Part shown: positions 1-40,540 of the stretch, piece by piece
Position numbering within the stretch: the first letter of the stretch is position 1
Layout of the letters: the number at the start of each line of letters is the position of its first letter
Program-made: the position numbers and the translations under genes
Virus record (IMG/VR): IMGVR_UViG_3300029770_000021
Origin: a virus
Length of the DNA: 40,540 nucleotides
Strand: one strand, 5' to 3'
Notes under the pieces: generated by a model
What the model was told of the DNA's origin: nothing
The model's database searches: none
What the model saw: the letters and a program-made list of their open reading frames with translations, nothing else

Positions 1-99
1 CCGCTGCGGACTGTTCGTATTTGACTTCGGCAATCTCCGCGCGGCGTTGCTCCATTTCGCGAGATTGCTTAATGTATCGATCGGCTTTTTCGTTCACAC
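1..99. repeat. Terminal direct repeat, copy 1 (identical to 40442..40540)
   Basis: Bases 1-99 recur exactly at 40442-40540, implying a circular or circularly permuted unit of 40,441 bp. The repeat also duplicates the 5' end (GTG at 97..95) of minus-strand gene 40221..40538. Confidence 0.95.
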
Positions 100-120
100 G
101 ATCACCCCCTTCAATACTCC

Positions 121-149
121 ATTTTATCGCATGGATGCCGAAGGGGCAA
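121..149 (-). promoter_or_regulatory. Sigma70-like promoter for the minus-strand membrane-anchored gene
   Basis: On the minus strand: TTGCCC (149..144), 17-nt spacer, TAAAAT (126..121). It lies just upstream of SD GGGGGTGA and the GTG at 97 (= 40538). Confidence 0.45.
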
Positions 150-299
150 CACGAAGAAATGGTCTAAATGTTAAGGATGGAACAAGAACGCATAAAAAAT
201 GCCCCGTCCGGTGTTGCAGACCGGGCAGGGCGGCGGAACAAATCTTAGGCTCAGATATGTATCCTGTGGCTATTTTAGCACAGGGGAAAGGAAAAGGCA

Positions 300-452
300 A
301 TGGCGAAGAAACGAAAAATCGAATACCGGGTGATCTGGGTGTCTCCGCCTGACCCGGTGAAGATCATGACGGAGTTCGGCAAGATCTGGTCGAGGGAGCA
401 CGGCCTTGAGTTTGACGGTGTTTACACCAAAGAGGGGGACGTGAAGCAATGA
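300..452 (+). CDS. Small early protein (50 aa), unknown function
   Basis: ATG 300 is preceded by GGAAAAGG. Translation is MAKKRKIEYRVIWVSPPDPVKIMTEFGKIWSREHGLEFDGVYTKEGDVKQ. The stop overlaps the next ATG (ATGA). Below the ORF-track size cutoff. Confidence 0.45.
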   Translation: MAKKRKIEYRVIWVSPPDPVKIMTEFGKIWSREHGLEFDGVYTKEGDVKQ

Positions 453-556
453 ACTGGAATCTGTTCTTTATGATCGTCGGCGTGGCCTATGCGGCCACTT
501 GGGTATTCAAGGTTGTAGATTTCATCGAGGGAGGAAACCCGCATGAGAAAGCATGA
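449..556 (+). CDS. Small membrane protein (35 aa)
   Basis: SD GAGGGGGA lies 8 nt upstream. Translation MNWNLFFMIVGVAYAATWVFKVVDFIEGGNPHEKA has one hydrophobic helix. Start and stop are both coupled to neighbours. Confidence 0.4.
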   Translation: MNWNLFFMIVGVAYAATWVFKVVDFIEGGNPHEKA

Positions 557-665
557 ACGGCGCAGAGAGCAGCGGAAGGCGGACGCCTCCGCATGGATGG
601 GCTTTATGAGTTTTCTGGCCCTGCTGCTGATCACCATTGCGTATATGGTGGTGAGCGCGCGATGA
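543..665 (+). CDS. Small membrane protein (40 aa)
   Basis: SD GAGGGAGGAAA. Translation MRKHERRREQRKADASAWMGFMSFLALLLITIAYMVVSAR has a basic N-terminus plus a TM helix. ATGA coupling to the next gene. Confidence 0.4.
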   Translation: MRKHERRREQRKADASAWMGFMSFLALLLITIAYMVVSAR

Positions 666-862
666 ACAGAAAGAACCGGTATGAGTGCTTTCCACTTTCC
701 CTTTGCCCGGTGTGCGGCATGGACAGCGGTGAGCGGGTGCAGTCCACGGACGCACCGTTTAAGCACTATGTACGGTGTTCCACCTGCGGCGCTATCACAG
801 CGGGATACGCCCAGCAATCCAACGCCACGAAGGCGTGGAAGAGAGGGGATGCGTGGAAATGA
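662..862 (+). CDS. Lar-like zinc-ribbon protein (putative restriction alleviation)
   Basis: 66 aa with CPVCG...CSTCG and a C-terminal ATKAWKRG, resembling the Lar-family A.WNRR tail (compare 8872..9066). Confidence 0.55.
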   Translation: MNRKNRYECFPLSLCPVCGMDSGERVQSTDAPFKHYVRCSTCGAITAGYAQQSNATKAWKRGDAWK

Positions 863-1089
863 AAAGAAAGGTTTACCCGGTGTGCGAAAAATGTTCAACC
901 GTTATAAATCCGAAATTGCATGTGGACGTGGCTCCGGGATTCGTGGTCAACCGTGAAGTCTACTGCGCTCGATGCTTCAAGGATGATATGCAGGAGCAAC
1001 TGGAATGGTTGCTGAAAGAGCTTGATAAAGACCCGGAGGCGGTTGCAGAAGCAATGGGTATTGGGGTTATTGATATCCCGGAGGACTGA
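859..1089 (+). CDS. Zinc-ribbon protein, unknown function
   Basis: 76 aa, MKRKVYPVCEKC...YCARCF, acidic C-terminus. ATGA coupling and SD GAGAGGGGA. Confidence 0.55.
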   Translation: MKRKVYPVCEKCSTVINPKLHVDVAPGFVVNREVYCARCFKDDMQEQLEWLLKELDKDPEAVAEAMGIGVIDIPED

Positions 1090-1090
1090 T

Positions 1091-1306
1091 ATGACGCAGT
1101 GTGAAAAGATCCTGGCTTACTTGGATGAGCACGGAAGCATTACCACAATGGAGGGTATGAGCAAACTGCGCATCGCCAACTTTACGGCACGGATCTCCGA
1201 CCTGCGGAAGGCTGGCGTTGAGCTGACAAAGGAAACGGTCATCAAGAAAAACAAAGACGGCGAGACAATCGCCTATGAAGTTTACAGGAGGGCAAATGGG
1301 CAATAG
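1091..1306 (+). CDS. Small winged-helix/HTH DNA-binding protein
   Basis: 71 aa. MTQCEKILAYLDEHGSITTMEGMSKLRIANFTARISDLRKAGVEL matches the phage HTH pattern (GSIT...A.RISDLRK.G) by eye. Confidence 0.65.
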   Translation: MTQCEKILAYLDEHGSITTMEGMSKLRIANFTARISDLRKAGVELTKETVIKKNKDGETIAYEVYRRANGQ

Positions 1307-1505
1307 CTGTTTATTCTACACACGGGCGACCGTGGATATCAATTTCCCGGAGGGGCATGTGTGCTGCGCGCTGTGCCCTTTGCTGGAAACCTATTCTCGG
1401 CTCCAATGCCGGAGAACGGGCGAGTACCTGCTTGATTCAAAAGGGCGCGGGATGTATTGCCCGCTGAATTTGGAGGATGAACATGGAGAATCTGGGGATT
1501 TATGA
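1296..1505 (+). CDS. Cys-rich hypothetical protein
   Basis: AGGAGGG SD before ATG 1296. 69 aa with CCALCP...QC...YCP. Confidence 0.45.
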   Translation: MGNSCLFYTRATVDINFPEGHVCCALCPLLETYSRLQCRRTGEYLLDSKGRGMYCPLNLEDEHGESGDL

Positions 1506-2166
1506 GCGGGTTCGGCAGGTGCCGGAGGCCGCCAAGCGGGCCATTCAGGCGGGGCGGTTGAAGGGTAAGACCGATATCAACCCCATGTGGCGCATCAAGG
1601 TGCTGACGGAGCAGTTCGGCCCCTGCGGAATCGGCTGGAAGTATGTTATCACGGACAAGCGGTTGGAGCAGGGGGCCAACAACGAGGTTGCCGCATTTCT
1701 GGACATCGACCTGTTTGTCAAGGTAGACGGGGCGTGGTCGGAAGCTATCCCAGGCACCGGCGGCAGCGCCTTTGTAGCAAGCGAGCGGAACGGGCTGTAT
1801 ACCTCGGACGAATGCTTTAAGATGGCCCTCACGGACGCAATTTCCGTGGCCTGCAAGGCACTGGGCTTTGGCGCGGATGTGTACTGGGATAAGGACAGCA
1901 CCAAGTATGACCGCGGCGCAGAACCCCAGCAGTGGCCCCAGAAAGCGGCCATTCCGCCCCAGCAGAAGCCAGGATATAGATTACCTCCGCAGGGTGACGC
2001 TACCGTGATTTGTGAGCGCTGCGGCGGTCAGGTGATGGACTACTTTGATGGCAGAGCCACGGTGAAGGCGGCGCGTCTGGCGGCGAGAGCGAAGCAGCTG
2101 TACGGCTATGCGCTGTGTGAGAAATGCGTAGCCGAGGCCAAGAAGGCCAACGATGGAGCGGGTTAA
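1483..2166 (+). CDS. Putative single-strand annealing protein (Rad52/Sak-like) with C-terminal zinc ribbon
   Basis: GGAGG lies 6 nt before ATG 1483 (ATG 1477 has no spacer). Motifs: NPMWRIKVLTEQFGPCGIGWKY, TGGSAF, KMALTDAISVACKALGFGADVYW, then CERCGG...CEKC. It heads a recombination module ending in SSB. Confidence 0.55.
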   Translation: MENLGIYERVRQVPEAAKRAIQAGRLKGKTDINPMWRIKVLTEQFGPCGIGWKYVITDKRLEQGANNEVAAFLDIDLFVKVDGAWSEAIPGTGGSAFVASERNGLYTSDECFKMALTDAISVACKALGFGADVYWDKDSTKYDRGAEPQQWPQKAAIPPQQKPGYRLPPQGDATVICERCGGQVMDYFDGRATVKAARLAARAKQLYGYALCEKCVAEAKKANDGAG

Positions 2167-2680
2167 CGCTACGGCGTTCCGCTGGACGATGGATGCCGCC
2201 GGTGATTGGTTGTGCGTCCAGACCAATAAGGCGCGACAGGTGCTGGATGGACTGAAAGAGGGCAAATCCTATGACGTGGAGATTAAAGAACACCGGGAGA
2301 AGCGGAGCCTCGATTCCAACGCCTACGCATGGGTGCTGATTGACCGGCTGGCAGAGAAGCTGCACATACATAAAACCGAGGTCTACCGGAGATACATCCG
2401 GGAGATCGGCGGGAACAACGAGACGGTGTGCATCCCGGATAAAGGCGTAGAGAAGCTGCGGAGCGGTTGGGAGCATAACGGGCTTGGCTGGCAGACGGAC
2501 ACCATGCCCAGCAAGCTCCCCGGCTGCACAAACGTTGTGCTGTACTACGGTTCCAGCACCTACGATACCGCTCAGATGTCCCGGCTCATTGACCTGATCG
2601 TGCAGGACTGCAGGGAACAAGAGATCGAGACCCTGCCTCCGGACAAGCTGGCGGGGATGATGGAGGAATGGGGCCGATGA
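2153..2680 (+). CDS. NinB/Orf-like recombination mediator (putative)
   Basis: 175 aa. EHREKRSLDSNAYAWVLIDRLAEKL resembles the lambda NinB core ERNRSLDQNRKLWACLGDV. Sits between the SSAP-like gene and SSB. Confidence 0.4.
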   Translation: MERVNATAFRWTMDAAGDWLCVQTNKARQVLDGLKEGKSYDVEIKEHREKRSLDSNAYAWVLIDRLAEKLHIHKTEVYRRYIREIGGNNETVCIPDKGVEKLRSGWEHNGLGWQTDTMPSKLPGCTNVVLYYGSSTYDTAQMSRLIDLIVQDCREQEIETLPPDKLAGMMEEWGR

Positions 2681-2967
2681 GCAAGAGCATCATGCAAGAC
2701 CGCAGGGAGTGCTACCTGACCAGCTTTACAGAGCGGTTGGCAAAGCACCACGTCTACGGCGGCGGCAGACGGCAGCTATCCGAGAAATGGGGCTGCTGGG
2801 TGTATCTCCGTGCCGACTGGCACAACATGGCTGACTACGGCGTTCACGGCAAGAATGGCCACGAGCTGGATCTGCGCTTGAAGCGTGAGTGCCAGCAGCG
2901 GTTTGAGGAACTGTATGGCCATGAAAAATTCATGGAAGTTTTCAAGAAAAATTATTTGGGGGAATGA
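2677..2967 (+). CDS. Hypothetical protein (degenerate HNH/NinG-like His pattern)
   Basis: ATG 2677 overlaps the upstream stop (ATG 2668 is an alternative start). The KHHVYGGGRRQLSEKWGCWVYLRADWHN...VHGKNGH pattern is noted. Function is uncertain. Confidence 0.5.
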   Translation: MSKSIMQDRRECYLTSFTERLAKHHVYGGGRRQLSEKWGCWVYLRADWHNMADYGVHGKNGHELDLRLKRECQQRFEELYGHEKFMEVFKKNYLGE

Positions 2968-2969
2968 AT

Positions 2970-3371
2970 ATGCTGAACAAAATTATTGTGATGGGTCGGT
3001 TGACCAGAGACCCTGAATTGCGCCGCACCAACAGCGGCAACGCTGTAACCTCCTTCACCGTTGCGGTCGATCGGGATTTCAAAACCCAGTCCGGCGAGAA
3101 GGAAACGGATTTCATCGACGTGGTGGCATGGCGCAACACCGCTGAATTTGTAAGCAAGTACTTCTCTAAGGGCCGTATGGCCGTGGTGGAGGGTCGCCTG
3201 CAGCTCCGTGACTGGACGGACAAGGACGGCAACAAACGCCGCACCGCCGAGATCGTGGCCGACAGCGTGTACTTTGGCGATTCCAAGCGGGACGGCGGGG
3301 ACGCGGCGCAGAGCGAACCGCAGGGCGGTTTCAGTGAGATCGAGGATGATGAATTATCTTTGCCGTTTTAG
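2970..3371 (+). CDS. ssb: Single-stranded DNA-binding protein
   Basis: MLNKIIVMGRLTRDPELRRT..., an OB-fold consensus (FIDVVAWRNTAEF, GRLQLRDWTDKDG), and an acidic tail EDDELSLPF. GGGGGA lies 6 nt before ATG 2970 (ATG 2964 is an alternative). Confidence 0.93.
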   Translation: MLNKIIVMGRLTRDPELRRTNSGNAVTSFTVAVDRDFKTQSGEKETDFIDVVAWRNTAEFVSKYFSKGRMAVVEGRLQLRDWTDKDGNKRRTAEIVADSVYFGDSKRDGGDAAQSEPQGGFSEIEDDELSLPF

Positions 3372-3381
3372 GAGCAAGTAT

Positions 3382-3924
3382 ATGGAGCAATGGAGAAATA
3401 TCCCCGGATATGAGGGGATTTATCAGGCATCAAATATTGGGAGAATAAGAAGTTCTCCCAATAAAGTAACGTCAAACGCAAAATATACCCGTCGGGTATG
3501 GAAAACTCGTGTTTTGAAGCCAAAAGCCGAAGGGCGTGGGGATCTGCGAGTGTCCCTTTGGAAAGATGGGAAATGTAAAGATTTTCTCGTTGCCCGGCTT
3601 GTTGCTATGGCATGGTGCCAAGGATACGGCGAAAATATGACGGTTAATCATATTGATGGGAATTTCTTAAATAATGTTTCGACTAATTTAGAGTGGGTGA
3701 CAAGGGGTGAAAACGTTAGAAAAGGCTTTGAAATTGGGCTTTATTCAAATATTCAGAAACGCGTTCAGCTTTCTGGCGAAGATGGGGAAATCCTCTTATT
3801 TAATTCAATGGCAGGTGCATCTCGATATTTAGGAAGAAGCAATGGCTATTTATCAAATGCGATTATGAAAGGCCATATTGTTCGAGATTTGAGAGGGCAG
3901 ATTTTTTCCTCAACGTTAATTTAA
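3382..3924 (+). CDS. HNH homing endonuclease (NUMOD4 + HNH_3-like)
   Basis: WRNIPGYEGIYQASNIGRIRS (NUMOD4-like) and VNHIDGNFLNNVSTNLEWVTRGEN (HNH). The segment is visibly more AT-rich than its flanks. AGGAG lies 7 nt upstream. Confidence 0.85.
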   Translation: MEQWRNIPGYEGIYQASNIGRIRSSPNKVTSNAKYTRRVWKTRVLKPKAEGRGDLRVSLWKDGKCKDFLVARLVAMAWCQGYGENMTVNHIDGNFLNNVSTNLEWVTRGENVRKGFEIGLYSNIQKRVQLSGEDGEILLFNSMAGASRYLGRSNGYLSNAIMKGHIVRDLRGQIFSSTLI

Positions 3925-3936
3925 GGCGGTGGGCGA

Positions 3937-4698
3937 ATGCCGAACAGGATCATTAAGGATAGCATCAGGACGAGCAAAAGCATCAACGCAATGTCGGATT
4001 TCCAGTTCCGATTGTGGGCGTACCTGATTACCTACGTTGATGATTATGGGCGCGGAAGCGCAGACCCGGAATTGCTCAAAGGCTTTGTATTCCCCCGCAG
4101 AAAAGGTGTGACTGAGGGAACGATCAGTAAGACGCTTGCAGAATTGGCGACCATAGGCTCTGTGATCCTCTATGAAGTTGACGGAGAACCGTACCTATGT
4201 TTTCCAAACTGGAGCGAACACCAGACGGTGAGGAACAAAGTAAGCAAATTCCCGGCACCTGCTGACGGATTGATTACATCTGAAATCAATTGCAATCAAT
4301 TGCAAGCAGGTGAAAGCAAATGCGCCCGTAATCCAATCCAGAATCCAGAATCCAGAATCCAGAATCCAGAATCCAGAATCCAGAATCCAGAAGAAGTAGG
4401 CGGCGAGCCGCAAGCGGCATCCCCGCCGGTGGTTTCCATTCCGCTCAATGATGGCACTGAATATCCGGTATCTCAGGGGCAATGCCAGGAATGGGCAGGC
4501 GTGTACCCTGCTGTCGACGTGATACAGCAGTTGCGGAAGATGCGGGAATGGTGCCTGAATAACCCGGCGAAGCGGAAAACGGTGCGTGGAGTGCGCGGAT
4601 TCATTACCCGCTGGCTGGCGAAAGAACAAGATCGCGGTGGCCGTAAGGGCGCAAAAGGCCCCGGCAACAAATGCGAGGACGCTTGGGGGTATGTGTGA
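3937..4698 (+). CDS. Replisome organizer / replication initiator-like protein
   Basis: N-terminus IKDSIRTS..FQFRLWAYLITYVDDYGRGSADPELLKGFVFP...CFPNWSEHQ (DUF4373/DnaD-like pattern). C-terminus KRKTVRGVRGFITRWLAKEQ. Contains the 7-bp tandem repeat. Confidence 0.65.
   Translation: MPNRIIKDSIRTSKSINAMSDFQFRLWAYLITYVDDYGRGSADPELLKGFVFPRRKGVTEGTISKTLAELATIGSVILYEVDGEPYLCFPNWSEHQTVRNKVSKFPAPADGLITSEINCNQLQAGESKCARNPIQNPESRIQNPESRIQNPEEVGGEPQAASPPVVSIPLNDGTEYPVSQGQCQEWAGVYPAVDVIQQLRKMREWCLNNPAKRKTVRGVRGFITRWLAKEQDRGGRKGAKGPGNKCEDAWGYV
4335..4390 (+). repeat. Perfect tandem heptanucleotide repeat (AATCCAG)x8 inside the replisome-organizer CDS
   Basis: Eight exact copies from 4335 to 4390, plus a partial AATCC at 4330-4334. 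Read in frame it encodes IQNPESR repeats. Confidence 0.95.
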
Positions 4699-4952
4699 TG
4701 GCTGGAGATTTTAAGCTGGCCGAACTGATGCGCCCATGCCGGAGATGGAAGGCGGCAAGGACGCCGGAGGTGACGTACCAGTCTCAGCAGCTTTGTTGGG
4801 ACTGCGCTAATGTATACGGCGGCTGCGAGTGGTCGGCGCGGTTTGAGCCGGTCCCCGGATGGGATGCGATACCCACAACACGGACGGTCAGCGGGAAGTT
4901 TGTAGAGAAATCTTTCAGCGTCCGCGCCTGCCCAAAATTCAGGAGGGGATAG
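4698..4952 (+). CDS. Cys/Trp-rich hypothetical protein
   Basis: ATG 4698 overlaps the upstream TGA. GGGGG lies 7 nt upstream. 84 aa with CWDCANVYGGCEWS...PVPGWDA. Confidence 0.6.
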   Translation: MAGDFKLAELMRPCRRWKAARTPEVTYQSQQLCWDCANVYGGCEWSARFEPVPGWDAIPTTRTVSGKFVEKSFSVRACPKFRRG

Positions 4953-4976
4953 TGAAAAATATTTGGAAATAAGCGA

Positions 4977-5210
4977 TTGAAAGCGGAAATAGTCCGGCTG
5001 AGTTATCGTGTGGCAGAGCTGGAAGAGCGGCTTTGCCCATGCGAGCAGCATGACTGGAAACGCACCGGCGTTGATTACAGCTACGATGGAGCAGGCAGTT
5101 GTGATGCCATGTATAACTACAAGTGCGCAAGGTGCGGTAAAAAAATGCGCTCCTTCCAGCCGTACCTGGAATTGGATGGTGATCTGGGAAATGATGCGGA
5201 TCGTGGTTGA
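4977..5210 (+). CDS. Hypothetical coiled-coil + zinc-ribbon protein
   Basis: TTG start with a weak SD. 77 aa with LCPCEQHDW...KCARCGKK. Protein-like composition. Confidence 0.35.
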   Translation: MKAEIVRLSYRVAELEERLCPCEQHDWKRTGVDYSYDGAGSCDAMYNYKCARCGKKMRSFQPYLELDGDLGNDADRG

Positions 5211-5325
5211 TATTTACGGCGAGGACACGCAGGGCACAAAGGAGGCGGTGGCCATGCTGCTGGAGCCTCTGGGCCGCGTCCGCGTGGTCAGCGTCATTAC
5301 CAACGGCAAGGAGGAAAAGCGGTGA
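5191..5325 (+). CDS. Small hypothetical protein (44 aa)
   Basis: MMRIVVDIYGEDTQGTKEAVAMLLEPLGRVRVVSVITNGKEEKR. The 3' end overlaps the GTG of the methyltransferase. Weak SD. Confidence 0.3.
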   Translation: MMRIVVDIYGEDTQGTKEAVAMLLEPLGRVRVVSVITNGKEEKR

Positions 5326-6017
5326 ACGTAGCCTATAACATGGACTGCATGGAGTATATGCGGACGCTGCAGAACAAGGCGTTTGATCTGGCTGTGGTAG
5401 ACCCTCCATATTTCAGCGGGCCGGAGCGGCGCGGATATTATGGCTGCAAGGTCAGCAAAATCGGTGTGCACAGAGACTACCCCATATCGCCGAAGTGGGA
5501 TATTCCGACACGTGAATATTTCGATGAGTTGGAACGTGTCGCAAAGCGCTATATCGTTTGGGGTTGCAACTATTTCGACTATCACTTTGCGCCGGGGCGC
5601 ATTGTTTGGAACAAGTGCAACGAGGGCAGCTCCTTTAGCGATTGCGAGATCGCAGCCACAAACTGCCATGACAGCGTACGGCTTTTCCACTACATGTGGA
5701 ATGGAATGATGCAGGGCAAAAGCATCGCAGAGGGGTTTATCCAGCAAGGGAATAAGGCGATGAACGAGCAGCGCATTCATCCGACGCAGAAGCCTGTGGC
5801 GCTTTACGTGTGGTTGCTTCAGAAGTACGCCAAGCCCGGAGACAAGATACTGGACACCCACTTAGGCAGCGGCAGCAGCCGCATAGCCGCCTATGATCTT
5901 GGATTTGATTTTGCTGGATGCGAGATCGACCCTCACTATTTTCAGGCGCAGGAAAAGCGCTTTGCGGAACACACGGCGCAGATCAGTTTGTTCACTTGTG
6001 AGGAGGAAAAACGATGA
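5322..6017 (+). CDS. DNA N6-adenine/N4-cytosine methyltransferase (beta-class motif order)
   Basis: DPPY (VVDPPYFSG), then HPTQKPVALYVWLL and ILDTHLGSGSS. AAGGAGG lies 7 nt before GTG 5322. Confidence 0.9.
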   Translation: MNVAYNMDCMEYMRTLQNKAFDLAVVDPPYFSGPERRGYYGCKVSKIGVHRDYPISPKWDIPTREYFDELERVAKRYIVWGCNYFDYHFAPGRIVWNKCNEGSSFSDCEIAATNCHDSVRLFHYMWNGMMQGKSIAEGFIQQGNKAMNEQRIHPTQKPVALYVWLLQKYAKPGDKILDTHLGSGSSRIAAYDLGFDFAGCEIDPHYFQAQEKRFAEHTAQISLFTCEEEKR

Positions 6018-6421
6018 AGGTTACATTCACGGTCCCCGGTATTCCGGTGGGCAAGGGCCGCCCACGTTTTATGAAAAACGGCCACACCACACCCCGCAGA
6101 AAACGCGGGACTACGAGGACAAGGTGATCCAGTGCTGGAAGTGCCAAAGTGGGAAAGGTTTTGCGGCGGGTATCCCGCTGACGGCCGCCGTCACGGCGTT
6201 CTTCACGGTGCCCAAGAGCACGTCAAAGAAAAAGGCCGCTGCGATGGACGGAACACCCCACATTAAGCGACCCTGACGCCGACAACGTGGCGAAGGCCAT
6301 TCTGGACGCGTTGAACGGCCACGCCTACAACGATGACAGCGCAATCGCACTGCTGATGGTGCGAAAGTATCAGACAACTGGAGCCTCCCGCGTGGAGGTC
6401 ATCATTGAGGAGGCAGAATGA
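6014..6421 (+). pseudogene. rusA: RusA-like Holliday junction resolvase interrupted by two compensating frameshifts
   Basis: Frame 2 reads MKVTFTVPGIPVGKGRPRFMKNGHT to about 6088. Frame 1 reads TPQKTRDYEDKVIQCW...KKKAAAMDGTPHIKRP to 6273. Frame 2 resumes with DADNVAKAILDALNGHAYNDDSAIALLMVRKYQ...EEAE and a stop at 6419-6421. The joined sequence reads like an intact RusA. Confidence 0.8.
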
Positions 6422-6744
6422 TGGATGCTGTGGAGTTTTTGGAACAACTGAAAAAACGCAGTAAAAGCAACCCGGATTATTACGGTGAAGAACTTAATAT
6501 TGCACATATTGAACCTATATCACTCGTTAGTCAAGTCGAACAGTGGGCCGCAGAGCACCCCGTCAAAACCAGGCAGAGCGTGTTTTTGGAGATGTTTCCC
6601 AATGCACCAATATTTCCAGATACCGGGATCGTCAAAATGTCTCCTTGCGAAGTGGATGCAGTATTGCGTGGAAATTGCCCCGGCGTGGGATGTTGCCTGG
6701 AGTGCCGGAAGAAATTCTGGCTTACGGAGGTGGAGGACGCATGA
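6418..6744 (+). CDS. Hypothetical protein (Cys-rich C-terminus)
   Basis: 108 aa with TRQSVFLEMFPNAP...CPGVGCCLECRKKFW. Coupled at both ends. Confidence 0.65.
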   Translation: MMDAVEFLEQLKKRSKSNPDYYGEELNIAHIEPISLVSQVEQWAAEHPVKTRQSVFLEMFPNAPIFPDTGIVKMSPCEVDAVLRGNCPGVGCCLECRKKFWLTEVEDA

Positions 6745-8039
6745 AAGCGTTGATCGGCGGAAGCCCCTGCACACGTTGGAGCATCGCACAGACGAAGAAC
6801 CGGGAGACCGAGGCCAGCGGTATCGGCTGGGAGATATTTCTAAATTACCGCATCGCACGGGATAAGTACCAGCCGGACTATTTTTTGTATGAAAACAACA
6901 AGTCCATGTCGCCCGCTATCCGGGCGCAGATCACGGCGGAGTTAGGCGTGGAGCCTGTCCTGATTAACAGCGCCCTGGTGAGCGCACAAAACCGTCAGCG
7001 CCTTTACTGGGTTGGCAAGCGTGAGCCGGACGGCACATACAGTCAGGTGGCAGTGGAGCAGCCGGAGGACAGGGGTATTTTGCTGCGGGATATTCTGGAG
7101 ACTTCGACCAGCAAAAAAGGATATGCACTGGACCCAACGCACGCAGAAGTCCTGAATATGAATCCAAGCGGGCACGGAATGAATGGTGCAGTTATCCACT
7201 GTGATGGAAAGAGCCGAACACTCACGACGAACAAGGGAGAGGGTCCAAAAATCATAACCCCTATCCGCATTGGGACCATCGAGAATGACGCGAAGAACCC
7301 GGACCATGACAGCCAGCAATACCGTGTTTACAGCCCGGATGGCAAAAGTGTGACCCTCTGCGGTAACGGCGGTGGCGTGGGTGCAAAAACTGGGCTTTAT
7401 GCCGTGCCGGTGCCGGTAAATGAAACCGCCGAGGGGAAAGCCCAATGTCTACGCGCTACCTACTACAAAGACGGGATCCGCAATCTGGTGGGGAATGCCG
7501 TGGACCGGAAAACGTGCGTGGCGATGCCTGTCGGGATGGCAGCGGGGCCGAAAAGCATACTTGTAGTTACGGCTGCGGGAAAGTCGGTGCCTGTTTACGA
7601 GGTTAGAAATGGGAAAATCGCCATCAAGGGCGAGGAGTACCCCATCAAACTGGCCGACGGCTTTTACATTATTCGCAAGTTGACCGTGACGGAATGTAAA
7701 CGCCTCCAGACCGTGCCGGAGGAGTATGTTTTCCCGGTGAGCGACACTCAGGCATACAAAATGCTGGGCAACGGCTGGACGGTGGACGTGATCGTCCATA
7801 TCATGAGCCACTTTGAAGGGCTGACGGCGGAGCCGGTGGAAGTGCTGTCGATGTATGACGGCATGAGCTGCGGTCATATCGCACTGGACAAGCTGGGCGC
7901 GGAGATCTCCGCCTACTATGCAACCGAGATCGACAAGTACGCCATCCAAACCACACAGCACAATTACCCGGACACTGTACAACTGGGCGACGCGTTTCAG
8001 GTGCGGGACGATGATTGGAGATTGGGGGAGGAACTATGA
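6741..8039 (+). CDS. DNA (cytosine-5) methyltransferase with circularly permuted motif order (IV-X, then I-III)
   Basis: SD GGAGGTGGAGGA. In order: MKALIGGSPC (IV), LYENN (VI), QNRQRLYW (VIII), QQYRVYSPDGKSVTLCGNGGG (target recognition domain, TRD), RKLTVTECKRLQTVP (IX), GNGWTVDVIVHI (X), then VEVLSMYDGMSCG (I), YATEIDKYA (II), QLGDAF (III), stop. Confidence 0.85.
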   Translation: MKALIGGSPCTRWSIAQTKNRETEASGIGWEIFLNYRIARDKYQPDYFLYENNKSMSPAIRAQITAELGVEPVLINSALVSAQNRQRLYWVGKREPDGTYSQVAVEQPEDRGILLRDILETSTSKKGYALDPTHAEVLNMNPSGHGMNGAVIHCDGKSRTLTTNKGEGPKIITPIRIGTIENDAKNPDHDSQQYRVYSPDGKSVTLCGNGGGVGAKTGLYAVPVPVNETAEGKAQCLRATYYKDGIRNLVGNAVDRKTCVAMPVGMAAGPKSILVVTAAGKSVPVYEVRNGKIAIKGEEYPIKLADGFYIIRKLTVTECKRLQTVPEEYVFPVSDTQAYKMLGNGWTVDVIVHIMSHFEGLTAEPVEVLSMYDGMSCGHIALDKLGAEISAYYATEIDKYAIQTTQHNYPDTVQLGDAFQVRDDDWRLGEEL

Positions 8040-8088
8040 GAGATACAAACCTCGTAAATTCGCTGCCGGAGCCGCCGGAGGCGGGAAA

Positions 8089-8424
8089 ATGCTGAAACCA
8101 AGTGATCTGACGAAGGCGGAACTGCTGCAAGTGGTAGAAATGCTGGCGGAAGCGGCTAACGAATATTATTTGGATCGTGCGCTGGGACGCATCGAAATGC
8201 AGCGGAACGATGCCCATTACGCAAGATGCAAAAAGCTGATTGACGAAGAGAGAAGACACACCGAGGCATATTTTGAGCTCCTCCGACCTTATGACGGGCA
8301 ACCCATTACGAATATTCCGCTGGACGTTGCCAAGCGAGCGCAAGCAGAATGGGAGAAAGCCCGGTCTGCGGGAAAAGAGTGGGACAAGCTGAACGGAATA
8401 CGGCAGAAAGGAAAGAAAATGTGA
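8089..8424 (+). CDS. Hypothetical coiled-coil protein
   Basis: GGAGG lies about 7 nt before ATG 8089. 111 aa, MLKPSDLTKAELLQVVEMLAEAANEYY... Confidence 0.6.
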   Translation: MLKPSDLTKAELLQVVEMLAEAANEYYLDRALGRIEMQRNDAHYARCKKLIDEERRHTEAYFELLRPYDGQPITNIPLDVAKRAQAEWEKARSAGKEWDKLNGIRQKGKKM

Positions 8425-8879
8425 TGGAACGATTGACGGAAAGAGACGCAAATTGCGCAGACCCAAAAGAAATTTATGGTGTGCGGGTAAAAAACCACGA
8501 TTATATTTCAGCGGCAAACCGCCTTGCCGCCTACGAAGACACGGGGCTGACGCCGGAACAGTGCGAAAACGCAAAGACCATCATCGAATCTGCCTTTAGC
8601 GATGATACGTCAAAGGTAGAACGGATTCGGGAGCTGTTGAAGGCCGACAGAGATGGGCGGCTGGTGGTGCTGCCGTGCAAGGTGGGCGATACGGTGTATT
8701 TTGCTTTGCTTGGAAGAATCATTGAGAAGCAGGTATTTAGCATCGTTTCATTTTCAAATTCCACAAGAATTTACTGTAGCGGAACCAGCGAATATTTCAG
8801 GCCAGAGGATATAGGAAAAACCTTCTTTCTCACCCGCAAGGAGGCCGAAGCAGCATTGGAGGCGATGAAGGATGAATGA
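8424..8879 (+). CDS. Hypothetical phage protein
   Basis: ATG overlaps the upstream TGA. 151 aa with AAYEDTGLTPEQ...GRLVVLPCKVGDTVYF. Confidence 0.65.
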   Translation: MERLTERDANCADPKEIYGVRVKNHDYISAANRLAAYEDTGLTPEQCENAKTIIESAFSDDTSKVERIRELLKADRDGRLVVLPCKVGDTVYFALLGRIIEKQVFSIVSFSNSTRIYCSGTSEYFRPEDIGKTFFLTRKEAEAALEAMKDE

Positions 8880-9066
8880 CCTAAAACCGTGCCCGTTCTG
8901 CGGAGGTGAAGCGGTCATAAGCGTCGACCCGGATGCAGTGGAGGACACGCAAGGTCGACGTTGGGCGTATAATGCCGTGTGCATTAGATGTTGTGCGACG
9001 TCAGGGCTTACGTATACGCCCCAAAAAGCTAAAGAGGCATGGAACAGGAGGGCTGAAAATGACTGA
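8872..9066 (+). CDS. Lar-family restriction alleviation protein
   Basis: MNDLKPCPFCGGEAV...CIRCCATSG...KAKEAWNRRAEND is the classic Lar zinc-ribbon pattern. Confidence 0.8.
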   Translation: MNDLKPCPFCGGEAVISVDPDAVEDTQGRRWAYNAVCIRCCATSGLTYTPQKAKEAWNRRAEND

Positions 9067-9078
9067 ATACATTAAGCG
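9037..9078 (+). repeat. 42-bp direct repeat, copy 1 (Lar 3' end + start of next gene)
   Basis: GCATGGAACAGGAGGGCTGAAAATGACTGAATACATTAAGCG versus the copy at 9283-9324 (4 mismatches, 246-bp spacing). Confidence 0.9.
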
Positions 9079-9104
9079 AGAAGCACTGAGGGGGCGAAGC
9101 GGCG

Positions 9105-9302
9105 ATGTATGTCCTTGAGTACAAATCGCTCTACATTCCACACGAAGAGCTGACTAAAAACCGCACGTTCCAAAGCTACCGGTGGAAGCAGTACGCTGTG
9201 TGTGAGGAGCGCGGGCCACTGGAACAAATTAGGGCCGCGCAGAAAAGGCCGGAGGAGTGGAGAATTATCCAAACTGCCGGAAGCGTGGAACAGGAGGGTT
9301 GA
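9105..9302 (+). CDS. Hypothetical protein inside the 246-bp duplicated-junction unit
   Basis: 65 aa. GAGGGGG lies 10 nt upstream. Flanked by the two 42-bp repeats. Confidence 0.45.
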   Translation: MYVLEYKSLYIPHEELTKNRTFQSYRWKQYAVCEERGPLEQIRAAQKRPEEWRIIQTAGSVEQEG

Positions 9303-9324
9303 AAATGGCTGAATACATTGAGCG
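9283..9324 (+). repeat. 42-bp direct repeat, copy 2
   Basis: GCGTGGAACAGGAGGGTTGAAAATGGCTGAATACATTGAGCG. An alternative frame here reads EAWNRRVENG-stop, a remnant of a second Lar C-terminus. Confidence 0.9.
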
Positions 9325-9583
9325 CAGTGCGGCGATTAAGGCCGCGAAGCACGCGTGGGCAAAAGGGCTTGAGCCGTCGCAGTATATTGAGGCCCTGCCT
9401 GCCGCCAACGTGGCCCCGGTGGTGCGTGGGCGGTGGATACCGCATGATAGGGTTTTTGGCGATGATTTTTTGGTTTGCTCCAAGTGCCAATTTGTAAGCG
9501 AAGACAGATCAACCCGTAGGTATTATCATTACTGCCCCCACTGCGGGGCCAAGATGGACGGAGGCGACAACACTGAACGTTGA
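9305..9583 (+). CDS. Hypothetical zinc-ribbon phage protein
   Basis: MAEYIERSAAI...VAPVVRGRWI...CSKCQ...YCPHCGAKMDGG. A truncated 19-aa paralogous start (MTEYIKREAL...) lies at 9059-9118. Confidence 0.7.
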   Translation: MAEYIERSAAIKAAKHAWAKGLEPSQYIEALPAANVAPVVRGRWIPHDRVFGDDFLVCSKCQFVSEDRSTRRYYHYCPHCGAKMDGGDNTER

Positions 9584-9656
9584 GCGCCCGGCTTCCTGCG
9601 AAAGTGCGCTGCGTGGGTTCAGCATCAACTCATCGACTGAAAGGAGATATTAAACT

Positions 9657-9878
9657 ATGCAGTTAGAAGTAGCCGTTGAAATTCAGAAGGCTTACAGCAA
9701 GCTCACGTCTGGGCAGGTCCCCTTCACCAAGAAGAATATGTGTGCGATTTTGGCGCCACTTAGAGACAAGTACGGCCTGACGGACAGGCAGGTGCTGGCA
9801 GTTGCTCGCAACGAATTGTCCTTGGAAGAAATCATGCTGCTCAACCAGACTCAGGAGGAGACGAAGCAGCATGGATAA
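9657..9878 (+). CDS. Hypothetical protein
   Basis: AAAGGAG SD, 73 aa. Confidence 0.6.
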   Translation: MQLEVAVEIQKAYSKLTSGQVPFTKKNMCAILAPLRDKYGLTDRQVLAVARNELSLEEIMLLNQTQEETKQHG

Positions 9879-10179
9879 GTACATCAATCAGCAGACATTG
9901 CAGAACGCATTAGAGCGTAAGCAATGCGGGCCTGCTAACAAGAGGTACACCGAGGGTTGGAACGATTGTCTCATGCGAGTGAAGAGTATGGTGAGTGCTG
10001 CTCCTATTATTGATGCCGTGCCGGTAGTACGGTGCAAGGACTGTAAGCATTTGTGCGTGTGGAACCGAAAAGATATATACGCATTTTGCCCCAAAACAAA
10101 CATCGTGTTTTTGCCATTTGATAAGGACACAAGGACATTCTTTTGCGGCCTTGGCGAGAGAAAGGATGGCGTGAGGTGA
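9871..10179 (+). CDS. Hypothetical Cys-rich protein
   Basis: AGGAGGAG lies 10 nt before ATG 9871. 102 aa with VPVVRCKDCKH...FCP. Confidence 0.6.
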   Translation: MDKYINQQTLQNALERKQCGPANKRYTEGWNDCLMRVKSMVSAAPIIDAVPVVRCKDCKHLCVWNRKDIYAFCPKTNIVFLPFDKDTRTFFCGLGERKDGVR

Positions 10180-10183
10180 TCAT

Positions 10184-10405
10184 GTGAGTACATTCCCGGA
10201 ACGGCTACAGCGGCTCCGAGAAAGCAGACACCCGGTTGTCAGCCGGTATGTGGCATCTGAACTGATGGGGCTGAGCCGGGACGCGTTGAGACGGTACGAG
10301 CGAGGCACACGGGAACCGGGGCTGTCGGAGCTGAAACTGATTGCTGCGTATTACAACGTCAGTCTTGACCAGCTTTGCTGGGACGAAGGCGAGCGAAACT
10401 CTTAA
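10184..10405 (+). CDS. XRE-family HTH transcriptional regulator
   Basis: GTG start after GAGGTGA. FPERLQRLRESR...SELMGLSRDALRRYERGTREPGLSELKLIAAYYNVSLDQL is an HTH_3 pattern. Last gene before the non-coding region and the packaging genes. Confidence 0.75.
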   Translation: MSTFPERLQRLRESRHPVVSRYVASELMGLSRDALRRYERGTREPGLSELKLIAAYYNVSLDQLCWDEGERNS

Positions 10406-10555
10406 TTGTAGAGAAAATAAATGTTTCAAATTCCTCCATTTGGAGGAATGTTGACGAACAGATGTGCGAGAATGAGGGTGCGGGGTTATATCCGTATCCT
10501 CATTCTTTCCATCCATCCTTTCTTTCCTCCTGACCCCGGCGGATGCCGGGGATAT

Positions 10556-10627
10556 GCAGACGTAGCTCAGTTGGCAGAGCACCGCGCCAGGAGGTATGCG
10601 CAGGTTCAAGTCCTGCCGTCTGCACCA
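10556..10627 (+). ncRNA. tRNA-like element with canonical acceptor, D and T arms and encoded CCA, but no normal anticodon arm
   Basis: GCAGACG/CGTCTGC acceptor stem. D arm GCTCAGTTGGCAGAGC. T arm GCAGG-TTCAAGT-CCTGC. 3' ACCA. Only 19 nt lie between the D and T arms, where about 22-23 are needed, and no 5-bp/7-nt anticodon stem-loop can be drawn. Confidence 0.55.
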
Positions 10628-10800
10628 AATCCCAAAGCTGATAGCGTACAGGGGCAATATTGCGGCAAGCCCATACTTGGCGAGCGTTGTGTCCCGTCAG
10701 CAGGGCGTGGCTCCGCGAAGGGCCGTTCGATTTGCCCGCGTTGAATCGAGCGTTACTTAGAACACGTACCCGCTCCGGCGGGTACGCAAACGCGGGATAT

Positions 10801-10877
10801 AGGGGCGAATGTTCCAAGGCTGGCGAGGCGGTCTCCAAAACCGCTTGGGTGGGTTCGATTCCCAACCGTCCCTGCCA
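10801..10877 (+). tRNA. tRNA-Trp (anticodon CCA), non-canonical details
   Basis: AGGGGCG/CGTCCCT acceptor stem, G73 and CCA. Perfect anticodon arm GCGGT-CTCCAAA-ACCGC. T loop TTCGATT. Oddities: the D stem relies on G-U pairs, and one extra A (CCCAAC) follows the T stem. Confidence 0.6.
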
Positions 10878-11110
10878 ACTCTAAACGGAGTCACCAACGG
10901 AGTATAAACAAGTGGGGTAACCGTGGAAACCGGAGATATGCGGCATAGGTGCCCCGTAAGGGGAGACCACAGCGAGTGACGGGGACTTTCCCCGAAGTGC
11001 TAAAGCAGGGCAGGACTGCAATGCCGTACCAGATGTGCCCATTAGGGTGGGTAAAGTCTGCTATGTAAGGCCAAGGGGTGGGGGCTGGTAGCAAAACGAG
11101 GTGATGCCTT

Positions 11111-11449
11111 GTGATTGGAAAAACTTATACGCTGGAAGAAATGGACAAGCAGGTAAAAATCAATATGCGCCTGCTTGAAAAATTCAAGACCCAGCTTTGG
11201 GCTGAGTACGGATACACCGCGGAAAACATCATGAAGATGTTTGATACGCTGTATGAAGAACAACAGGAAGTAATGCCGTTACCGTGGTATGAGTATTGCT
11301 GCGGTGTAAGTGACACAAAAAAATGGAGTGGTGACAATGGCTGCAAGGCTGACAGACCGTCAAAAGAAGAAAATACTGGCGGACTATGTGCAGACCAGCA
11401 ACTATTGCGCCACAGCGAAAATCAACGGTGTGTCCGCAACGACCGTTAA
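11111..11449 (+). CDS. Hypothetical ORF overlapping the terS start
   Basis: GTG start after GAGGTGA. The first roughly 70 aa look protein-like. The last 113 nt overlap terS in another frame, so the true 3' end is uncertain. Confidence 0.3.
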   Translation: MIGKTYTLEEMDKQVKINMRLLEKFKTQLWAEYGYTAENIMKMFDTLYEEQQEVMPLPWYEYCCGVSDTKKWSGDNGCKADRPSKEENTGGLCADQQLLRHSENQRCVRNDR

Positions 11450-11759
11450 GAACCTCGTGCGGGCGAATGCCGACATTGTGGAAAAGTGCGAACAAAAAAA
11501 GGAAGAGAATACCGCCGATGTATTAGCGTACATGGATAAGCACAAAGACCTTGTGTGTTCGTTCATCGGCAAGGGGCTTGAAATGCTCAACGACCCGGAG
11601 AAGCTGGCGGCGGCAAATCTCAGCCAGATCACAACGGCGATGGGAACGCTGATTGACAAGTGGGCGATGATCGGCGGCAGTCCTGCCGACACAGTGAAGG
11701 AAGATGCGCTTAGTCAGAGCCTAAAGGAAATGGCAAAGGAGCTTGAGAGCGATGATTAA
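11337..11759 (+). CDS. terS: Terminase small subunit
   Basis: MAARLTDRQKKKILADYVQTSNYCATAKINGVSATTVKNLV is an HTH-type TerS N-terminus. Located just upstream of terL. Confidence 0.8.
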   Translation: MAARLTDRQKKKILADYVQTSNYCATAKINGVSATTVKNLVRANADIVEKCEQKKEENTADVLAYMDKHKDLVCSFIGKGLEMLNDPEKLAAANLSQITTAMGTLIDKWAMIGGSPADTVKEDALSQSLKEMAKELESDD

Positions 11760-12060
11760 GATTTACGGTTGCAGCGATGACCTTGTGGAAATTTACGGTA
11801 GCGTTTACAAAGAAGACGAAATCGGCTGTTTTGACCATGATGTTCGTATCCGTTTTTTTGATGGGACGATTATCCGTATTGGCTATCCCAAAAAGGACTT
11901 AGGCGTTTGGTGGATTGAGGTTGAAAAACAAGGGACAGCAAAACAGGCGTTGACATTATGTGATAACGAAGATGACGATATTTATAGTGACATCTTCGAA
12001 ATTGACGCGGAGATTAAAAGCCATTCTGTGATTAAGCAGAAATATCCGGACAGACCATGA
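11752..12060 (+). CDS. Hypothetical protein between terS and terL
   Basis: MIKIYGCSDDLVEIYG...DGTIIRIGY...VWWIEV. Coupled at both ends. Confidence 0.6.
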   Translation: MIKIYGCSDDLVEIYGSVYKEDEIGCFDHDVRIRFFDGTIIRIGYPKKDLGVWWIEVEKQGTAKQALTLCDNEDDDIYSDIFEIDAEIKSHSVIKQKYPDRP

Positions 12061-13337
12061 TTAGCCACAAGCAGAAAAAAATCCTCGCATTTCCATACAG
12101 CCGCTATGATGCCTTGATATGTGACGGTGCCGTGCGTTCCGGCAAGACCTCTATCATGATGTGGGCGTTTGTCCGCTGGGCAATGGAGAATTTCAGCGGT
12201 CAGCGCTTCGGCGTGTGTGGTCGCACGGTGGATAGTTGCACCAAGAACATCATTGTGCCGTTCACGGCAATGAGCCTTGCCAAAGAGCGTTATATCATTC
12301 GCTGGCGGCGCGGTGACAAGGTTATGGAAGTGCGGCGCGGAGCCGTGACAAATTACTTTGAAGTGTTCGGCGGCAAGGACGAGGCGAGCTATACACTGAT
12401 CCAAGGCCGCACACTGGCGGGTGTGTTGCTGGACGAGGTGGTATTGATGCCACGCTCATTCGTGGAACAGGCGCTTGCACGTTGCTCCGTTGACGGCGCG
12501 CGGCTGTGGTTCTCTTGTAACCCCGGCAGCCCACACCACTGGTTCTATCAGGAGTGGATCAAGCGGAGCCGTGAGCGTAATGCACTGTATCTACACTTTG
12601 AAATGACGGACAACCCCGGCCTGAGCAAGCGCACCCTTGAACGGTACGAGAATATGTATGCCGGTATATTTTATGACCGGTATGTGCGCGGCCTGTGGGT
12701 AGCGGCAGAGGGCATCGTTTATAAGGACTTCGCCAACGATACAGAAAAGTATTTGATCGGAGACCCTTTGGAGTGGGCCAAGCAAAACGGCACCAGCTTC
12801 TCAATCATTTCAATTGGCGTTGACTTCGGTGGCACAAAATCTGCAACGAAATTTCAGGCCACCGGGATTACAAAAGATTTCCGGGTTGTGGCGTTGGAAG
12901 AAGAATACATCAAAAACGAAGAGATTGACCCGGATGCATTAAACCGGCGTTTTGCTACGTTCTGCCAGCTGATAACGTCAAAGTATGGTTACAGCCAGAC
13001 ACGAGCGGATAGCGCGGAAACGGTGCTTATACGAGGGTTAGATCACACGGCACAAAAACTCCGGCTGGGTACCCAAGTCAAGAACGCGCTGAAAATGCAA
13101 ATCACAGACAGAATTCGGCTGGTAGTGTTGCTGATGAAGCAGGGGCGGTTCAAAGTTTCCAGAAACTGCCCACATCTGATCGATGCACTGCAATCCGCTA
13201 TTTATGATCCTGATAAATTTGAGGACGAGCGCTTGGATGATGGCACGTCCGACATCGACAGCTTGGATGCCTTTGAGTACAGCATTGAGCCTTATTACAA
13301 AGACCTGGAACGTGCCGGTCACATGATGGGACGGTGA
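12057..13337 (+). CDS. terL: Terminase large subunit
   Basis: Walker A CDGAVRSGKTS, LLDEV (Walker B-like), 426 aa. PBSX/SPP1-type architecture by eye. Confidence 0.92.
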   Translation: MISHKQKKILAFPYSRYDALICDGAVRSGKTSIMMWAFVRWAMENFSGQRFGVCGRTVDSCTKNIIVPFTAMSLAKERYIIRWRRGDKVMEVRRGAVTNYFEVFGGKDEASYTLIQGRTLAGVLLDEVVLMPRSFVEQALARCSVDGARLWFSCNPGSPHHWFYQEWIKRSRERNALYLHFEMTDNPGLSKRTLERYENMYAGIFYDRYVRGLWVAAEGIVYKDFANDTEKYLIGDPLEWAKQNGTSFSIISIGVDFGGTKSATKFQATGITKDFRVVALEEEYIKNEEIDPDALNRRFATFCQLITSKYGYSQTRADSAETVLIRGLDHTAQKLRLGTQVKNALKMQITDRIRLVVLLMKQGRFKVSRNCPHLIDALQSAIYDPDKFEDERLDDGTSDIDSLDAFEYSIEPYYKDLERAGHMMGR

Positions 13338-13341
13338 AATA

Positions 13342-14745
13342 GTGAATATTCGCAGAGCATTAAAGGATCTTGGGTTTGACACGGTCGACAGCAAATTTTA
13401 CTCTCTGATCGACCTGTGGGACGCATGGTATAAGGGAAACGTTGAAGATTTCCACAGCTATACGGTGTGGAATGGCATTGAAGAGCTGGAGTGCCACCGT
13501 TATTCGGTTGGAATGGGAAAGAAAGTCTGCGAGGATTGGGCCAACCTCCTAATGAACGAGCGAGTCAACATCACGCTTGAAGGCAAACAGGAACAGGAAT
13601 TTATCGATACTGTTTTTGCCGATAACAATTGGGAGGTCAAGGCTAACGAATCGCAGGAGCGCAAAGCGGCAGTAGGAACCGTTGCGTATGTGCCGGTGAT
13701 GGAAGGCATGGGAATTAACCCAGATACAGCAGAAATTATTGATTCTGGCCGCATTCGCATCAACTACGTCAGCGCCGGGAACATCTACCCGCTGACGTGG
13801 GATAACGGTGTTATTCGCGAGTGCGCGTTCGCATCCACTCGGAAGGTCGATGACACAGAATATACTTACATCCAGGTGCACAGGCTGCGCAACGGCGAGT
13901 ATGACATTGAGAACCATCTGTATGATGCAGAGGAAATCCCGCTGGCCAGCGTGAAAGGGTTTGAGACAATTCCTCCGGTGGTTCATACCGGCAGCGACAA
14001 GCCACAGTTTGTGATCGACCGGCTGAACATTGCAAACTCTGACGAAAACAACCCGCTTGGCGTGGCTGTGTTTGCCCACGCCATCGACCAACTTAAGAGC
14101 GTTGACATTACCTATGATAGCTATGTGAACGAATTTGTGTTGGGCAAGAAGCGCATTGTGGTGCAGCCGGAGGCAACCAAAAGCATCGACGGTCGGCCAG
14201 TGTTTGATAAGCGTGAGACCGTTTATTATGTACTTCCGGAGGACAGAGGCGGCAACGGCAACATCTTACAGCAGGTCGATATGTCGCTGCGGACAGCGGA
14301 GTTTAACACCGGTATGCAAGATATGTTGAACATCCTGTCCAGCAAGTGCGGTTTCGGTGAGAACCATTACAAATTCAATCAGGGCAGCATCGCAACGGCC
14401 ACGCAGGTCATCAGCGAGAACAGCACCCTGTTCCGCACGATCAAAAAACATGAAATTGTGCTTGAACAGGCAATTACAGAGTTGTGCCGGAGCTTGCTCC
14501 GCATGGGGAATCGGTACATGGGCGCATCCCTCAATGAGGACGTCCAGATCTCCATTGACTTTGACGATTCCATCATTGAGGACAAGGGTCAGGACTTTAA
14601 CCGTGACGTGCAGCTTCTTAACGCTGGCATCATGAACGATTGGGAGTTCCGTATGCGCTGGATGAATGAGGACGAGGCGACCGCAAAGGCAGCGTTGCCA
14701 AAGGCACAGGACATGGTGACCGAGGAAGAAACGGAGGTAGAGTAA
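13342..14745 (+). CDS. Portal protein (SPP1 gp6-like)
   Basis: 467 aa, immediately after terL, with an acidic C-terminus. Size and position are typical. Confidence 0.85.
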   Translation: MNIRRALKDLGFDTVDSKFYSLIDLWDAWYKGNVEDFHSYTVWNGIEELECHRYSVGMGKKVCEDWANLLMNERVNITLEGKQEQEFIDTVFADNNWEVKANESQERKAAVGTVAYVPVMEGMGINPDTAEIIDSGRIRINYVSAGNIYPLTWDNGVIRECAFASTRKVDDTEYTYIQVHRLRNGEYDIENHLYDAEEIPLASVKGFETIPPVVHTGSDKPQFVIDRLNIANSDENNPLGVAVFAHAIDQLKSVDITYDSYVNEFVLGKKRIVVQPEATKSIDGRPVFDKRETVYYVLPEDRGGNGNILQQVDMSLRTAEFNTGMQDMLNILSSKCGFGENHYKFNQGSIATATQVISENSTLFRTIKKHEIVLEQAITELCRSLLRMGNRYMGASLNEDVQISIDFDDSIIEDKGQDFNRDVQLLNAGIMNDWEFRMRWMNEDEATAKAALPKAQDMVTEEETEVE

Positions 14746-15188
14746 TGGGCGGTAGAGGTGGAGCAGGTGGCGGCATTGGAAGTCGAAACGCATCTTCTCC
14801 CGATTACAAAAACTCATACAATATCGAAATGGAGAACGCCCGTAGCTTTGAAGCTGCGTTTGCTATTGAAAGCGGCGCGACCAAAGAGACAACCGGCTAT
14901 CAGATGTATGTCCACCAAGATGTTACCGGAAGAAGTCTGATTGCGGATACTCGCAAAGACATTGATGCACTAAAACGTGATTTGCGAGAGGCAAACCAAA
15001 TGGGAAAGTCTTACGGTATGTCTCAAGCGTCCATTGATGGCATGAAAGCCGCATTGCGCGAGAAAATTTCTTTGCAGGAACGGGCGGTTACTGCTATGGA
15101 GGGCGCAAGGTCTGAATACGAAAAGTACAAGCGGCAAGCGTCGGCAGGAAACGCCAAAGCAAAGCGACGCGGCGGACAATGGATGTAA
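14745..15188 (+). CDS. MGGRG-prefixed coiled-coil protein, unknown function
   Basis: MGGRGGAGGGIGS... The N-terminal motif is shared with 15204..15596. GGAGG lies 7 nt upstream. Confidence 0.7.
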   Translation: MGGRGGAGGGIGSRNASSPDYKNSYNIEMENARSFEAAFAIESGATKETTGYQMYVHQDVTGRSLIADTRKDIDALKRDLREANQMGKSYGMSQASIDGMKAALREKISLQERAVTAMEGARSEYEKYKRQASAGNAKAKRRGGQWM

Positions 15189-15203
15189 ACGGGGAGATAA
15201 TTC

Positions 15204-15596
15204 ATGGGTGGACGCGGCGCAAGCAGCGGCATGAGTGCAAAGGGCAAGCCTTACGGTAGCGAGTTCAAGACGATTATCAAAGAGAGTAATATCAAGTTTG
15301 TCAAGGCGGTTGACGGTGCGCAGAAAACGCCAATGGAGACAATGACAAGTGGTCGCGTGTATGTAACGCTCAACAAAAGCGACAACATCAAAGCAATTAC
15401 ATACTACGACACTAAGAACAAGCGCATAAAACAAATAGATCTTGACAGGCCGCATGATAAAGTTTCCCCGCATACCCACCACGGGTATATACACAATGAA
15501 AACGACGGTGCAAAGGGATACGCGAATCTAACGCCAACCGAAAAGAAAATGGTTGAGCGGGTCAAAAAAATATGGTACAATCGGCATAGCAAGTAG
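15204..15596 (+). CDS. MGGRG-prefixed His-rich protein, unknown function
   Basis: MGGRGASSGMSAKGKPYGSEF...SPHTHHGYIHNEND. GGGGAG lies 7 nt upstream. Confidence 0.7.
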   Translation: MGGRGASSGMSAKGKPYGSEFKTIIKESNIKFVKAVDGAQKTPMETMTSGRVYVTLNKSDNIKAITYYDTKNKRIKQIDLDRPHDKVSPHTHHGYIHNENDGAKGYANLTPTEKKMVERVKKIWYNRHSK

Positions 15597-15709
15597 TGGT
15601 GTAATGGCAGCACACTTTGTTTGAGGAAGTTCCGGTTTGATTCCGGGCGCTTGCTATGCCGTAAGGTACAGGAATGTATCTTGCGGCATTTTTGTTTGTT
15701 GGGGGCTGT

Positions 15710-16357
15710 ATGATTAACTTTGAAAATCTCGACAAGTTCACATTCCCCGGTGTTGGCAAGTACGATATTCCGCAGATCGAGCCGGTCAAGGCATATCCGC
15801 AGGGAGAATTTATCCCTGTAAATTACCATTACACGGCGAAAGAAACGAAAAGCAAAATCGTGCATTTCTTTGTGGACGATTATCAATTCATTCGATATTG
15901 GAATACGCCGGACAAATACATTCCGAAGCTGTCGCAGTTTGCGGCGGTGTGTGCGCCGGACTTCTCCACTTACACAGATATGCCGCTTTCAATGCAGATA
16001 TACAACCATTATCGCAAGCACTGGCTGGCTGCATATTGGCAGCTACACGGCATGACAGTATACCCCTCTATTTCTTGGAGCGACGAGGATAGTTACGATT
16101 GGTGCTTTGATGGTGAGCCTGTCGGCGGGATAGTTGCCGTTAGTTCGGTAGGCACACAGCAGAACAAGGAAAGCAAGCGTCTTTTTCTGCGCGGCTACGA
16201 GGAAATGATGAAGCGGCTATCGCCGGAATGGGTGATATTCTACGGCAGAGTGCCGGAAGAGTGCGACTGGAATGTTATTCGCGTGAAGCCGCACTATGAC
16301 GAGATCGTGAAGCGGAGGGTGCAAAATGAAATATCCGTTCACGCCGGAACTGCTTGA
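15710..16357 (+). CDS. DUF4417-like protein
   Basis: HFFVDDYQFIRYWNTPDKYIPKL...PDFSTYTDMPLSMQIYNHYRKHWLAAYWQLHGMTVYPSISW matches my recollection of DUF4417. Start ATG 15710 (MINFENL). Confidence 0.6.
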   Translation: MINFENLDKFTFPGVGKYDIPQIEPVKAYPQGEFIPVNYHYTAKETKSKIVHFFVDDYQFIRYWNTPDKYIPKLSQFAAVCAPDFSTYTDMPLSMQIYNHYRKHWLAAYWQLHGMTVYPSISWSDEDSYDWCFDGEPVGGIVAVSSVGTQQNKESKRLFLRGYEEMMKRLSPEWVIFYGRVPEECDWNVIRVKPHYDEIVKRRVQNEISVHAGTA

Positions 16358-18074
16358 CGCGCTCCCAGAAGAACTCGCCGAACTGTACCGTGCTCTTGAG
16401 GATACGTTACTCGACGAGATATGCAGCCGCTTGAAACTGGCAAATCAGTTTAACGAGGTCACAGTACAGGATATCCGGGCGCTGCGGTCCCACGGCATCG
16501 ACCTAAAGGAAATCAAGAAAGCAATCCGCGAGACTTCCGGCATCAGCAAAACGAAGTTGGACAAGCTGCTGGGCGATGTGGTCGCAAGGAACCAACAGTA
16601 TTACACCGACCTGATCGACCTTGCGCATATCACCCAACCTGAGACACTGGTTGACGCTGCGGAAGTGGCGGCAATCAGGACGCAGACACTTGATACATTC
16701 CACAATCTGACCGCATCCATGGGCTTCCTGGTGGACGCTGGGCGTACAATGCTACCACCTGCCAAAGCGTACCAATGGGCGCTTGACAGCGCAGCATTGC
16801 GGGTGCAAAGCGGTGCAATCAACTACAACCAGGCGATCAAAACGGCGGTGAAGGAGCTTGCGGACAGCGGTCTAAAAGTGGTTGACTACGAAAGTGGCCA
16901 TCGGGATCATGTTGATGTTGCCGTGAGAAGAGCTGTAATGACCGGCGTATCTCAAATCTGTGCTAAATACACGGAGCAATCCGCAGAGTATCTGAATACT
17001 CCATACTTTGAAGTATCGGCTCATATTGGCGCACGAGATAAGCCGGGACCGTCACCATGGTCATCACATAAGGATTGGCAGGGCCGTGTTTACAGCGTCC
17101 GCACCGGGGATATTTACCCGAACATCTATGACGTTTGCGGCCTGGGCGCTGTTGACGGCTTGGAAGGGGCCAACTGCCGCCACAGGCGGTTCCCGTGGGT
17201 TGAGGGCGTGTCCGAGCGCACTTACACGGATGAACAGCTGGAACACATCGATGACGGCCATGGATGCACGTTTGATGGCAAGGATTACACGGCATACGAG
17301 GCAACCCAGATGCAGCGCCGCATTGAGCGGACGGTTAGAAAGTTAAAGCGCGAAAAAGCCGCCTACAAGGCCGCAGGATTGCATGAAGATGAAACTGCGG
17401 TAAACATACGCCTCCGGCGGTTAAACGCTAAATACAAGGCGTTTAGCGCGGAAGCTGGCCTGCCGGAGCAACCGGAGCGGATGCGCATCTATAATGCTAC
17501 TCCCATTTCAAAAAGCATAAAAAGCACCGGTAATGGCAACAGCGTTTCCCCGGGAGATCCGGTTTTGGTTGGTACTGTTGATTTTTCTGATAAAACAGCA
17601 ACCATGAAAGTTTTGAGCGATGCTGAGAAAGAACTGGCTGATTTTGATTACGAAGTTAATTACTCGGTGACGAAAGATGGCAAAGTCTGGCGCGTCTCCG
17701 GGGAGGCAACAACGGTAGACTTGTCTGCTATACCGAGCACCCTAAATGGGTCATATTCGTATCACAATCACCCGCGTGAAAAAACGCATTACTCTTTTAG
17801 TGCAGAAGACGTTGCGTTCTTTATGGACAGTAAAGAAGAACTTTCCATTGCGTCTGATGACCGATTTATATACATTATGAGACGAACAGCCAAAACCGTT
17901 GAAAAGGCTCGCGATGTGGTGTACAATCGCTTTAAGGAACTGGAACGAACGGACGTATTTGAGATGATGTGGAAAGGGCAGATAAACCCGGACGTTGATA
18001 AGTACCACGAAGTAATGAAGATTTTAAGTAAAGAGCTGGAGGTTGACTATGTACGCAAAGAAAAAAATAAATGA
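16326..18074 (+). CDS. MuF/SPP1 gp7-family head morphogenesis protein with a C-terminal extension of about 195 aa (JAB/RadC-like HNHP...S..D motif)
   Basis: The MuF-like core includes GANCRHRRFPW and YEATQMQRRIERTVRKLKREK. The extension carries EVNYSV...SYSYHNHPREKTHYSFSAEDVAFF. Confidence 0.8.
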   Translation: MKYPFTPELLDALPEELAELYRALEDTLLDEICSRLKLANQFNEVTVQDIRALRSHGIDLKEIKKAIRETSGISKTKLDKLLGDVVARNQQYYTDLIDLAHITQPETLVDAAEVAAIRTQTLDTFHNLTASMGFLVDAGRTMLPPAKAYQWALDSAALRVQSGAINYNQAIKTAVKELADSGLKVVDYESGHRDHVDVAVRRAVMTGVSQICAKYTEQSAEYLNTPYFEVSAHIGARDKPGPSPWSSHKDWQGRVYSVRTGDIYPNIYDVCGLGAVDGLEGANCRHRRFPWVEGVSERTYTDEQLEHIDDGHGCTFDGKDYTAYEATQMQRRIERTVRKLKREKAAYKAAGLHEDETAVNIRLRRLNAKYKAFSAEAGLPEQPERMRIYNATPISKSIKSTGNGNSVSPGDPVLVGTVDFSDKTATMKVLSDAEKELADFDYEVNYSVTKDGKVWRVSGEATTVDLSAIPSTLNGSYSYHNHPREKTHYSFSAEDVAFFMDSKEELSIASDDRFIYIMRRTAKTVEKARDVVYNRFKELERTDVFEMMWKGQINPDVDKYHEVMKILSKELEVDYVRKEKNK

Positions 18075-18297
18075 AAACCATCCACTCTTTAATGAGTACA
18101 AGGCAAAATGCGACGCACTTTTTCATGAATGCTGGGCTAAAGTAGATGAAGAACGGGCAAAATACCCCGATTGGAAAGGACGAGACCACCCATCTGATTT
18201 GGCGGTATATGCACTTGAGAAAGAGTGCAACTCAAAGCTTAGAGACCTACAACGTGAATATGATTTCCTGTTTTCCGAGGTGACGGACAATGAATGA
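18049..18297 (+). CDS. Small protein downstream of MuF (candidate immunity or partner protein)
   Basis: GGAGG lies 7 nt before ATG 18049. 82 aa. Overlaps the MuF 3' end by 26 nt. Confidence 0.55.
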   Translation: MYAKKKINENHPLFNEYKAKCDALFHECWAKVDEERAKYPDWKGRDHPSDLAVYALEKECNSKLRDLQREYDFLFSEVTDNE

Positions 18298-18421
18298 TGA
18301 TATCATGCGCGCTGTGGAAGCTATTCTTAAACGTGGCAATGATGCGGAGATCCGGCGCAAGGGCGACGGGTACATCGTGTTAGAGGTCAAGAAAACAATC
18401 AAATATTCAACTCCCGCGTAA
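18290..18421 (+). CDS. Small hypothetical protein (43 aa)
   Basis: GAGGTGA lies 6 nt upstream. MNDDIMRAVEAILKRGNDAEIRRKGDGYIVLEVKKTIKYSTPA. Below the ORF-track cutoff. Confidence 0.5.
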   Translation: MNDDIMRAVEAILKRGNDAEIRRKGDGYIVLEVKKTIKYSTPA

Positions 18422-18443
18422 TTGGGCGCGGGAAAGGGCAATA

Positions 18444-18488
18444 GGAGCCAACTGCTGAGGAATTCTCGGTGGTTGGCTCTTTTGTTTT
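18444..18488 (+). terminator. Rho-independent terminator (a second weaker hairpin lies at 18493-18518)
   Basis: GGAGCCAAC...GTTGGCTCT stem followed by TTTTGTTTT. Confidence 0.7.
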
Positions 18489-18570
18489 AAGTAAAACCCG
18501 CAGAGAACAGCGGTTTTTATAAAAACTATCGTCCGCGAAGAAACGCGGCCAAAGAAAGGGAGATAGTGTC

Positions 18571-19164
18571 ATGGCACTTACACGCAAACTTTTGAAGGGT
18601 ATGGGTCTCACCGACGAACAGGTGGATACCATCATCGAAGCGCATACCGACACCGTGGACGGCTTGAAGGCTGACGTCAGCAAGTACAAGGCGGACGCGG
18701 AGAAGCTGCCCGGAATCCAGAAGCAGTTGGATGACCTCAAGGCAGCAGGCGACGGCGGCTATAAGGAAAAGTACGAGAAGGAACATTCGGATTTTGAAGC
18801 TTATAAGTCCGGCATCACAGAAAAAGAAAGCAAAGCGGCAAAAGAAAAGGCCGTCCGTGCTTACTTTGAAAGCAAAAACATCACCGGCGCAAATCTCGAC
18901 CTTGCGATGCGCGGCTGCGGCGAGGAAATGGCCGCATTGGAGCTGGACGGCGAGAAGATCAAGGACACCAAAAGCCTTGACGCTCTCGTAGACGGCACCT
19001 ATAAGAGCCTTGTTTCTAAGCCTGCTGTCCGGCTGGACATGGGCGCACGGCTCAACGAGGGCGGAAAGCCTATGACCAAGGACGAGATTATGCAAATCAC
19101 CGACAGAACTGAGCGGCGCGCTGCAATCGCCGCAAATATGGATTTGTTTAGAAAGGAAGAATAA
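18571..19164 (+). CDS. Scaffolding protein
   Basis: 197 aa, helical and charged. LTDEQVDTIIEAHTDTVDGLKADVSKYKADAEKL. Directly upstream of the capsid gene. Confidence 0.85.
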   Translation: MALTRKLLKGMGLTDEQVDTIIEAHTDTVDGLKADVSKYKADAEKLPGIQKQLDDLKAAGDGGYKEKYEKEHSDFEAYKSGITEKESKAAKEKAVRAYFESKNITGANLDLAMRGCGEEMAALELDGEKIKDTKSLDALVDGTYKSLVSKPAVRLDMGARLNEGGKPMTKDEIMQITDRTERRAAIAANMDLFRKEE

Positions 19165-19166
19165 AA

Positions 19167-20039
19167 ATGGCTGTTGATCCTAAGCTGATTAAGAAGGAAG
19201 ATCTCGCCCGTGTTCGTGAAATCGAATTTACCGAGATGTTCGGCTATTCCATCAAGAAGCTGATGGAGGCTCTGGGCGTTACTCGTAAGATCGCCAAGCA
19301 GGCCGGTACTGTGCTCAAGAGCTACAAGGCTACCGGCACTTTGGAAGACGGCGCTGTGGCTGAGGGCGAGACCATCCCCCTGAGCAAGTACAAGACCGAG
19401 GCTGTGAACTACAAGGAGATCACCTTGAAGAAGTGGCGCAAGGCCACCTCTGCCGAAGCAATCACCGATCGCGGCTACGATCAGGCGGTTGAAATGACCA
19501 CCGATGAAATGCTAAAGGATGTGCAGAAGGGCATCCGCAAGGACTTCTTCGACTTCCTCGCAACCGGTACGGGTACGGCCAGCGGTGCGACCTTCCAAGC
19601 GACCTTGGCTCAGGCATGGGGCCAGCTGCAGGTGCTGTTCGAGGATGACGAAATCGGCGCAGTGTATTTCATGAACCCGCTGGACGTTGCGGACTATCTC
19701 GCAACTGCCAACATCACCCTGCAGACCGCTTTCGGCATGACCTATGTTGAGAACTTCCTCGGTCTGGGCACTGTAATCTTGAACTCCAGCGTCCCCAAGG
19801 GCAAGATTTACGCCACTGCCAAGGACAACATCGTCCTGTACTACATCCCTGTGAACGGCGCTGATCTGGGCGAGGTGTTCAACTTCACCACCGACGCCAC
19901 CGGTTATATCGGCATCCACGAGGAACCCGATTACACCAACATGACCGCATCCGATACCGTTATCAACGGCATGGTGCTGTTCGCCGAGCGCATTGATGGC
20001 GTGGTTGTCGGCACCATCACTCCGGCAGTGGGGGGCTAA
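19167..20039 (+). CDS. Major capsid protein
   Basis: 290 aa after the scaffold gene, with composition typical of an HK97-fold Gram-positive siphovirus MCP. Ends AVGG-stop within a G6 run. Confidence 0.88.
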   Translation: MAVDPKLIKKEDLARVREIEFTEMFGYSIKKLMEALGVTRKIAKQAGTVLKSYKATGTLEDGAVAEGETIPLSKYKTEAVNYKEITLKKWRKATSAEAITDRGYDQAVEMTTDEMLKDVQKGIRKDFFDFLATGTGTASGATFQATLAQAWGQLQVLFEDDEIGAVYFMNPLDVADYLATANITLQTAFGMTYVENFLGLGTVILNSSVPKGKIYATAKDNIVLYYIPVNGADLGEVFNFTTDATGYIGIHEEPDYTNMTASDTVINGMVLFAERIDGVVVGTITPAVGG

Positions 20040-20086
20040 CCGAACTGCTGAGTGAGCCTGACCCTGAAACCCCTGCTTTCTCCGAC

Positions 20087-20191
20087 ATGACAAAAGCTCA
20101 ATTGCTTGATTATGCCGGGGAAAACGGGGTGGACGGGGTCAGCAGTTCAATGCGCAAGGCTGACATAATCGCAGTATTGGAAGGGAGCTGA
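20087..20191 (+). CDS. HeH/Rho-N-like small ORF (34 aa), or a -1 frameshift extension of the capsid protein
   Basis: MTKAQLLDYAGENGVDGVSSSMRKADIIAVLEGS. No SD upstream. This frame is open back through the MCP stop. Confidence 0.5.
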   Translation: MTKAQLLDYAGENGVDGVSSSMRKADIIAVLEGS

Positions 20192-20196
20192 CCTAA

Positions 20197-20637
20197 TTGA
20201 CATACGCTGATTACGCATACTACTCCGGTGTCTATATGGGCACTGTAAGCAGTGGGGATTTTCCGCGTCTGGCTGTCCGGGCCAGCTTTTTCCTCGATTA
20301 TTTCACGCAGAACCGAGCCAAGGACAACGCGGATCTGGATGCGGTAAAGATGTGCTGCTGTGCGCTGGTTGACAAGTACGCGGTTATCGAAGCCGCGCAG
20401 GCGCTTGCAATGAAGAACCTGGCGACTGCTTCCGCTAATGACGCAGAAGTCAAAAGCGAGACGGTGGGCGGTTATTCCCGCACACTGGCGACCGGCGGCG
20501 AATCTGCCGTTTCTGCGCTGAACGCTACGGATGGGGCAAGAAAGCTGCTCGCAGAGACCTGCATGGAGTATCTTGCCCACACTGGCTTGCTGTACCGAGG
20601 GAGGGGGTGCGGATTATGTACGTTCCCCACACTGTAA
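20197..20637 (+). CDS. Head-tail connector (gp6-like adaptor)
   Basis: TTG start after GGAAGGGAG. MTYADYAYYSGVY...FPRLAVRASFFLDYFT...TGLLYRG. Confidence 0.7.
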   Translation: MTYADYAYYSGVYMGTVSSGDFPRLAVRASFFLDYFTQNRAKDNADLDAVKMCCCALVDKYAVIEAAQALAMKNLATASANDAEVKSETVGGYSRTLATGGESAVSALNATDGARKLLAETCMEYLAHTGLLYRGRGCGLCTFPTL

Positions 20638-21065
20638 CGATCTACAATCCGGTCAAAGAAACCGACAAGGAGACGTTTCAGGAAACGCAAAAGCTGTATG
20701 TGACCGTACTTCGTGGCGTGATGCTGCAAGCGTCTAAGGCGGTTAACGTGCGCGAGAGCGGGCTTGAGGGAGCGGATGCGGTTGATCTCTACATTCCATT
20801 CGGCGTGGAAGCGGTGGACGGCTTTACTGGCAAGGCAAAAACCTATGCCGGTCCGCAGCGGTTTTACGCTGCAGAGGACAAAACCGACCTGTGGACGCTT
20901 TCTGTCAAAGGCAACGGCGGGACAACGTTTTTCATCAAAGGCGAGTTTGTGACAGACAATGAAACTGTGGCGCTGGCTCAGGACAACTGCTACACCGTGA
21001 CCAAGGTTGACGAAAAGGACTTTGGCAGCGTTGATATGCAGCACTGGCAGGTCGGAGGCGTGTGA
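20616..21065 (+). CDS. Head closure / head-tail joining protein
   Basis: GGGAGGGGGTG SD. 149 aa. Assigned by position in the connector module. Confidence 0.6.
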   Translation: MYVPHTVTIYNPVKETDKETFQETQKLYVTVLRGVMLQASKAVNVRESGLEGADAVDLYIPFGVEAVDGFTGKAKTYAGPQRFYAAEDKTDLWTLSVKGNGGTTFFIKGEFVTDNETVALAQDNCYTVTKVDEKDFGSVDMQHWQVGGV

Positions 21066-21066
21066 T

Positions 21067-21477
21067 ATGGCGTTGAAATTCTCCGTTCAGACGGACGGCA
21101 TGGACGCTGTAAAAGAGGCCATTTCCAGGGGCTGTGATCGCGCAGAACACGTTCTGGCGTTGCAGGTCGCAAAAGATACCGCTCCGTTTGTGCCTATGCT
21201 CACAGGCTCTCTTAGGACGCGTACAAAGGTAACGGGAAACACGGTTGTTTATCCAGGGCCGTATGCCAGATATCTGTACTACGGCAAACTGTACGTTGAC
21301 CCGCTGACCGGAAGCGCTTATGCGCGGAAAGGAGTTACGAAGGTTCCGGCGGTGCCGGAAAAGAATTTGATTTTCCACAGAGCCGGGACCTGCTCCCATT
21401 GGTTTGAAGCATCCAAGGCACAGAACATGGAGAAGTGGATGCGTGTAGCAGAAAAGGCGGTGAAGCGTGATCTCTAA
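21067..21477 (+). CDS. HK97 gp10-like tail component
   Basis: VAKDTAPFVPMLTGSLRTRT...VVYPGPYARYLYYG matches the gp10-family pattern. Confidence 0.65.
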   Translation: MALKFSVQTDGMDAVKEAISRGCDRAEHVLALQVAKDTAPFVPMLTGSLRTRTKVTGNTVVYPGPYARYLYYGKLYVDPLTGSAYARKGVTKVPAVPEKNLIFHRAGTCSHWFEASKAQNMEKWMRVAEKAVKRDL

Positions 21478-21931
21478 AGAAAAACCTGTAATGCTGGCAT
21501 CCAGCAGCGAAAAGGCAGACCTTGACCGCCTGATGCTGATTTGGGCAAACCGTTTCCCCGGTATTCCGGAGAATGTGGATCTGATCAAATACGAGTATTT
21601 CGCGGCGAAAACGGTAGGCATGGCGCTTTCCTCCGTTCAAGGGGCCGTTATCACCAAGAAGTATATCTGCGGTGGATATCAGGCGGAGTATTCGTTTGAA
21701 ATCCACTACCAGATTGCGCCACCCGGCAAGAGCGACGATACGCGCTTGAAGGCGGTTGAGGTTTTAAACAAATTTGCGGACTGGGCGCAGATGCAGCGAC
21801 CGGACATTGGAGAGGGCAGGCGCGCCCTCCGCGTTGAGACGTCTGCGTTTGCATCGTATCTCGGCGCGACAAGCGACCAATACGAGGACTACATGGTCCC
21901 GCTAAAACTGATTTACGAGGTGAATGTATAA
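21467..21931 (+). CDS. Tail completion / terminator-like protein
   Basis: 154 aa. Assigned by its position immediately before the major tail gene. Confidence 0.5.
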   Translation: MISKEKPVMLASSSEKADLDRLMLIWANRFPGIPENVDLIKYEYFAAKTVGMALSSVQGAVITKKYICGGYQAEYSFEIHYQIAPPGKSDDTRLKAVEVLNKFADWAQMQRPDIGEGRRALRVETSAFASYLGATSDQYEDYMVPLKLIYEVNV

Positions 21932-22452
21932 TGGCAGATTTAACTTTTGCGACGCCCGAAGGTCAGACCATTGACCGCGAGCTTTTGATCGCGTATCTGA
22001 ATACCGGCTCTAAGGAATCTCCCACTTGGAGCGCCATCGGTAAGCGTGTGGAGGATTCCAGCGAAGAGATGGACTGGGGTCAGGAGAGCAAGCAGGACAT
22101 CCTGGGCAACACCTTCACCACCATGAAGAAGCCCGTTATTTCCCAGACCTTTGATCCCATCCCGCTGGATGCCGGTGACGCTGCTGCGGTGAAGATGTGG
22201 AACCTTGCCGTCAAGGATCATGACGCGCAGGCTCTTGCCAATCAGGATATGATGATTGGACACTTCTACGCTACGTCAGGCGAGGCGAAGTTTGCCGAGC
22301 GGTATGATTCCTGTGCTATTGCCGTGACGGGCATCGGCGGCGACGGTGGCGGTACGCTCAACATCACGAGTGAGATCACCTACGGCGGCAATCGTACGCT
22401 GGGCACCATTACCAAGGACACCAGCGGTGTGACCTTTACGGCAGGGGCTTAA
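21931..22452 (+). CDS. Major tail protein
   Basis: 173 aa, followed by a strong hairpin and the chaperone genes. Confidence 0.8.
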   Translation: MADLTFATPEGQTIDRELLIAYLNTGSKESPTWSAIGKRVEDSSEEMDWGQESKQDILGNTFTTMKKPVISQTFDPIPLDAGDAAAVKMWNLAVKDHDAQALANQDMMIGHFYATSGEAKFAERYDSCAIAVTGIGGDGGGTLNITSEITYGGNRTLGTITKDTSGVTFTAGA

Positions 22453-22459
22453 AAACAAA

Positions 22460-22481
22460 GGGGCGGGCGCAAACCCGCCCC
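22460..22481 (+). terminator. Hairpin / partial terminator after the major tail gene
   Basis: GGGGCGGG-CGCAAA-CCCGCCCC followed by AATTT. Confidence 0.6.
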
Positions 22482-22498
22482 AATTTCGGAGGCTTATT

Positions 22499-22918
22499 AT
22501 GAAAGACCTGATTTTCGATACCGGTTTAGTTACCTACAACATCAACGGCAAATGCGAATTCTCTTTTAACCCCACCGACAGCGCCTTTGTGGAAAAGCTG
22601 TTTAATGCCTTTGATATCCTCGACAAGAAGCAGGATGCGTACAAGGCAGAGGTGGAAAAGACCGCCAACAAGCGGGAAGTTTTTGAAACCGCCCGGAAGA
22701 TGGACGAGGAAATGCGCGAGATCATCAACGATGTGTTCGGCTTTGACATTTGCTCTGCCCTGTTTGGCGAGATGAACGTATATGCGCTGGCGGACGGCCT
22801 GCCTGTGTGGGCGAACCTGATGCTTGCCATCATGGATGAGGTTGACACCACCTTTGCCCGTGAGCAGAAAGCCACCAACCCCCGCGTGAGCAAGTATACG
22901 AAGAAGTACCACAAATGA
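22499..22918 (+). CDS. Tail assembly chaperone
   Basis: 139 aa, acidic, upstream of the tape measure. GGAGG lies 7 nt upstream. Confidence 0.65.
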   Translation: MKDLIFDTGLVTYNINGKCEFSFNPTDSAFVEKLFNAFDILDKKQDAYKAEVEKTANKREVFETARKMDEEMREIINDVFGFDICSALFGEMNVYALADGLPVWANLMLAIMDEVDTTFAREQKATNPRVSKYTKKYHK

Positions 22919-23463
22919 GGTACGATCTGCCGACTGCCGTAGAGGTAAACGGCACTGAGTACCAGATACGTTCTGACTATCGCGATATCCTGACGATTAT
23001 TGAGGCACTGTCTGACGCTGAGTTGTCGGAGGAAGAAAAGGCCGAGGCCATGCTTGACATTTTCTATCCAGACTTTGCGGAAATGCCGCAGAGCGACTAC
23101 GAAGAAGCGATAAAGCAATGCGCAAAATTCATCAACTGCGGGGAAGAACAGCGTGAGGAAAAGCGTGGACCAAAGCTGATGGATTGGCAGCAGGACTTTC
23201 CCCTGATCGTTGCCCCAGTCAACCGCGTTCTGGGACAAGAAGTCAGATCTGTTGAGTATCTGCACTGGTGGACGTGGGTATCCGCGTATCAGGAAATCGG
23301 GGATTGCACCTTTGCCCAGGTTGTGGGAATCCGCAATAAAAAGGCAAAGGGGAAGAAGCTGGACAAAAGCGAGCAGGAGTTTTACAAGCAGAACCGGCAC
23401 CTGGTTGACTTCAAGCGGCAGTATACGGAACAAGACGAGAACGTTATCAGCAAATGGATATGA
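22915..23463 (+). CDS. Gp15-like tail assembly protein
   Basis: MRYDLPTAVEVNGTEYQIRSDYRDILTIIEAL resembles the phage Gp15 family. ATGA coupling. Confidence 0.6.
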   Translation: MRYDLPTAVEVNGTEYQIRSDYRDILTIIEALSDAELSEEEKAEAMLDIFYPDFAEMPQSDYEEAIKQCAKFINCGEEQREEKRGPKLMDWQQDFPLIVAPVNRVLGQEVRSVEYLHWWTWVSAYQEIGDCTFAQVVGIRNKKAKGKKLDKSEQEFYKQNRHLVDFKRQYTEQDENVISKWI

Positions 23464-23466
23464 AAA

Positions 23467-23486
23467 CCGCCCTCCGGAGAGGGCGG
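23467..23486. terminator. Bidirectional hairpin between convergent genes
   Basis: CCGCCCTC-CGGA-GAGGGCGG. The T-run follows on the minus-strand side (TTTTCA). Confidence 0.7.
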
Positions 23487-23498
23487 CTGATTGGTGGC

Positions 23499-24164
23499 TT
23501 ATTTTTCTACCAACTCTGCATCAATGCTGACTGTTTTAGGATCAAAAGTCAATTTATATGTTTTTGACTCGCAAACGTTCAGTTTAAATTTTTGACTTGA
23601 AACAAATCCGCGAGCGATTGAAATTGTGTGGGACCCAAAATCGAGGCGGAGAGAAACGGGCGCGTCCAAATTATGCCCTGTTTTTTCTCCATCGATAATT
23701 AAAATCGATTTCCCCTCCATGACTGAACGAGGGCGTTCACGCTCCACATAAAAGTTTGGCGAGTTTGGATCGGCGGCATTTACCAAATTTGACATTTTCT
23801 CCACCAAGGATTCCGATCTCTTTTGGAATAATTCATCTGGAATTATACCGGAATCATGCAAATCTTTTAGTTTTTGCAATTCATCCAAAATTGACCCGCT
23901 TGTTTGCGTATCAGCACTTTTACTCTGGCTTGTTTGGTTGGAAATTGCAATCAACTTATCGAACAATTCTTTTTCCTTTTTCTTGTTTCCTGTTGGGGGA
24001 GTTGGCGTACATTCAATTACAGCGGTAGTCCCGTCTGCATATTCGACAAAAAAACTATAAAGAGAAAAGTTTGATGTATGAAACAACAAAGTTTCTTCCG
24101 CCTGCCTAACGCCAAGGAGCTTTGCGGACTTGATGTTGCTTTTGTTTTTGCTAAAAAGGCTCAT
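23499..24164 (-). CDS. Reverse-strand SHOCT-domain moron protein
   Basis: AAGGAG SD before ATG 24164 (MSLFSKNK). SHOCT-like ILDELQKLKDLHDSGIIPDELFQKRSESLV. AT-rich relative to its flanks. Confidence 0.75.
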   Translation of the reverse strand: MSLFSKNKSNIKSAKLLGVRQAEETLLFHTSNFSLYSFFVEYADGTTAVIECTPTPPTGNKKKEKELFDKLIAISNQTSQSKSADTQTSGSILDELQKLKDLHDSGIIPDELFQKRSESLVEKMSNLVNAADPNSPNFYVERERPRSVMEGKSILIIDGEKTGHNLDAPVSLRLDFGSHTISIARGFVSSQKFKLNVCESKTYKLTFDPKTVSIDAELVEK

Positions 24165-24193
24165 TATATCACTCCTTAACAATTATTTTATCC

Positions 24194-24222
24194 AATATAA
24201 CATATAAAATTGCACATTTCAA
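24194..24222 (-). promoter_or_regulatory. Sigma70-like promoter for the SHOCT moron
   Basis: Minus strand: TTGAAA (24222..24217), 17 nt, TATATT (24199..24194). Confidence 0.55.
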
Positions 24223-24244
24223 GCAATAGAAAGAGGGTGATTGC

Positions 24245-26665
24245 ATGGCGGATGGTTCCGTTATTATCAAGGCGGATGTTGATGACAAACAAGCGCAGGC
24301 TGAATTAAACCGGCTTACTAAAAAAATAGATTCGCTTAATGAAAAAATCAGCGATAAAAAGCAAGAGCAGATGCCACTGGTTGAGCAATCAAAACAATTA
24401 GCGGCTGTTCTCGATGACGCAAAGGCGAAACTGGACTATATGAAAAGCGGCGATGCGTTTTTTACATCCAGCTCTATAAAGGAGCAGGAGCAGACAGTAG
24501 CATCATTGCAAAAAGAATGGGACGGTGTGCAAAAAAAGGTTGAGGCAATGGATACGTCCATCGCCAAAGATACCCGAAGCCTTGAACGAATGAGCACCCG
24601 GGCGGGAGAACTTTCTGCACAGCTCGCGGGAGCCAAAAGACACACTCAGGGGATGTCACCCGCAGCCCAAGAAGCGGCAAAGCAGATGGAAAAATTCACC
24701 AACCGCATCAAGGGCCTTGCTCGACGCGTTTTTGTTTTTACGCTCATCACAAAGGCACTTCGCGCATTGAAAGATTATATGTGGAGTGCCATTCAAACAA
24801 ACGAAAAGGCCATGAAGGCAGTTTCAAAGTTAAAAGGTGCTTTGCTGGTTTTAGCACAGCCCATTTTGAATGTGCTTATCCCTGCGTTTACTGTTTTTGT
24901 AAATGTGCTGACGCGTATAGTCAATACAATTTCCGACCTTGTTTCAAAAATATTTGGGACAACGGCAGAAGCATCTGCGGAAGCTGCTGAGAATCTATAC
25001 GAAGAAAGCAGTGCAATGGATAAAACCGGGAAAGCTGCAAAGAAAACAAGTAAATCTTTAGCATCTTTTGACGAAATCAATAAGCTTTCCGGCAGCGATG
25101 ACAAGGCCAAAAATGGGCCGGATTTTACAACGGGAATAAACGATCAACTTAGCGCAATCATGGAACTATTTACCGGCGCGCTTTTGCTTGCCATCGGCGC
25201 AATTTTAACGTTTTCCGGCGCTAATATTCCGGTTGGCATTACCCTGATGGCTTTAGGCGCTGCGGCGATCTGGGGTGCTGTAAAGACAGACTGGGGGGCA
25301 ATCGCAAAACTGCTGCAAGGCCCAATCGGGGTTGTTACTGCGATCCTGTCGGTTGCGTTGCTTGCCATCGGTGCAATTATTTTGTTCTCCGGAGCAAACA
25401 TACCATTGGGCTTGGGGTTGATGGTTGCTGGAGCAATCGGTCTTGCGTCTGTTGTTGCAGCTAATTGGGATACTGTTAAAAAGATGCTGCAAGGCCCAAT
25501 CGGAGCCGTTGTTGCTCTTTTGAGTTTTGCGCTACTCGTAATCGGTGCAGTGATTCTGTTTTCTGGCGCGAACATCCCGCTTGGCCTTGCGCTAATGGCT
25601 GTTGGTGCTGCTGGGATGGCAACGGTCATTGCGGCAAATTGGGATACAATTAAAGAAGCACTGCAAGGCCCTGTTGGAGCCGTTGTTGGCCTGCTTTCTG
25701 GCGCGTTGTTGGTTTTGGGTGCAATCTTGGCGTTTAGCGGTGCAAGTGTTCCGCTCGGTTTAGGGCTAATGGTTGCTGGCGCAATTGGGCTTGCGACTAC
25801 GGTTGCGGCGAATTGGGATACAATTAAAACCTTGCTGCAAGGCGCTATTGGCGGCGTTGTTGCCGTGGTTAGCAGCGCACTATTGGTTATCGGCGCAGTC
25901 TTAGTATTCAGCGGAGTCGCACTTCCTCTCGGGATTGGATTACTTATTGCCGGAGCTGCCGGTCTTGCGGCAACGGTGATTGCAAACTGGGATACAATAA
26001 CAAATCTGCTGGGTGGCCCCATCGGAGCAATCACGGCTATGATAAGCGGCGCTTTGCTTGTCTTGGGCGTAATCCTTGTGTTTACCGGAGTTGGTATCCC
26101 TCTCGGTTTGGGAATGATCGTAACCGGAGCGGCTGGACTTGGCTTTGTGGTGGCACTCAACTGGGACTATCTGAAAGAAAAATTAAGCGAAACGTGGGAA
26201 AGTATCAAATCTTGGTGGCAATCAAGTGTTGCAAAGTATTTCACCGTTGAATATTGGCAAGACCTTGGCAAAAACATTATTGATGGGTTGCTCAATGGTT
26301 TGAAGTCAGCGTTTGAAAGCGTGAAATCTTGGGTTTCTAATGCAATGGGGAGCATCAAAAATGCATTTACAGGCGGCGGTAACGTCCGCACACCTGCCAT
26401 CAATTCCGCATCCGTTCCCCGTTTGGCGACCGGCGCAGTGATTCCACCGAACCGTGAGTTTTTGGCGGTGCTGGGCGACCAGAAGCAGGGGAACAACATT
26501 GAAGCTCCTGAATCTGCCATCGAGGCAGCGGTAGCCCGTGGCATGGCGCAGTATGGCGGCGGCAATCAGACGGCAATTCTCAAGATCGGCGAACAGGAAT
26601 TGGGCCGTATCATCTTCAAACTGAACAAAGACCAGACGCAGCGCGTCGGCATTAAAGTGACCTAA
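24245..26665 (+). CDS. Tape measure protein
   Basis: 806 aa with an N-terminal coiled coil, hydrophobic repeats, and the C-terminal conserved block LATGAVIPPNREFLAVLGDQKQGNNIEAPE. Confidence 0.9.
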   Translation: MADGSVIIKADVDDKQAQAELNRLTKKIDSLNEKISDKKQEQMPLVEQSKQLAAVLDDAKAKLDYMKSGDAFFTSSSIKEQEQTVASLQKEWDGVQKKVEAMDTSIAKDTRSLERMSTRAGELSAQLAGAKRHTQGMSPAAQEAAKQMEKFTNRIKGLARRVFVFTLITKALRALKDYMWSAIQTNEKAMKAVSKLKGALLVLAQPILNVLIPAFTVFVNVLTRIVNTISDLVSKIFGTTAEASAEAAENLYEESSAMDKTGKAAKKTSKSLASFDEINKLSGSDDKAKNGPDFTTGINDQLSAIMELFTGALLLAIGAILTFSGANIPVGITLMALGAAAIWGAVKTDWGAIAKLLQGPIGVVTAILSVALLAIGAIILFSGANIPLGLGLMVAGAIGLASVVAANWDTVKKMLQGPIGAVVALLSFALLVIGAVILFSGANIPLGLALMAVGAAGMATVIAANWDTIKEALQGPVGAVVGLLSGALLVLGAILAFSGASVPLGLGLMVAGAIGLATTVAANWDTIKTLLQGAIGGVVAVVSSALLVIGAVLVFSGVALPLGIGLLIAGAAGLAATVIANWDTITNLLGGPIGAITAMISGALLVLGVILVFTGVGIPLGLGMIVTGAAGLGFVVALNWDYLKEKLSETWESIKSWWQSSVAKYFTVEYWQDLGKNIIDGLLNGLKSAFESVKSWVSNAMGSIKNAFTGGGNVRTPAINSASVPRLATGAVIPPNREFLAVLGDQKQGNNIEAPESAIEAAVARGMAQYGGGNQTAILKIGEQELGRIIFKLNKDQTQRVGIKVT
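25180..26175 (+). repeat. Six tandem 174-bp (58-aa) hydrophobic repeats within the tape measure
   Basis: The ANWDT(I/V)K landmark recurs at about 25461, 25635, 25809 and 25983, with divergent copies near 25287 and 26157. Each unit reads LL.IGA.L.FSGA..PLGLGLM.AGA.GLA..V.ANWDT...LLQGPIG.V. Confidence 0.9.
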
Positions 26666-26676
26666 AGGCGGTGTAT

Positions 26677-27075
26677 ATGAATTACATCAAAATTAACGGG
26701 ACTTCATTTGATGTGAATGTCGCGATCTCCAAGTACAACGAGAATTTCAACGTTCTCGATGGGGAGAACGCTGGGAGATCGAAAGACACAGGACGGATGA
26801 TCCGGGATGTTCTGGGAACGTACATTGGGCATAAGGTGACCGTTTTCCGCAGGGGGGACGATTACAAAAGCTACGATGCGTTCTGGAACTATCTCAAAGC
26901 CCATTCCATTGACGATTCCGTTTTGCTTGAAGCTGCGGACGGCAACACAACTATTTCCTATCGTGCGTACTACACCAGCGCGTCACACGATATCGAAAAG
27001 GTTGAAAATGGAATCAATTATTGGGGAGAAATTGAAATCCATTTCATTCCCATCGCACCGCAAATCACGCGGTAA
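26677..27075 (+). CDS. Putative distal tail protein (short)
   Basis: 132 aa, directly after the tape measure. Assigned by position only. Confidence 0.4.
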   Translation: MNYIKINGTSFDVNVAISKYNENFNVLDGENAGRSKDTGRMIRDVLGTYIGHKVTVFRRGDDYKSYDAFWNYLKAHSIDDSVLLEAADGNTTISYRAYYTSASHDIEKVENGINYWGEIEIHFIPIAPQITR

Positions 27076-27084
27076 GGAGGGCTT

Positions 27085-29310
27085 ATGGATTATGTAATGA
27101 TCGGCCCTTATCAATTTGACCGGGATGCGTCTAAGGACGATATGCGGCTGGACTACTGCTCATCGTTTCAAGAAGTGGAATTGGATGAAAGCAGTCTTTC
27201 GTTCGATACGGTCAGCGTAGAGGTTTGCACTAAAACAATAGGCACACAGCTTTCTGCACTCCCGAATAACACACCAATCATTGTTTACAGAGGCGGCGAA
27301 ATCAAAGCAAGATTTGTAAGCAGCGGCGTTTCCCGTATCGGGCCTGTCACTTATCAACTTACAGGGCGGTCCCCTATGGGCGCGCTTACCGGCATGGTGC
27401 ATACTGGCGGCATTTACACAGGCCAGACCGTGGAAGAGGTTGTAAAAGAAATCTGCGGCAACATTCCCGCGCTGATAAAAAGCGTGTACGCCGGAGTTAA
27501 ACTTTACGGCTGGCTTCCTTATGCGGATGGGAAAGAACGCTCTGCACGAGACAACCTCGCACAAGTTCTTTTTGCCATTGGGGCTTATCTCCGCACAGAC
27601 CTGAACGGTGTTTTGAGGATTGAACCCTTGTGGGACGGTACGGCATCGTTGATTAATGTCGACCGTTCTTACACCGGAGGAACCGTGAAATACGATTCTC
27701 CCATCTCCGCCGTGACGGTGACAGAGCACCAATATGTGGCAGGTACAGAGGTGAAAGAACTATTCTCCGGCACAGCGCAGAATGGAGATATTATCACATT
27801 TTCCGAGCCGATGCACTCCCTCTCCGCAACCGGCTTTACCATTCTGGAAAGCGGCGCGAACTACGCAAAGATTTCCGCAGGAACTGGCGCACTGACCGGC
27901 AAGGCGTATATCCATAACACCCGCCTAATCACGCAGCCTGTGACGGCAGGCGCGGCGGAAAACGTAAAGTCGGTTACGGATGCCACACTGGTATCTCTGG
28001 TAAACTCCTACGCCGTGGCGAAGCGTCTTGCGGACTATTACCGATGCCGCGAAACTATCACCAATGACATTGTAAGCGGGCACGAGAAACCGGGCCACGT
28101 TGTAAGCGTATATCATCCGTATGACAAAAAAATGGTTTCCGCTTGCATCCAGTCTCTTGACACCACCATGAGCGCGACGCTTAAAAGCAGCATGGAGGCA
28201 TTGGTTGGCTTCACCCCGGCACAGCCGGAATCGGCGGAATATTTTGACGAGCGGGTTGTCCTCACCGGCTCCGGCGAGTTCCAGATCCCGGAAGGCACCA
28301 CAACGATCCACTATGTGATGATCTCCGCCGGACAGGGCGGCCACTGCGGCGAAAAGGGCGAAAATACCCAATCGGGGCCTAAGTTCTCGTGGACGGACCC
28401 GGTTTTTGAGGATCGGGTAGACGGCTACGCATTGGCGCTGGGTGGCAAGGGCGGTCCCGGCGGCAAGGGCGGCATGGGCGGCAGAATCGTAGAGGGCGAT
28501 CTCGACGTGTCCCAGTTGAAAAGCCTTGCCTATGATTGCGGGAAAAGCGGAAAGGGCGCTGAATTCAGCACGGACGATCTTCCCGGGACAAACGGCACGG
28601 ATACGGTGTTCCACGGCATGACTACGGCGGGCGCGTCTGCTCCCGATTTTGGCTTCACGGATCCCATCACCGGCGAGCAGTTCGGCGGCGTCGGCGAGGA
28701 CGGCCTCCCTGGCGGAAACGGCGCTGGCCGCAATCCGGCTGTGAGTGAGTTCACAGATAATAGCGTCCTGCAATATGTCGATGGCACGATTGCTTATGAC
28801 GAGAACGGGAACACATTCACCCCCGGCCCTGTCGATGGCGATGACGGCAAGATCAACATGACCAGAATCACATCAACAGGCACTCCGCGCAGTTACGGCT
28901 GGTACAGCTCCGGTCTGGGCGGCGGCCCGGCGGCGGGAGCCAACGGCAAAGCCGGATCCTCCGGACGCGGCCTGCCGGGCGAGACGACCGTTAATGTGAC
29001 CGGCGGCTCCGGTGCGGACGGCATGACGGCCACGCTCACCCCCTCCAAGCCGAGGCGGTACGGCAGGGGCGGACGTGGCGGCTACGGAGGCGGCGGCGCC
29101 GGCTCCGGCGGCATTGCCGTGAAGAACGGAAACGGCACCATTACCCCCGGCACTCCCGGCTCCGGCGGTTTAGGCGGTCCGGGCGGCCCAAGTGCGGACG
29201 GCTGTGTTATTTTGTACTACCGCAAATTTGGACAAACGCGTGGCGGCCCGCTGGCACAGAAGGGCGGTGGGCTGTTCTTCGATCGTTTGAACAAACTTTT
29301 CATTGTGTGA
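27085..29310 (+). CDS. Tail-associated / baseplate hub protein with a Gly-rich C-terminal domain
   Basis: AAGGAGGG SD, 741 aa. The C-terminal part carries GGKGGPGGKGGMGG and GGRGGYGGGGAGSGG tracts. Confidence 0.7.
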   Translation: MDYVMIGPYQFDRDASKDDMRLDYCSSFQEVELDESSLSFDTVSVEVCTKTIGTQLSALPNNTPIIVYRGGEIKARFVSSGVSRIGPVTYQLTGRSPMGALTGMVHTGGIYTGQTVEEVVKEICGNIPALIKSVYAGVKLYGWLPYADGKERSARDNLAQVLFAIGAYLRTDLNGVLRIEPLWDGTASLINVDRSYTGGTVKYDSPISAVTVTEHQYVAGTEVKELFSGTAQNGDIITFSEPMHSLSATGFTILESGANYAKISAGTGALTGKAYIHNTRLITQPVTAGAAENVKSVTDATLVSLVNSYAVAKRLADYYRCRETITNDIVSGHEKPGHVVSVYHPYDKKMVSACIQSLDTTMSATLKSSMEALVGFTPAQPESAEYFDERVVLTGSGEFQIPEGTTTIHYVMISAGQGGHCGEKGENTQSGPKFSWTDPVFEDRVDGYALALGGKGGPGGKGGMGGRIVEGDLDVSQLKSLAYDCGKSGKGAEFSTDDLPGTNGTDTVFHGMTTAGASAPDFGFTDPITGEQFGGVGEDGLPGGNGAGRNPAVSEFTDNSVLQYVDGTIAYDENGNTFTPGPVDGDDGKINMTRITSTGTPRSYGWYSSGLGGGPAAGANGKAGSSGRGLPGETTVNVTGGSGADGMTATLTPSKPRRYGRGGRGGYGGGGAGSGGIAVKNGNGTITPGTPGSGGLGGPGGPSADGCVILYYRKFGQTRGGPLAQKGGGLFFDRLNKLFIV

Positions 29311-29320
29311 GGTGTGAAAC

Positions 29321-30799
29321 ATGACGCTTGAACAGAGAGTCGCAGTTTTGGAGGAAATTTTCTCCAAGATCCAAGATTATTACACATCCGCCTACTCCGG
29401 CGAGGAGATCGACGCGCGGCTGGCGTCCGCCGGTGTGCCTATCGGCATCACCAAGGAGTACAAGAGCGTGGCCGAAATGAACCAGGACTTCACCGGTACG
29501 GACGTCCAGCGCGGCCAGTTCGTTTTGATCCTTCCAAACAGCACGGCCTCTGCGGACTACGGCAAGGTGTACCTCAAAGGCACGGCCAACTGGGTGTACG
29601 CCTTCACGCTGATCACGCTGACGTCCATCAAAGGCCCCATTGGACCTCCCGGCAAAAAGGGCGACAAGGGCGATCCCGGCGAGGCCGGTTCCAGCTTCGC
29701 CATTCTTGGCTATTTTGATACGCTGGACGCCCTCAAGGCAGCCGTCCCCAATCCCAAGGCCGGTGCCGTGTACGGCGTGGGCACTGCGCCTCCGTACAAC
29801 ATCTACATCTGGGATTCCGTCCACGGCAAGTGGGTACCCAACGGCAACCTGCAAGGCCCGCAGGGCAAGCAGGGTATTCAAGGCCCCGAGGGAAAGCAGG
29901 GGCCGGAGGGCAAGCAAGGCCCGGAAGGCCCCGTGGGCGGTTCCAGCAACTTCGTCCGCTACGATGCGCCCCAGAACCTCACAGACGAGCAGAAGGCGCA
30001 GGCGCGTGAAAACATTTCTGCGTTGAATGGACAGTTTTTATTGGCGAAATCTGTTGGTGGACAACTTGGATGGTACAGAATTACAGCGCCATTCTCTATC
30101 TACAACACAAGCGGGTATCTCACAGTATCCCATGCATGGGCGAACGGAGGTGCGTCCGAGTTGCTCTTAGGCGTATCTTCGGCCCCCGATACGCATGGAA
30201 AGCTCCAATGTTTGAGGAGCGTTGGCAAAATCAATAGTGTGCCATATATTTCCAATGCTCGCCTTGTAAAAGTCGACGGAAGCACGTTAGCTTTGGACCT
30301 CTACGTATCGGGAACGGGCAAAAATGATTGGAACTTGCAACTCTGCAATTGTGGAAACAATCCGATTACACTGACTACTCCGACATTTATTTCCACAGAT
30401 GATACGCTCCCGAGCGGGGAGACGCTTGCGGCCGCGATGGAATACCAAAACCCGCCTATGTTGCTTGGTGTGGAATACAAAACCACGGAGCGGTATCTCG
30501 GAAAGCCGGTGTACACAAAGACCTTTAATATTCCAGTATCCGCTTTTGAAAATCAGCTTCCATCGTATAGCCATGGAATCGATCATCTGGACCGCCTAGT
30601 AGATGCACGCGTGTATTGCAGAGCTGATTGGATCAGGATACTCCCGTGGTCGTACTTTGATTCAACTGCATGGTCGGCTCAGTATATGTTAAATTCGTCT
30701 GCTATAAAATTTGAGCTTGGCTCTAACGCCTTAGCTCGAATCAAAGAATACACAAATGGTGTTGATGTGACGCTTAAATACACCAAGACCACCGACTGA
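29321..30799 (+). CDS. Collagen-like tail fibre / receptor-binding protein
   Basis: G-X-Y runs GPIGPPGKKGDKGDPGEAG and GPQGKQGIQGPEGKQGPEGKQGPEGPVGG. Globular C-terminal domain. Confidence 0.8.
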   Translation: MTLEQRVAVLEEIFSKIQDYYTSAYSGEEIDARLASAGVPIGITKEYKSVAEMNQDFTGTDVQRGQFVLILPNSTASADYGKVYLKGTANWVYAFTLITLTSIKGPIGPPGKKGDKGDPGEAGSSFAILGYFDTLDALKAAVPNPKAGAVYGVGTAPPYNIYIWDSVHGKWVPNGNLQGPQGKQGIQGPEGKQGPEGKQGPEGPVGGSSNFVRYDAPQNLTDEQKAQARENISALNGQFLLAKSVGGQLGWYRITAPFSIYNTSGYLTVSHAWANGGASELLLGVSSAPDTHGKLQCLRSVGKINSVPYISNARLVKVDGSTLALDLYVSGTGKNDWNLQLCNCGNNPITLTTPTFISTDDTLPSGETLAAAMEYQNPPMLLGVEYKTTERYLGKPVYTKTFNIPVSAFENQLPSYSHGIDHLDRLVDARVYCRADWIRILPWSYFDSTAWSAQYMLNSSAIKFELGSNALARIKEYTNGVDVTLKYTKTTD

Positions 30800-30801
30800 C
30801 C

Positions 30802-30888
30802 ATGGACTATTGCGTGATATGCGGAGCCATTGTGCCGGAGGGGCGGTGGGTTTGCCCAATTTGCGAGCGCCGCTGGCCAGAATTTTAA
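30802..30888 (+). CDS. Mini zinc-ribbon protein (28 aa)
   Basis: MDYCVICGAIVPEGRWVCPICERRWPEF (CxxC...CxxC). Confidence 0.4.
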   Translation: MDYCVICGAIVPEGRWVCPICERRWPEF

Positions 30889-30890
30889 AC

Positions 30891-30937
30891 TGCACGAAAC
30901 CAAGTCGGACTTTTGACTTGCACGAAAGCAAGTCGGA
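30891..30937 (+). promoter_or_regulatory. Two 19-bp direct repeats with interlocking inverted repeats, upstream of the lysis cassette
   Basis: TGCACGAAACCAAGTCGGA (30891-30909) and TGCACGAAAGCAAGTCGGA (30919-30937). CAAGTC/GACTTG and GACTTGC/GCAAGTC form mutually exclusive hairpins. Confidence 0.5.
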
Positions 30938-30975
30938 ATTACCCTATAAACTGCAACTTTTTAAGGGGGTGTAGA

Positions 30976-31281
30976 ATGGAAATTCTACAGATCGTATTAA
31001 CTGCCGCTACCGGCTCCGGCGTGACCGCCATCATCCTCGCCATTTTACAGCGGAAATGGACTAAGGATGACAAAAGCGATGCCATCGTGGAGGCTTTGAA
31101 GGTTCTCATGGTGGATCGCGTCCGGCATTTGGGTCAGGCGTACATCGCGGCTGGCTCCATCAGCCTGTCGGACAAAGAAGCCTTGGGAGAGATGCACCGT
31201 GCGTACAAGGCGCTGGGGGGCAACGGGCATCTCAGCACGATCATGGCGGAGGTGGAGGACCTACCGCTGAGAAAGGAGTAA
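30976..31281 (+). CDS. N-terminally membrane-anchored protein of the lysis cassette
   Basis: AAGGGGGTG SD. MEILQIVLTAATGSGVTAIILAIL is a TM helix, followed by a soluble domain (LGGNGH). Confidence 0.6.
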   Translation: MEILQIVLTAATGSGVTAIILAILQRKWTKDDKSDAIVEALKVLMVDRVRHLGQAYIAAGSISLSDKEALGEMHRAYKALGGNGHLSTIMAEVEDLPLRKE

Positions 31282-31285
31282 AACT

Positions 31286-31477
31286 ATGGAAAACATCAAG
31301 AAACGGCTGGGGAATTTGCTGGCGGTGAAAAGCCTCGTGACCATCACCCTGACGGTAATCTTCGCGGTGCTGGCTCTGCGGGGTGACATTTCCGGGACGG
31401 AGTTTTTGACCATCTTTACCACGGTCATCGCGTTTTACTTCGGCACCCAGCGAGTGGCCGAGGACAAAAACAGTTAA
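31286..31477 (+). CDS. Holin (two TM helices)
   Basis: 63 aa with two hydrophobic helices and a charged C-terminus (QRVAEDKNS). AAAGGAG SD. Confidence 0.7.
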   Translation: MENIKKRLGNLLAVKSLVTITLTVIFAVLALRGDISGTEFLTIFTTVIAFYFGTQRVAEDKNS

Positions 31478-31520
31478 AACCGGTTGAAAAGTCAATCGAA
31501 AATTTGAAAGGGGACATATT

Positions 31521-31847
31521 ATGAACAAGATCTACGAGAACATCATCAACGAGGGCAAGGCCACCGGCAAGCCCATCGAGGAAATCAACGCCGAACTGAA
31601 AGCGGCCGGGGCTACCTTCCACCTGAATCCCGACGGCGGCGTGGCCGGTTGGACGAAGGACGAAATGCGGGAGGGCTTCACTCCTGCGGAGAAGGAGCCG
31701 GAGGACGTGAAGCACCTCCATGACATTGTCCACTACGATACCGAGAAGGCCGGGGAGACCCTGCGCATCCAGTGTGCCGAGGGCGTGTATGACGTCACGT
31801 GGGACGTCTACGGCCACCCGGAGAAGGCAGTGAGAGTCCATGGTTGA
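31521..31847 (+). CDS. Hypothetical protein within the lysis cassette
   Basis: GAAAGGGGA SD. 108 aa, acidic. Confidence 0.6.
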   Translation: MNKIYENIINEGKATGKPIEEINAELKAAGATFHLNPDGGVAGWTKDEMREGFTPAEKEPEDVKHLHDIVHYDTEKAGETLRIQCAEGVYDVTWDVYGHPEKAVRVHG

Positions 31848-32574
31848 TACATTTAATTGCGCGAGAGCGCAGATCTACCACAACACCGGAAGGCTGACCC
31901 CGGCGCAGATCAAGGCCAAGACCGGCTGCACCCACATCATCAACGGCTATCTGTTCAACGGCAAGTTTCGGCCGGTGGGCTGGACGGTGATCGACGGCAA
32001 GGTCATTAGCCGGGACAAATACCAGGACTGGGGCGTGTCTATCGGCTCCGACGGACTGCCGAAGATGCTGACGGACCGGTGGGGATCCTTTCTTTCCGGC
32101 GTCCCGATCCTCAAGGGCGGATCCAAGCTGTACCGGGAGCTGACGCCGGACGTGGCCCGGTCTGCCGCCCGGACGGCGGTGGGCTGGCTGGCCAACGGCA
32201 AGGTGGTGCTGTGGTGCGACAAGGCCAGCCTGACCCGTGAGCAGCTTCAGAACAAGCTGCTGGGGCTGGGCGTGGTGGACGCCCTGATGCTGGACGGCGG
32301 CGGGTCTACACAGGGCATTTTCCCCGGCGGGACGGTGGACAGCACCCGGAAGGTGCCCACGCTGCTGCTGTTTTGGGAGTGGAAGGCGGCTACCCCGGCC
32401 CCTACCCCGGCTCCTACCCCGGCTCCTACCCCGGCCCCAGTCAATCCGGAGAAACCGGCGCTGGCATGGGGCAAAGCTCACGGCCTGCTGACGGACGCCA
32501 ACGCCGGGGAGACCGTGACCCGCGCCGACATGGTCCGGGCGCTGTATCAGATCTGGGGGGATAACCATGGTTGA
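31840..32574 (+). CDS. Phosphodiester glycosidase (DUF2233/NAGPA-like) putative lysin with TPAP linker
   Basis: RTAVGWLANGKVVLW...ALMLDGGGSTQ matches the DUF2233 pattern. It is followed by ATPAPTPAPTPAPTPAPV and a short C-terminal module. Confidence 0.65.
   Translation: MVDTFNCARAQIYHNTGRLTPAQIKAKTGCTHIINGYLFNGKFRPVGWTVIDGKVISRDKYQDWGVSIGSDGLPKMLTDRWGSFLSGVPILKGGSKLYRELTPDVARSAARTAVGWLANGKVVLWCDKASLTREQLQNKLLGLGVVDALMLDGGGSTQGIFPGGTVDSTRKVPTLLLFWEWKAATPAPTPAPTPAPTPAPVNPEKPALAWGKAHGLLTDANAGETVTRADMVRALYQIWGDNHG
32390..32437 (+). repeat. 4 x 12-bp tandem repeat encoding (TPAP)n linker
   Basis: CTACCCCGGC(C/T)C is repeated four times. Confidence 0.9.
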
Positions 32575-32968
32575 GATCCACGCTTACAGCAAAGCCGCCT
32601 CCGGGGGCAAGCAGCTCTCTGCCCATTTTAAGGTGCGGGAGTTCGCGTGTGGAGACGGGTCTGACGCTGTTTTGGTGGCTCCCCGGCTGGTGATGGTGCT
32701 GGAAACTATCCGCGCCCACTTCGGCGCTCCGGTGGTGATTCACAGTGCCTACCGGACGCCGCAGTACAATGCCAAAGTGAACGGCGCGGCTCACAGTCAG
32801 CACTGCTATGGCATGGCGGCGGATATTTCCGTCAGCGGCCAGAAGCCGGAGACGGTGGCGGCCTTCACCCGGTCGATCATGCCAGACTGGGGCGGTGTGG
32901 GCATCTACGCCAAGAAGGGCTTTACCCACATCGACGTGCGGGAGAAGAAATCCGACTGGACGGGCTAA
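32567..32968 (+). CDS. Peptidase M15A-type (D-Ala-D-Ala carboxypeptidase-like) endolysin
   Basis: HFKVREFAC..., IHSAYRTPQYNAKVNGAAHSQHCYGMAADI, and GFTHIDV carry the zinc ligand pattern H..D...H. Confidence 0.85.
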   Translation: MVEIHAYSKAASGGKQLSAHFKVREFACGDGSDAVLVAPRLVMVLETIRAHFGAPVVIHSAYRTPQYNAKVNGAAHSQHCYGMAADISVSGQKPETVAAFTRSIMPDWGGVGIYAKKGFTHIDVREKKSDWTG

Positions 32969-33037
32969 ACATCTGAAAGGAGGGCCAGAAGATGGCAACA
33001 TCCACGCGTTTTAGCGCTCTGCAAGTCTGGAGAACCC

Positions 33038-33280
33038 ATGGAAAAAACAAACCGAGAGATCCGGGCGCTGTTGTCATCCATGGCCCCGGCCCGGGCGGTG
33101 CAGGCCGTCCGGCTGGTAGGGCTTCCGCCTGATGAGGAAACAGCGGTGCTGGCAGTGGATGTCCACGGCCAGAGTTGCCTCCAAACGGCGGAGCGGCTGC
33201 ATGTGAGTGTGGACACCGTAAAGCGGTTACGGCGCTCTGCTTACCGAAAATTGCAAGACGAAATCTATACTACACGTTGA
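33038..33280 (+). CDS. Sigma-70 region-4-like small HTH protein
   Basis: 80 aa. EETAVLAVDVHGQSCLQTAERLHVSVDTVKRLRRSAYRKL. Confidence 0.6.
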   Translation: MEKTNREIRALLSSMAPARAVQAVRLVGLPPDEETAVLAVDVHGQSCLQTAERLHVSVDTVKRLRRSAYRKLQDEIYTTR

Positions 33281-33281
33281 G

Positions 33282-33313
33282 AGACGCGGTTCAATTTGAA
33301 CCGCGTCTTTTTT
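33282..33313 (+). terminator. Strong rho-independent terminator
   Basis: AGACGCGGTTCAA / TTGAACCGCGTCT stem followed by TTTTTT. Confidence 0.9.
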
Positions 33314-33342
33314 GCGCACTTTTCTGACCTTTTCTTGCCACT

Positions 33343-33371
33343 TTGAATGGAGGTTTTTGGCTTACTATGAA
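33343..33371 (+). promoter_or_regulatory. Candidate promoter of the accessory island
   Basis: TTGAAT (33343-33348), 17 nt, TATGAA (33366-33371). Confidence 0.35.
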
Positions 33372-33395
33372 AGCAGAGCAAGGGAGGGGTTCTCC

Positions 33396-33566
33396 GTGAT
33401 TACAAATGGTAGAGAATACATTGACCGTCTGCGGGCGTGCGGAATGAGCGAATCCAGCGCCACAGATATTTGTTATAAATACGCAGCACAGGATGATGAA
33501 GAAGGGCTGGCTGAATTGGTGAGAGCAAACGAATTGCTCTACGATGACCGCCGGGAATATGTATAA
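33396..33566 (+). CDS. Small hypothetical protein (56 aa)
   Basis: AAGGGAGGGG SD before GTG 33396. Confidence 0.5.
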   Translation: MITNGREYIDRLRACGMSESSATDICYKYAAQDDEEGLAELVRANELLYDDRREYV

Positions 33567-33939
33567 GTATTTCAACCCCAATCCCTGCGGAAAAAATGTT
33601 GGAGACTGCACCGTGCGGGCGATCTCTAAGGCAACCGGGATGGAGTGGGGCGAGGTGTATTTGCGGCTGTGCATCCAAGGGTATCTGGACGGCGATATGC
33701 CGTCGGCAAACGCTTGTTGGGGGCGGTATCTGCGGAGCATTGGATACCGGCGGTATATCGTACCGGACACCTGCCCAGACTGCTACACGGTTGGGCAATT
33801 TGCGGAGGATCACCCAAAAGGCACCTATATTCTGGCTCTATCCGGTCATGTGGTCTGCGTCTGCGACGGAATGATCTGGGACAGCTGGGACAGCAGCAAC
33901 GAGAACATCTTGTATTACTGGGTCAAGGAGGATGACTAA
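33559..33939 (+). CDS. Hypothetical protein with a papain-like Cys...His...Asp pattern
   Basis: MYKYFNPNPCGKNVGDCTVRAISKA...LSGHVVCVCDGMIWDSWDS. The Cys/His/Asp spacing suggests a cysteine peptidase/amidase-like fold. Confidence 0.55.
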   Translation: MYKYFNPNPCGKNVGDCTVRAISKATGMEWGEVYLRLCIQGYLDGDMPSANACWGRYLRSIGYRRYIVPDTCPDCYTVGQFAEDHPKGTYILALSGHVVCVCDGMIWDSWDSSNENILYYWVKEDD

Positions 33940-33940
33940 A

Positions 33941-34381
33941 ATGGCTTACACACCTTACGGATGGCAAAATCCCTATTACGCACCGCCTATGCCGGATAAC
34001 CTCATGCAGATGCGCCAACAGCAGATGCAGCCTATGACACCCCAGATGCCGCAGGCCCCGCAAAACCCGGTGGCGCAGAGCGGCGTCCAGTGGGTCAGTG
34101 GGGAACAGGAGGCCCGAAACTGGATGATCGCGCCCAACGCCGCTGTGGCGTTGTGGGATAGCTCCGCGCCTACGGTGTACCTCAAAAAGGCAGATGCCAG
34201 CGGTAAACCGTCCCTCACGATTTATGACCTCGTAGAACGCACAGAAACGCCCCGTACAGCCACGCAGGAAAAGGGCGTGGAGTTTGTCACCAGAAAAGAA
34301 TTCGACGCACTAGCGGCGCTTGTGGGCGAATTGAAGGGCAAGAAGAAGCGCAAGGTAGAGGAGGAAGAGGACGATGAGTAA
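33941..34381 (+). CDS. P/Q/M/Y-rich N-terminus, Lys/Glu-rich C-terminus protein
   Basis: AAGGAGG lies 9 nt before ATG 33941. MAYTPYGWQNPYYAPPMPDNLMQMRQQQMQPMTPQMPQAPQNP...KKKRKVEEEEDDE. Confidence 0.65.
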   Translation: MAYTPYGWQNPYYAPPMPDNLMQMRQQQMQPMTPQMPQAPQNPVAQSGVQWVSGEQEARNWMIAPNAAVALWDSSAPTVYLKKADASGKPSLTIYDLVERTETPRTATQEKGVEFVTRKEFDALAALVGELKGKKKRKVEEEEDDE

Positions 34382-34595
34382 CAATCCGTTTTTCAATGCG
34401 TTAGGTGGCGGACAGATGCCGGGGTCGATGAGCGGCTTTCCTCAGCTTTTACAGCAGTTCAAGCAGTTCAAGGCAAGTTTTAAAGGCGACCCAAAAGCGG
34501 AAGTGGAGAAGATGCTGCAAAGCGGCAAAATCTCACAAGATCAGTTAAACAAGATACAGTCAATGGCAAACCAATTTCAGGGGCTTTTCAAGTAA
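34374..34595 (+). CDS. Small Q/K-rich hypothetical protein
   Basis: 73 aa, coupled to the upstream gene. Confidence 0.6.
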   Translation: MSNNPFFNALGGGQMPGSMSGFPQLLQQFKQFKASFKGDPKAEVEKMLQSGKISQDQLNKIQSMANQFQGLFK

Positions 34596-34648
34596 TCAAA
34601 ATCGTGGCCACGGTTTGATATAAATATTTTTTCAAAAGGAGTGATACT

Positions 34649-35365
34649 ATGTCTCTTTCCTCTGACGGCACCATGCTGACTATGCCTGTGGCTCCTGCCA
34701 ACACCGGAAACGGTAACGGCTTCGGCTGGGGCGGCGATGGCGCATGGTGGATCGTGCTGTTCCTCATTTTCGCTGCGTTCGGTGGCTGGGGTAACGGCTT
34801 TGGTTTCGGTGGCGGCGGCAACGGCGTGATGGACGGTTATGTCCTGACCTCTGATTTTGCCAATGTCGAGCGCAAGATCGACAGTGTAAATCAGGGCCTT
34901 TGCGACGGATTTTACCAGCAGGCGCAGCTTATCAACGGCACCAACATGGCGATGGCAAACGGCTTTGGGCAGGCTGAGCTTTCCCGCAGTAACCAGCAGG
35001 CGGCTCTCATGCAGCAGTTGACTGCCATGCAGATGCAGGCCGCTGAATGCTGCTGCAACACCCAGCGCAGCATCGAGGGCGTGCGCTATGATATGGCGGC
35101 GCAGGCTTGCGACACCCGGAACACGGTGCAGAACGCCACCCGGGACATCATCGACAATGCCAACAGCAACAGCCGCGCCATTTTGGACTTCCTAACCCAG
35201 AGCAAGCTGCAGGATCTCCAGAGCGAGAATCAGGGCTTGAAGCTGGCCGCATCTCAGGCGGCACAGAACAGCTATCTTGTGTCTCAGCTCCGGCCGTCTC
35301 CCATTCCGGCTTACACGGTGCAGAACCCCTATTGCTGCAACCAGTTCGCCGGTTGCGGTTGCTGA
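34649..35365 (+). CDS. Gly/aromatic-rich membrane-anchored, Q-rich coiled-coil, Cys-rich protein
   Basis: AAAGGAG SD. GNGNGFGWGGDGAWWIVLFLIFAAFGGWGNGFGFGGGGNG, AAECCCNTQ, and a C-terminal NPYCCNQFAGCGC. Confidence 0.7.
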   Translation: MSLSSDGTMLTMPVAPANTGNGNGFGWGGDGAWWIVLFLIFAAFGGWGNGFGFGGGGNGVMDGYVLTSDFANVERKIDSVNQGLCDGFYQQAQLINGTNMAMANGFGQAELSRSNQQAALMQQLTAMQMQAAECCCNTQRSIEGVRYDMAAQACDTRNTVQNATRDIIDNANSNSRAILDFLTQSKLQDLQSENQGLKLAASQAAQNSYLVSQLRPSPIPAYTVQNPYCCNQFAGCGC

Positions 35366-35448
35366 CAACTGCATAGCATAGCTTTTTGTTGGCAATGTTT
35401 TGTTGACGCCAACAAAATGTTCGGCCCCGTGCCGATACTGATGACAAA

Positions 35449-35480
35449 GCGGCGGGGCAGTAGCCCTGCCGCTGATTTTA
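35449..35480 (+). terminator. 10-bp GC hairpin plus T-tract just before the next SD (terminator or attenuator)
   Basis: GCGGCGGGGC-AGTA-GCCCTGCCGC followed by TGATTTTA. A second hairpin TTTGTTGGC/GCCAACAAA lies at about 35383-35414. Confidence 0.5.
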
Positions 35481-35495
35481 TGAAAGGAGATTTTT

Positions 35496-35921
35496 ATGCC
35501 TGAATACACTGCCATTGCCGCACAGACCGTAGCGGCAAACCAGAACGTGCTTTTTACGGAAGCACCGATCCCCTGCACTAAGGGCCTTGTGACGCACCGC
35601 GCAGGCTCCGGCCTGTTTAACCTCCGTGGTAACTGCTCCCAGTGCCGCGTCCGCTATAAGGTGGACTTTATCGGCAATATTGCCGTAAGCACCGGCGGGA
35701 CCCCCGGTCCCATCTCCGTTGCCATTGCGGTTGACGGTGAGCCGCTCCCGTCCTCCGTTGCGACGGTGACGCCCACGGTTGCGGGGGCGTTTTTCAACGT
35801 GGCTGCATCCGAGTACGTTGACGTTACAAAGGGTTGCTGCGCGTCGCTGTCCATCCGCAACGTTAGTGGCGAGGCCATTGACGTGAGCAACGCGAACCTT
35901 ATCATTACCAGAGTTTGCTGA
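35496..35921 (+). CDS. Beta-rich Cys-containing protein (possibly BclA-C/C1q/TNF-like jelly roll)
   Basis: 141 aa. QTVAANQNVLFTEAP...GLFNLRG...YKVDFIGNIAV...ISVAIAVDGEPLP...SIRNVSGEAIDVSNANLIITRVC. Confidence 0.65.
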   Translation: MPEYTAIAAQTVAANQNVLFTEAPIPCTKGLVTHRAGSGLFNLRGNCSQCRVRYKVDFIGNIAVSTGGTPGPISVAIAVDGEPLPSSVATVTPTVAGAFFNVAASEYVDVTKGCCASLSIRNVSGEAIDVSNANLIITRVC

Positions 35922-35935
35922 GAAAGGAGAACACA

Positions 35936-36301
35936 ATGGGAATGAAATCTATGTATGAACTGCGGGATATGCTCTGCAAGGAGCTGGAAGAAATCACCCG
36001 CAAGGGCGAGCTGGGCGCCGGGGATCTGGACATTGCCCACAAGCTGACGGACACCATCAAAAACATCGACAAGATCGAGGCAATGGACGAGCGCGGCTAT
36101 TCCGGGCGGTATCTGGACGATGATCTGCGCGGTTACAGCCGTGGCAGCTCCTATGCCCGGAGACATTATGTCCGTGGCCATTACAGCCGCACGGACGCTA
36201 CCGAGCATCTGCGTAGCCAGATCAACGATATGATGCGTGAGACCGACGATGACCGCATCAAGGACGCCCTGCGCCGTGCAATGGACATGATGGAGGATTA
36301 A
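35936..36301 (+). CDS. Hypothetical helical protein with a Tyr/Arg/Ser-rich middle
   Basis: AAGGAG SD. MGMKSMYELRDMLCKELEEITRKGELGAGDLDIAHKLTDTIKNIDKIEAM...GYSRGSSYARRHYVRGHYSR. Confidence 0.65.
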   Translation: MGMKSMYELRDMLCKELEEITRKGELGAGDLDIAHKLTDTIKNIDKIEAMDERGYSGRYLDDDLRGYSRGSSYARRHYVRGHYSRTDATEHLRSQINDMMRETDDDRIKDALRRAMDMMED

Positions 36302-36315
36302 GGGGGTAGGCCCCA

Positions 36316-36618
36316 ATGATTGACGATCGAGAAGTGGCGCTATGGATTAAGCGGTTAGAAACAGAGGAGTCCAGCTGGGCAAACTATGAAAAGCTGGCGG
36401 CGCTGTATACCATCCAAAACCAGAACCGAGAGCCGGTGAGGGAAAGCCGTATGATCGATGCGTATTCTGCGGCTCCCGCGCCTGACAGCGATTTCCTTCG
36501 GGCGGTGTCTAACGTTGACCCAGCCCGTGCGTGGGAGGTCATGGACGAGCTGATGGACAGCTTGCAGGTGATAAACGAGCGGGTTTACAATAGCGTCATG
36601 CGGAAATTGGAAAGCTAA
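36316..36618 (+). CDS. Hypothetical protein
   Basis: AGGGGGTAGG SD. 100 aa. Confidence 0.6.
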   Translation: MIDDREVALWIKRLETEESSWANYEKLAALYTIQNQNREPVRESRMIDAYSAAPAPDSDFLRAVSNVDPARAWEVMDELMDSLQVINERVYNSVMRKLES

Positions 36619-36620
36619 AC

Positions 36621-36660
36621 TTAACCCCTCGGCAAATGTCGGGGGGTTAGTTATATTTTA
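36621..36660. terminator. Hairpin terminator between the convergent accessory island and integrase
   Basis: TTAACCCC...GGGGTTAG stem followed by TTATATTTTA. Confidence 0.65.
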
Positions 36661-36688
36661 ACGTTAGCGTTGCGACATGAAAATAAGA

Positions 36689-38029
36689 CTAACTTGGCGT
36701 TACAAAAAACGCACCGTCATTGTCTGCGTCGATGCGCTGGATTGTGCGTACCCAAAATTCCTTTTTTGCCTGCCGGTCTAAATCAGGATATTCCTTCAAT
36801 TCCCGCCGTAATGTTTCAAGGTCAAATTCTTTTATAGGCTCCGGGTTTATTGTCGCGAGTTGCTGTTTTAATTCCGTATAGTCTTTTTTGTATTCTTCGA
36901 TTTCAATCAAATCCGACAGATACAGGTCTTTCAGTTTTTGCATTTTCCGCTTGATTTGCTCCGCCGTTTTGGGCGGCTTTTTTTCTGCGGTTTTTGATTT
37001 GGAGTAATACTTTTTTGCGATCCCCTCAAATTCTCTCAGAAGGTAATCCTCAAGCACATCTTCTCGGATTCTGAGGATGTGCGGGCAGTCGGCTGGGTCA
37101 AGTGTGTGCGTTCTGCATCGGTAGTACTTGTACACCTGCTTTACAGTCTCCGGCTGCATATTTCTACCGCACTCCCGGCAACGGAGAATTCCGGTAAACA
37201 AATATATTCGATCCGCACTGGCGTTCCGCTGGCTTCGCCGTTCCAAGATTTTCCCAGCAAGGTCGAAAGTTTCTCGATCGACAAGCGCGGGCAATGCGTT
37301 TTCCACGCCGAACGCCTCACCTAAGTACAGGCGGCTTCTCAACGCATCCTTGTATTTGTTGTACGAGCGTTTGATCCCCCACTCCGTTGCCATATACCGC
37401 CTTAGCGCAAGGATGCTTTGCAGCCGTATAAAGGCTGGGAACATATCTCGCGCCGCATCTGCGGTTTTTTCATCAATGTCGTAGCGCCGGTTCTTCACGC
37501 AGATTCCGATAGGAGTTTTCCCGTTGGTGGGCTGGCCCTTTGCCCTCTTGCCCTCGTTGATGGCCTTAATGCGCTCCGATGTGCGGTCAGCTTCGTCCTG
37601 CGCTACCGACAACATAATATTGACCTTCAATCGCCCTGATGCAGTCCGCGTTTCGTAGTCCTCTCTAATGGCCTGCCAATCCACATGATTTTTGTCGAGA
37701 ACCTCTTGCACGGCGTAGTACCCCGCCACATTCCGAAACCACCTATCCAGCTTGACAAAAAGGATGGTGTCGATTTTCCCGGCGCGGCAATCATCAAGCA
37801 GGCGCATCAAGGCCGGACGCTTTTTATACGGCTTTCTGGCGCTGATTCCGGCGTCCTCGTAAATACCCACCACCTCCATGCCGTGTGCGGCGGCATATGC
37901 AATCAGGGCATCACGCTGGTCTGCCAGGGACAGGCCGTGCTTCGCCTGTTCTTCGGTCGATACCCTGATGTACAGTGCTACACGGATGCGTAGATTATTT
38001 GGTAGAGTGACCACTATTTTTTGGCACAT
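36689..38029 (-). CDS. Large serine recombinase (integrase)
   Basis: ALYIRVSTEEQAKHGLSLADQ (catalytic Ser region), a recombinase domain, and the zinc ribbon LRCRECGRNM...YYRCRTH. GGAGGGG lies 6 nt before ATG 38029. Confidence 0.92.
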   Translation of the reverse strand: MCQKIVVTLPNNLRIRVALYIRVSTEEQAKHGLSLADQRDALIAYAAAHGMEVVGIYEDAGISARKPYKKRPALMRLLDDCRAGKIDTILFVKLDRWFRNVAGYYAVQEVLDKNHVDWQAIREDYETRTASGRLKVNIMLSVAQDEADRTSERIKAINEGKRAKGQPTNGKTPIGICVKNRRYDIDEKTADAARDMFPAFIRLQSILALRRYMATEWGIKRSYNKYKDALRSRLYLGEAFGVENALPALVDRETFDLAGKILERRSQRNASADRIYLFTGILRCRECGRNMQPETVKQVYKYYRCRTHTLDPADCPHILRIREDVLEDYLLREFEGIAKKYYSKSKTAEKKPPKTAEQIKRKMQKLKDLYLSDLIEIEEYKKDYTELKQQLATINPEPIKEFDLETLRRELKEYPDLDRQAKKEFWVRTIQRIDADNDGAFFVTPS

Positions 38030-38030
38030 G

Positions 38031-38465
38031 TTATCCCCTCCAAAATCCATAGTTGGCACAATGGATGTCAACCCAAACGCACCAGGCAAAAAGCCCGATG
38101 ATCAATAGTGACAAACCGAGTATGATCCACCTGTATAGCTTCACGGAGTGCCAAAGATTGCACAGTTCTGTGTCCATCAGGCCGATGGTCTGCCGTTTGT
38201 TCTCAAGGCGGTGTTCTAGTCCGTCCTTTTCCGCTTGCAACGTTTCCTCACTGGCCGTCAGATGATCTCCGATGCCGTAAAATGCATCCAGCGACACGCC
38301 AAGGACGGCGCATATTGGCCCAACCGTGGAGATATAGGGGGCCTTGGAAGCATGGGTAAAGAAATTGTTGACGGTAGACGGCGGAATCCCCGATGCTTCA
38401 GCTATGTCCTGAATGGTCATACCCAAAGCGTTACGTTTCGCCTTACAAACTTCCTGAATTGTCAT
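38031..38465 (-). CDS. Membrane-anchored XRE-family HTH regulator
   Basis: AAGGAGG SD. MTIQEVCKAKRNALGMTIQDIAEASGIPPSTVNNFF is the HTH, followed by a coiled coil and a C-terminal TM helix (WIILGLSLLIIGLFAWCVWV). Its stop lies 1 nt from the int ATG. Confidence 0.8.
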   Translation of the reverse strand: MTIQEVCKAKRNALGMTIQDIAEASGIPPSTVNNFFTHASKAPYISTVGPICAVLGVSLDAFYGIGDHLTASEETLQAEKDGLEHRLENKRQTIGLMDTELCNLWHSVKLYRWIILGLSLLIIGLFAWCVWVDIHCANYGFWRG

Positions 38466-38629
38466 AAAAAGTGCCTCCTTACCCCCAAAATCAAAATATG
38501 GGTAAAGGCGGCACAAACTTTTAAACGGCTGAAAATGCCAAAAACCAAGCTTTGGGACTTGCCCACCCAACCCTGTTTTTGCTACGCTTTGATTACGGCA
38601 AGCCGACACCCCCAAAGGCTTGCCTTCCG

Positions 38630-38670
38630 GCCCTCGCCGTTTGTTGCAGAGGCGGCGGGGGCTTTTTTAT
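38630..38670 (+). terminator. Plus-strand intrinsic terminator with no upstream plus-strand CDS (possible sRNA 3' end)
   Basis: GCCCTCGCCG...CGGCGGGGGC 10-bp stem plus TTTTTTATT. It is preceded by a second perfect hairpin, GGCAAGCC/GGCTTGCC, at 38597-38624. Confidence 0.6.
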
Positions 38671-38811
38671 TCTCTTAGTGTCCTGATTATTGGACAGTTA
38701 AAATACACGCTTATATTTTTGTGGAAATGCGCATTGAAACGAACAGGATAACGTGTTAGACTGGTTCCACTGAATCGAACGATTGTTCTATTCGGTGGGA
38801 AGGAGGAACAA

Positions 38812-38991
38812 ATGGATGAACCTGCAATTTTGCGCCAATCTCTCAATAATGGGTCCTACATATTGTGCAATGAGGCTGAATGTTGTACAATTAAAGAGCA
38901 ACTAAAGGCAGAAATCGCAACGCTTACAAATAAGCAGGCCGAATATGTTCTGCGGCAGTTGACACTTTTGCTTGAAAAGGAGGCACCATGA
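38812..38991 (+). CDS. Small hypothetical protein (59 aa)
   Basis: GGAAGGAGGAACAA SD. MDEPAILRQSLNNGSYILCNEAECCTIKEQLKAEIATLTNKQAEYVLRQLTLLLEKEAP. A candidate promoter TTGGAC-16-TATATT lies at 38690-38717. Confidence 0.5.
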   Translation: MDEPAILRQSLNNGSYILCNEAECCTIKEQLKAEIATLTNKQAEYVLRQLTLLLEKEAP

Positions 38992-39185
38992 ACAAACCTG
39001 TTTTATACGGATTACTGATGTTTGCCGTGGCTGGCACGACCTTACAATGGTTTTGGGTTTGGCATTTTATCAAGCGCGTATCCGAAATCGAGGAAAAGTT
39101 TTTGCGCGAGTTAGCAATACTTTCCGAGCAGATACCCGCCGATCATGCAAAGCACGCTTGTCAGGATACCGCCCCAAAAGTATAA
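38988..39185 (+). CDS. Small membrane protein (65 aa)
   Basis: AAGGAGG SD and ATGA coupling. N-terminal TM helix. The 3' 75 nt overlap the convergent ORF 39111..39317. Confidence 0.45.
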   Translation: MNKPVLYGLLMFAVAGTTLQWFWVWHFIKRVSEIEEKFLRELAILSEQIPADHAKHACQDTAPKV

Positions 39186-39317
39186 TCTGGCCTTTCTCTC
39201 CGCAGCAATCTTTTCCTCTTGCAGTTTAGAAAACCTTTCTACAACGGGTGGAATGATTCCACCCGTTGCAATCTCTGGCACTTCAATATGAATCCCGGAT
39301 AAATCTTTCTTCATCAT
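39111..39317 (-). CDS. Small C-terminally membrane-anchored protein coupled to the cI-like repressor
   Basis: Its ATG overlaps the repressor stop (ATGA). MMKKDLSGIHIEV...LYFWGGILTSVLCMIGGYLLGKYC. Confidence 0.5.
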   Translation of the reverse strand: MMKKDLSGIHIEVPEIATGGIIPPVVERFSKLQEEKIAAERKARLYFWGGILTSVLCMIGGYLLGKYC

Positions 39318-39682
39318 AGCACCTGCTTTGCACTTAGTACGATTGGCAAAAGTTTTCTGCATTGCTCATCTGATAGGCTATCAATTGCACCCAGCAACGC
39401 TTTCTTTGCGTCACTTACGCCCTCGATCTTCGGATCGGGGGTTTCTTTTATGCTCTTATCTTCCGTTTTGCCCTGGAGCCATTCAACGGACACATTGTAT
39501 TCTTCGGCTATTTGGTACAGCTTTTTATTGTATGAAATGCTGCTTCCGTTCTCCCACATAGCAACGATTGCGCCATCGTTGTATCCAATCTTCTTTGCAA
39601 ATTTCGTTTTTGCGCCATGCACATATTTCCCATCTGGACCCTTGGGGATAAGGCTTAATATGCGCTCCAACACAATGTCCAT
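39314..39682 (-). CDS. cI-like XRE-family repressor
   Basis: KFAKKIGYNDGAIVAMWENGSSISYNKKLYQIAEEYNVSVEWLQG is the HTH. Divergent from the Cro-like gene. Confidence 0.8.
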   Translation of the reverse strand: MDIVLERILSLIPKGPDGKYVHGAKTKFAKKIGYNDGAIVAMWENGSSISYNKKLYQIAEEYNVSVEWLQGKTEDKSIKETPDPKIEGVSDAKKALLGAIDSLSDEQCRKLLPIVLSAKQVL

Positions 39683-39737
39683 AAATAAACCTCAGATTTG
39701 TCACATTCGCCAAAGTTAAAAAAATTTAGGAATCGCT

Positions 39738-39766
39738 ATTGCAAAGTTAAATTTTGTGAGGTATCA
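39738..39766 (+). promoter_or_regulatory. Rightward early promoter within the switch region
   Basis: TTGCAA (39738-43), 17 nt, TATCAT (39761-66). Duplicated CAAAGTTAAA boxes at 39711-20 and 39741-50 may be operators. Confidence 0.45.
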
Positions 39767-39922
39767 TATACCTAAGCCCACCGGAAAAGGGTACACGAAA
39801 ACCAGCCCCCATAAAAGCGGCTTTTGCAATGTCTTTTGGCGATTTCATTGTAATACGCTTTCCGGGTCGTGTCAAGCGTGATTTCTCACATTCATGAGGT
39901 TTCGGCGGGTATTGAAAGGAGG

Positions 39923-40126
39923 ATGCATGATTTGGCATTGAGAGAACTGCGAGAACGTTCCAGCCTGACCCGTGCACAGGTAGCGAAGAAACTGAATGTG
40001 GACTTGTCCTGTGTGACGCATTGGGAACTGGGCGACTGGCGACCGGCACGCAAGTACCACAAGAAGCTGGCGAGGATGTACGGCGTGACGGTGGACGAAC
40101 TGTTCGAATCCAGCAGTGAGCAATAA
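39923..40126 (+). CDS. Cro-like XRE-family HTH protein
   Basis: LRELRERSSLTRAQVAKKLNVDLSCVTHWELGDWRP. The start is ambiguous: ATG 39923 abuts the AGGAGG SD, while TTG 39932 has 9-nt spacing. Confidence 0.75.
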   Translation: MHDLALRELRERSSLTRAQVAKKLNVDLSCVTHWELGDWRPARKYHKKLARMYGVTVDELFESSSEQ

Positions 40127-40139
40127 CAGGAGGAAGAAG

Positions 40140-40289
40140 ATGGAGATTGTAAGCATCACGTTTTCTGCTTTCGCACTTGGCTTTGCGCTGTGTAACGCAA
40201 TTTGGGTATTCTTTGGGCCGTCAGCGCAGGAAGAACGCGAGCGCAGAAAACGCGAGCGAAGCAAGCGCAATCAGAATGGAAACGATTGA
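40140..40289 (+). CDS. Small membrane protein (49 aa) with a basic tail
   Basis: AGGAGG SD. MEIVSITFSAFALGFALCNAIWVFFGPSAQEERERRKRERSKRNQNGND. The 3' 69 nt overlap the convergent gene 40221..40538. Confidence 0.45.
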   Translation: MEIVSITFSAFALGFALCNAIWVFFGPSAQEERERRKRERSKRNQNGND

Positions 40290-40538
40290 TACTACCTTAG
40301 AAAAACGAGAATCTCTTTTAGCAGAATCGGCTTCTTGCTCTGCCAACTGAGCACGGCGATCTGCAGTATCGGCGATGCGGTGAAGTTCTTCCAGAGACTT
40401 TGTATCGACAGCAATTTCTTTCAGGAGTTTTTCATGCCGCCCCGCTGCGGACTGTTCGTATTTGACTTCGGCAATCTCCGCGCGGCGTTGCTCCATTTCG
40501 CGAGATTGCTTAATGTATCGATCGGCTTTTTCGTTCAC
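40221..40538 (-). CDS. Coiled-coil protein with a C-terminal membrane anchor
   Basis: GTG 40538 (= 97) after GGGGGTGA. 105 aa ending SIVSILIALASLAFSALAFFLR. Has its own promoter at 121-149. Confidence 0.65.
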   Translation of the reverse strand: MNEKADRYIKQSREMEQRRAEIAEVKYEQSAAGRHEKLLKEIAVDTKSLEELHRIADTADRRAQLAEQEADSAKRDSRFSKVVSIVSILIALASLAFSALAFFLR

Positions 40539-40540
40539 AC
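40442..40540. repeat. Terminal direct repeat, copy 2
   Basis: Identical to bases 1-99. Confidence 0.95.

Follow-up and report, generated by a model that had tools for sequence, protein, structure and literature searches.

A predicted C5-cytosine DNA methyltransferase of a gut phage carries motifs IV to X ahead of motifs I to III

C5-cytosine DNA methyltransferases have, by the textbook, a fixed order of motifs from I to X, to which reviews published until 2020 know of only one natural exception among prokaryotes. A survey of REBASE in 2018 found 27 permuted enzymes among 20,677 C5 enzymes, all of them broken in the variable region (PMC5944983), and a 2020 review lists 'one alternative permutation' for the prokaryotic enzymes, in which motifs IX and X come first (PMC7544214). 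In the natural prokaryotic permuted enzymes termed 'Type H' (M.BssHII, M.Alw26I, M2.Eco31I, M.Esp3I, and M2.BsaI), motif X is joined to motif I (PMC5944983). Permuted forms have also been made in the laboratory. Permutants of M.HaeIII retained activity (Peisajovich et al. 2006, in the summary of PMC5944983), and the engineered 'Type B/C' permutants of M.MpeI as well as M.SssI showed activity (Albert et al. 2018, PMC5944983); the 2018 authors suggested that a break close to motifs II-III might weaken AdoMet binding by the permutant (PMC5944983). In plant DRM enzymes, motifs VI-X precede motifs I-IV/V and the Pro-Cys lies in the C-terminal part of the protein (PMC3934875), and among amino-methyltransferases the class-beta enzymes (M.PvuII, M.RsrI, CcrM, and M.EcoGII) run from motif IV through the target-recognition domain (TRD) to motif I (PMC7544214).

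The gene considered here lies in a 40,540-nucleotide stretch of viral DNA (IMG/VR record IMGVR_UViG_3300029770_000021), the whole of which is referred to as the window. The gene and its surroundings are as follows.

5322..6017, + strand: N6/N4 amino-methyltransferase of class-beta order (PF01555, 3.1e-16; PHROG 'DNA methyltransferase', 2.8e-54)
6418..6744, + strand: Cys-rich ORF of 108 aa upstream of the methyltransferase (ORF list; gene call in three independent contigs)
6726..6737, + strand: ribosome-binding region, GGAGG at 6726-6730 and GGAGGA at 6732-6737, before ATG 6741 (sequence reading)
6741..8039, + strand: permuted C5-cytosine DNA methyltransferase, complete coding sequence of 432 aa plus stop (ORF list, PF00145, identical proteins)

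The longest frame of the methyltransferase ORF in the ORF list extended from 6543 to 8039 with a GTG start. The start common to the whole family corresponds to ATG 6741 in the window gene and opens a conserved M-K/R-x-LIGGSPC. The first-pass annotation had placed the start at MKALIGGSPC behind a strong Shine-Dalgarno sequence, and both the GGAGG and GGAGGA elements and the family-wide start agree with this placement. ATG 6741 overlaps the TGA (6742-6744) of the upstream ORF as ATGA, and the two genes are apparently translationally coupled; the upstream ORF itself matched no Pfam or PHROG family. GC content was even across the methyltransferase gene and its neighbours.

The 432-aa protein departs from the canonical linear order of I to X. 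Profile alignments and pairwise alignments to DNMT3, M.HhaI, and DRM2 gave the order IV-VI-VIII-TRD-IX-X-I-II-III, with the following elements, all on the + strand.

6750..6773, +: motif IV, LIGGSPCT, aa 4-11, aligned to DNMT3 'VIGGSPCN'
6882..6902, +: motif VI, FLYENNK, aa 48-54, with catalytic Glu51, aligned to DNMT3 'ENV'
6981..7010, +: motif VIII, SAQNRQRLYW, aa 81-90, aligned to DNMT3 'SAAHRARYFW'
7011..7664, +: variable/target-recognition region, aa 91-308 (family alignment)
7674..7718, +: motif IX, RKLTVTECKRLQTVP, aa 312-326, aligned to M.HhaI 272-315 and DNMT3
7767..7805, +: motif X, GNGWTVDVIVHIM, aa 343-355, the AdoMet-site helix (DNMT3 and M.HhaI alignments)
7806..7835, +: junction of the ancestral C and N termini, linker SHFEGLTAEP, aa 356-365 (canonical ends, DRM alignment)
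7836..7874, +: motif I, VEVLSMYDGMSCG, aa 366-378, aligned to DNMT3 residues 4-20 'IRVLSLFDGIATG'
7914..7937, +: motif II, YYATEIDK, aa 392-399, with acidic Glu396, aligned to DNMT3 'YIASEV'
7980..7997, +: motif III, QLGDAF, aa 414-419 (alignment to residues 1-56 of the BC669P3 enzyme)
7998..8039, +: new C-terminal tail, QVRDDDWRLGEEL, with Trp426, and stop (family alignment)

PF00145, the only Pfam family matched by the protein (E = 3.1e-28; 99.6 bits versus a cut-off of 22), aligned residues 3-356 with profile positions 64-320/324, i.e., the gene begins in the middle of the profile. When the protein was compared by phmmer with the chains of the PDB, the query was split into three pieces on DNMT3A/B/C: residues 4-92 matched chain residues 76-169 (motifs IV-VIII), residues 314-356 matched 231-275 (IX-X), and residues 364-408 matched 4-50 (I-II). 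The last 124 aa, taken alone, matched first M.HhaI at its C-terminal end (272-315) and further on DNMT3 at its N terminus (4-50), and plant DRM aligned without a break over 91 residues across the junction of motifs X and I. The canonical enzyme of Bacteroides phage BC669P3 mapped on the window gene by tblastn exactly once, as two swapped pieces, with residues 63-365 at nucleotides 6738-7814 and residues 1-56, which end in 'IQLGDV', at nucleotides 7836-8003 (59% identity). The window held no other significant tblastn match to this enzyme, and a window search for stray motifs I-III upstream, motifs IV-X downstream, or a second source of I-III gave nothing better than an E value of about 0.04. 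By these alignments, the gene reads as a clean circular permutation with its break in the loop between motifs III and IV. The first-pass annotation had proposed this order and this break, and both were borne out: the match to PF00145 begins in the middle of the profile, motifs I-II are placed by phmmer on DNMT3, the break is located by the two-piece mapping of the BC669P3 enzyme and by the profile alignments, and the alignment of residues 364-408 contradicts the objection that the last 70 or so residues might not be motifs I-III.

The residues on which the assignment of the motifs depends were conserved in a set of 129 diverse family members reaching down to about 52% identity. In motif IV, at the very N terminus, G7, S8, P9, and C10 were invariant, as were E51, N52, and N53 of motif VI, whose third residue is Asn and not Val. 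Also invariant were Q83 and R85 of motif VIII (R87 nearly so), R312, E318, and R321 of motif IX, and G343, G345, and W346 of motif X, which reads GNGWTV. Within the C-terminal piece, S370, D373, G374, and G378 of motif I were invariant, together with E396 of motif II and G416 of motif III (D417 nearly so). Motif I, which comprises strand beta1 and the AdoMet-binding glycine loop (LSMYDGMSCG), has moved to the C-terminal part of the protein. Beyond motif III the protein has 13 more residues; W426 in the new tail was invariant in the same set, and most family members stop 2 to 5 residues beyond it. At this position canonical relatives have '..DFTxYxGxD', which runs into beta4. Canonical relatives also end near the junction (BC669P3: ...GNGWTVKVIEHILSHLFKN*) and start with MNVLSLFDG.

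The window gene is a member of a very large phage and prophage gene family and not a one-off. At least 342 full-length clusters (90% identity), whose motif IV lies no more than 12 residues from the start, combined the start M-x-x-LIGGSPC with the order IV-X, I-III. This order was found in all of the nearest clusters (120 + 118 + 108) and in 67 of the 150 best representatives of the 50%-identity clusters. Prophage copies occurred in genomes of Oscillibacter, Dysosmobacter, Flavonifractor, Acutalibacter, Anaerotruncus, and Robinsoniella. In GenBank a phage homologue is labelled 'hypothetical protein', and at JGI family members are labelled 'DNMT3A'.

Relatives of canonical order were found among phages as well: metagenomic sequences P0133 and P0144 and, at a greater distance, BC669P3 Dmt and gp007 of Proteus phage Saba. 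They share all ten motifs with the window protein, including the variants LS(L/M)(F/Y)DG, PCT, ENN, QNRxR, and GNGWT, and they have 50-70% identity to it in the core segments. Phage setting and intein insertion site are likewise shared. These relatives have motifs I-III at the N terminus; the window protein has them after motif X. The PCT of motif IV and the ENN of motif VI had been singled out as unusual in the window gene. This did not stand, since PCT was present in 35 and ENN in 36 of the 38 nearest relatives of canonical order. Being equally frequent there, the two variants were rejected as adaptations to permutation; in these alignments they appear as traits of the clade, not tied to the permutation.

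In a neighbor-joining tree, 60 permuted representatives formed one clade next to the relatives of canonical order, with 1 change of topology compared to about 31 for shuffled labels. The bootstrap value for strict monophyly of the permuted clade was modest (83 of 200) and strict monophyly was not adopted; for this reason we speak of one or very few origins, on the basis of parsimony against shuffled labels. The IV-X partition by itself needed 3 changes, and therefore the topology may have originated more than once, or recombination may have played a part. As to the route, the permuted topology would have arisen once or very few times in a DNMT3-like PCT/ENN phage clade most likely because two methylase genes became joined end to end, by fusion or duplication, and the leading I-III and the trailing IV-X were then lost; the permuted form would afterwards have diversified widely. 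Single-chain I-X-I-X fusions do occur in the same PCT/ENN subfamily (P0126, 962 aa; P0222, 618 aa), as does a permuted-plus-canonical fusion (P0389). The tandem fusions are diverged paralogues, with 46-49% identity between halves, and not recent duplicates. A tandem duplication with trimming of both ends was also the route put forward in the first-pass annotation, together with a search of related phages for intermediates. That proposal agrees, on indirect evidence, with the findings: relatives of canonical order and tandem fusions were found and the tree needs one change, but P0126 and P0222 come from other lineages and no duplication intermediate was found within the lineage of the window phage itself.

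A different route, namely fission of the gene between motifs III and IV followed by reordering and refusion, perhaps helped by an intein in motif IV, was considered and appears improbable. In many relatives, of canonical as well as permuted order, an intein sits precisely between the Pro and Cys of motif IV (GGSP/C...HN/CTYWS), about 8 residues from the breakpoint, with the catalytic cysteine of the methylase itself as the +1 nucleophile of the intein and, in permuted members, an N-extein of about 9-10 residues; moreover, C5 methylase genes split into two adjacent ORFs occur in phages, for example in Bacteroides phage F2. Yet the permuted start lies about 8 residues before the Pro-Cys intein site, so that permuted proteins retain LIGGSP upstream of it, and the intein site was rejected as the main reading of the breakpoint's cause. 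Nor did an intein remnant flank the window gene, and among about 500 sequences there was no family member split between motifs III and IV, whereas the tandem I-X-I-X fusions expected as intermediates of the duplication route do exist. Literature searches on inteins in C5 methylases gave nothing relevant.

AlphaFold2 with the 129-sequence alignment, which was assembled by further homologue searches and replaced an unusable run on 32 close homologues (mean pLDDT of 35), gave a model with a mean pLDDT of 74 and a pTM of 0.79. Values of pLDDT were about 85-98 in the blocks 1-120 (N-terminal) and 350-420 (C-terminal), and confidence was low at residues 127-171 and 227-270 of the TRD. Strands and helices followed in the order beta4-beta7 ... 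alphaX-beta1-alphaA-beta2-alphaB-beta3, with modelled strands at residues 2-7 (beta4, which with the catalytic Pro9-Cys10 makes up motif IV), 366-371 (motif I; pLDDT of >85), and 389-395 (motif II) and a helix at 348-355 (motif X). The best Foldseek matches were M.HhaI (E value of 1e-9), DNMT3, M.HaeIII, and DRM, with a probability of 1.00; the TM score of 0.57 to M.HhaI is that of a sequential alignment, which cannot score a permuted superposition. The model thus predicts an M.HhaI-like two-domain fold. From the pTM and pLDDT values we infer that the I-III piece contacts the IV-VIII piece.

Such contacts could instead be made between chains, in an obligate domain-swapped dimer in which motifs I-III of one subunit complete motifs IV-X of the other. 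The new termini do lie at the central switch point of the sheet, between beta1 and beta4; dimeric action is reported for the class-beta amino-methylases, whose motif order is the same (PMC7544214); and the closest solved relatives by sequence, the DNMT3-type enzymes, work as oligomers. We nevertheless regard this arrangement as improbable. The monomer was modelled confidently as a single unit, the linker between motifs X and I is as short as that of DRM, which folds within one chain in its solved structures, and engineered single-chain permutants of the III/IV type are active (PMC5944983). In a single chain, beta4 with the Pro-Cys of motif IV would be followed by motifs VI and VIII, a modular TRD, motifs IX-X, a linker of about 10 residues, and beta1-beta3 with motifs I-III, and this C-terminal I-III piece would be packed against the IV-VIII piece of the N terminus, as the corresponding parts are in M.HhaI or DNMT3. 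With such packing the chemistry would be the usual one, in which Cys10 attacks C6, Glu51 protonates N3, and AdoMet donates the methyl group.

The gene could also be an inactive relic, i.e., a truncated IV-X piece fused by chance to I-III of the next gene, with no enzymatic function or with a noncatalytic role in DNA binding. A deletion between adjacent methylase genes could yield such a fusion, tandem fusions occur in the family, and the protein scored below the cut-off of the NCBIfam profile TIGR00675 (dcm; 87.4 versus 100.65 bits). That score is explained by the permuted order, because the profile aligns only to the IV-X part, and the window contains no other source of motifs I-III. The architecture, the ends, and the catalytic residues are preserved in hundreds of clusters from many different phages and prophages, with identities as low as about 45%. 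Conservation among 59 permuted representatives was 61% for motifs I-III, 58% for IV-VIII, and 66% for IX-X, from which the rate of evolution of the relocated I-III piece appears not to exceed that of the remaining core. A relic is thereby rendered very unlikely. An artefact of assembly or gene calling, such as contigs wrongly joined or a circle cut within the gene, can practically be dismissed, even though the opening point of related contigs differs and is near the methyltransferase gene. The ORF sits mid-window, and its flanks run on without interruption; three gut metagenome assemblies, independent and from different projects (ENA ERZ914736, ENA ERZ27262172, and JGI 3300045988), yielded the identical protein, each on a contig of about 40 kb; and the permuted order recurs within long scaffolds of cultured bacterial isolates, among them an 813-kb one of Oscillibacter sp. 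1-3, and in the complete GenBank phage genome nd4. The permuted methyltransferase gene is neither an artefact nor a decaying remnant.

The TRD contains three 'TL-like' cores of the form xGK[SA]xxL (DGKSRTL, DGKSVTL, and EGKAQCL). In the family alignment this region is a patchwork of modules that have been inserted, deleted, or duplicated, and it is 142-440 aa long in 341 members, with three as the commonest number of cores. Three TRD-like modules suggest that the enzyme may recognise more than one target sequence, a reading drawn solely from short-motif counts and the modular alignment. Upstream, the gene is preceded by an exonuclease, NinB, a replication initiator, and the N6/N4 methylase, which has 'VVDPPY' near its N terminus and an AdoMet loop near its C terminus. 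Its close neighbours include, besides that methylase, a broken RusA-like gene and small ORFs matching neither Pfam nor PHROG; no restriction enzyme was recognisable near the methyltransferase by Pfam or PHROG, which the small ORFs do not match. A terminase, an SPP1-type portal, and a serine recombinase are encoded elsewhere in the window. The phage is of the temperate siphovirus type and from the gut, its hosts are probably Oscillospiraceae or other Clostridia, and its genome is probably circularly permuted or terminally redundant, since related contigs are opened elsewhere. Located in an early/replication module, the gene would most likely serve self-methylation of the phage DNA to escape host restriction, and we infer that its product is probably an active antirestriction methylase. 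Taken as a whole, the explanation proposed here, that of a working single-chain permuted C5 methyltransferase of a temperate gut phage, seems to us likely to be right.

In full-text literature searches outside subscription journals and REBASE itself, no description of a natural C5 topology with IV-X ahead of I-III was found. The surveys of 2018 and 2020 list one other permutation, in keeping with the suggestion of the first-pass annotation that the topology may be new. The same annotation had held that the breakpoint differs from those of the M.BssHII-type enzymes and of DRM, and this was confirmed. 'Type H' enzymes are broken in the variable region, with IX-X and then I-VIII (PMC5944983), whereas the window protein starts with motif IV and has IX-X after the TRD; those enzymes belong to Type IIS/IIP restriction-modification systems, whereas the window protein is a putative phage orphan. 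The DRM enzymes are eukaryotic and carry UBA domains. Like DNMT3 in kind and naturally permuted, they match the window model structurally (ntDRM 4onj; DRM2 7l4c), but the window protein, with its Pro-Cys at residues 9-10, is not of the DRM type. More speculatively, the unbroken DRM alignment across the junction of motifs X and I leaves room for a common kind of origin, in which a fused DNMT3-like ancestor was trimmed at one point in plant DRM and at another in the permuted phage family.

Bacillus phages SPR, phi3T, rho11s, and H2 encode orphan multispecific C5 methylases of canonical order with tandem TRDs between motifs VIII and IX. The modular mosaic of the window family may be comparable to these tandem modules. 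In linear order the window protein (IV...TRD...X-I-III) agrees with the class-beta amino-methyltransferases. Those enzymes have (D/N/S)PP(Y/F) as motif IV, fall in PF01555 or PF02384, and act on an exocyclic amine, whereas the window protein has GSPC, with the Pro-Cys of a C5 enzyme, lies outside both families, and shows no family-level homology to them. The resemblance is one of topology only, and neither the TRD orientation nor the obligate dimerisation of class beta (PMC7544214) is implied for the window protein. A natural C5 enzyme with class-beta order would help to show whether traits attributed to this order, such as dependence on dimers or weaker AdoMet binding, stem from chain topology or from family history.

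On balance, we incline to the view that this is the first recognised natural class of C5 enzymes with the order IV-X, I-III, a large, old, and apparently single-origin class of phages and prophages of gut Clostridia. Order-dependent tools under-call permuted genes, and the 5mC methylomes of phages and prophages in these abundant bacteria may therefore be partly unassigned. Prophage copies in several cultured isolates make the family directly tractable, and the canonical, tandem-fused, and permuted relatives in one clade provide natural material on which permutation by duplication can be tested. The engineered permutants are the closest in arrangement: motif X is joined directly to motif I, as in the window protein, their N terminus lies at II/III or III/IV, and the same route of duplication and then trimming has been proposed for them (PMC5944983). 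They were made in the laboratory, whereas the window protein is natural, widespread, and broken at III/IV. It is somewhat better than an even chance that this order had previously been reached in C5 enzymes only by laboratory evolution or design, and a second natural topology, abundant in gut phages, would mean that permutations of that kind are also used by nature.

The product of the gene was aligned with canonical C5 methyltransferases, and two proposals of the first-pass annotation, that motifs IV to X precede motifs I to III and that the break lies in the III/IV loop, proved correct. The Pfam C5-methylase profile (PF00145) matched with an E value of 3.1e-28, residues 3-356 covering positions 64-320 of its 324; the protein thus starts midway through the family profile. 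By HMMER against PDB chains, it was split into three pieces on DNMT3A/B/C, and the C-terminal piece, previously assigned to motifs I to III, fell on the DNMT3 start. BC669P3 Dmt, a canonical-order Bacteroides phage enzyme, mapped to the gene in two blocks of swapped order.

6741-8039, plus strand: permuted C5 methyltransferase coding sequence, 432-aa product
Query residues 364-408: first 50 residues of the DNMT3 catalytic domain, motifs I-II (HMMER against PDB)
Query residues 4-92: DNMT3 residues 76-169, motifs IV-VIII (HMMER against PDB)
Query residues 314-356: DNMT3 residues 231-275, motifs IX-X (HMMER against PDB)
Window nt 6738-7814: BC669P3 Dmt residues 63-365, match to the canonical enzyme
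Window nt 7836-8003: BC669P3 Dmt residues 1-56, 59% identity

No further significant match to BC669P3 Dmt was found anywhere in the window, and this mapping, with the profile and PDB alignments, indicated that each part of a canonical enzyme is present exactly once. When searched alone, the last 124 residues matched M.HhaI at its C-terminal end (272-315) and, after that, DNMT3 at its N-terminal start, and they aligned without a break over the junction with the tobacco and Arabidopsis DRM enzymes, which are permuted too. The sole change relative to a canonical enzyme is that the chain has been opened in the III/IV loop and closed from X to I by a linker of ~10 residues. In the family alignment, Trp426 (window 8016-8018), 9 residues past the motif III Asp (GDAFQVRxxxW), was invariant; most permuted proteins stop 2-5 residues after its equivalent, where canonical relatives read ..DFTxYxGxD.., and this residue may clasp the new C-terminus onto the domain.

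An identical protein was encoded on ~40 kb contigs of three independent human-gut assemblies from different projects. Three homologue searches of a 5.8-billion-protein collection gave, among the matches listed, the order IV-VIII, IX-X, I-III in 120 of 120, 118 of 118, and 108 of 109 new matches, the 109th being a fusion of a permuted with a canonical enzyme; at least 342 full-length homologues among the matches listed had motif IV no more than 12 residues from the start. The best 150 representatives of 50%-identity clusters from an exhaustive search comprised 67 permuted proteins, 44 canonical proteins, and 2 tandem fusions, the rest being fragments. When 129 permuted proteins, the most distant at ~52% identity, were aligned, the residues listed below were invariant or nearly so.

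Motif IV: G7, S8, P9, C10
Motif VI: E51, N52, N53
Motif VIII: Q83, R85 (R87)
Motif IX: R312, E318, R321
Motif X: G343, G345, W346
Motif I: S370, D373, G374
Motif II: E396
Motif III: G416 (D417)

Identity to the window protein among 59 permuted representatives was 61% for motifs I-III, 58% for IV-VIII, and 66% for IX-X. The relocated motifs I-III are as conserved as the other two blocks, unlike what would be expected of a decaying fusion remnant.

An AlphaFold model built from the 129-sequence alignment had a mean pLDDT of 74 and a pTM of 0.79, with values of ~85-98 for blocks of the first 120 residues and of residues 350-420; low confidence was limited to two modules of the target-recognition region (TRD), residues 127-171 and 227-270. 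The N-terminal part was modeled as beta4 (2-7), a helix, beta5 (47-53), a helix, beta6, and beta7 (86-94), and the TRD was followed by the motif IX and X helices, beta1 (366-371), a helix, beta2 (389-395), a helix, and beta3, which, as modeled, is the order predicted from the permutation. Foldseek matched the model at a probability of 1.00 to M.HhaI, DNMT3A/B/C, M.HaeIII, and DRM, and in BFVD to phage "cytosine specific methyltransferases." Since the model scores confidently as a single unit, we infer that the AdoMet pocket would be closed.

The PCT and ENN variants of motifs IV and VI had been listed as unusual features of the permuted gene. This did not hold, since the nearest canonical-order proteins carry PCT in 35 of 38 cases and ENN in 36 of 38, making both variants traits of the clade and not effects of permutation. 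When the cores were re-ordered and concatenated for a neighbor-joining tree (99 representatives, 241 columns), all 60 permuted proteins fell within one clade, with a bootstrap of only 83/200 for the exact permuted/canonical split. Parsimony gave one topology change with all columns, one with I-III alone, and three with IV-X alone, compared to ~31 with shuffled labels. These sequence comparisons point to one or very few origins of the permuted form, which would then have diversified widely.

The proposed route, tandem duplication followed by trimming of the ends, is consistent with architectures seen among the relatives. The same subfamily contains tandem single-chain I-X-I-X fusions, P0126 (962 aa) and P0222 (618 aa), with 46-49% identity between their two halves, as well as P0389 (787 aa), in which a permuted enzyme is followed by a canonical one in one chain. 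These relatives are the kind of intermediate that duplication and trimming needs, but they are not direct ancestors of the window gene. According to the summary in PMC5944983, laboratory work on M.HaeIII has reproduced this route.

Other architectures were seen among the relatives. Two permuted enzymes, P0281 and P0282 (787 aa), also contain a Dam-type adenine-methylase domain (PF02086), which, judging by motif coordinates, should be placed after motif III. Many relatives, both canonical (P0148, P0149, P0158, and P0174) and permuted (P0249, P0244, P0177, and P0137), none of them the window protein, carry an intein of 150-380 aa (Hint, Intein_splicing, often LAGLIDADG). It is inserted exactly between the Pro and Cys of motif IV (GGSP|C..intein..HN|CT(Y/H)WS), so that the catalytic cysteine of the methylase doubles as the intein +1 nucleophile; in permuted carriers, the N-extein is only ~9-10 residues long (M-x-K-x-LIGGSP). 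Bacteroides phage F2 (MT806186, 1495-2989) has a canonical-order relative whose annotation shows two methyltransferase genes, with motifs I-VIII in 1495-2304 and the TRD end and IX-X in 2405-2989; a frameshift or a natural split of the variable region would account for this.

The window is a ~40 kb phage genome encoding a terminase, an SPP1-type portal, a minor capsid protein, and a large serine recombinase, and the methylase ORF lies within an early/replication module with an exonuclease, NinB, an HNH endonuclease, a replication initiator, and an N6/N4 methyltransferase. In the ORF list, the frame is open over 6543-8039; the ATG at 6741 was taken as the start because all homologues start at an equivalent M-K/R-x-LIGGSPC. 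GGAGG and GGAGGA stand ahead of this ATG, which shares ATGA with the stop of a 108-aa ORF upstream; GC content is even over the gene and its neighbors. The upstream ORF (6418-6744) is Cys-rich (..CPGVGCCLECRKKFW..), has no family match, and appears to be coupled in translation to the methylase; in homologues P0067 and P0080, a Cys-rich N-terminal extension of ~95-100 aa (MKLCDRCRVPGC...) is fused ahead of LIGGSPC. At 6011-6421, a RusA-like Holliday-junction resolvase gene is apparently broken by two frameshifts, its N-terminus (MKVTFTVPGIPVGKGRPRF) and C-terminus (DPDADNVAKAILDALNG...) sharing one frame and its middle (..YTPQKTRDYEDKVIQ..TPHIKRP) lying in another; at this position, one independent contig (L007) has a 44-aa product with a RusA match, and the other two have no gene call. 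The HNH endonuclease ORF (3208-3924) adjoins the replication initiator. In the near-identical contigs L005-L007, its place is vacant or taken by another NUMOD4/HNH gene, a pattern that a mobile homing endonuclease would be expected to give. The second methyltransferase (5322-6017) is an N6/N4 amino-methylase of class-beta order (DPPY first), and the two window methylases, of unrelated families, both have their catalytic motif first.

No recognizable nuclease partner was found beside the two methylases in the early region, which is the usual layout of phage self-protection methylases; self-protection is a likely function. In the family alignment, the variable region is a patchwork in which modules have been inserted, deleted, and duplicated, and every module has an xGK[SA]xxL core. 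The window protein has three such cores, and its TRD modules span aa ~125-172, 173-225, and 226-270. Such a patchwork is reminiscent of the multispecific methylases of Bacillus phages and gives no more than a lead that the window protein may be multispecific. Prophages of Oscillospiraceae (Oscillibacter, Dysosmobacter, Flavonifractor, and Pseudoflavonifractor) and of Acutalibacter, Anaerotruncus, Robinsoniella, and other Clostridia carry copies, and at least 69 of the best 80 loci were permuted within a single ORF. These carriers suggest the host range and include cultured strains for experiments; among the isolates with a prophage copy are Oscillibacter sp. 1-3, Flavonifractor sp. An92, Pseudoflavonifractor sp. 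524-17, Acutalibacter caecimuris M00118, Anaerotruncus colihominis JM4-15, and Robinsoniella peoriensis CCUG 48729.

Apart from the residue variants, the first-pass observation was confirmed and its interpretation supported: the gene is one member of a large phage and prophage family, several thousand sequences strong, and most likely encodes an active, single-chain C5 DNA methyltransferase with a natural permutation. This family is a natural counterpart of laboratory permutants, and the related topologies alongside it offer material for evolutionary study. It also exposes an annotation blind spot, as the window protein scores below the cut-off of the NCBIfam dcm model and a permuted homologue in phage nd4 is labeled "hypothetical protein." The nd4 homologue (OR777945, 1498-3174) lies in a complete GenBank genome and is extended by ~130 aa at its C-terminus. 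In JGI, members of the family are named "DNA (cytosine-5)-methyltransferase 3A"; in keeping with this, their best matches by sequence in the PDB are DNMT3A/B/C and not bacterial enzymes.

Albert et al. (2018) screened 20,677 REBASE C5 enzymes for motif X ahead of motif I, and each of the 27 that they identified was opened in the variable region with IX-X first (M.BssHII type); their engineered permutants opened at II/III and III/IV were active, although they remarked that natural examples of these "do not seem to occur" and suggested that a break near motifs II-III might weaken AdoMet binding (PMC5944983). A 2020 review counted one alternative permutation for 5mC enzymes (PMC7544214), and plant DRMs have VI-X ahead of I-IV/V (PMC3934875). 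Full-text literature searches, with REBASE and subscription journals outside their scope, returned no earlier description of a natural IV-X, I-III topology, so that the suggestion that it may be new stands and "undescribed" holds with that qualification. The window protein is unlike both natural types, as had been proposed from its breakpoint: the M.BssHII type is broken in the variable region and DRM between other motifs, whereas here residues 9-10 are the Pro-Cys and only 13 residues follow motif III. Class-beta amino-methylases share the linear order of the window protein, but its chemistry and family are those of the C5 enzymes.

What the first reader, a model, noticed from the sequence alone, without database searches (positions are those of the whole stretch)
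10406..11110. About 700-nt non-coding, hairpin-dense region with tRNA-like modules: candidate large ornate RNA (ROOL/GOLLD-like?)
Seen: between the last early gene and the packaging genes there is no SD-preceded ORF for about 700 nt. The track ORFs here are short, overlapping and on both strands. The region is packed with perfect stems: TTCCTCCA/TGGAGGAA at 10431-48, AGAATGAGG/CCTCATTCT at 10469-10507, CCCCGGC-GGAT-GCCGGGG at 10534-51, a nested CCCGCGTT/AACGCGGG around GTACCCGC-TCCG-GCGGGTAC at 10735-10796, a GUAA-tetraloop hairpin GGTGCCCC-GTAA-GGGGAGACC, and GGGGA-CTT-TCCCC. It also holds short direct repeats (AACGGAGT x2, CGAGCGTT x2) and two tRNA-shaped modules. Established: the very large ROOL and GOLLD RNAs occur in Firmicutes prophages, typically next to or containing tRNAs. 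Inference: this may be such an RNA or a new class. A pac or regulatory region is the alternative.
Basis: partly seen in the sequence, partly recalled or inferred. Interest (0 to 1): 0.8.

Follow-up and report, generated by a model that had tools for sequence, protein, structure and literature searches.

The report
Phage array of tRNA-shaped small RNAs
The 700-base gene-free gap is not one giant ornate RNA but a string of separate tRNA-shaped RNA genes, one of which is a widely shared, previously uncatalogued 92-base RNA of gut phages whose function is unknown.

Summary
Window 10406-11110 has no credible ORF, every hairpin and repeat listed is present, and the + strand folds better than shuffles (z -3.8).

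The ROOL/GOLLD reading does not hold. No Rfam model other than tRNA matches, even at E<=10. The region is a mosaic of self-contained cassettes that occur in different combinations in over 140 gut-phage contigs.

Cassettes in order:
- a leader with two hairpins;
- a tRNA-derived RNA whose anticodon arm is replaced (10556-10627);
- a structured spacer;
- tRNA-Trp(CCA) (10801-10877);
- an unstructured 62-nt spacer;
- a 92-nt four-way-junction RNA with an acceptor-like stem and encoded ACCA (10940-11031);
- a conserved 5'-UTR hairpin element (11037-11097) next to the first late gene's ribosome-binding site.

The 92-nt RNA has compensatory changes in all four helices. 98% of cells pair, against about 40% in slid controls, and it has no Rfam family. 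All three tRNA-shaped units follow an AUAU leader, and 75-90% of 79 units across the arrays carry each position of that leader. I infer RNase P processing into separate small RNAs. The role of the two anticodon-less RNAs is unresolved: decoy, scaffold or processing punctuation.

The parts
10184..10405 (+). Last upstream gene: a small HTH_3 (XRE-type) regulator. It is the gene most consistently linked to the array.
   Evidence: Pfam HTH_3 E 1.3e-10. PHROG transcriptional regulator. Homologues (median 53% identity) lie about 620 nt upstream of the core in 57 of 137 loci.
10430..10449 (.). Perfect palindrome ATTCCTCCA-TT-TGGAGGAAT, 25 nt after the HTH gene's stop codon. It may be a protein operator or a hairpin. 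It is not part of the widely shared cassettes.
   Evidence: Read from the sequence. Among unique contexts it is shared only with L096. No T-run follows, and the terminator scan is negative.
10462..10555 (+). Leader cassette: a long hairpin (10469-10506), a CU-rich tract (10507-10533), the hairpin CCCCGGC-GGAT-GCCGGGG (10534-10551), then AUAU (10552-10555).
   Evidence: MFE -44.5 kcal/mol, z -4.26. It is conserved together with the following tRNA-like unit in about 23 loci.
10556..10627 (+). tRNA-derived RNA (72 nt with encoded ACCA). The acceptor, D and T arms are intact. The anticodon arm and variable loop are replaced by the 19-nt insert ACCGCGCCAGGAGGUAUGC (10581-10599), which displays GGAGG.
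   Evidence: Rfam tRNA 52.1 bits, with the anticodon arm not aligned. ARAGORN calls it only at a relaxed threshold, with a 4-bp stem containing a mismatch and no U33. The family has at least 10 unrelated insert classes of 13-31 nt, and up to about 40 nt in the 93-nt units seen by ARAGORN. Acceptor and T stems covary.
10628..10800 (+). Structured spacer cassette. It holds a degenerate T-arm-like segment (GGGCCGUUCGAUUUGCCC) and the nested hairpin 10735-10796, and ends in AUAU (10797-10800).
   Evidence: Shared with only 7-8 loci. It also lies before tRNA-Trp in L040. Relaxed ARAGORN sees a weak tRNA-like fold at 10657-10745. No Rfam match. Fold z is only -0.9.
10801..10877 (+). tRNA-Trp (anticodon CCA), 77 nt with encoded GCCA. 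The anticodon stem-loop is canonical. The D stem is weak, and there is one extra C between the T stem and the acceptor 3' strand.
   Evidence: ARAGORN default call. The best Rfam match is tRNA-Sec at 36.8 bits, below its gathering score of 47. Identical or variant copies occur in over 17 loci. The acceptor changes compensate: AGGGGCG/CGTCCCT versus ACGGGCA/TGTCCGT.
10878..10939 (+). Unstructured A-rich spacer with three A(A/C)CGGAG repeats, ending in AUAU (10936-10939). In other phages the same spacer follows tRNA-Gln instead of tRNA-Trp.
   Evidence: MFE -8.2 kcal/mol, z +1.23. Shared with 13 loci. It lies at a fixed distance between a tRNA and the core. No ribozyme match.
10940..11031 (+). 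Core: a 92-nt four-way-junction, tRNA-shaped RNA.
- P1, acceptor-like: 10940-46 paired with 11021-27, followed by A + CCA at 11028-31.
- P2, GNRA-capped: 10948-10968.
- P3: 10971-11001, with the conserved internal loop AGUGAC/GAAG and a variable tip.
- P4, T-arm-like, 4 bp with the 7-nt loop GGCAGGA: 11005-11019.
   Evidence: The MFE structure is this cloverleaf, z -3.2. On 92 distinct sequences, 98.1% of cells pair versus 37-47% in slid controls. Twelve pairs change on both sides versus 1.5 in shuffles (0 of 500). In L124 P1 is entirely replaced and GCCA is still kept. CM R1 scores the window copy at 131 bits and finds one copy per locus in 55 of the 56 sources searched, with none in L002. 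No Rfam family matches.
11037..11097 (+). 5'-UTR element E. It comprises hairpin H1 (GCCC-AUUA-GGGU, 11037-11048), GGGUAAAGUC, and hairpin H2 (11059-11093) with the G-rich loop AAGGGGUGGG. It lies directly before the ribosome-binding site (about 11099-11105) and the GTG at 11111.
   Evidence: Present downstream of the core in 105 of 130 loci that have enough sequence. It is always the last element before the RBS and start codon of differing first late genes. H2 covaries, with G-U intermediates, between two variants: CUGCUA..UAGCA versus CUGUUAC..GUGACA.

Best explanation
The gap is an 'RNA island' at the early/late boundary of a temperate gut siphophage, probably of an Oscillospiraceae host. 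It is a row of independent cassettes, not one RNA.

Three cassettes are tRNA-shaped genes:
- a tRNA-derived RNA whose anticodon arm has been swapped for an unrelated 19-nt insert;
- a probably functional tRNA-Trp(CCA);
- a 92-nt four-way-junction RNA with an acceptor-like stem, an encoded NCCA end, a GNRA-capped arm, an arm with a conserved loop-E-like internal loop, and a T-arm-like hairpin, but no anticodon.

Shown: the folds, their covariation, their mosaic distribution, the conserved A-U-A-U leader before each unit, and the encoded NCCA.

Inferred:
- The primary transcript is cut by host RNase P at 10555/10556, 10800/10801 and 10939/10940. 3' trimming then releases separate small RNAs and the spacers between them.
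- The tRNA-Trp supplements translation.
- The two anticodon-less RNAs keep only the tRNA 'top half'. They therefore work through tRNA-handling machinery rather than decoding. They could be processing punctuation that defines the ends of neighbouring RNAs and of the late mRNA. They could instead be stable scaffolds or decoys that present a conserved or variable arm to a partner.
- The final element E is a 5'-UTR hairpin that belongs to the late operon's leader.
For: 1. No ORF in the gap, phage context.
2. Rfam and ARAGORN find tRNA-type units only.
4. Covariation in all four helices of the core. Frequent G-U pairs fix the + strand as the functional RNA.
5. Mosaic flanks and variable cassette order. 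There is one core per locus.
6. Leader consensus across 79 unique units: -4 A 75%, -3 U 73%, -2 A 90%, -1 U 80%. A(-4) is at least 90% conserved before the core. This fits the leader preference I recall for Bacillus-type RNase P, which is my knowledge and was not tested.
7. NCCA is kept as ACCA, UCCA or GCCA even where P1 is fully replaced.
8. The tRNA-derived family keeps covarying acceptor and T stems, while the anticodon arm is replaced by at least 10 unrelated inserts.
9. In L081 a drum RNA (82 bits) abuts the 5' end of the core, in the position where drum RNAs usually have a terminator (PMC5737381). This fits a role in 3'-end processing.
10. Some phages have an intrinsic terminator right after the core, as expected for a discrete small-RNA gene.
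11. E sits before the RBS of unrelated first late genes.
Against: - There is no transcript or processing data, so RNase P cleavage is inference only.
- No sigma-70-type promoter or terminator was found in the window's gap, so the transcription unit is unknown.
- In one array type an extended -10 (TGGTATAAT) lies between the core and E. The core is therefore not always part of the late leader.
- The core's T-like loop GGCAGGA is not a canonical T-loop, and its P2 has no D-loop GG. A tRNA-like L-shape is plausible but not shown.
- The strong sequence conservation of the core's internal loop and P4 loop is more than a mere processing signal needs, so a specific unknown partner is implied.
- The closest cultured relative by portal protein, Acutalibacter phage Fontainebleau, has no such array. 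The array is therefore dispensable for this phage type.
Confidence: 0.65

Rival explanations
1. One large ornate RNA of the ROOL/GOLLD kind, or a new class of that size. The roughly 700 nt would fold as a single multi-domain molecule with embedded tRNAs.
For: Phage location next to tRNAs, as described for ROOL and GOLLD (PMC12286853, PMC5737381). High overall structure, z -3.8. GOLLD can carry tRNAs in a variable linker (PMC12286853).
Against: - No match to any large-RNA model even at E<=10.
- The segments have independent distributions, from 8 to 121 of 121 loci, and are re-ordered or replaced between phages.
- Each conserved unit closes on its own terminal helix.
- One spacer is unstructured.
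- No long-range covariation was seen. The CU tract versus GGAGG loop test was negative.
Confidence: 0.04
2. An ordinary decaying tRNA gene cluster. It would hold one working tRNA-Trp plus tRNA pseudogenes and leftover sequence, with no function for the anticodon-less units.
For: - Unit 1 lacks a usable anticodon arm.
- The spacer 10628-10800 carries a degenerate T-arm-like stretch.
- Canonical tRNAs (Asn, Thr) with the same scaffold exist in sister arrays.
Against: - Decay would hit all arms. Here acceptor and T stems stay paired through compensatory changes, while only the anticodon arm is replaced.
- The core is kept at about 85% column identity, with compensatory changes, in over 140 contigs from human, Hadza and rabbit samples.
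- The NCCA end and the AUAU leader are conserved.
Confidence: 0.12
3. A DNA-level site. The region would be the terminase recognition (pac/cos) site or a protein-bound regulatory region of the late operon, and the hairpins would be incidental.
For: - Position directly upstream of the small and large terminase genes.
- Direct repeats A(A/C)CGGAG three times in an unstructured spacer.
- A perfect palindrome after an HTH gene.
- A G-rich block in E.
Against: - Covariation in the core and in E includes many G-U pairs, which exist only on the + strand RNA.
- The repeats and the palindrome are among the least widely shared parts.
- The cassettes move relative to the terminase genes.
- This could still hold for the spacer or the palindrome alone.
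Confidence: 0.1
4. A purely cis-acting late-operon leader. The core and E would act on the transcribing polymerase or on the mRNA, through processive antitermination like HK022 put RNA, or through mRNA stabilisation, rather than as free small RNAs.
For: - E always abuts the first late RBS.
- In 18 loci including the window, the core is only about 15 nt from E.
- Some arrays have a terminator just after the core, the layout expected for an antitermination element.
Against: - The core can be separated from E by up to 860 nt, by tRNA genes, and in one array type by a promoter-like TGGTATAAT.
- The encoded NCCA and acceptor-like stem have no role in a put-like mechanism.
- The core occurs without E in 25 of 130 loci.
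Confidence: 0.09

Closest known systems
Phage tRNA clusters that also encode small stable RNAs of unknown function (T4 RNAC and RNAD)
   Same: Small non-tRNA RNAs are encoded within or beside a phage tRNA cluster. They are expressed with it, and their function is still unknown (PMC9697503). From my own knowledge, the T4 RNAs are matured by the host tRNA-processing enzymes.
   Different: No sequence or structure relationship was tested or is evident. T4 is a virulent coliphage. Here the host is a gut Clostridia lineage, the array is mosaic, and the core is a four-way junction with an encoded NCCA.
ROOL (RF03087) and GOLLD (RF01998) large ornate RNAs
   Same: Encoded by phages and prophages, often near tRNA islands, with unknown function (PMC12286853, PMC5737381).
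   Different: No covariance-model match. Those RNAs are about 580-800 nt and form a single fold with many junctions and pseudoknots. Here the largest conserved unit is 92 nt and the cassettes assort independently.
drum RNA (RF02958)
   Same: A highly conserved small RNA of unknown function. It occurs as a cassette in the same arrays, directly 5' of the core in L081 (82 bits).
   Different: It is absent from the window and its fold differs. drum RNAs normally end in a terminator (PMC5737381), whereas the core ends in NCCA.
c4 antisense RNA of phages P1/P7 (RF01695)
   Same: From my own knowledge, it is a phage regulatory RNA whose ends form an acceptor-like stem with CCA, and it is released from a longer transcript by RNase P.
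   Different: No Rfam C4 match. No complementary target was found for the core's loops. TCCUGCC occurs only inside a T stem of unit 1 and is not conserved there.
tRNA-like processing signals (mascRNA at the MALAT1 3' end; mitochondrial tRNA punctuation) and the engineered 'tRNA scaffold'
   Same: A tRNA-shaped element lacking decoding function recruits RNase P/Z to define the ends of neighbouring RNAs. An anticodon arm is replaced by a foreign insert while the top half ensures processing and stability. Both points rest on my own knowledge.
   Different: Those cases are eukaryotic, organellar or artificial. Rfam mascRNA gives only a chance-level hit on the tRNA-Trp T arm (14.7 bits against a gathering score of 42.5).

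Membership tests
ROOL RNA (RF03087) | Match to the Rfam covariance model at or above its gathering score | tested here: not met
   No hit at gathering score on the whole window, and none at E<=10 on 10300-11250. None in 12 related loci.
ROOL RNA (RF03087) | [quoted passage not shown] | tested here: not met
   The region splits into independently distributed cassettes. The largest conserved fold is 92 nt with one junction.
GOLLD RNA (RF01998) | Match to the Rfam model, which captures the universally conserved 3' domain | tested here: not met
   No hit.
HEARO RNA (RF02033) | Match to the Rfam model | tested here: not met
   No hit.
tRNA (RF00005), unit 10556-10627 | Cloverleaf with acceptor, D and T arms scoring above the gathering score | tested here: met
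   52.1 bits against 29.
tRNA (RF00005), unit 10556-10627 | 5-bp anticodon stem and 7-nt loop with U33 and a conserved anticodon | tested here: not met
   The anticodon arm is left unaligned by the model. ARAGORN calls it only at a relaxed threshold, with a 4-bp stem containing a G.A mismatch and G at position 33. The 'anticodon' varies (CCA, CCC, CCG) among close relatives.
tRNA, unit 10801-10877 (tRNA-Trp) | Cloverleaf with a canonical anticodon stem-loop (CU-CCA-AA) | tested here: met
   ARAGORN default call. The stem GCGGU/ACCGC is perfect.
tRNA, unit 10801-10877 (tRNA-Trp) | Canonical 7/5 acceptor/T-stem geometry and a 4-bp D stem | tested here: inconclusive
   There is an extra C between the T stem and the acceptor 3' strand, a G:A at the T-stem base, and a weak D stem. 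The best Rfam model is tRNA-Sec, below its threshold. The oddities are conserved in variants that carry compensatory acceptor changes.
tRNA, core 10940-11031 | 7-bp acceptor stem followed by a discriminator and CCA | tested here: met
   P1 pairs in 99.2% of cells. NCCA is present in most of the 92 variants and in the most divergent member.
tRNA, core 10940-11031 | Anticodon loop, T-loop (UUCRANY) and D-loop GG; match to a tRNA model | tested here: not met
   No tRNA-clan hit. The P3 tip varies in length and sequence, the P4 loop is GGCAGGA, and P2 ends in a GNRA tetraloop.
HDV-like (theta) ribozyme following a phage tRNA | Nested double-pseudoknot ribozyme starting right after the tRNA 3' end | tested here: not met
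   No HDV-family hit at E<=10. The 62-nt spacer after tRNA-Trp is predicted unstructured, z +1.2. By inspection no P1/P3/P1.1 arrangement fits. The published theta descriptor was not available, so that exact motif was not run.
drum RNA (RF02958) | Match to the Rfam model | tested here: not met
   Absent from the window. Present in the related locus L081 next to the core.
RNase P substrate | Cleavage by RNase P at the 5' end of the acceptor-like stem | not testable with these tools
   Only indirect evidence: an acceptor plus T-like coaxial pair, an encoded NCCA, and a conserved A(-4)/U(-1) leader.

The most novel reading that the evidence does not exclude
Gut phages may carry a modular family of tRNA 'top-half' mimics. 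Each would keep an acceptor stem, NCCA and a T-type arm, while the decoding arm is replaced. In the tRNA-derived units the replacement is a hypervariable insert. In the 92-nt core it is a conserved loop-E-like arm.

These RNAs would be made in quantity by the host tRNA-processing machinery. They would act in trans in one of two ways:
- as decoys for host factors or immune toxins that attack tRNA acceptor or CCA ends;
- as natural tRNA scaffolds that display regulatory loops, for example the GGAGG loop of unit 1, to the ribosome or to mRNAs.
Probability: 0.2. Interest if true: 0.8.

Novelty: new variant of a known kind. Interest (0 to 1): 0.55.

Why it matters
Phage tRNA islands are usually read as codon-supply devices. 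This array shows selection for tRNA shape without decoding. One 92-nt RNA is conserved across more than 140 gut-phage contigs and has no family in Rfam 15. A second, tRNA-derived family has an anticodon arm that is freely exchanged.

If these RNAs are processed and stable, they form a new class of abundant phage small RNAs in a dominant group of human gut bacteria. They would also be a natural counterpart of the engineered tRNA scaffold. They could bear on how phages handle tRNA-directed host defences, or on how phages punctuate long non-coding leaders.

For the scan itself, the result corrects an attractive but wrong assignment to ROOL/GOLLD.

Tried and rejected
- **ROOL/GOLLD/HEARO or any other Rfam family.** Searched at gathering score and at E<=10. 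Only tRNA-clan hits and chance-level noise appeared.
- **tmRNA.** ARAGORN found none.
- **HDV-like 'theta' ribozyme after the tRNA.** No model hit, the spacer is unstructured, and no pseudoknot topology fits by eye.
- **Hammerhead, twister or K-turn readings of the core's AGUGAC/GAAG loop.** Rejected by inspection. A bulged-G/loop-E-like reading fits best but is only inference.
- **Long-range pairing of the CU-rich tract (CCUCCUG) with the GGAGG loop of unit 1.** No covariation when the loop changes to CCGGGAGG or CCCGGAGG.
- **c4-like antisense targets for the core's P4 loop.** No conserved complement was found.
- **A P4 first-pair variant scan.** Returned nothing.
- **Sigma-70 promoter and terminator scan of the gap.** No + strand site inside it.
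- **A protein partner in the window.** Pfam on 55 ORFs shows ordinary temperate-siphophage functions, including serine recombinase, SSB, methylases, RusA, a sigma-70 region-4 protein and head and tail proteins. No RNA-processing or RNA-binding enzyme appears in the 25 families listed.
- **Contig ends near the core as evidence of a cos site.** Dropped. The stored loci are cut inside contigs.
- **Overlap with published catalogues.** Supplements of Fremin 2023 and Weinberg 2017 are not held.
- **The closest cultured relative, Acutalibacter phage Fontainebleau.** It has no array.
Full report
**Observation.** Window 10406-11110 lies between a small HTH_3 regulator gene (10184-10405) and the packaging genes: a candidate small terminase at 11337-11759, large terminase at 12057-13337 and portal at 13342-14745. 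Only short overlapping ORFs on both strands fall inside it. The + strand folds to -283.6 kcal/mol, z -3.81. The - strand gives -252.9, z -2.84.

**Known families.** cmscan of the whole window against Rfam 15 at gathering score gives one hit, tRNA at 10556-10624 (52.1 bits). ARAGORN gives one gene, tRNA-Trp(CCA) at 10801-10877. A permissive scan (E<=10) of 10300-11250 adds only a sub-threshold tRNA-Sec match on the Trp gene, mirror-image tRNA artefacts and noise. There is nothing for ROOL, GOLLD, HEARO, c4, HDV-like or other ribozymes. Twelve related loci also lack ROOL and GOLLD.

**Relatives.** blastn against GenBank phages found two unannotated human-gut phage contigs. Each shares a different piece of the gap at 90% identity. 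A looser pattern brought further variants. In the GTDB species representatives, a 20-mer from the same site hits four MAG contigs: two Oscillospiraceae, one rabbit Clostridia, and one labelled Staphylococcaceae. The window's portal protein is closest, among cultured phages, to Acutalibacter (Oscillospiraceae) phage Fontainebleau at 43% identity. That phage has no such gap.

**Mosaic anatomy.** Mapping the window onto 121 related loci shows step-like coverage:

| Segment | Loci sharing it |
|---|---|
| 10335-10555 | about 23 |
| 10556-10627 | about 33 |
| 10630-10800 | 8 |
| 10801-10877 | 17-24 |
| 10878-10935 | 13 |
| 10940-11031 | all (by selection) |
| 11045-11098 | 85 |

The flanks of the shared core differ completely between phages. 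The number and kind of tRNA or tRNA-like genes vary, as does the distance from the core to the last block, which ranges from 14 to about 860 nt. This is the signature of independent cassettes, not of one co-evolving large RNA.

**The core (10940-11031).** Its minimum-energy fold is a four-way junction (z -3.2).
- P1 is GCGGCAU/AUGCCGU, followed by A-CCA.
- P2 is GGU-G-CCCC-GUAA-GGGG-AG-ACC.
- P3 is AGCG-[AGUGAC]-GGGGA-CUU-UCCCC-[GAAG]-UGCU.
- P4 is GCAG-GGCAGGA-CUGC.

On 92 distinct sequences, 98.1% of cells pair, against 37-47% when partners are slid. Twelve of the 26 pairs change on both sides, against 1.5 in shuffles (0 of 500). Examples of compensatory change:
- L130: P1 GUGGCGC/GCGCCGC and P4 GCGG/CCGC.
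- L134: P1 GCAACAU/AUGUUGC, P2 CC..CACC-GAAA-GGUG..GG and P4 GCCG/CGGC.
- L125: P2 base GAU/AUC.
- L124 (rabbit): P1 wholly replaced by GGCAUAU/AUAUGCC, yet still followed by GCCA.

Abundant G-U pairs (38 at the first P1 pair, 48 in P3) show that the + strand RNA is the selected form. The GNRA loop on P2, the internal loop AGUGAC/GAAG, the P4 loop and the junction As are nearly invariant, while the P3 tip varies freely. A model built from the alignment (R1) finds exactly one copy in each of the 55 sources that hold the core, including the window at 131 bits, and none in L002. The RNA has a tRNA's ends and overall shape but no anticodon, T-loop or D-loop. No tRNA or other Rfam model recognises it.

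**The tRNA-derived unit (10556-10627).** The acceptor (GCAGACG/CGUCUGC), D arm, T arm and ACCA are canonical. Between the D arm and T stem there are only 19 nt (ACCGCGCCAGGAGGUAUGC), and these cannot form a normal anticodon arm. Across the arrays this scaffold carries at least ten unrelated insert classes of 13-31 nt, and up to about 40 nt in the 93-nt units. A few members are canonical tRNAs. Acceptor stems (GCAGACG, GGCAUUG, GCUAUCG, GGUUUCG...) and T stems (GCUGG, GCAGG, GUGGG...) stay paired throughout. That pattern argues for selection on the tRNA top half, not for decay. The commonest class, which includes the window's, always keeps GGAGG. A test for pairing with the upstream CU-rich tract showed no covariation.

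**tRNA-Trp (10801-10877).** The anticodon stem-loop is canonical. The D stem is weak, and one extra C lies between the T stem and the acceptor. These oddities persist in variants that have compensatory acceptor changes. I take it to be a functional, if unusual, tRNA.

**Processing signals.** Each of the three units is preceded by a hairpin and AUAU, at 10552-55, 10797-800 and 10936-39. Over 79 unique tRNA or tRNA-like units in the arrays, the leader is A (75%), U (73%), A (90%), U (80%) at positions -4 to -1. A(-4) is at least 90% conserved before the core. All three units encode NCCA. From my own knowledge, U(-1), A(-4) and a 3' RCCA are the leader and trailer features favoured by bacterial, Bacillus-type RNase P. 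I therefore infer RNase P cleavage at each unit, but nothing here tests it.

In L081 a drum RNA (RF02958, 82 bits) abuts the 5' end of the core, where drum RNAs normally carry a terminator (PMC5737381). This fits a 3'-end-forming 'punctuation' role. In other phages a terminator follows the core directly.

**Element E (11037-11097).** It has two hairpins, the second with a G-rich loop. It occurs downstream of the core in 105 of 130 loci. It always lies immediately before the RBS and start codon of whichever gene opens the late operon. Two sequence variants covary through G-U intermediates. I read it as a 5'-UTR element of the late operon. Its mechanism (stabiliser or regulator target) is unknown. 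In one array type, an extended -10 (TGGTATAAT) lies between the core and E.

**Spacers.** 10628-10800 is a rarely shared, partly tRNA-like structured spacer. 10878-10939 is unstructured (z +1.2) and carries three A(A/C)CGGAG repeats. In sister phages it follows tRNA-Gln instead of tRNA-Trp. A DNA or protein-binding role for these repeats, and for the palindrome at 10430-10449, is not excluded.

**Comparison and verdict.** The nearest precedents are phage tRNA clusters that also encode small stable RNAs of unknown function, such as T4 RNAC and RNAD (PMC9697503), and the RNase P-processed c4 RNA of P1 (my knowledge). ROOL and GOLLD share only the neighbourhood (PMC12286853). A large catalogue of IMG/VR structured-RNA candidates mentions tRNA-like motifs (PMC10690425). 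Its tables are not held, so overlap could not be checked. The window encodes no obvious RNA-handling protein.

I conclude that the finding is a real and fairly interesting RNA island. It contains an uncatalogued, well-supported 92-nt tRNA-shaped RNA family and a tRNA-scaffold family. The ROOL/GOLLD-like interpretation is wrong. The function of the anticodon-less RNAs remains inference.

Noticed in passing
L006 (stored + strand) about 4345-4680; L002 2670-3000; also L040, L065, L099, L139: A conserved non-coding module of about 340 nt (GAUGUAUGCUACCGCAUUGCGG...) sits between the core or a tRNA and element E in several sister phages. It has no Rfam match at gathering score and is absent from the window. 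It is a better candidate for a larger structured RNA than anything in the window.
   Followed up: partly
L081 10186-10291 (- strand); also L026, L032, L046, L123 by sequence: A drum RNA (RF02958, 82 bits) lies directly 5' of the core, with no terminator between them. L081 also carries a gut-2 RNA at 2114-2161, and L143 has a borderline SpF41 match.
   Followed up: partly
L027 351-425: The 5' part of element E is fused to the 3' end of a core (..AAGGGGCGGGGGCUGCAAUGCCGUACCA). This is an apparent recombination junction between the two conserved blocks.
   Followed up: no
window 10430-10449: A perfect 9+9 palindrome, ATTCCTCCA-TT-TGGAGGAAT, lies 25 nt after the stop codon of the HTH_3 gene. It may be the operator of that regulator. 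It is shared with very few relatives.
   Followed up: partly
window 10507-10533 and 10588-10596: A CU-rich tract containing CCUCCUG lies 55 nt upstream of a tRNA-like loop containing CAGGAGG. They are complementary, but loop variants (CCGGGAGG, CCCGGAGG) are not compensated.
   Followed up: yes
window 10899-10921: A Shine-Dalgarno-like GGAGU is followed 9 nt later by a two-codon mini-ORF, GUG-GGG-UAA, inside the unstructured spacer. This may be chance.
   Followed up: no
window 36689-38089 (- strand): Pfam finds Resolvase and Zn_ribbon_recom domains among the window's ORFs. The 466-aa minus-strand ORF here is the likely serine recombinase, but this was not checked per ORF. If so, the phage is temperate.
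   Followed up: partly
window ORFs (Pfam family list): One ORF carries sigma-70 region 4 domains (Sigma70_r4_2). A phage sigma-like factor could drive the array or the late operon from a non-sigma-70 promoter. That would explain the negative promoter scan. Which ORF carries the domains was not determined.
   Followed up: no
L015-type arrays, about 47 nt after the core: An extended -10 motif, TGGTATAAT, lies between the core and element E in about 21 loci, suggesting an internal promoter in that array type.
   Followed up: partly

Follow-up and report, generated by a model that had tools for sequence, protein, structure and literature searches.

The closest described systems are the MuF toxins, of which human gut phages carry many. 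In the gut gene catalogue that Jamet et al. (2017; PMC5576092) surveyed, about one third of the C-terminal extensions of MuF proteins lack a known domain. The same paper reports that 75% of MuF toxin domains are shared with other polymorphic toxin families, and because the figure is 75%, such sharing is typical but not obligatory. The MuF toxins Apk2 and Bxa have small immunity ORFs adjacent to them (PMC11699363). A second group of relatives is formed by the RadC and Tox-JAB clades, to which the accounts of Zhang et al. (PMC3482391) and Iyer et al. ascribe no ubiquitin-tail groove and perhaps nucleic-acid targets.

Here, we describe a MuF gene with a C-terminal domain of another kind. It lies in a stretch of viral DNA of 40,540 nucleotides (IMG/VR record IMGVR_UViG_3300029770_000021), hereafter the window, and all the features of the locus given below are on the + strand. 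With the small gene behind it, orfA, as antidote, the domain looks like a new toxin of the MuF family that phages are known to deliver.

The head-protein gene and its exchangeable end

A muf gene is usually found just downstream of the portal gene. In the window, the portal gene (13342..14745; Pfam SPP1_portal, E 2e-18; phrog_533, E 2e-117) and the MuF gene are separated by three inserted genes; in most relatives the two are adjacent. Variable genes between portal and MuF carry a short M-G-G-R-G leader, and their products include a standalone JAB-like protein. A Gly-rich GGRG junction was also considered as a general linker between MuF and cargo, and dropped, being present in just 4 of about 170 family proteins.

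The ORF at 16326..18074 encodes a MuF2-type minor head protein of 582 aa, whose residues 6-373 match Phage_min_cap2 (PF06152; Pfam E 6e-84), the family named MuF2 in the text of PMC5576092. Its core, residues 1-389 (16326..17492), also matches phrog_581, minor head protein, and is taken as a capsid-interior carrier module. A preliminary description of this DNA, made from the letters alone, had let the core end near ...EQPERMRI and an extra domain of about 195 aa follow. Both statements stand: the text EQPE|RMRI spans residues 381-388, the DNA of the relative L081 is 94% identical to the window through the MuF core up to position 17492 (blastn), and the translated extra domain has 198 aa (window 17478-18071). 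The folded JAB-like part of the domain comprises residues ~412-582 (17559..18074 with the stop codon), and it ends in a helical subdomain (domain residues ~141-198; 17898..18071), the part that is exchanged along with orfA. Two small coupled ORFs, orfA (18049-18297) and orfB (18290-18421), directly follow the MuF gene, and terminator hairpins lie beyond them. This arrangement too was correctly recognized at the outset, since the stop codons overlap the next genes and three hairpins stand in a row (18412..18520, with stems at 18412-18433, 18443-18481 plus a U tract, and 18491-18520). For the RNA of the hairpin region, folding gives -57.9 kcal/mol (z-score -6.3); the middle hairpin is a canonical intrinsic terminator, and one hairpin passes a terminator scan. 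As for the life style of the phage, the window contains a serine recombinase (36689-38089) and an HTH repressor (38031-38615) as temperate markers, and homologous loci are found on bacterial genome contigs of Oscillospiraceae/Clostridia.

How exchangeable is the end of this gene? In a blastn comparison with L081, homology stops at 17492 and restarts at 18289, which defines a replaceable cassette of the C-terminal domain and orfA (17493..18288); between these breakpoints, neither the C-terminal domain nor the small ORF of L081 is that of the window. More generally, MuF cores that are 66-97% identical carry CdiA_C (E 2e-18), Ntox50 (E 3e-18), an unannotated domain of 192 aa, the JAB-like domain or nothing, and each domain-bearing sister allele that could be checked has a small ORF of its own. 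Thus, the position of the domain otherwise belongs to toxin families that are proven, and in many close relatives the MuF protein is short, with no C-terminal domain at all. Three relatives (L060, L069 and L076) contain orphan modules, consisting of a C-terminal fragment and a second orfA, and a fourth (L080) contains an orphan remnant, the orphan fragments beginning at HMM positions 123-145. Such partial exchange suggests that the specificity between enzyme and inhibitor is diversified while the catalytic core is kept fixed.

The carriers of the domain are MuF1, MuF2, a portal fusion, portal plus MuF, and a portal fragment plus NUDIX, all of them capsid-interior proteins. Two of the ten proteins scanned have no Pfam match at the N-terminus, and every carrier that could be identified is MuF or portal; LXG, Rhs and CdiA carriers are absent among the best 150 matches, which sets the domain apart from typical shared toxin domains of polymorphic systems and counts against the toxin reading. 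Together, these capsid-only carriers, the partner gene in 70 of 70 loci (see below), the toxin alleles of the sisters, the DNA breakpoints and the orphan modules indicate that, among MuF polymorphic toxin systems, the locus probably represents a new toxin/immunity allele.

The JAB/RadC-like domain

By sequence, the domain is far from annotated families. Single-sequence and profile searches of Pfam, PHROG, NCBIfam and PDB sequences gave no match, and neither the window protein nor any of 25 family members matches RadC (PF04002) at E<=10 or DUF4329/Tox-JAB-2 (PF14220). Nevertheless, the family is large, with 642 representative clusters at 50% identity (E<=1e-3), and its motif is strict. Translation confirms the stretch EVNYSV...GSYSYHNHPREKTHYSFSAED and, within it, the arrangement E...HxH...S..D noticed before. 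The segment HNHPREKTHYSFSAED (17763..17810) contains H480, H482, S492 and D495, predicted to be the metal and transition-state residues, in the order H480-x-H482-x9-S492-x2-D495. The canonical JAMM motif is HxHx7Sx2D, so that the spacer is indeed two residues longer here. A conserved Glu, which one would look for upstream, is E443 (domain E59; 17652..17654), located 37 residues before H480 at the start of a beta-strand and aligned by hhalign with the Glu of RadC; it is the predicted JAB catalytic Glu. None of these residues (E, HNH, S and D) varies in an alignment of 25 sequences (A2) whose identity goes down to 23%, and therefore they are not a matter of chance.

Several comparisons bear on the fold. 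When the family was aligned with RadC by hhalign, Glu and HNHP fell into register at a moderate probability of 53-58% (P 1e-4), while a reversed control gave 6%. A standalone homologue, HNHPEGVLPVPSLKD, has a near-canonical HNHP...PSxxD and bridges the gap: its spacer is x8, between x9 of the domain family and the canonical x7, its hhalign probability to the family is 86% with the motif in register, and its only Pfam match is RadC, at a non-significant E of 0.06. Prok-JAB (PF14464) is the sole Pfam family matched by more than one member, weakly and in 2 of 25 (best E 0.029), and none of the JAB models in Pfam attains its threshold. The AF2 model of the domain (pLDDT 89, pTM 0.86) has the elements b-a-b-b-b-b(HNH)-a(S..D)-b-b-a-a-b, in which the order is that of JAB and every motif residue sits where JAB has it, although the model lacks the helix that usually follows the hairpin and precedes the HxH strand. 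Foldseek with this model against BFVD found proteins of iridoviruses, algal viruses and mimivirus-like viruses as well as p25 of Xop411, the same set of taxa as that assigned to Tox-JAB-2 in the text of Zhang et al. (PMC3482391); p25 itself is sub-threshold for DUF4329 (E 8e-5). Weaker BFVD matches are labelled deubiquitination hydrolase (E 1.6e-3), RadC and MPN. Against the PDB, Foldseek returned nothing significant: the best E was 0.34 among scattered kinase and regulator matches, and a proteasome chain, which may be an MPN subunit, reached just E 1.3 and TM 0.27.

From sequence and model, the domain probably belongs to the JAB/RadC-like superfamily. The resemblance proposed in the preliminary description is thus supported by the invariant residues and by several independent weak signals, and the profile and structure searches that it had called for lean the same way as far as RadC in hhalign and the JAB-like proteins in BFVD are concerned; the fold stays short of proven because the PDB search by Foldseek gave no significant match. 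Its remark that a JAB cargo would be an unusual MuF payload is fair, because the texts of the two surveys do not contain one: no JAB payload on MuF is mentioned in that of PMC5576092, and MuF is not listed among the Tox-JAB carriers in that of PMC3482391. Likewise, neither an anti-defence JAB protein of a phage nor a fusion of MuF with JAB came up in a literature search.

The partner gene and the role of the domain

The product of orfA (18049..18297) has 82 aa and is modelled as a helical hairpin (AF2 pLDDT 82). Its ATG, preceded at a distance of 6 nt by GGAGG (18038-18042), lies inside the MuF gene, and the two overlap by 26 nt to the MuF stop. [quoted passage not shown] It is called as a gene on 349 public contigs, and one member of the cluster is on a 415-kb contig. 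Identity of orfA tracks that of the C-terminal subdomain (partial r 0.53) and not that of the catalytic part (partial r 0.08). This co-variation could come from physical linkage alone. Still, we infer that orfA encodes an immunity or inhibitor protein of the domain and that the C-terminal helical subdomain is the surface by which the partner is recognized.

Other identities of orfA were tried and rejected. With E 0.01 for 2 of 25 members in Pfam and E 0.25 in the PDB, the DnaJ matches of orfA are weak, and its His-Pro-Asp is N-terminal, outside the inter-helix loop. We consider these matches as chance, so that a J-domain is rejected. A zinc-binding protein of Cys/His type does not agree with Cys residues that are not conserved, and a ubiquitin-like substrate of the JAB domain does not agree with a helical protein that has no Gly-Gly end. 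Foldseek with the orfA model against the PDB found generic helical hairpins only. With regard to orfB (18290..18421; 43 aa), which overlaps the orfA stop and weakly matches phrog_29211, the same gene directly follows short MuF genes with no C-terminal domain (L085 and L097) and also other alleles (L081). It is a backbone gene outside the cassette, and a role as a second immunity gene was therefore dropped. Hence, of the effector-plus-immunity layout once proposed with both small ORFs, the part concerning orfA is retained and that concerning orfB is not.

What, then, would the cassette do? We think it rather probable, though well short of certain, that 17493-18288 is a MuF polymorphic toxin/effector cassette of a temperate gut phage, made of a JAB-like hydrolase and its inhibitor orfA. 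The phage would be a temperate siphophage of gut Clostridia with hosts of the Oscillospiraceae type. Its MuF2 core appears to be an SPP1 gp7-like, portal-associated head protein, which would place the fused domain inside the capsid, and by analogy with what is established for MuF/gp7 the domain would enter the next host cell with the DNA. The cargo is probably a divergent representative, not described so far, of the JAB/RadC-like (deaminase-fold) superfamily, most likely a Zn-dependent hydrolase that uses E443, H480, H482, S492 and D495, with protein or nucleic acid as possible substrate. Translationally coupled orfA would be the cognate inhibitor, that is, the immunity protein, probably binding to the C-terminal helical subdomain. 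In this way, it would keep the enzyme silent in the producing cell, and it may protect lysogens as well; against this last point, the terminator/promoter scan found no promoter-like site of its own for orfA, which sits in the late operon. Recombination would swap either the whole cassette or the C-terminal tip and orfA alone, leaving orphans behind and diversifying specificity as in CDI/Rhs.

The domain might instead be a RadC-like nucleic-acid enzyme in the service of the phage, acting for instance on the ends of DNA or on nucleic acid of the host while the DNA is ejected or early in infection, with orfA as a co-factor or packaging chaperone and no toxicity involved. RadC is the best profile match and shares HNHP and a G....V.P..I stretch with the domain, an Asp after the next strand may, in our own reading, parallel the 'LDH' of RadC, the texts of PMC3482391 and PMC5512222 predict a nuclease role for the RadC and Tox-JAB clades, and SPP1 gp7 is portal-associated (text of PMC5576092). 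However, no biochemical function has been established for RadC itself, the phages can do without the domain, as the short MuF proteins of many close relatives tell, and orphan partner modules and swapping with toxin alleles speak of conflict-driven diversification, not of housekeeping; we consider this reading unlikely.

It is quite unlikely, too, that the domain is, along the lines of the preliminary description, a virion-delivered anti-defence isopeptidase which, when infection begins, strips the Ubl marks set by host systems such as Bil or Cap2 of type II CBASS, with orfA as its chaperone or regulator and not its antidote. Every JAB enzyme with known biochemistry is a Ubl/Ub C-terminal peptidase, no residue of the E/HxH/S/D set varies, delivery together with the DNA suits an early anti-defence role, one relative (L077) has a Tad2-like anti-defence gene in its MuF-scaffold gap, and the weak Prok-JAB matches and the BFVD match to a deubiquitination hydrolase point in this direction. 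But profile and fold bring the domain closest to the RadC-like and Tox-JAB-2-like clades, which in the accounts of Zhang et al. and Iyer et al. are without the ubiquitin-tail groove. The locus has neither Ubl nor E1 or E2 genes next to it, and for a harmless deconjugase an obligate, co-varying partner linked to it in a cassette would be needless. Since bona fide toxins, CdiA_C and Ntox50, occupy the same MuF position in sister alleles, a toxin with its antidote fits better than a harmless anti-defence enzyme; the isopeptidase role suggested at the outset finds no support in the present results. An arms-race form of this idea, to which we give little credence, would have the JAB isopeptidase, delivered from the capsid ahead of gene expression, erase the Ubl conjugation of host immunity (Bil-like or type II CBASS-like), while orfA expressed from a prophage would neutralise incoming enzymes, so that orphans and tip swaps would record a contest between phages and lysogens; in its broader version, the M-G-G-R-G leader would be a second capsid-targeting route for polymorphic cargo.

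Finally, that the domain has no JAB fold and its E/HNH/S/D is convergent or non-catalytic in a novel fold, be it a structural head domain or another toxin, seems very unlikely: the PDB holds many MPN/JAB structures and none was matched significantly, matches in Pfam, PDB sequences and NCBIfam are missing, and so is the usual helix of the model, but five independent weak signals lead to JAB and to no other fold, the element order and every motif residue are placed as in JAB, and the reversed-profile control is far weaker.

A large unannotated group of at least 642 clusters at 50% identity can now be assigned a probable identity, that of a JAB/RadC-like hydrolase to which a partner protein is dedicated. 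What JAB proteins of the RadC-like and toxin types do biochemically has puzzled workers for decades, and a MuF-borne version, predicted to be packaged in the virion and to have a natural inhibitor, may be tractable for finding substrates.

Comparison with known systems

With the MuF toxins (Jamet et al. 2017, PMC5576092; Apk2, Bxa and EFV, PMC11699363), the locus shares the MuF N-terminus, the position in the head module downstream of the portal, the variable C-terminal domain followed by a small cognate ORF, and the setting in temperate phage of gut Firmicutes. It differs in that the domain is outside the toxin set named in the main text of PMC5576092 and PMC3482391 and has no Pfam model, and in that the C-terminal tip and the partner are exchanged while the catalytic core is kept, a behaviour not mentioned in the MuF-toxin literature as far as the texts of PMC5576092 and PMC11699363 go.

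Among JAB proteins, the RadC-like family (PF04002; YicR of E. coli) is alike in HNHP, in the Glu on the upstream strand, in Ser..Asp at a helix start and in G....V.P..I; it is often on mobile elements, and hhalign finds it in register (Prob 53-58%). Unlike it, the domain has no useful Pfam match, HxH-x9-SxxD, no helix before the HxH strand, and an extra C-terminal subdomain of two helices. Tox-JAB-2/DUF4329 (PF14220) and Tox-JAB-1 are, in the text of PMC3482391, divergent JAB toxin modules with E, HxH, S and D, and the viral homologues of Tox-JAB-2 named there by Zhang et al. (iridoviruses, algal viruses, mimiviruses and Xanthomonas OP1-like phages) resemble the BFVD matches. In that account, each has a dedicated immunity protein (Imm-NTF2-2, Imm65), unrelated to the helical hairpin of orfA, and is carried by T2SS, T6SS, T7SS or Rhs, whereas the carrier here is MuF; moreover, HNH stands in place of H[ST]H, and with no DUF4329 sequence match the likeness to Tox-JAB-2 is at the level of fold only. 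The Prok-JAB deconjugases (PF14464; Cap3 of CBASS, Mec+/QbsD) have the same set of catalytic residues and account for the weak matches of 2 of 25 members, but the locus has a linked helical inhibitor-like protein instead of adjacent Ubl, E1 and E2 genes.

The orphan CT/immunity modules of CDI and Rhs systems are comparable to the displaced 3' fragments of L060, L069 and L076, each of which comes with an immunity-like gene of its own, downstream from the resident pair, and the ends of the modules share near-identical sequence. In contrast to a whole toxin domain, the phage fragments comprise only the last 40-60 residues, the non-catalytic subdomain.

The MuF gene and its neighbourhood

The genome is that of a temperate siphophage of about 40 kb, with a large terminase (12057-13337), an SPP1-type portal (13342-14745), a scaffold (18571-19164) and a major capsid protein (19167-20039), and with a serine recombinase (36689-38089) and an HTH repressor (38031-38615) on the minus strand. 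Its early region also has a C-5 cytosine DNA methyltransferase (6543-8039; PF00145, E 4e-28), with which the phage may counter restriction. The ORF at 16326-18074 encodes a 582-aa protein with Pfam Phage_min_cap2 (PF06152, E 6e-84) at residues 6-373, a family named MuF2 and included in the MuF superfamily by Jamet et al. (PMC5576092). Behind this core, 198 additional residues (17478-18071) are translated, including YEVNYSVTKDGKVWRVSGEATTVDLSAIPSTLNGSYSYHNHPREKTHYSFSAED, in agreement with the preliminary description, which had noticed an extra domain on a MuF protein. The two small ORFs and terminators that it had placed after MuF are also there: orfA (18049-18297, 82 aa) has GGAGG 6 nt before its start and overlaps the MuF stop, orfB (18290-18421, 43 aa) overlaps the orfA stop, and three hairpins follow (fold z-score -6.3), one of which is a canonical terminator.

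Between portal and MuF, the window and its relatives have one to four variable genes, and all of them except a DUF4417 gene start with M-G-G-R-G-[GAS]. At least 11 unrelated protein bodies, one of them a standalone JAB-like protein, stand behind this leader in about 25 related phages (window 14745-15188, which is the first and overlaps the portal stop, and 15204-15596; L011:1140-1679, L011:2293-2838, L088:2112, L088:4124, L098:3357 and others in related loci). Gly and Arg codons of the leader vary between cassettes, so conservation seems to act on the peptide itself, and this short leader may direct a second polymorphic set of cargo to the capsid or serve in its processing. The product of the gene at 15204-15596, p130, matches phrog_9479 over its full length (E 2.5e-51) and Ntox24 weakly (E 0.019); because Ntox24 is listed as a MuF-delivered toxin by Zhang et al. 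(PMC3482391), p130 may be another cargo toxin. The DUF4417 protein (15674-16357, E 5e-58) also aligns with phrog_940 'nuclease', in the C-terminal part of that family, and its gene shares 32 nt at the 3' end with the start of MuF.

Family and fold of the C-terminal domain

Against Pfam, PHROGs, NCBIfam and PDB sequences the domain gave no match. By a word-indexed search 25 relatives were recovered, with MuF1 (PF04233) or MuF2 (PF06152) as the fusion partner. In an HMM scan over 1.84 billion representatives, 642 proteins had the domain at E<=1e-3 (321 at E<=1e-10), nearly always at the C-terminus of proteins of 450-650 aa. When ten of these were scanned with Pfam, the carriers were MuF1, MuF2, a direct portal fusion (PF06381), portal plus MuF, and a portal fragment plus NUDIX; two of the ten had no N-terminal Pfam match, and all identifiable carriers are capsid-interior proteins. 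Related loci in genome bins belong to Oscillospiraceae and other Clostridia. At one of the related loci (L075:3984-6834) the MuF gene is broken in two, with 262 aa in the N-terminal part and 277 aa in the domain-bearing one, and with an 86-aa ORF and a Bro-N/ANT gene interposed.

What fold does this domain have? In the alignment of the 25 sequences, with identity down to 23%, E59, G68, H96, N97, H98, S108, D111, D127, Y132, Y191 and R193 are invariant (add 384 for the full-protein position). Thus the upstream Glu is conserved, and the residues make E...HxH-x9-S-x2-D, which is the JAMM set except that the spacer exceeds the canonical one by two residues. The AF2 model (pLDDT 89, pTM 0.86) has the element order b-a-b(E)-b-b-b(HNH)-a(S..D)-b-b-a-a-b, and the motif residues in it occupy what we take, from MPN/JAMM structures, to be the positions of a JAB domain. 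No Pfam JAB model reaches threshold for the domain; in individual scans Prok-JAB was the sole Pfam family matched by more than one member (2 of 25, E 0.03). By hhalign, the family aligned with a 120-sequence RadC (YicR-family) alignment at Prob 58%, or 53% with a 104-sequence family profile (P 1e-4, 63 columns, Glu and HNHP in register), while a reversed RadC control gave 6%. The standalone 181-aa protein of sister phages (L011:2293-2838) reached Prob 86% against the family profile; its near-canonical JAB motif, HNHPEGVLPVPSLKD, has Ser and Asp aligned to S108 and D111, and its only Pfam match is a non-significant one to RadC (E 0.06). This protein (181-182 aa, MGGRGG leader) is absent from the window and also occurs in L012, L018, L020, L089, L092, L096 and L097.

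In the Foldseek and profile comparison that the preliminary description had proposed as a check, hhalign and BFVD point to JAB/RadC; Foldseek against PDB found nothing significant (best E 0.34). In BFVD the first matches were MuF homologues, followed by iridovirus FV3 3R and IIV3 229L, ASFV F317L, algal-virus and mimivirus-like proteins and Xanthomonas phage Xop411 p25 (E 1e-2 to 1e-6), and after these by proteins annotated as deubiquitination hydrolase (1.6e-3), RadC, metalloprotease and MPN. Zhang et al. (PMC3482391) report Tox-JAB-2 (DUF4329) from iridoviruses, mimiviruses, algal viruses and Xanthomonas OP1-like phages; the large-DNA-virus matches are presumably the same proteins, and Xop411 p25 matches DUF4329 below threshold. 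Taken together, it is quite probable that the domain has a JAB-superfamily fold. It is not a member of RadC or DUF4329 as Pfam defines them, and its model lacks the helix that precedes the HxH strand in RadC.

The partner gene and exchange of cassettes

orfA is an obligate and co-varying downstream partner of the domain. Its homologue lies at or overlaps the stop codon of the domain ORF (BLAST, then HMM) in all 70 loci with a complete domain (53 from IMG/VR and 17 from genomes), and the pairing holds at 31-45% domain identity and where MuF and portal are of other families. In a reverse look-up of three orfA homologues, two were behind a MuF-domain gene, and the third was an orphan copy with the last ~20 domain codons upstream. 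orfA changes more quickly than the domain: its mean pairwise identity is 0.28, while the domain has 0.44 in its catalytic and 0.38 in its C-terminal part. The divergence of orfA follows that of the C-terminal helices (Spearman 0.68, partial r 0.53) and is independent of the catalytic part (partial r 0.08), a co-variation that may owe something to physical linkage. In its AF2 model (pLDDT 82), orfA folds into a helical hairpin that has short strands at the termini, and no informative relatives of it were found. Around '...KYPDW.G.D...' the family weakly resembles the DnaJ J-domain (Pfam DnaJ in 2 of 25 members, E 0.01; PDB 1bqz, E 0.25), probably by chance, because its conserved H-P-D is N-terminal and not in the inter-helix loop.

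Phages retrieved through the neighbouring gene p130, whose MuF2 cores are 66-97% identical to that of the window, have other C-termini. Some MuF proteins end at ~390 aa without any C-terminal domain, and in most of these an orfB-like ORF is directly next. Others have a 203-aa extension with CdiA_C (PF18451, E 2e-18; L086:4124-5905) before a YjcQ-family ORF, a 159-163-aa extension with Ntox50 (PF15542, E 3e-18; L096:4658-6310, L099:4200-5843) before a 68-aa ORF (in L099 and L100; L096 stops at the locus edge), or a 192-aa domain of no known family before a 99-aa ORF (L081:4123-5853; L098 stops at the locus edge). Each domain-bearing allele that could be checked has its own small downstream ORF. 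Such C-terminal replacement at near-identical MuF cores is what defines a polymorphic toxin locus. DNA of L081 is 94% identical to the window up to 17492, shows no identity at 17493-18288 and is similar again from 18289; therefore the exchange unit is exactly the domain and orfA. orfB, with a weak phrog_29211 match, is kept even beside MuF without a C-terminal domain; it is part of the conserved backbone that lies between MuF and scaffold. Thus, of the two small ORFs in the effector and immunity-like layout proposed earlier, only orfA goes with the domain.

Modules also occur as orphans. In L060, L069 and L076, the resident pair is followed by a 40-60-residue C-terminal fragment of the domain and a second orfA, and in L060 the two modules are nearly identical over 40 nt where orfA ends. 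In L080, the domain is reduced to its last ~20 codons plus orfA; this orphan orfA (L080:2870-3198) adjoins a choline-binding/transglutaminase wall protein of more than 1000 aa, with no head module visible. In L077, a Tad2-like gene (3265-3558; PF11195, Thoeris anti-defence) is immediately 3' of the orfA homologue, and therefore the gap between MuF and scaffold is able to house anti-defence genes.

Possible function and known systems

The MuF2 protein of this temperate phage bears a conserved, enzyme-like C-terminal domain. The domain would be packaged and then delivered into the next host, as Jamet et al. (PMC5576092) hypothesized that MuF toxin domains are delivered along with DNA. There it may act as a Zn hydrolase using E443, H480, H482, S492 and D495, and orfA would inhibit it by binding its C-terminal helical subdomain. 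On what could such a hydrolase act? To our knowledge, characterised JAB enzymes are all Ubl peptidases, and an anti-Ubl role of the domain, which the preliminary description put forward as one possibility, is conceivable but has a low probability. RadC and Tox-JAB, its nearest clades, are predicted to act on nucleic acids (PMC3482391, PMC5512222). This large human-gut family of putative hydrolases may be a useful handle on the function of RadC-like and toxin-type JAB domains.

Neither the domain nor the orfA family has a counterpart in the family libraries and literature searched, and a JAB-type payload for MuF is not mentioned in the accessible portions of two surveys (PMC3482391, PMC5576092). 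The architecture itself is not new, being that of MuF polymorphic toxins and their immunity genes, and the orphan modules, a domain fragment followed by orfA, match the orphan CT/immunity arrangements of CDI and Rhs systems.

Follow-up and report, generated by a model that had tools for sequence, protein, structure and literature searches.

Among the described systems closest to the locus analysed here are proteins of spores and of phage lysis cassettes. In the Bacillus cereus group, the exosporium contains the TNF/C1q-like proteins BclA, ExsFA and BxpB, and spore coat proteins are rich in Cys, Tyr and Gln and lack signal peptides. The i-spanin Rz, holin T of phage T4 and the XhlA/BhlA proteins share an N-terminal transmembrane (TM) helix and a long helical domain, and comparable single-TM proteins are known in lysis cassettes. 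The locus in question lies in a viral DNA of 40,540 nucleotides (IMG/VR record IMGVR_UViG_3300029770_000021; hereinafter, the window) and turns out to be a widespread, uncharacterised module shared by many phages of the gut, both temperate ones and others that appear to be lytic.

The module consists of eight ORFs (p1 to p8; 33396-36618, all on the plus strand), each preceded by a purine-rich Shine-Dalgarno (SD) sequence, between two strong terminators, an arrangement that was predicted originally and is confirmed by folding and ORF reading. Family alignments refined three starts (p1, GTG at 33396; p2, ATG at 33559; p3, ATG at 33941); the p1/p2 and p3/p4 pairs overlap, and 14 nt separate p6 from p7 and likewise p7 from p8. 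The upstream intrinsic terminator (33282..33313, plus strand; -25.4 kcal/mol, z -6.0, with none of 200 shuffles equally good) ends the lysis operon and insulates the module; a similar hairpin with a T-run is found ahead of the module in L001, L119, L167, L173, L174 and L176. The closing intrinsic terminator (36621..36650, plus strand; -22.1 kcal/mol, z -4.6), which also appears in the terminator scan list, points towards the stop codon of the gene for the serine recombinase. Being bounded by terminators and, in locus L178, transcribed opposite to all its neighbours, the block is indeed a self-contained unit, as had been proposed. The accompanying suggestion of internal hairpins that grade expression is not supported beyond a single real hairpin. 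The hairpin between p5 and p6 (35448..35473, plus strand; -25.0 kcal/mol, z -5.0) is listed by the scan as terminator-like, is a candidate for a partial terminator or an mRNA stabiliser, and has similar counterparts in the p5-p6 gap of L091, L104, L106, L113, L128 and L161; the one before it (35383-35414) is marginal (z -2.2), and folding against shuffles places that at 34598-34622 at chance level (z -1.3).

Upstream of the module, Pfam matches to NAGPA and Peptidase_M15_3 mark a lysis context, with canonical holin candidates at 30976-31281 and 31286-31474; Phage_holin_4_1 is present in L006. On the other side, the attP region (36651..36688) is followed by the serine recombinase, or integrase, gene (36689-38089, minus strand; Pfam Resolvase and Zn_ribbon_recom). 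Similarity between the window and the integrated prophage L003 breaks off at about 36671: their local alignment stops at window position 36671 and L003 position 12024, after which L003 enters host genes. In integrated prophages, no other gene block lies between the module and attR. This attR-end site is the classic position of a moron, an observation that speaks against the explanation put forward below.

Among the 64 loci from diverse genomes that contain three or more module members, 59 keep the collinear order p2-p3-p4-p5-p6-p7(-p8); the operon thus retains its gene order across otherwise mosaic phages. The assignment of the ORFs as coding is far beyond chance: seven of the eight have syntenic homologues, at 30-60% identity, in dozens of loci. 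The full p1-p8 set is present in Butyrivibrio phage Ceridwen, which encodes no integrase or excisionase and has been seen to grow only lytically, and whose host, B. fibrisolvens, is non-sporulating. L176 has the full set too, flanked by lysis genes on one side and replication genes on the other, and no integrase is called near the module. The module follows lysis genes in the window, Dulem virus 33, Ceridwen, an Anaerotruncus colihominis prophage and L176; in phage-like contigs of about 143 kb, p3-p5-p6 come directly after tail genes, and in L178 the module forms an island on the opposite strand, with early genes on one side and tail genes on the other. The collinearity, together with the occurrence in apparently lytic phages, indicates a widespread phage module and not a cargo special to prophages or spores.

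These observations bear directly on the original prediction, namely, that the lysogen expresses the operon as a cargo that builds a disulfide-cross-linked surface assembly akin to that of spores or the exosporium, or else a prophage exclusion system. The position before attR is compatible with this idea, as are the exosporium proteins BclA, ExsFA and BxpB, which are the structures nearest to p6, the Cys-, Tyr- and Gln-rich products devoid of signal peptides, the many hosts that are spore-forming Clostridia, and the sigma-like gene upstream. However, as a general rule, a prophage-expressed cargo is contradicted by the complete module in the integrase-less Ceridwen and in L176, where no integrase is called nearby, and by p5-p6 behind tail genes. 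Moreover, p5 is encoded by crAss-like phages and by viruses of Bacteroides and methanogenic archaea, and this distribution, along with the non-sporulating B. fibrisolvens, implies that the spore-associated reading cannot be general. Taking into account also that the proposed promoter is unsupported, that a PADLOC search yielded no matches, and that p6 has neither a collagen-like region nor a sequence match to BclA or ExsF, we consider this scenario very unlikely; the module appears to be neither a lysogenic-conversion factor nor a spore-specific one.

How, then, could the operon be expressed? The predicted promoter TTGAAT-17-TATGAA does not withstand scrutiny: it matches the consensus in only 8 of 12 positions, is absent from the promoter scan list and does not rise above chance, and the relatives have just 20-35 nt between the upstream terminator and the first module gene, so that L173, L176 and L001 lack promoter space there. 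The gap of about 80 nt before p1 in the window could hold a non-canonical promoter, and the L178 operon has an upstream region of its own with a promoter-like site (10 of 12 positions). The lack of room for a promoter in several relatives suggests that the operon would be expressed in productive infection, through read-through or antitermination of the post-lysis terminator. The protein encoded by the last gene before this terminator (33038..33280, plus strand), a small (80 aa) sigma-70 region-4-like HTH protein, may assist. The presence of this gene, noted in the original prediction, is borne out by a Pfam match above the cut-off (Sigma70_r4_2, E 7e-8, 32.4 bits vs 25.7) and by related genes lying no more than 2.5 kb ahead of the module in at least 22 of about 80 loci; it is seen in L176 and L119 as well, and its product is a candidate regulator of the module.

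None of the eight products matches Pfam, NCBIfam, PADLOC or PDB sequences, and in none is a signal peptide predicted; six match PHROGs of unknown function that carry no structural annotation. The Pfam, PHROGs and PADLOC searches thus agree with the claim that the products resemble no known virion, lysis or defence family, and their original description (the p3 tail, the composition and end of p5, the ITRVC end of p6, the Tyr/Arg/Ser richness of p7) proved accurate. The helical protein p1 (56 aa, 33396..33566; GTG start with the SD AAGGGAGGGG upstream) has no family match in the libraries searched, Pfam and PHROGs among them, but is matched by HMM in L001, L087, L098, L099, L105, L106, L117, L127, L173 and L176.

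The second protein, p2 (126 aa, 33559..33939, alternative start 33544; phrog_3754, E 1e-35), is a predicted thiol enzyme, in which the family alignment reveals invariant Cys17, His97 and Asp108 and a conserved CPxC at residues 72-75. In the AF2 model (pLDDT 93.6), the Cys is at a helix N-terminus and the His and Asp are on adjacent strands, and some relatives from Bacillus phages are annotated as 'putative peptidase'. The papain-like nature proposed for p2 accordingly stands with regard to the invariant residues, which occupy the expected secondary-structure places, whereas the fold is not confirmed: Foldseek gave no significant match (best E 0.46; Josephin-2, TM 0.45; PeiR, TM 0.49), nor is there a profile match. 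On its own, p2 is found in Bacillus Tsamsa-like phages, Geobacillus phage GBK2 and Prevotella Lak megaphages, which might indicate, along with the location of these small, unannotated genes at a module boundary, that the locus is just a cluster of unrelated proteins inherited together, with roles in anti-defence or host takeover. This appears highly improbable considering the strict collinearity and the co-retention at 30-60% identity, in contrast to the shuffling of fast-evolving anti-defence genes, the translational coupling and strongly conserved structural motifs, which are atypical of such genes, and the lack of PADLOC matches.

The next two products are p3 (about 146 aa, 33941..34381, ORF-list start 33932; phrog_21718, E 7e-31), for which the family alignment shows a Tyr/Pro/Gln-rich N-terminus, a conserved core of about 50 aa, a helix and a charged tail, KKKRKVEEEEDDE, with no match in Pfam or PDB, and the Gln/Lys-rich p4 (73 aa, 34374..34595; phrog_22984, E 8e-23), the start of which overlaps the p3 stop. 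At the distal end, p7 (121 aa, 35936..36301; phrog_28802, E 5e-9), helical in its N-terminal half and rich in Arg, Tyr and Ser in the middle, shows conservation across 50 of 80 genome loci, and p8 (100 aa, 36316..36618), acidic and helical, has no match in the libraries searched, Pfam and PHROGs among them, but is matched by HMM in 24 of the 80 loci, plus L002, L173, L176 and L178.

The core protein p5 (238 aa, 34649..35365; phrog_16490, E 5e-45) is the only product with a hydrophobic helix, a single predicted membrane helix at residues 35-53 flanked by Gly/Trp/Phe-rich runs, for which the flanking charges indicate no clear topology. Beyond it come helical repeats, an invariant CCC, a Pro-rich PxPxPAYxVxNPY motif and a Cys-rich end, NPYCCNQFAGCGC, with conserved CC..GCGC cysteines. 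The family comprises 1,734 clusters at 50% identity (E<=0.001); Crassvirales, Bacteroides phage C3_41T2LP and Methanomassiliicoccales viruses all encode full-length homologues. All members examined from bacterial-genome loci have the CCC and the Cys tail and, because these are kept with or without p6 in the locus, p6 is not an obligatory partner of p5. For p6 itself (141 aa, 35496..35921; phrog_20016, E 3e-49), the AF2 model (pLDDT 94.8, pTM 0.87) bears out the proposed BclA-C/C1q-type fold, a TNF/C1q-type jelly roll, with an invariant CC pair at 114-115 that is specific to the p6 family as opposed to BclA/ExsF-type proteins. The best Foldseek match in PDB is the F-BclA CTD (E 5e-8, TM 0.72-0.75), followed by ExsF, BxpB, ExsFA and BclA, and the BFVD matches are stand-alone phage proteins of 130-145 aa (TM up to 0.89).

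Because TNF/C1q jelly rolls are common as phage fibre tips and the Foldseek matches of p6 include the short tail fibre CBD of cyanophage A-1(L) and tail-fibre/collagen-like viral proteins, the products could be virion-associated accessories, with p6 as a TNF-like knob on a fibre or capsid and p5 as a fibre or ejection protein, the Gly-rich segment of which would enter the target membrane. The p3-p5-p6 genes behind tail genes in the 143-kb contigs, the p5 gene of crAss-like cr116_1, located between terS and capsid genes and labelled spike or fibre by its depositors, the sub-threshold matches of p5 to HA2 and spike heptad repeats (E 1.4-10), and the lack of signal peptides, as expected of virion proteins, all fit. 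Nevertheless, the terminators insulate the operon from the structural genes, the L178 operon is transcribed opposite to tail genes, p5 comes after recombination genes in C3_41T2LP, the PHROG families lack structural annotation, p6 shows no similarity to the collagen-like fibre of the same phage, and every HA2 match has an E above 1. On balance, we deem a virion role unlikely.

The location beside or close to genes for holin and endolysin, seen in the window, Dulem virus 33, Ceridwen, the A. colihominis prophage, L176 and crAss-like cr116_1, suggests another possibility, a lysis accessory module in which p5, with its N-terminal TM, helical region and conserved Cys, would act like XhlA, an i-spanin or T4 holin T to modulate or complete envelope disruption under regulation by the soluble partners. 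We find this quite unlikely given that the hosts are mostly monoderm and need no spanin, that a search of the loci for a lipoprotein partner ORF found none, that holin candidates are already present upstream, that a terminator separates the lysis genes from the module, and that in L178, C3_41T2LP and the 143-kb contigs the module lies away from lysis genes.

The explanation that we tentatively put forward, as a possible one, is that p1-p8 constitute an autonomous, horizontally mobile accessory operon, carried by tailed phages that infect gut Firmicutes, that produces a membrane-anchored, Cys-stabilised envelope complex during infection. A disulfide-cross-linked assembly can be reasonably surmised from the conserved CC and CCC motifs. 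Under this hypothesis, p5 would oligomerise via its helical region and tether the complex to the cytoplasmic membrane, with a trimer of p6 capping or docking on p5, much as ExsF binds a terminal peptide of the protein it pairs with; disulfides or bound metal at the conserved Cys pairs would make the assembly stable; and p2 might mature or cross-link the Gln/Lys/Tyr-rich p3, p4 and p7. The complex might then act on the host envelope, for example, in superinfection exclusion or in membrane conditioning around lysis. The contact between p5 and p6, the oligomeric states, the way in which p5 crosses the membrane and the Cys-motif chemistry are all inferred, and the retention of the p5 cysteines in loci without p6 weighs against this scheme.

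Comparison with the known systems brings out likeness and difference in each case. The p6 model superposes on the BclA CTD, F-BclA, ExsFA and BxpB (Foldseek E 5e-8 to 2e-6, TM 0.67-0.75), is of similar size (about 140 aa) and, like ExsFA and BxpB, consists of the jelly roll alone, with no collagen stalk, but the identity in structure-based alignments is only 12-17%, and p6, which is phage-encoded, lacks both a collagen-like repeat and an exosporium-targeting N-terminus. As in papain-like (clan CA) and transglutaminase-like enzymes, the invariant Cys of p2 sits at the N-terminal end of a helix and the His and Asp lie on beta-strands that follow each other, with the best of the weak structural neighbours of p2 being of the Josephin, PeiR, CHAP and Tae4 kind; p2 differs in its very small size and the extra CPxC, and the matches are insignificant. 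The layout of p5, an N-terminal TM and a helical Cys domain often encoded beside holin and endolysin genes, is reminiscent of Rz, holin T and XhlA/BhlA, although there is no sequence or profile similarity, no o-spanin partner was found in the loci, and nothing in those proteins corresponds to the Gly/aromatic flanks, the CCC motif or the Cys-rich tail. Like morons, the module is terminator-insulated and attR-proximal, between lysis genes and integrase; unlike them, it is a conserved operon of 6-8 genes rather than a single gene, occurs also in phages without an integrase, and has no supported promoter of its own in several relatives. Finally, p5 shares a Gly-rich hydrophobic segment, long helices and a Cys cluster with class I fusion subunits (HA2, coronavirus S2), a resemblance that, with profile matches below threshold, is a lead rather than evidence, and that probably explains the 'spike protein/glycoprotein' labels on the crAss-like homologues.

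The eight small plus-strand genes p1-p8 (33396-36618) sit between the lysis genes and the integrase of a siphovirus-type temperate phage genome of about 40.5 kb, in which PHROG and Pfam searches identify a major head protein, a tape measure protein and a tail fibre (29321-30799) containing collagen-like repeats; this phage type is represented on hundreds of human-gut contigs. Upstream of the module, two small holin-like membrane ORFs are followed by a NAGPA-type glycosidase, the lysin (31840-32574), a Peptidase_M15_3 endolysin (32567-32968) and an 80-aa Sigma70_r4_2 protein (33038-33280); downstream, on the minus strand, lie a serine recombinase (36689-38089) and an XRE-type repressor. The NAGPA-type lysin contains a (PAPT)n linker followed by a C-terminal domain, and in the relatives L005 and L006 it is fused to the M15 peptidase.

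The module is enclosed by a hairpin with a T-run at 33282-33313 (-25.4 kcal/mol, z -6.0) and a closing hairpin at 36621-36650 (-22.1 kcal/mol, z -4.6). All eight ORFs are confirmed, each with a purine-rich ribosome-binding site upstream; p1 overlaps with p2 and p3 with p4, gaps of 14 nt separate p6 from p7 and p7 from p8, and three starts have been revised by family alignments (p1, GTG at 33396; p2, ATG at 33559; p3, ATG at 33941). Among the three internal hairpins that had been taken to indicate graded expression, the one between p5 and p6 (35448-35473; -25.0 kcal/mol, z -5.0) is strong, that at 35383-35414 is marginal, and that at 34598-34622 does not rise above shuffled sequences. Rfam and repeat scans across the module region gave nothing above threshold. 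The window is collinear with the integrated prophage L003 until approximately 36671, where L003 runs into host DNA, which places the attP core of the serine recombinase between the module terminator and the integrase stop codon (36651-36688). L003 and two other relatives also carry, between the sigma-r4-like gene and p1, a three-gene minus-strand insert that is absent from the window (L003, 7348-8595; L004, 7342-8589; L005, 7343-8590) and encodes a 206-aa protein, a 112-aa HTH_3 protein and a 90-aa protein; this may be a separate moron, defence or regulatory unit.

Examination of gene neighborhoods, which the original prediction had called for, shows that the module order recurs across diverse loci. 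When 185,579 species genomes were scanned with a degenerate pattern, 80 diverse loci resulted, with p5 identity of 34-97%. Profile HMMs derived from these loci detect p3 in 65, p6 in 54, p2 in 53, p7 in 50, p4 in 49, p8 in 24 and p1 in 9 of them, and each of these numbers is a minimum, as many contigs are truncated. Of the 64 loci with at least three members, 59 keep a collinear order, and in the other five p2 is shifted downstream. The labelled hosts are mostly Oscillospiraceae, Lachnospiraceae, other Clostridia and Bacilli, although such labels are unreliable for MAG contigs of about 40 kb, the firm isolates being Anaerotruncus colihominis DSM 17241 and Enterocloster hominis.

The surroundings of the module vary, and the identical cassette is found in phages that differ in tail fibres and lysis genes. 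In Dulem virus 33, the module lies between the lysis genes and the integrase; in A. colihominis, it follows a GH25 endolysin and a small HTH gene and is followed by the host ruvCA genes; and a 198-kb contig has it as the final block of the prophage, with host genes next. In the Butyrivibrio phage Ceridwen, an endolysin and a terminator are followed by p1-p6, a 264-aa insert, p7-p8 and early genes, whereas locus L176 has a holin, a CHAP endolysin and a sigma-r4-like gene before p1-p8, with replication genes following on the same strand. In locus L178, p2-p8 form a plus-strand island with minus-strand recombination genes on one side and minus-strand tail genes on the other, and in phage-like contigs of about 143 kb that encode NrdD, dUTPase and DNA polymerase III alpha, tail genes lead into p3-like, p5 and p6 genes. 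The extra Ceridwen gene is located at 8518-9312 of that locus (L173); lineage-specific inserts are also present between p5 and p6 in L088 and L098 (about 1 kb) and between p4 and p5 in L164. According to its authors, Ceridwen has neither integrase nor excisionase and was seen to grow only lytically (PMC7372960). The presence of the module in this phage and in L176 shows that it is not restricted to temperate phages in the way that a moron would be. We have to conclude that p1-p8 are a conserved module, not an accretion of morons, and that this module travels as a unit without being bound to lysogeny; it is widespread in phages and is not cargo particular to this prophage.

With respect to regulation, all seven loci inspected (the window, Ceridwen, L001, L119, L167, L174 and L176) have a strong hairpin and T-run ahead of the module; a quick terminator detector overlooked the upstream terminator of the window itself, and its counts are to be read qualitatively only. 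The promoter that had been suggested for the window, TTGAAT-17-TATGAA, matches at 8 of 12 positions and is absent from the output of a promoter scan in which promoter-like sites are no commoner than in shuffles. In Ceridwen, L176 and L001, the hairpin and the first start codon are only 20-35 nt apart, too close for a promoter to fit between them, so that expression would depend on the late/lysis transcript from upstream continuing by read-through or antitermination; L178 possesses its own upstream region of 280 nt with a promoter-like site matching at 10 of 12 positions. Of the two features of a moron with its own promoter and terminator, the terminators are confirmed; for a promoter, there are these partial matches and the three relatives without space for one. 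The sigma-r4-like protein is a plausible candidate for the regulator of the module, even if not present in every locus: an iterative search detects its gene in 22 of about 80 loci, at a distance of no more than 2.5 kb ahead of the module, and it is also present in L119 and L176, where this search missed it. Such proteins, of about 70-80 aa and consisting of sigma-70 region 4 only, recur just before the pre-module terminator, including in the distant phages L119, L176 and C. perfringens phage CPD1.

So what could the products of this operon do? Only p5 contains a hydrophobic helix, and none of the eight products has a signal peptide. The module is abundant, the p5 family alone numbering 1,734 relatives among representatives of clusters at 50% identity. 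Full-length p5 homologues are encoded by many crAss-like phages (HMM E-value 6e-38; cr116_1, L170, 5401-6294), the cultured Bacteroides phage C3_41T2LP (1e-39; L172, 5989-6903) and Methanomassiliicoccales viruses (2e-16; vir215, L171, 5878-6756), in none of which were the other seven module proteins detected; p5 is, accordingly, common to viruses of three very different anaerobic-gut host groups. The homologues from bacterial viruses retain the hydrophobic helix with its Gly/aromatic flanks, the CCC motif and the Pro-/Cys-rich tail, and the one from the archaeal virus has the helix and two CCC motifs without this tail. The conserved cysteines are the CCC motif, a single Cys some 18 residues further on and, at the C-terminus, CC...GCGC; the helix flanks are weakly acidic on both sides in 51 family members, and the presence of p6 does not correlate with the Cys tail, which was universal in that comparison. 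Two candidate connections were rejected, namely that the N-terminal extension of the crAss/Bacteroides p5 is a p4 fusion, from which the topology would have followed, and that the 136-aa gene following the crAss-like p5 is a p6 homologue (hhalign probability 0.5%). In vir215, a reverse transcriptase gene (L171, 4152-5186) lies next to the tail protein gene, some 700 bp ahead of the p5 homologue, and may be part of a diversity-generating retroelement.

Depositors have labelled p5 homologues 'spike protein/glycoprotein' or 'outer capsid protein/viral fiber', names that would suit virion-associated accessory proteins, a reading that we consider rather unlikely. With the p5 profile, all matches stay below threshold; they are to coiled-coil proteins, apolipophorin III and influenza HA2 (E 0.18-10) and probably explain the 'spike/glycoprotein' labels on the crAss-like homologues. 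Literature searches on crAss 'spike' proteins, phrog_16490, the virion proteomes of C. perfringens phages and links between prophages and the exosporium yielded nothing bearing on the module proteins. An accessory role in lysis appears unlikely as well, notwithstanding the fact that p5 fits the spanin architecture of an N-terminal transmembrane segment and a coiled coil. A two-component spanin was rejected given that no lipobox (o-spanin) ORF exists in any plus-strand frame of 33281-36700 and that the hosts are mainly Clostridia and Bacilli instead of the diderm bacteria expected for such a pair, and p5 as the holin was rejected because canonical holin candidates are already encoded upstream.

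The 141-aa p6 had been guessed to be a jelly roll, correctly at the level of the fold. The AF2 model, built on a 74-sequence alignment, is an all-beta sandwich (pLDDT 94.8, pTM 0.87), and its top PDB neighbours in Foldseek are the F-BclA C-terminal domain, the ExsF/F-Anchor complex, BxpB, ExsFA and BclA (E 5e-8 to 2e-6, TM 0.67-0.75; for 9h38, 9h3d, 8d02, 7r1m and 1wck, E 5e-8, TM 0.72-0.75), followed by TNF-family ligands, Pgp3, C1q domains and a cyanophage fibre domain. The best BFVD matches are stand-alone proteins of 130-145 aa from uncultured gut phages (TM up to 0.89), two of them labelled 'BclA protein'. The family has an invariant CC pair; a role of p6 as a spare tip for the collagen-like tail fibre of the window phage was rejected, there being no similarity between the two. 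The resemblance to ExsF and BclA is real and, together with the Cys/Tyr/Gln-rich composition of the products, the lack of signal peptides and the spore-forming hosts, speaks for the lysogen or spore cargo of the original prediction. However, Ceridwen, which encodes a p6 homologue and infects the non-sporulating Butyrivibrio fibrisolvens, contradicts this proposal as a general explanation, and so do the p5 homologues of crAss-like, Bacteroides and archaeal viruses; no specific tie of the module to spores was found, and we regard this explanation as distinctly unlikely.

In p2, Cys17, His97 and Asp108 are invariant in two independent alignments (47 and 60 sequences), and the same holds for Cys72 and Pro73 in a CPxC motif whose Cys75 is nearly invariant. 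This protein occurs alone in Tsamsa-like siphoviruses of Bacillus anthracis/cereus (about 165 kb), Geobacillus phage GBK2 and Prevotella Lak megaphages (about 540 kb); the searches run gave no p5 or p6 co-matches in those records (phage-collection matches H77-H108). p3 consists of a Tyr/Pro/Gln-rich N-terminus, a conserved core of about 50 residues, a helix and a charged tail, and p4 is Gln/Lys-rich. Six of the eight products match PHROGs, all labelled 'unknown function' (p2, phrog_3754; p3, 21718; p4, 22984; p5, 16490; p6, 20016; p7, 28802). Comparison of p1-p8 with Pfam, NCBIfam and PADLOC gave no meaningful match at E<=1, searches of PDB sequences gave no match, and the p2, p3, p5 and p6 family profiles recognised no known family. 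The PADLOC models, which represent known anti-phage defence systems, gave no match at E<=1 for any of the eight. An anti-defence gene cluster seems to us highly improbable.

The feature originally described is real, and the description, in particular that of the proteins, was largely accurate; it is the interpretation that needs correcting. What we observe is a conserved, insulated, mobile operon. Among its products are a single membrane protein, a TNF-like protein and one bearing a triad like that of thiol enzymes, and their cysteine clusters are conserved. The interpretation that we favour, if tentatively, is that these proteins make up a membrane-anchored, cysteine-stabilised complex that is made in the course of productive infection and exerts its effect on the host envelope. 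In such a complex, p5 would be the membrane anchor, a p6 trimer might form the cap, p2 could be the maturation or cross-linking enzyme, and p3, p4 and p7 would serve as substrates or scaffolds. A more specific version, of which we are rather doubtful, holds that p5 and its partners are a new phage membrane machine for genome entry, exclusion or egress, with a single-pass, fusion-protein-like or spanin-like anchor bearing the invariant CCC motif, a TNF-like trimer cap in Firmicutes phages and maturation by a thiol enzyme. Conservation in viruses of Firmicutes, Bacteroidota and methanogens would then reflect action on the cytoplasmic membrane, the only structure common to these hosts. The function is directly testable because cultured carriers of all or part of the module exist, namely Ceridwen (host B. 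fibrisolvens DSM 3071), several C. perfringens phages, of which CPD1 has p3-, p5- and p8-like genes, and the lysogenic A. colihominis type strain.

The gene set belongs to no described system, and seven of the eight proteins are without a characterised relative. It is in this sense of missing precedent, rather than of a demonstrated new mechanism, that the module is new. That seven genes are kept together, their motifs strongly conserved, implies a definite function, one not covered by present annotation libraries. Among the closest comparisons are those of p6 with the BclA C-terminal domain and ExsF (BxpB), and of p2 with papain-like (clan CA) and transglutaminase-like enzymes. p6 is distinct from the former in sequence family (no Pfam or NCBIfam match at E<=1, and nothing significant in phmmer and profile searches of the PDB) and from BclA proper in having neither the collagen-like GXX stalk nor the N-terminal exosporium-targeting motif: there is no Collagen match, and the modelled strands, at residues 3-139 of 141, leave no room for a stalk. 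What p6 shares with these proteins, in its model, is the TNF/C1q-type beta jelly-roll fold. For p2, there is no Pfam match and no PDB profile match, and the best well-aligning Foldseek neighbours, namely Josephin-2, PeiR, Tae4 and CHAP, are papain-like but fall below significance (E 0.46-2, TM <=0.49). Nevertheless, in the AF2 model (pLDDT 93.6), Cys17 is located at the N-terminus of a helix (17-26), with His97 and Asp108 on consecutive strands (97-102 and 105-108), so that p2 shares with these enzymes a conserved Cys-His-Asp arrangement of the catalytic type.
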